Origin: Candidatus Altarchaeum sp.
Lineage (GTDB): Archaea > Altiarchaeota > Altiarchaeia > Altiarchaeales > Altiarchaeaceae
Direction: 5' to 3'
DNA length: 12,653 nt
Assembly (NCBI GenBank): GCA_018260615.1
Contig: JAGWDQ010000024.1
Coordinates: 1 to 12,653 of the forward strand
Under the pieces are notes generated by a model, which had not been told where the DNA came from, ran no database searches, and was given only the letters and a program-made list of their open reading frames with translations. The position numbers and the translations under genes are program-made. This document shows, piece by piece, positions 1 through 12,653 of this stretch (its first letter is position 1; every line of letters starts with the position of its first letter).

Positions 1-87
1 AGTAAAAAATAGGGTGTAATTATAATACTTAAACACTTTGCGAAAATCGGTGTTAAAAAAGAAATATTGGAAATATCTTAGAGAAAA

Positions 88-327
88 ATGAAAACAGATA
101 TACAATCACCTAACAACATTTTTATTTTCAATTTAGGCAGGTTATGGCAGGCAGCCAGTTTAGATCATTGGGAGGATGCAATGTACCTCTGCGGATTTAT
201 ACAAGAGATTACACCTCCTGCTTTGGTAAAGAAATATTCAAAAAATCTTAAAAAATTACAAATTGCAATAGAAAAGGAAGATTGCAGTGCTGTTGATATT
301 GTATTAGAAAAAATTTTAAAATGGTGA
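88..327 (+). CDS. hypothetical protein (79 aa)
   Basis: ATG-initiated ORF filling the gap upstream of rfcL, with protein-like composition. No motif recognised. Confidence 0.5.
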   Translation: MKTDIQSPNNIFIFNLGRLWQAASLDHWEDAMYLCGFIQEITPPALVKKYSKNLKKLQIAIEKEDCSAVDIVLEKILKW

Positions 328-412
328 TAAATAATCTAAATCATAAATAATCCTTTCATTATCAAAACAAAAAATTTATTGTTCCTATTCTAATTCACAT
401 ACTAAATTTAAA

Positions 413-1600
413 ATGTTCCCTGAAAAATACGCTCCGAAAAGGCCTGATGATATTACCGACAAACCCGCAGCCAAAGAAATAACCGAATGGCTTAAAAGTG
501 TAGAATCAGAAGCAGGCAAAAAAAGCACAAAAGTAAAAACCGCACTTATGCTTTCCGGCGACAGCGGCATCGGAAAAACCGCTTTAATAAATGCCCTCGC
601 AAACGAATACAATTATGAAATTTTATATGTTAATAAAGAAAACATCCAGCACTTTGAATCCTACACCCAGATGTCAGGACTGTTTAACAAACGGCTGCTC
701 GTTATAGATAATGCCGAAACCATAAATTTTAAGGAAATTTTAAATTTTATCGCAACCTCAAAAAATCCCATAATACTGACAACAACTGATGCCAGAAACA
801 AAAAATTTCAGGGCGTTACAAAATTTTGCAAATCCATAGAAATGCGAAAACCAACATACCTGCAGGTCTCAAAAGTCCTTGAAAAAATCGGCATTGCCGA
901 AGGAATTGCCGTTGATAAAAAAATTTTAGACGAAATTTCAAAAAATGCCAGCGGAAACATAAGAAGTGCAATAATTGACTTTGAGGTTGCGGCAACAGGG
1001 AGAAAGAAAATTTTGGAGACCGATTTAGTCCTTGAAACAAGAGATGTGACGATTGACATATTCAAAGGACTTCAGAGGATTTTTAAGGCAAGAAATTTAT
1101 CCGAGGCAATGGATGCCTACAATGAGATTGACGAAGAGCCGAGAAATATGCTGTTGTGGTTTGATGAAAATATTCCCGAGGAGTATAAGACATCAGACGA
1201 AATTTGTCAGGCATACTATCTGATTTCAAGAGCAGATATTTTTCTCGGCAGAATCACAAACAGGCAATACTGGGGATTTTTAAGATATGTAAATAAATAT
1301 ATTGCAGGCATAAGCACGGCAAAGAATAAGGTAAATTTTTCGTTTGTCAGGTATAAATTTCCTTCGTTTCTCTCAAAGATGAGCAGAGCAAAGGGCGATA
1401 AAAATATGAAGCGGGAGATCGGAAGAAAAATTTCTCCGTTTTTGCACATTCCTCCGAGACTGGCAAAGGACTACATTTTGTTATTTTCCATCCTGCTTAA
1501 AAAAGGGAAAAATAAGGAGGAGGACTTTGTTAACACTTACAAATTTAATGATGATGAAATTGAATATTTAAGGAGTTATGGAGGGGGATTGAAAATATAA
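413..1600 (+). CDS. rfcL: replication factor C large subunit (AAA+ clamp loader)
   Basis: N-terminal PEKYAPK (RFC box II, cf. EKYRP). Walker A GDSGIGKT at 557-580, Walker B-like LLVIDNAE, NPIILTT, GNIRSAI sensor region, and C-terminal IFLGRI...QYWGFLRY typical of archaeal RfcL. Confidence 0.92.
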   Translation: MFPEKYAPKRPDDITDKPAAKEITEWLKSVESEAGKKSTKVKTALMLSGDSGIGKTALINALANEYNYEILYVNKENIQHFESYTQMSGLFNKRLLVIDNAETINFKEILNFIATSKNPIILTTTDARNKKFQGVTKFCKSIEMRKPTYLQVSKVLEKIGIAEGIAVDKKILDEISKNASGNIRSAIIDFEVAATGRKKILETDLVLETRDVTIDIFKGLQRIFKARNLSEAMDAYNEIDEEPRNMLLWFDENIPEEYKTSDEICQAYYLISRADIFLGRITNRQYWGFLRYVNKYIAGISTAKNKVNFSFVRYKFPSFLSKMSRAKGDKNMKREIGRKISPFLHIPPRLAKDYILLFSILLKKGKNKEEDFVNTYKFNDDEIEYLRSYGGGLKI

Positions 1601-1616
1601 AAAGTTAAATTTTTCC

Positions 1617-1722
1617 AATTTTTTATCGTACAGGAAAGTTCGTTTTATTATCCTCACACGGAGACACAGAGACACAAAGGAGTTATATTCTGTAACCTGG
1701 TGACTTTATGGCTTTGTGTGAG
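1617..1722 (+). repeat. dispersed fold-back (MITE/REP-like) repeat, copy 1 (compact form)
   Basis: 1617-1649 is identical (33 bp) to 12387-12419. 1670-1722 matches 6901-6953 at 50/53. The core is bounded by inverted CTCACAC (1653-1659) / GTGTGAG (1716-1722). Confidence 0.85.
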
Positions 1723-1728
1723 CATTTG

Positions 1729-2454
1729 TTAAATTTTTTCCTTCAAAAAGTTTATCGCATCTTTTAAATTTTTCTTATTGTCAAAATTTTTGACAATTCT
1801 TTCAAGTTCGTCTTTGCTTAAATTTTTCATCTCTTCTGCAAAGGTTATCATATTGGGAATTGCCCTTACAATATTATCAACAAGAGTTATGGTTGCATTT
1901 TGAGATGTACGGGACAATGGATTTAAGTCAATTGCTATAACATTCTTTTTCATCTTAACTAATGCTTCCGCTCTGTCTCCGTCCTCCAAGGGAATTAAAG
2001 CAACATCGGCATTATAAAAATACTCGCTGACATTTGCTCTTTTTGAATCCAGATTTGGAATTTTCTTTGTCTTTTCAGTTAAAACATTAGAGTAAAATTT
2101 CCTTAATTTTTTTTCAATTATTTCCTCTCTTTCTTTTGTCCAGTAAAATAAATTTATCTCAATCGGACATTTTAAAATTTTTGCTAATTTACAAATTTCT
2201 CTGCCGCATAATGCTGCAACATTGCCATTGACTGATATTACAGGACTTTTTGAAAGTAAAAGCAATGCAACCGCTGCTCTTTCCGCCTCTGCTGCAAAAT
2301 TTTGTGTTTTTTCATTAAACAAATAATCAAAACATTCTCCTCTTCCCTGAGCGATTAATCCGTTTATTGCTACATAACCCTCTTTAAAGCCCTTGACTAA
2401 ATTTTCTCTTATTTTTAAGGACTCATAACGTGGATGGTATTTTGGAAGTTTCAT
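1729..2454 (-). CDS. pps: 4-phosphopantoate--beta-alanine ligase (archaeal phosphopantothenate synthetase, CoA biosynthesis)
   Basis: Family motifs HPRYESL, GLIAQGRGECFDYL, PVISVNGN, IEINLF, ADVALIPLEDGDRAEAL, IDLNPLSRT and VDNIVRA. The 241-aa length fits. Confidence 0.93.
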   Translation of the reverse strand: MKLPKYHPRYESLKIRENLVKGFKEGYVAINGLIAQGRGECFDYLFNEKTQNFAAEAERAAVALLLLSKSPVISVNGNVAALCGREICKLAKILKCPIEINLFYWTKEREEIIEKKLRKFYSNVLTEKTKKIPNLDSKRANVSEYFYNADVALIPLEDGDRAEALVKMKKNVIAIDLNPLSRTSQNATITLVDNIVRAIPNMITFAEEMKNLSKDELERIVKNFDNKKNLKDAINFLKEKI

Positions 2455-2521
2455 ATTTTTTTTCTTATTTTGGCAAAAGTAGGTAATGCTACTCGTATTT
2501 TTGATTTTATTTATTCAGGAG

Positions 2522-3358
2522 TCATATTAATTCCAGATTCTTTAAATTTTTGTTTCCTAATAATGATTTCATTTGTGTAATGGCAATTCGGTTTAATTGA
2601 ATTAACCTTTCGCTTTGTGACAAACCCTGATAAATCAATACGGAATTAATAGTTTCCATATTTGAAAGAACCACCAATTGTTCGATGGATGCCATATCCC
2701 GGATATTTCCTTCTGCATTTGGATTTTTGATTCGCCATTGTTGAGCTGTTTTACCAAACAATGCTACATTTAGCAGGTCAGCTTCATTAGCATAAACGAC
2801 CGAAATTTGATTTTTTGTAAGTTCTGCTGGAATTAAATTTTCTTTAATGGCATCGGTATGGATATGGTAATTTACTTTTGCAAGAGTTCGCTGCAGATTC
2901 CACTCTAAATTCAATCGTTTATTTTCATCTTCTTTAAGTCGCTGGAATTCTTTTATTAAGTAATATTTAAATTTGGGCGAAATCCATGAACCAAACTCAA
3001 AAGCAATATCTTTATGAGCAAAAGTACCTCCGCCGTATCGTCCGGTTTTAGAAATTATCCCCACAGCATTGGTTTTTTCAATCCATTGTTTGGCTGATAA
3101 AACAAAACCATTACTACCACTTTCATTTTTAATGTTACTGAATTCCGTAACATTAAAAAATGAATTGTTAATTTGCTCCCATAATCCCATAAACTCAATA
3201 GTATATCTGGTACTCAGCCAGTGAGAAATAACCAATCCGGTTGTTTCAGCATTTTTAAACCTTGCCATATCAGTTAATGAAATAAAATCATCCTGTTTTT
3301 TAGTAAAAACCGATATTTCTATATTCTCAATTTGTATTTTTTTTGATTTTTTCATCAT
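2522..3358 (-). CDS. KilA-N domain DNA-binding protein
   Basis: DFISLTDMA, W..TRYTIEFMGLWE, GRYGGGTFAHKDIAFEFGSWISPKFKYYLIKEFQRLK and KVNYHIHTDAIK..L match the widespread mobile KilA-N family. Confidence 0.9.
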   Translation of the reverse strand: MMKKSKKIQIENIEISVFTKKQDDFISLTDMARFKNAETTGLVISHWLSTRYTIEFMGLWEQINNSFFNVTEFSNIKNESGSNGFVLSAKQWIEKTNAVGIISKTGRYGGGTFAHKDIAFEFGSWISPKFKYYLIKEFQRLKEDENKRLNLEWNLQRTLAKVNYHIHTDAIKENLIPAELTKNQISVVYANEADLLNVALFGKTAQQWRIKNPNAEGNIRDMASIEQLVVLSNMETINSVLIYQGLSQSERLIQLNRIAITQMKSLLGNKNLKNLELI

Positions 3359-3403
3359 TTGTAAAATTTATTAAATTAAACCCTTATTTATCATAACCGT
3401 AAC

Positions 3404-3535
3404 TCATATTTTGCGCTTCTTAACTATTCTTTTATTACGTTTATTTATATATTCCTCAATAGTCACATACTCGCCTTTTTGATATGCTTCTCTTGCCTCA
3501 CGAATTTGTAAAGCAACATTTTGATCTTTCTCCAT
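3404..3535 (-). pseudogene. antitoxin-like remnant (43-aa ORF missed by the ORF track), probably part of a decayed toxin-antitoxin pair
   Basis: Manual translation gives MEKDQNVALQIREAREAYQKGEYVTIEEYINKRNKRIVKKRKI*. The REAREAYQKGEYVTIEE segment resembles RelB-type antitoxin C-termini. An in-frame upstream segment MLVNEMELLE ends at a TAA (3544-3542). The stop overlaps (ATGA) a tiny MSYGYDK* ORF at 3407-3384. Confidence 0.45.
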
Positions 3536-3585
3536 AATCTCTTATTCAAGCAGTTCCATTTCATTTACAAGCATTTTCCAGATAG

Positions 3586-3601
3586 CGAGTGATTTCGCTT
3601 T
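3586..3601. repeat. 16-bp inverted repeat, copy downstream of tnpB
   Basis: Perfect reverse complement of 4892-4907. Confidence 0.9.
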
Positions 3602-3700
3602 CTTTTCAGAATGCGAATTTGTTAAATTTTCAATATACCTCCAATCTAACTGGGTGACACCCGGCACCCTGTATTCCATTTGCGAACGCATTTGGAATTG
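3586..3700 (-). ncRNA. putative TnpB omegaRNA scaffold (3' part; 5' boundary unknown)
   Basis: Minus-strand hairpins lie at 3698-3673, 3669-3652 and 3617-3594 (TTCGC-A-TTCT-GAAA-AGAA-A-GCGAA, GNRA loop). They overlap the tnpB 3' end, the canonical omegaRNA location. Confidence 0.5.
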
Positions 3701-4844
3701 CTTTCTTTATTATGTTGTAAGCACCATTTACATCAGCATTTATGATTTTGCCCGATAATGTTTTAAACAATCCTCTGCAAATTCTCTTTCCTAAATACCG
3801 AGCATGATGCTTTATCGTTTCATCATCTAAAAAACTACATTTAGATGTATGTGCTTCATTAACAATTATTGTTTTGATTCCTTCCTCCTCTGCTTTATAC
3901 TTGAGCATTTCTATCAGTTTATTGAAAGGAACAGATACAAAGTTTTGGTTGTTCTTCTTGCCGATATCAATTTTTTGCTTCCAGTCATTGTTGTGTCCGA
4001 TTACTATTGTATCTATGCTGTTTGTTTTGCAGTAATCTATGATTTTTCTGCTTGCTTTATGAAAAAAGTCCTTTATTTTAAAATCCCTTTTTACCAATAA
4101 TCTGTTCAGTTGTTTTGTCCGTCCTTTGATTCCGCTCAAATCATAGTTTGATTGTATTTCTGCCTTTCTTTTGTTGTAGAAATGATTGACTGACTTAACA
4201 ATTCCGCCCTTGACAATAATTGGCATTTTACCAATATTATCTGCAATAGTTACGATATTGTTAAGTCCTATATCAATTCCCAAAATATTTTTAGTTGTTT
4301 CTATTAACGGTTTAATTGCCTTTTTATAAACAATATTGAGCATAAAGCCAACACCTTTTGGAACAATAGATGAAGTTCCAAGAACTGTTTCATCAGGCAA
4401 TCGTGTTTTAACTTCAATATCTATTTTTTTGGGAAATTCAACTTTATTTGAGACGACTTTAATTTGCTGATTTGTAAACAACAACATAAATTCACCATCT
4501 TTAGGTTTATATTTGGGTAGTGCCGGTTTGTTTTTAAACTTTTCCGGATGTTTTCTGTATTCTTTCATTGCCTTAAAGAATGCTTTCCAGTTTTTCTCAA
4601 CCAATATCAAAATTTGTTGTGCTGTTGCAGCTGGCAATTGTTTAAAATTCTCACTATTCTTTAACAAATAATACAATTGACTATATGTTATCCACTTCCC
4701 GGTTTTAATGAACTCCTGTCTGATGATGTAAATTGCTTCATTGTATAGGTTTTTAGCGATATGACATAGTTTACTTAATTCCTTATTGGCGTTGAGCCAT
4801 ATCTGTTCTGTTCTGTTCACTCCAGTTAACACTTCACTTAACAT
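3630..4844 (-). CDS. tnpB: RNA-guided endonuclease TnpB (IS200/IS605/IS607 OrfB family), RuvC-II-rearranged type
   Basis: N-terminal CHIAKNLYNEA helix. RuvC-I ILGIDIGLNN, RuvC-II region IVIGHNNDWKQ with downstream VNEAHTSKCS, RuvC-III INADVNGAYNI. Length 404 aa. Confidence 0.95.
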   Translation of the reverse strand: MLSEVLTGVNRTEQIWLNANKELSKLCHIAKNLYNEAIYIIRQEFIKTGKWITYSQLYYLLKNSENFKQLPAATAQQILILVEKNWKAFFKAMKEYRKHPEKFKNKPALPKYKPKDGEFMLLFTNQQIKVVSNKVEFPKKIDIEVKTRLPDETVLGTSSIVPKGVGFMLNIVYKKAIKPLIETTKNILGIDIGLNNIVTIADNIGKMPIIVKGGIVKSVNHFYNKRKAEIQSNYDLSGIKGRTKQLNRLLVKRDFKIKDFFHKASRKIIDYCKTNSIDTIVIGHNNDWKQKIDIGKKNNQNFVSVPFNKLIEMLKYKAEEEGIKTIIVNEAHTSKCSFLDDETIKHHARYLGKRICRGLFKTLSGKIINADVNGAYNIIKKAIPNAFANGIQGAGCHPVRLEVY

Positions 4845-4891
4845 TTTTATATTAAATAATTAATTTTTAAAACAAATTAATAAAAAATAAC

Positions 4892-4907
4892 AAAGCGAAA
4901 TCACTCG
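4892..4907. repeat. 16-bp inverted repeat, copy upstream of tnpB
   Basis: AAAGCGAAATCACTCG, the reverse complement of 3586-3601, lies 47 bp upstream of the tnpB ATG. Confidence 0.9.
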
Positions 4908-4943
4908 TATAAAAATATAAAATTTAGACACAAATAATTAAAT

Positions 4944-6710
4944 TTAATCGCAGCAATGGTCAAGCATTTCCCTTAAACTTTTTTTCTCTTCTTCCTTTTC
5001 TTCTTTTTTCCCCGTTTCTTCTTTTTTTATTTCATCCTTCTTTATCTCTTTCTTAAATTTTTCCTTTTCAGCCGAAATTTTCTTAATTTCAAAATTTTTC
5101 AATACGATTATTCCGTCCATTACAAACAAAACCAAAACTAAAAGCAGGAACTCAAATTTATAGTCAATAAGCAACGTATAAATTAATGTTATTCCGAAAA
5201 CCGTTATGAATATTGTGAATAGTCCGAAATACTTAAAATTAAATTTCTTAAATTCCTCCCATATTCCGGTAAGCGACATTCCGATTAATGCCGCAATTAA
5301 AATTTTCGGAACATCAACCCCGAGCATATAAAGGACTGTGAGGAAAATCCATGCCAGAGCGCAGGCATAACAATATGCACAATACCAGATATTAATTCGT
5401 TTTTTAACGATTGGCCGCAAAATTGAAAACAGGATAAACAGGACAATTATTGAGATGCTCGCAAAGATAAAAAATCCGGCATAAGAAAAGGTAACTGGCA
5501 ACACAATGCTGAAATTTAAAAATTTAAAATTTTCGTTAATTAAAATTATGGCAAGAATTAACATAAGCCATCCGATTAAATATCTTACAAGCCATGTTTC
5601 CTCTATTTTGGATAAATTTCTTCCGAATAAAGCAAGAGATAAAATTATAATAAGCGGAAGGACAAATATAAAATTGTAGATTGCCAAAAGTAAAATTCCG
5701 TAGTTAAAGTCCATGGTGTTCAAAATCGTCAAAATTCCCAGATATACCTGTCCCGTGCATGGAAGTTCAACCATTGCCACGAGGATTCCCAGAATAATTA
5801 CTGCCGGCAAAGTTCCTTTTTTTATGTACTTTTCAACCGTTCCTTTTGCTGACTTTGGAATTGCAAGCCATAAATTTTTTTCGCCGTTCTTTTTTAATGA
5901 TATATAAGTGTCTCTAAAAGCAAGCAAAACGCTGGTTAACAGAATTATAACAACCAAAGCATTGACAAAAATTATAAAGCCCAGATTGTTGATAAAATTT
6001 AGAAATTTTAATATTCCAATTCCAGCGAGGAAGTATGTAAGATAGACCGCCATAATATAAATTGAGCCGTAAATTGCCATCCGTCTCCTTGAAAAATTTG
6101 CCGAAGAAATCATAAATGTAATAAAAATAATCAGGACTCCCATCGCACAGGGATTAATTGAATCAATAATTGCAGCGCCAATTACAGTTAAAATAGTGAC
6201 CGGTGGAGGTGGCGGAACGGTGCAATTTCCTTCATAAATCTCTGCATGGACATCGTTTTGTTTTGCGAATTTTATGGCGTCTTTTAAATTTTTAGCAATT
6301 GACTCATCTCCGATTAATGCCGAGTCCCCGACAAAAATCGCAGGTACGCCGGACTCATTTGCCGGAATACAGTATCTTTCCATAAAGTCATTTAAAAGTG
6401 CCTGATTAGTTGCGTTATGATAAACCTCATAACTTTTAAATGAAATGTCGCATTGTGTACATATTGCCTTTACCATCGGCTCTATTGCCGCACAATGAGC
6501 GCATCCTTCCCCGTAAAAAAAGTAGATTGATATGCCTTTGCATGTGGAATTTGAATTGTCTGAATTGTTTAGATTGTTTAAATGGACATCACTGAAATTA
6601 CCTGAAATATCCAAAGCCGAAACACTTAAATTTAATATTGATAAAATTAACAGCAGTGCAATCGCCGATGCGAAAGGCAGTATGCCTGTCTTTTCTCGTC
6701 TTTTAGTCAT
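4944..6710 (-). CDS. thioredoxin/glutaredoxin + CcdA/DsbD-type transmembrane electron transporter fusion with extra Cys-rich membrane C-terminal domain
   Basis: N-terminal signal/anchor, then FYGEGCAHC (CxxC at 6492-6503) thioredoxin fold. CcdA redox cysteine motifs DSINPCAMGVL and VELPCTGQVY. Further TM helices carry CAYCYAC, and the C-terminus is HCCD. Confidence 0.85.
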   Translation of the reverse strand: MTKRREKTGILPFASAIALLLILSILNLSVSALDISGNFSDVHLNNLNNSDNSNSTCKGISIYFFYGEGCAHCAAIEPMVKAICTQCDISFKSYEVYHNATNQALLNDFMERYCIPANESGVPAIFVGDSALIGDESIAKNLKDAIKFAKQNDVHAEIYEGNCTVPPPPPVTILTVIGAAIIDSINPCAMGVLIIFITFMISSANFSRRRMAIYGSIYIMAVYLTYFLAGIGILKFLNFINNLGFIIFVNALVVIILLTSVLLAFRDTYISLKKNGEKNLWLAIPKSAKGTVEKYIKKGTLPAVIILGILVAMVELPCTGQVYLGILTILNTMDFNYGILLLAIYNFIFVLPLIIILSLALFGRNLSKIEETWLVRYLIGWLMLILAIILINENFKFLNFSIVLPVTFSYAGFFIFASISIIVLFILFSILRPIVKKRINIWYCAYCYACALAWIFLTVLYMLGVDVPKILIAALIGMSLTGIWEEFKKFNFKYFGLFTIFITVFGITLIYTLLIDYKFEFLLLVLVLFVMDGIIVLKNFEIKKISAEKEKFKKEIKKDEIKKEETGKKEEKEEEKKSLREMLDHCCD

Positions 6711-6740
6711 TTTAAAATTTATTTCTATTCTATAAAGTAT

Positions 6741-6953
6741 AAGTTTTTTATTAGTTCCTCACACCAAGACACAGTCACCTCGCTCTTACGCTCACTCCGT
6801 TCGTGTATTTCAAACAAGTTTGAAATCACCTCACAATCGTTCGGAGATTTCAACTTCGTTGAAATGCTCGGAGATTTTCAAAATCTGTTGATTTTGAAAA
6901 AGACACAAAGGAGTTATATTCTGTAACTTGGTGACTTTGTGACTTTGTGTGAG
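6741..6953 (+). repeat. dispersed fold-back repeat, copy 2, with 126-bp palindromic insert (6775-6900)
   Basis: CTCACAC at 6758-6764 and GTGTGAG at 6947-6953. 6901-6953 is 50/53 identical to 1670-1722. The insert holds three perfect hairpins. Confidence 0.85.
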
Positions 6954-6975
6954 TATTTTTTATCTTTAAATTTAA

Positions 6976-7046
6976 TGCGCTCGCCGGGATTCGGACCCGA
7001 GTTTTCGGCTTGGGAAGCCGAAGTCCTACCACTAGACTACAAGCGC
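6976..7046 (-). tRNA. tRNA-Gly(CCC), CCA not encoded
   Basis: The reverse complement GCGCTTGTAGTCTAGTGGTAGGACTTCGGCTTCCCAAGCCGAAAACTCGGGTCCGAATCCCGGCGAGCGCA folds as a cloverleaf: acceptor GCGCTTG/CGAGCGC, anticodon stem TCGGC/GCCGA, anticodon CCC, discriminator A. Confidence 0.93.
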
Positions 7047-7066
7047 GTTTATCGGATTTATTAAAC

Positions 7067-7076
7067 ATTTATTAAA
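7067..7076 (-). promoter_or_regulatory. candidate TATA box for tRNA-Gly
   Basis: TTTAATAAAT on the minus strand, 21-30 nt upstream of the tRNA 5' end. A second identical 10-mer is at 7056-7065. Weak evidence in an AT-rich background. Confidence 0.3.
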
Positions 7077-7079
7077 GCG

Positions 7080-7880
7080 CTATAAAATTACAACATCATC
7101 TAAAAATTTATACTTATTTCTTATCTTTCTTACCTTTTCAATATTGAGCTCAAACTCAAAAATTTTTCCTTCCTTAAGACATTTTGTTTTTCCCTTAACT
7201 AAATTTCCCCACGGGTCGTAGCAGGCACTATTTCCAAATTTCCCGTCAATACAATTGTTGTGAATTTCATAAGCATTCACTCCTGCAACATAGCATAAAT
7301 TTTCTATTGCCCGTGCCTTCAAAAGTGTCTTCCAGTGTTCCTTTCTTTCATCCGGAAAATTTGAGGGAACAAAGATTATTTCTGCACCCTGCTTCATAAT
7401 TTCTCTTGCCATTTCAGGAAATCTCAAATCATAGCAAAGCATCACACCTATTTTGGTTTTAAATTTAGTCCTTTCAAATTTACAGGTAAAAATTTTGTCT
7501 CCTGCCGAATAGTAAAGGTGTTCATCGCCGTATTTGAACAGATGAATTTTTCTGTATTTTCCGGTTAATTTTCCGCTGTTGTAAACAACTGCCGTATTAA
7601 ACGGTTTATCCCCGCAGCCCTTATTTTCCTCTGTGAGCCCGCCGATGATTAAATTTTTTCTTTTCTTTGAAATTTCTTTAAGTGTCAGGAAACTTATTCC
7701 ACTATATTTATTTTCTGCAAAATATGAAGAATGTTTAGTAAATCCCGTTGTGAATAATTCCGGCAGGACGATAATATCACCTTCACATTTTTCAGTCAGT
7801 TCCACGGCATTTTCTAAATTTCCAGATACATTTTCATGGATATTCATCTGAATTGCCGAAATTTTTAAATTTTGCAGCAT
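7080..7880 (-). CDS. carbon-nitrogen hydrolase (nitrilase/omega-amidase family)
   Basis: Glu-Lys-Cys triad motifs IIVLPELFTTG, YRKIHLF and MLCYDLRFPE, plus LLKARAIENLCYV and GNSACYDPWG. Confidence 0.93.
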   Translation of the reverse strand: MLQNLKISAIQMNIHENVSGNLENAVELTEKCEGDIIVLPELFTTGFTKHSSYFAENKYSGISFLTLKEISKKRKNLIIGGLTEENKGCGDKPFNTAVVYNSGKLTGKYRKIHLFKYGDEHLYYSAGDKIFTCKFERTKFKTKIGVMLCYDLRFPEMAREIMKQGAEIIFVPSNFPDERKEHWKTLLKARAIENLCYVAGVNAYEIHNNCIDGKFGNSACYDPWGNLVKGKTKCLKEGKIFEFELNIEKVRKIRNKYKFLDDVVIL

Positions 7881-7956
7881 TTTTTTTAACTTAAAAGCAT
7901 TTTAATTTTAGCCAAAAGTAATTATTAAACATAATTATTAAATAAATAAATTTAAT

Positions 7957-8086
7957 GCCGAGGTAGCTCAGTTGGTTGGAGCGCCAGACTCATAAGTAAA
8001 TTAAAATTTTATAAAAATTAAATTTTAAAATTAACCAATGGCGCTGAGATATCTGGAGGTCGTGTGTTCAAGTCACGCCCTCGGCA
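7957..8086 (+). tRNA. tRNA-Met(CAT), elongator type, with canonical 37/38 intron
   Basis: Acceptor GCCGAGG/CCTCGGC+A, D arm GCTC/GAGC, anticodon stem CCAGA/TCTGG, CAT at 7991-7993, T loop TTCAAGT. It does not start with the A1 typical of the archaeal initiator. Confidence 0.92.
7995..8050 (+). other. 56-nt tRNA intron with bulge-helix-bulge splice motif
   Basis: The central 4-bp helix is CTCA (7989-7992) / TGAG (8045-8048). The 3-nt bulges are TA^A and AT^A. Removal restores the 7-nt anticodon loop CTCATAA. Confidence 0.9.
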
Positions 8087-8185
8087 AATTTTTCTAATTT
8101 TCTAAATTTTTATTTGTTATACTTTACAACTCCACAGAATGATCTTTTTTAAATTTTTGAAATTTTAATGACTTTTTTGAAATCG

Positions 8186-9118
8186 CTATGGTTGCTCGCT
8201 ATACTTTGAATTTTTCAAAAAGCTTTGAAAACCTCGTGCTATAAAAAACGCTGTTTTTACCGTTGTTGAATATATCTGGTTTGTCTGTTTTATGTTTATC
8301 TTCAAATCAACACAAACACGATTAATTCCCGGGCCGTAAGCACCGCAGGCGACGACATCTGAAATTTCCACATCATAACCACAATATTCACATCTGTTCT
8401 TAATTTCTTTCGCAAAAATTTCTTTATTATTCGAAAAGCCATAGTAATGAATAATTCCGCCTTCATTGAGCGCATTTAATGCCGTATCCAAAAAATTTCC
8501 CGCATCTTTTGGCAGAGGCATAATTATCCTGTCAAATTTCAGTCCGAGTTTTGGTGTTTCGGTTTTGACATCTCCCAATATACACTTTACATTTACTTTG
8601 TTGAGCCGCACATTCTCAACCATATATTTATAGCCAACAGGATTTAATTCAATCGCATAAATTTCAACATTTTTCTTTTCCGTTTTTTTCGTCCTCGCAA
8701 TTAAAATCGGATAAGGTCCGGCACCTGCAAACATAACTAAAATTTTTTCTCCTTCCTTTACCTGCTGTGCTATTCTTATCCGTTCGTTTCCGAGACGCTC
8801 AGAAAAATATACCTCTTCAACATTTAGCAAATATCTGCACCCGAATTCTATATGTATTGTCTCCTTTCTGTTCTCTCCTGCAATTATTTCAAGCTTTCTT
8901 GTCCTGTATTCACCTTCAAAAATGCCTGCTTTGGCGGCAACAACCTTGATGTGTTTAAAATTTAGCAATGCTTTTCCTATTTCTTTTTTCTTTGCTTCAA
9001 GTTCCGGAGGAATTTCAATTATGGCAATATCTCCGATGACATCAAAGGACCGGTTCATTAATTTAATTTCATCGTCGTTCAAAATTTCTCCCAAAAATAT
9101 TTTTAAGGACTGTTTCAT
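8186..9118 (-). CDS. trm5: tRNA (guanine-37 N1) methyltransferase Trm5 family (Trm5a/Taw22-like signature)
   Basis: FDVIGDIAII, VYFSERLGNER, SAM motif VMFAGAGPY, ELNPVGY, DRIIMPLPK, GGIIHYY, YGPG..RVCVD. Confidence 0.88.
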   Translation of the reverse strand: MKQSLKIFLGEILNDDEIKLMNRSFDVIGDIAIIEIPPELEAKKKEIGKALLNFKHIKVVAAKAGIFEGEYRTRKLEIIAGENRKETIHIEFGCRYLLNVEEVYFSERLGNERIRIAQQVKEGEKILVMFAGAGPYPILIARTKKTEKKNVEIYAIELNPVGYKYMVENVRLNKVNVKCILGDVKTETPKLGLKFDRIIMPLPKDAGNFLDTALNALNEGGIIHYYGFSNNKEIFAKEIKNRCEYCGYDVEISDVVACGAYGPGINRVCVDLKINIKQTNQIYSTTVKTAFFIARGFQSFLKNSKYSEQP

Positions 9119-9418
9119 TGTTGTTTGCAGATAGTAATAAAATTAGGTGTAAAACAAATAAAATTGCATACAGAGAATTTAAATTATTTATTATATAAGT
9201 TTAATTTATATTGCTGAATAAAAATAAAATGTTGGCAGAAGCATTATTGCAGAAGAGTTTGAAAAATTAAAATATGCCGTTTCAAGTAAGATGAAAGCAC
9301 ATGCTATCCAACTCTTATGGTAAGAGAAATGAGAACAAAGAATTACCCGATTTAAGATAAAAAATTTAAAAATAATTTAATTAAAACCAAAATTTAAAAA
9401 TTTAATTAAAAATTTAAA

Positions 9419-10081
9419 ATGGCAAAACAAGTCAGTCCGACACGGATGGAACTGCTTAGAATAAAGCAAAAAATAAAATTAGCACAAAAGGGACACAGTT
9501 TGCTTAAAAAGAAAAGAGATGCTTTAATGATGGAAATTTTTAAAATTGCAAAGAACATGGCAGATGTCAGGCCGCAAATTCATGAAAATATAAAAAGCGG
9601 GCAGCAGTCAATAATAACCGCACAGGCGATGGGAGGGCCCCTGGAGGTAAAAACAATCGGTGACTCTGCCGGCGAGATGCCGGAACTAAATATAAATTAT
9701 GAATCAGTCGGTGGCGTGAAACTTCCGAAGATAAATTTTGACAGGGAAAGTATGGGAAAAATTGAATATGGTATTGTAATGACCTCTTCATCAATAGATA
9801 ATTGTGTTGATAGATTTGAAAAGATAAAAGAAGATCTGTTATTACTTATTCAAACAGAAGAAACAATAAAACGACTGGCACAGGAGGTCATAAAAACAAA
9901 AAGAAGGGTAAATTCTCTTGAACACATATTGATCCCCCAGTTATTAAAAACACAAAAAGATATAAAAGCAAAACTTGAAGAGGCAGAGCGGGAAAATTTC
10001 TTTCGCCTGAAAATCGTTAAGAAAAAGTCCGAGAAAAAGCTGAAAGATGTAAGCCAAAAGAAAAATAAACCTAAAGAATAA
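9419..10081 (+). CDS. atpD: A/V-type ATP synthase subunit D
   Basis: SPTRMELLRIKQKIKLAQKGHSLLKKKRDAL and TKRRVNSLEHILIP...EEAERENFFRLK are conserved NtpD/AtpD helices. Length 220 aa. Confidence 0.95.
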   Translation: MAKQVSPTRMELLRIKQKIKLAQKGHSLLKKKRDALMMEIFKIAKNMADVRPQIHENIKSGQQSIITAQAMGGPLEVKTIGDSAGEMPELNINYESVGGVKLPKINFDRESMGKIEYGIVMTSSSIDNCVDRFEKIKEDLLLLIQTEETIKRLAQEVIKTKRRVNSLEHILIPQLLKTQKDIKAKLEEAERENFFRLKIVKKKSEKKLKDVSQKKNKPKE

Positions 10082-10129
10082 ACAAAAGAGTGGAGAAATA
10101 CAAAAGGATACGGAGTTTCTAATAAGGAA

Positions 10130-11860
10130 ATGGACTTGGCAGATGACGACAAATATAATGTGTATTTTGAGAAATTTTTGAGTGAAAATGAGAATACAAA
10201 AATAACAAAAGCAAGCATCAAAAACATTTTGCCGAAATTAAGGAAGTCCATAAATAATGAATTGCCGGATGAAGCATTGTTTAACAAAATATTACTGTTT
10301 CTTGAAAAAAAGATTGATGAAGAAGATTCACTTTCTATGGATAAAAAAGACACAAAATTAATCTCTCTAAAAATAAAAATTTATAAGAAAAATCCAAACA
10401 CGGAAAAATACAAACTTGTTTATGGTTATCTGACAACCATTGCTGCAGAGACACTAGGAAATTTTTCTGTCCGGTCAGATAAATCAGTTGACTATGCAGG
10501 TATTGAACTTGAAAAAGGAAATATAACTGTAAAGAACGGAGGAAATTTTGTCGGGATGAAAATGTCCGGCGGAAGCATACATATTCTCGGAAATGTGGGG
10601 ATGTTTGCAGGACAGAAAATGTCCGGCGGAAATATTAAAATTGATGGAATTGCAGGGATGTGTTTGGGAGACGGAATAAGGGGTGGAAAAATTGAGGCAA
10701 AAATAGCGGATAAAACAGCAAACAGGAGCGAAAATGTCAGCGTTGAAAAATATACTAAAAATAAACATACTGAAAGTTCTTCACGGGAGACCTCGCCAAT
10801 AAGTGACTATGATATTAAAAGATATGCGGAAGAAGCGGTTAAAAACATTAACGAATGGGAAGAAAGAAATGCGGCGCCCAAAAAAGAGAGTATCAGTATA
10901 GCAGACAATGTTGATGTCACTAAGGAAGTAAGCGAAGAAGTGATTAAAGAAATCACCTCACTTAAATTTGGAACTGCAAAGAAAGATGCATATAATCCGG
11001 AGAATAATAATGAAAAAAACGATGCTCAAAACAATAAAATTCCGTTGAGCAATATTATGCGGGAAATTTATGGTGAAGTAGATGTAAAGAAAATAGAAGG
11101 AATTGACTATGTAAATGAGAGTAAAAGAGCCGGAGAGCAGATTAAGGGCGATATTTATAAATTTTTTGTTACGGGACAGAAAGAAAAAGAAGAAGATAAA
11201 TACAGGGACGAAAATTTTGAACGTTTGAAATTACTTTTTGAGTATAAAGAGGCAGATAAAGATGAAATTTTAAAGGTAAATTTAGGTATTGATGACATTA
11301 AAAAAATTTTAAATAATGTAACTCCTTTAACCATTTTGGAGAAAACAATCGTAGGATATTTGACATCAGTTGCAGCGGAAAAACTTGCAATAAGAGGAGA
11401 AACATTGCTTATTGAAAAAAATTTTGACTATATCGGAATGGAAATGAAAAACGGAAAAATTTTAGTTAAAAATGCCGGAGAGTATCTCGGGAAAAATATC
11501 TATGACGGAGAGATAAAGGTTGAGGGAGATGCATTGGGAAATGTTGGCGAAGGTATGGTCGGAGGAAGGATTGAAATCAGGGGAAATGTCTATGGTGATT
11601 ATGTCGGATGGAGAATGGAAGGCGGAGAAATTTTAATTAACGGCTTATGCAGAAATTTTGTCGGACTGAGAATGCTCGACGGAAAAATCACAGTTGAAAA
11701 ATACGCAGGAAACAATATTGGCGAGAGAATGGAAGGCGGAGAAATTTTAATCAAAGGAAGATGCGGAGTTGTTGGAAAAGGAATGAAAAACGGAATCATA
11801 CGGATTAAGGAAGGGATAATAAGTCAGGAAAGAGAAGGCGGAGAAATTCAGACATTGTAA
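10130..11860 (+). CDS. GXGXG beta-helix (FwdC/GltB C-terminal-like) repeat protein with two duplicated modules; function unknown
   Basis: Two blocks of about 19-aa G-x-x-M-x-G-G-x-I-x-I-x-G repeats, each preceded by a GYLT(T/S)xAAE helix and a DY(A/I)G motif, separated by a charged linker. Confidence 0.8.
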   Translation: MDLADDDKYNVYFEKFLSENENTKITKASIKNILPKLRKSINNELPDEALFNKILLFLEKKIDEEDSLSMDKKDTKLISLKIKIYKKNPNTEKYKLVYGYLTTIAAETLGNFSVRSDKSVDYAGIELEKGNITVKNGGNFVGMKMSGGSIHILGNVGMFAGQKMSGGNIKIDGIAGMCLGDGIRGGKIEAKIADKTANRSENVSVEKYTKNKHTESSSRETSPISDYDIKRYAEEAVKNINEWEERNAAPKKESISIADNVDVTKEVSEEVIKEITSLKFGTAKKDAYNPENNNEKNDAQNNKIPLSNIMREIYGEVDVKKIEGIDYVNESKRAGEQIKGDIYKFFVTGQKEKEEDKYRDENFERLKLLFEYKEADKDEILKVNLGIDDIKKILNNVTPLTILEKTIVGYLTSVAAEKLAIRGETLLIEKNFDYIGMEMKNGKILVKNAGEYLGKNIYDGEIKVEGDALGNVGEGMVGGRIEIRGNVYGDYVGWRMEGGEILINGLCRNFVGLRMLDGKITVEKYAGNNIGERMEGGEILIKGRCGVVGKGMKNGIIRIKEGIISQEREGGEIQTL

Positions 11861-11963
11861 AATTTGGGAGTTATAAAATTTATTGTTTTAATTGTTTTTG
11901 ATATTGATTGTAAATTTAATATTATAATTCTAATTTATTCGGTTAATAAATTTAAAATTTAAA

Positions 11964-12185
11964 ATGATTAAGAGCAGAAAGGTAAGAAGCAGATTTTTGT
12001 ATGTGCAATGTAATCACTGCGACAACAAACAGGTGGTCTTCGGATGTGCAAAAACAAAGGTGAATTGTTTAGCGTGTAATACACCATTATTAGTTCCGAC
12101 GGGAGGAAAAGCATTGCTTGCAAAAAATCCTGTTACAAAACTACCAAATGCACATATTTTAGAGATACCTGACAGAAATTTGTAA
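11964..12185 (+). CDS. rps27e: 30S ribosomal protein S27e
   Basis: RSRFLYVQCNHC-x15-CLAC zinc ribbon and PTGGKA motif. Confidence 0.93.
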   Translation: MIKSRKVRSRFLYVQCNHCDNKQVVFGCAKTKVNCLACNTPLLVPTGGKALLAKNPVTKLPNAHILEIPDRNL

Positions 12186-12215
12186 ATTTTGAATTAAATT
12201 TCCGATTATTTTTTT

Positions 12216-12271
12216 GGGGCCGTATGGTAGTTTGGTTATAACTTCAGCCCTTTTAAGAAAAGCGCTGGCGG
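12216..12271 (+). other. tRNA-Pro-like 5' fragment (pseudo-tRNA or possible split-tRNA half)
   Basis: 22/24 identity to the 5' end of tRNA-Pro at 12309. It retains a TCAGC/GCTGG stem but has no T arm or 3' acceptor strand. Confidence 0.6.
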
Positions 12272-12308
12272 AAAAAATTTAAAATTCACAAAATTAATCA
12301 AAAAAAAT

Positions 12309-12382
12309 GGGGTCGTAGGGTAGTTTGGTTATCCTTTTAGCTTTGGGAGCTAGAGACCTGAGTTCAAATCTCGGCGACCCCA
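12309..12382 (+). tRNA. tRNA-Pro(TGG), CCA not encoded
   Basis: Acceptor GGGGTCG/CGACCCC+A, anticodon stem TTAGC/GCTAG, TGG at 12344-12346 followed by G37, T arm CTGAG-TTCAAAT-CTCGG. Confidence 0.95.
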
Positions 12383-12386
12383 TTAA

Positions 12387-12536
12387 AATTTTTTATCGTA
12401 CAGGAAAGTTCGTTTTATTGTTCTCTAACACCAAGACACGGAAACACAAAGGGCAATGTTGCTCTGTGACTTTGTGGCTTTTTAAAAAACTTGTAGTTTT
12501 TTAAAGATTGAAACCGAAGGTTTCAGTATGTGTGAG
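12387..12536 (+). repeat. dispersed fold-back repeat, copy 3, with ~48-bp palindromic insert
   Basis: 33 bp identical to 1617-1649. Also ACACCAAGACAC as in copy 2, ACACAAAGG, GTGACTTTGTGGCTTT and terminal GTGTGAG (12530-12536). The insert has two hairpins. Confidence 0.8.
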
Positions 12537-12632
12537 TATTATTCTGATTTTTTTAAATTCTTATTTTGATAGAAATTTATAATTTTATGTGTTCTAATTT
12601 TATACCTTAATTTTATCTGCTTGTGTTTTATC

Positions 12633-12653
12633 GGGGTCGTAGGGTAGTTTGGT
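12633..12653 (+). tRNA. 5' start of another tRNA-Pro-like gene, truncated by window end
   Basis: GGGGTCGTAGGGTAGTTTGGT is identical to 12309-12329. The anticodon is not visible. Confidence 0.65.

Follow-up and report, generated by a model that had tools for sequence, protein, structure and literature searches.

The window analysed here, a stretch of 12,653 nucleotides, is contig C24 of an assembly (G000) of a Candidatus Altarchaeum species that comprises 2.2 Mb in 148 contigs, with 33% G+C and 87% completeness. Its central feature is a pair of 16-nt sequences, CGAGTGATTTCGCTTT at positions 3586-3601 and AAAGCGAAATCACTCG at positions 4892-4907, between which lies a single open reading frame, tnpB, on the minus strand. 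As stated in the original prediction, the two sequences are exact reverse complements and enclose only tnpB; the pairing can be extended to 19 nt at 95%. The features of the locus are listed in Table 1. The neighbouring genes in the window are archaeal (an RFC-like ATPase, an archaeal phosphopantothenate synthetase, Trm5/Tyw2 and an intron-bearing tRNA), and protein search matched a genome of the same genus, 'Candidatus Altiarchaeales archaeon A3'.

Table 1. Features of the tnpB element and its flanks in the window
Feature	Coordinates	Strand	Remarks
tnpB, 404 aa	3630..4844	-	OrfB_IS605 and Cas12f1-like TNB domains; RuvC motifs GIDIG, VNEAHTS, NADVN; zinc finger degenerate
Left-end terminal inverted repeat, 15 bp, upstream of tnpB	4892..4906	-	reads GAGTGATTTCGCTTT on the tnpB strand; similarity of the 7 insertions starts here
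Right-end terminal inverted repeat, 15 bp	3587..3601	-	reads AAAGCGAAATCACTC on the tnpB strand; inter-copy similarity stops here
Left-end untranslated region, repeat to start codon, AT-rich, presumed promoter	4845..4891	-	in all copies, with scattered substitutions; putative function
Putative omegaRNA scaffold, tnpB 3' end to right end	3587..3830	-	terminal hairpin TTCGC...GCGAA at 3594-3617; fold z = -2.8
Putative guide, flank DNA beyond the right end (GCTATCTGGAAAATGC...)	3567..3586	-	placed by guide position in known TnpB systems; differs between copies
Left target-site duplication position (TTTTATAC)	4907..4914	-	no right-end partner in this copy
TAM-like motif TATAT	4915..4919	-	directly 5' of the left duplication; position given on the assumption of an 8-bp duplication, with no matching right repeat here

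Profile searches identified the product of the gene as TnpB, with 67 bits for Pfam PF01385, 47.7 bits for PF07282 and 196.6 bits for NCBIfam NF040570. The three RuvC motifs have aligned counterparts in a solved Cas12f/TnpB-like chain (8j3r). With its OrfB_IS605 RuvC domain, TNB domain and D-E-D catalytic residues, the protein has the hallmarks of a TnpB/OMEGA nuclease. The gene is under purifying selection; between the copies described below dN/dS is 0.11-0.19, and the genes are intact. Many of the relatives at 55% identity are from Asgard archaea. The closest TnpB outside the Altiarchaeales (59% identity), from another metagenome, adjoins an IS607-type serine TnpA (MerR-Resolvase). Relatives at 55-59% identity have no inverted repeats, and a tnpB lineage with IS607-type or solo relatives appears to have switched here to another kind of transposon end.

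The 1.32-kb solo-tnpB element was found in at least seven independent insertions that are 90-96% identical and all end in GAGTGATTTCGCTTT...AAAGCGAAATCACTC. G000 holds six full copies with this range of identity, three more that are truncated at contig ends, as well as two end remnants; a JGI metagenome contig, L043, carries an additional independent insertion. Similarity between the copies ceases exactly at the repeat on the left and on the right, the common sequence opening with [G/T/A]AGTGATTTCGCTTT and closing with AAAGCGAAATCACT[C/T]. The shared sequence had been expected to stop at the repeat, and it does so on both sides, at 3587 and 4906 and not at 3586 and 4907. The repeat is terminal in all copies, as predicted, but its conserved length is 15 bp, and the outermost left-end base is variable (G, T or A). 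The outer C and G, which give 16 bp and 'CG' termini in the window, are flank bases present in two of the seven copies; they are common only to the window copy and L043, where they are part of the flanking direct repeat. The 2-bp CG crossover core that had been proposed from these bases is thus not a property of the element.

Across the six full copies and L043 the arms are invariant in their inner 14 bp, and single-base differences were seen once in a partial copy (contig C110) and once in a remnant (C44). Values of dS between copies range from 0.11 to 0.33, i.e., the copies are not young, and the arms have nonetheless been kept. In the 2.2-Mb genome the 13-mer core of the repeat is confined to the ends of tnpB copies and to the remnants, which removes the earlier concern that the 16-mer might be an abundant repeat unrelated to tnpB. 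The inverted repeat of the element is far beyond chance and is functional. When 61 genomes of the phylum were scanned for the pattern, solo right-end-like remnants turned up in the sister species G002 and G003 and otherwise no new copies; the scan also returned an exact 15-mer in G060, which lacks flanking similarity, and one-mismatch matches attributable to chance. Only single chance matches were obtained when viral contigs were scanned for the 14-mer. Scans of genomes and metagenomes for related loci revealed few close relatives of the element, and searches for identical proteins, aimed at relatives on several contigs, brought up one and the same locus in many samples and no new insertions. 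A small domain-encoding mobile element of G000 was considered as part of the same system and rejected, as its ends differ (TGTTTAGC).

Direct repeats of 6-8 bp abut both ends of the element in six of the seven insertions. They read ATGTTGTT in C119 (8 bp), GTTTTAT(T) in C13 (7-8 bp), ATTATTT in C42 (7 bp), ACCACTT/ACAACTT in C70 (7 bp, one mismatch), AATTAT in C69 (6 bp) and GTTATC in L043 (6 bp); the window copy has none. Among 42 non-cognate flank pairs, 35 shared nothing, and no pair had more than 5 bp in common exactly, or 6 bp when a single mismatch was permitted. The absence of a target-site duplication in the original prediction therefore holds for the window copy, but not for the element.

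The C13 locus is the decisive test that the element duplicates its target on insertion. The sequences flanking the element there are contiguous in G003 and G002, where they are 86-90% identical over 0.6-1.4 kb. These empty sites read ...AATTAT GTTTTATT CATT..., with the 8-mer once, and G000 has the 8-mer on both sides of the element. At the C42 site, G001 has about one copy of the repeat. The C70 locus is discordant: G001 and G002 read ATTAT|GCAACAATT, and their orthologous sequence, AAAAATTAT|GC..CAATT, has no copy of the 7-mer found beside the element in G000. To account for this site one must assume an extra indel of 9 nt in the G000 lineage, a deletion between TTAT repeats in the others, or a different history. 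No clean empty site was found in the sister species for the C119 and C69 loci, and the empty allele that had been predicted, TTTTATA(CG)CTATCTGG, was absent from the genome and from every fetched locus.

The window copy stands without a flanking direct repeat (TTTTATAC versus GCTATCTG). In G003 some 140 bp of different sequence, in which a small ORF begins, occupy the orthologous site; homology with the window picks up 6 nt ahead of the right end and, on the other side, exactly at the left end. From this gap in the right-flank homology it follows that in G000 about 125 bp beside the right end have been lost or replaced. The duplication of the window copy has probably gone through this loss or replacement. 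Contigs of two groundwater DNA runs, compared with positions 3000-5500, contained no joint across the element and no empty allele, and a third run gave nothing.

Inspection of the sequence abutting the left duplication revealed ATTAT in five insertions, AATAT in one and TATAT in the window copy. The motif A[A/T]TAT is present in six of the seven insertions (p ~2e-10 against an 80% A+T background; the motif was chosen post hoc, and the margin is large), and [A/T]TAT in all seven. No inverted counterpart follows the right duplication, which indicates that insertion is orientation-specific. Guides of TnpB lie outside the element, are derived from its flank and differ between copies. As the guide-matching sequence, namely the duplication and the flank, directly follows A[A/T]TAT in the empty site, the motif stands at the position required of a TAM if the guide starts at the right end, even though a variable duplication of 6-8 bp separates it from the element. 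On this reading A[A/T]TAT is a putative TAM.

The region that overlaps the 3' end of tnpB and reaches to the right end is a putative omegaRNA scaffold. Its hairpins recur in 10 sequences drawn from two subfamilies, although the region is largely coding as well, and three hairpins within the coding end are conserved in an alignment of the 3' regions. Rfam scans, with gathering and with E-value thresholds, returned no omegaRNA family. In the predicted fold, the right-end repeat would double as transposon end and as 3' arm and tail of the last omegaRNA hairpin.

A sister subfamily (A3-type), with 70-73% protein identity, is present in G002, in GCA_017973875 and on a contig labelled Altiarchaeum virus. 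Its ends read GCTTGTTGCAAA[A/T]TAATTTAA on both sides, i.e., a different sequence that is again a terminal inverted repeat. The predicted terminal omegaRNA stem changes from TTCGC...GCGAA to GTTGT...GCAAC in step with the left-end repeat. The ends and the predicted terminal omegaRNA stem thus covary between the two subfamilies.

To find candidates for the enzyme that moves the element, the genome was searched for transposases. Neither a Y1 TnpA (PF01797) nor a serine recombinase (PF00239) was matched in G000, which at 87% completeness does not prove their absence, and an ISC1217-type transposase (PF04693) gave no match. Clustering of all ORFs for multi-copy transposases yielded none besides tnpB, because insertion sequences had collapsed onto single short contigs and were missed. 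A Pfam search of the genome did detect DDE insertion sequences on such short collapsed repeat contigs: an IS5-family element with DDE_Tnp_4 and HTH_Tnp_4 domains (C51; at least 4-5 copies), an IS1380/IS4-like element (C28) that contributes one of its ends as window positions 1-53, and an IS1634-like element (C19).

The IS5-like element ends in GAGTGGTTGCGAATTAAG and GACCTGTTGCGAAATAAC, with variants in G001 and G002. These ends match the A3-type tnpB repeat at 16 of 20 positions (p <= 2e-4) and the window-type repeat at 11 of 20 (p ~0.02), the latter a weak likeness. The pattern GAGTGnTTnCG is restricted to the tnpB ends, the IS5-like ends and three other sites, and a GAG... terminus is typical of IS5-family ends. 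The IS5-like element and its MITE derivative make a 5-bp TAWTA duplication, as against 6-8 bp for the tnpB element. The original prediction had suggested looking for transposase genes that carry the same terminal repeat; the 87%-complete genome yielded no transposase that agrees with the element both in its ends and in the length of its duplication. The IS1380/IS4-like and IS1634-like elements were rejected as partners, their ends not being significantly similar and their duplications being TA/TTAA-like, or 6 bp with unrelated ends. An IS5-type (DDE_Tnp_4) enzyme or a relative appears to be the best candidate family for the mover.

On balance, we consider it likely that window positions 3587-4906 are one copy of a 1.32-kb Altiarchaeales transposon whose sole cargo is tnpB and a presumed omegaRNA reaching the right end, and that this non-autonomous transposon is moved in trans, probably by a DDE enzyme, in the manner of a classical cut-and-paste transposon and unlike the usual carriers of tnpB. 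It has what marks non-autonomous DDE-type elements, namely conserved terminal inverted repeats at both ends and duplication on insertion, with C70 discordant. The original prediction of a non-autonomous element mobilised in trans by an enzyme that recognises the repeats is supported in outline, since the repeat is terminal in every copy and covaries in two subfamilies, duplications are made, no Y1 or serine TnpA was found, and DDE insertion sequences are present. Its CG core did not survive, and the kind of partnership that it called atypical is published (PMC10691335). Several observations count against this explanation, among them the C70 locus, the 5-bp duplication of the IS5-like candidate and its weak likeness to the window-type repeat, and the serine TnpA beside the closest TnpB outside the Altiarchaeales. 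No duplication flanks either of the two complete sister-subfamily copies, and a variable duplication of 6-8 bp with a one-sided motif is unusual for the two-fold symmetric DDE transpososome.

In the mechanism that we propose, a transposase supplied in trans, most likely of the DDE type, would bind the double-stranded inverted repeats and cut the target in a staggered fashion. The guide would be read from the right-hand copy of the duplication and the flank beyond it, and by this prediction the guide opens with the duplication. In the empty site A[A/T]TAT precedes the guide-matching sequence and would serve as TAM, so that TnpB could cut empty alleles. The occupied left junction retains just 6-8 nt of match, which should be too short for cleavage by TnpB, and the shortness of this match would be the only protection of the occupied site. 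It is also conceivable, but improbable, that the element is autonomous or that TnpB takes part in integration, choosing or marking the site through its own TAM recognition and perhaps even making the staggered cuts. TnpB is an RNase-H-fold nuclease, like DDE enzymes, and a part in the choice or marking of the site is suggested by the constant start of the duplication directly after A[A/T]TAT and by the single orientation of the element with respect to that motif. If true, this would be a tnpB-only transposon, relevant to the long-standing question of solo tnpB elements that are mobile in archaea without a functional TnpA (PMC3119063).

Other modes of movement are known for tnpB elements, and we weighed them against movement by a DDE enzyme in trans. 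Elements of the IS200/IS605 and IS607 groups are described with neither inverted-repeat ends nor duplications (PMC6188088, PMC13565253). That the element is a solo tnpB of the IS200/IS605 group (IS1341-type), moved single-stranded by a Y1 TnpA in trans, with ATTAT as Y1 target or TAM and the repeat incidental to end hairpins, is very unlikely. It does resemble the IS1341 group in having tnpB as its single gene, a protein that Pfam and NCBIfam place with IS605 OrfB/TnpB, a T-rich 5-nt motif on the 5' side such as a typical Y1 target or TAM, a subterminal hairpin at the right end and an omegaRNA-like structured 3' region. However, Y1 transposition makes no duplications, and those seen here are confirmed by empty sites. 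IS200/IS605 elements have hairpins at both ends and no terminal inverted repeats, whereas here the repeat is terminal in all copies, no hairpin was found at the left end, and ATTAT is parted from that end by the 6-8 bp of the duplication; nor was a Y1 gene found in the 87%-complete genome. We see hardly any room for an IS607-type element, in which a serine recombinase in trans would cross over at a 2-bp core (CG) and the circle would join the repeats into a palindromic recombination site. The MerR-Resolvase TnpA beside the 59%-identity TnpB, the closest non-Altiarchaeal one, speaks for it, as do the imperfect inverted repeats near IS607 ends (PMC6188088) and the 30-bp palindrome that the abutted ends would form, a 28-bp palindrome of abutted ends being present in G002. 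Against this, duplications of 6-8 bp and the empty sites misfit a 2-bp exchange, junction dinucleotides are identical in just two of the seven copies, IS607 typically ends in GG, and PF00239 had no match in the 87%-complete genome.

The one-sided anchoring of the duplication at a conserved adjacent motif, together with its slightly variable length, is loosely like leader-anchored integration by Cas1 enzymes, which make duplications measured from such a motif. A Cas1-type integrase has been proposed to move the aCas1-TnpB transposons of Asgard archaea; repeat-flanked loci of this kind are published, many of the 55%-identical relatives are from Asgard archaea, and the genome has one Cas1 gene. 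This sole Cas1 is, however, unlinked to any copy of the element, the ends are like those of the IS5 family and not those of casposons, and casposon duplications are about 14-15 bp. We therefore regard movement by Cas1 as having only a slim chance of being correct. The original prediction had also offered a regulatory reading, in which the right-end 16-mer is the guide and sends TnpB to the left-end copy, regulating its own promoter. The two arms are indeed complementary, and the left arm, next to a T-rich stretch, precedes the start codon by about 47 bp. Yet guides of TnpB are flank-derived, and the 16-mer is invariant between copies and lies within the element, where it makes up the 3' arm and the tail of the last hairpin predicted for the omegaRNA scaffold; the motif beside the left arm varies by copy because 6-8 variable bp intervene. 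Autoregulation of this kind is accordingly most improbable.

TnpB is usually seen as a passenger of scarless-excising transposons (IS605, IS607), where it cleaves the donor site once this has been resealed and the element is thereby copied back, and to our knowledge it is rare in prokaryotic transposons that make duplications. The general kind, TnpB within DDE-type inverted repeats, is already known. Six TnpB branches are associated with DDE transposases (DDE-1 to DDE-6), all with inverted terminal repeats, and solo TnpBs occur between the same ends (Altae-Tran et al. 2023, PMC10691335). A 2026 review names ISL2, IS630 and IS1031 as DDE partners of TnpB (PMC13565253). Our element is like the DDE-associated TnpBs in that tnpB lies within about 250 bp of the transposon end, the inverted repeats are symmetrical, and solo copies are presumed to have moved in trans (PMC10691335). 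It is unlike them in its archaeal host, in the lack of a linked transposase gene at any copy, and in the nearest relatives of its protein, which are IS607-type or solo elements without inverted repeats. The three partner families make duplications of 2-3 bp or TA, whereas the duplication here is longer (6-8 bp) and variable in sequence, and the conserved A[A/T]TAT lies outside it.

Eukaryotic DNA transposons that carry Fanzors are similar, in that a nuclease of the TnpB family is combined with inverted repeats and with duplication of the target site. Fanzors use the 5' duplication as a portion of their TAM, and the 3' duplication belongs to the scaffold (PMC13565253). In the archaeal element, by contrast, the duplication is variable; it would have to form the first stretch of the guide, and the TAM would lie beyond it. 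A likeness to MITEs of the IS5 family is also seen, in ends related to an insertion sequence found in the same genus, the lack of an own transposase and the presence of several copies, and Altiarchaeum is the most MITE-dense archaeon reported (PMC11602168). Unlike MITEs, the element is 1.3 kb long and carries a protein gene under selection, and its duplication differs in length from that of the candidate parent insertion sequence (5 bp). With several diverged intact copies, verified empty sites and two subfamilies in which the ends and the terminal omegaRNA stem have changed together, the elements constitute a natural data set.

Sites orthologous to the tnpB element at G000:C70:18401-19732 (G000 being the source genome) read ATTAT/GCAACAATT in two sister-species genomes, on contig C41 of G001 (~9581-9587) and contig C195 of G002. 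A 7-mer present on both flanks of the C70 element in G000 is absent at these two sites, which is at odds with a simple duplication model for the C70 copy.

Sister species also carry end-like sequences. Solo right-end-like sequences terminating in AAAGCGAAATCACTC, which lack tnpB, were found at G003:C38:11500-11514 (locus L079) and G002:C12:2284-2337 (L080), and could represent either remnants or omegaRNA ends that stand alone. Contig C43 of G002 (L014 2700-2790) holds a tandem repeat of the right end's final 32 nt with a unique 22-nt spacer between the units, an arrangement that resembles a one-spacer array. A 28-bp palindrome on contig C48 of the same genome (L021 690-717; GCTTGTTGCAAATTAATTTGCAACAAAC) consists of both repeat arms of the A3-type, the sister tnpB subfamily, abutted to each other; it might represent a minimal element, or else a relic of an excision or junction.

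On the right flank of the window copy, the adjoining small ORF is a remnant of a longer region found in G003 (G003:C47:2898-3037), where ~140 bp, including the start of another small ORF, occupy the place of the element. Relative to that region, ~125 bp appear to have been lost in G000. Two other tnpB copies contain, in frame and within the RuvC-III motif (NADVN/GAYNI), a palindromic insert of ~48 nt, which is a small double-hairpin repeat of the G000 genome.

The IS5-family insertion sequence, the candidate in-trans partner of the tnpB element, is ~1155 bp long and bordered by TAWTA, and at least 4-5 copies are collapsed onto the single contig C51.

Features of the window and of related loci (G, genome; C, contig; L, fetched locus)
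Feature	Location	Remark
IS5-family insertion sequence	G000 contig C51 (L239 1-1103) and neighbouring contig ends	DDE_Tnp_4 and HTH_Tnp_4
MITE derivative of IS5-family insertion sequence, ~100 bp	G001:C68 (L246 ~1500-1690)	same ends, TATTA duplication
tnpB copies with ~48-nt RuvC-III insert	G000:C42:5367-6733 (L006); G000:C26:12133-12380	
Small ORF, 43 aa	window 3404-3586	adjoins right end of tnpB element
tRNA gene, 130 nt, intron-containing	window 7957-8086	
KilA-N domain protein gene	window 2522-3358	two genes from tnpB element

KilA-N domains are typical of viruses and mobile DNA, and introns in tRNA genes are usual among archaea. The contig start (window 1-53) is the terminal part of a multi-copy IS1380/IS4-like insertion sequence with the terminal repeat ACACCGATTTTCGCA, and the same end terminates at least 11 further contigs of the G000 assembly.
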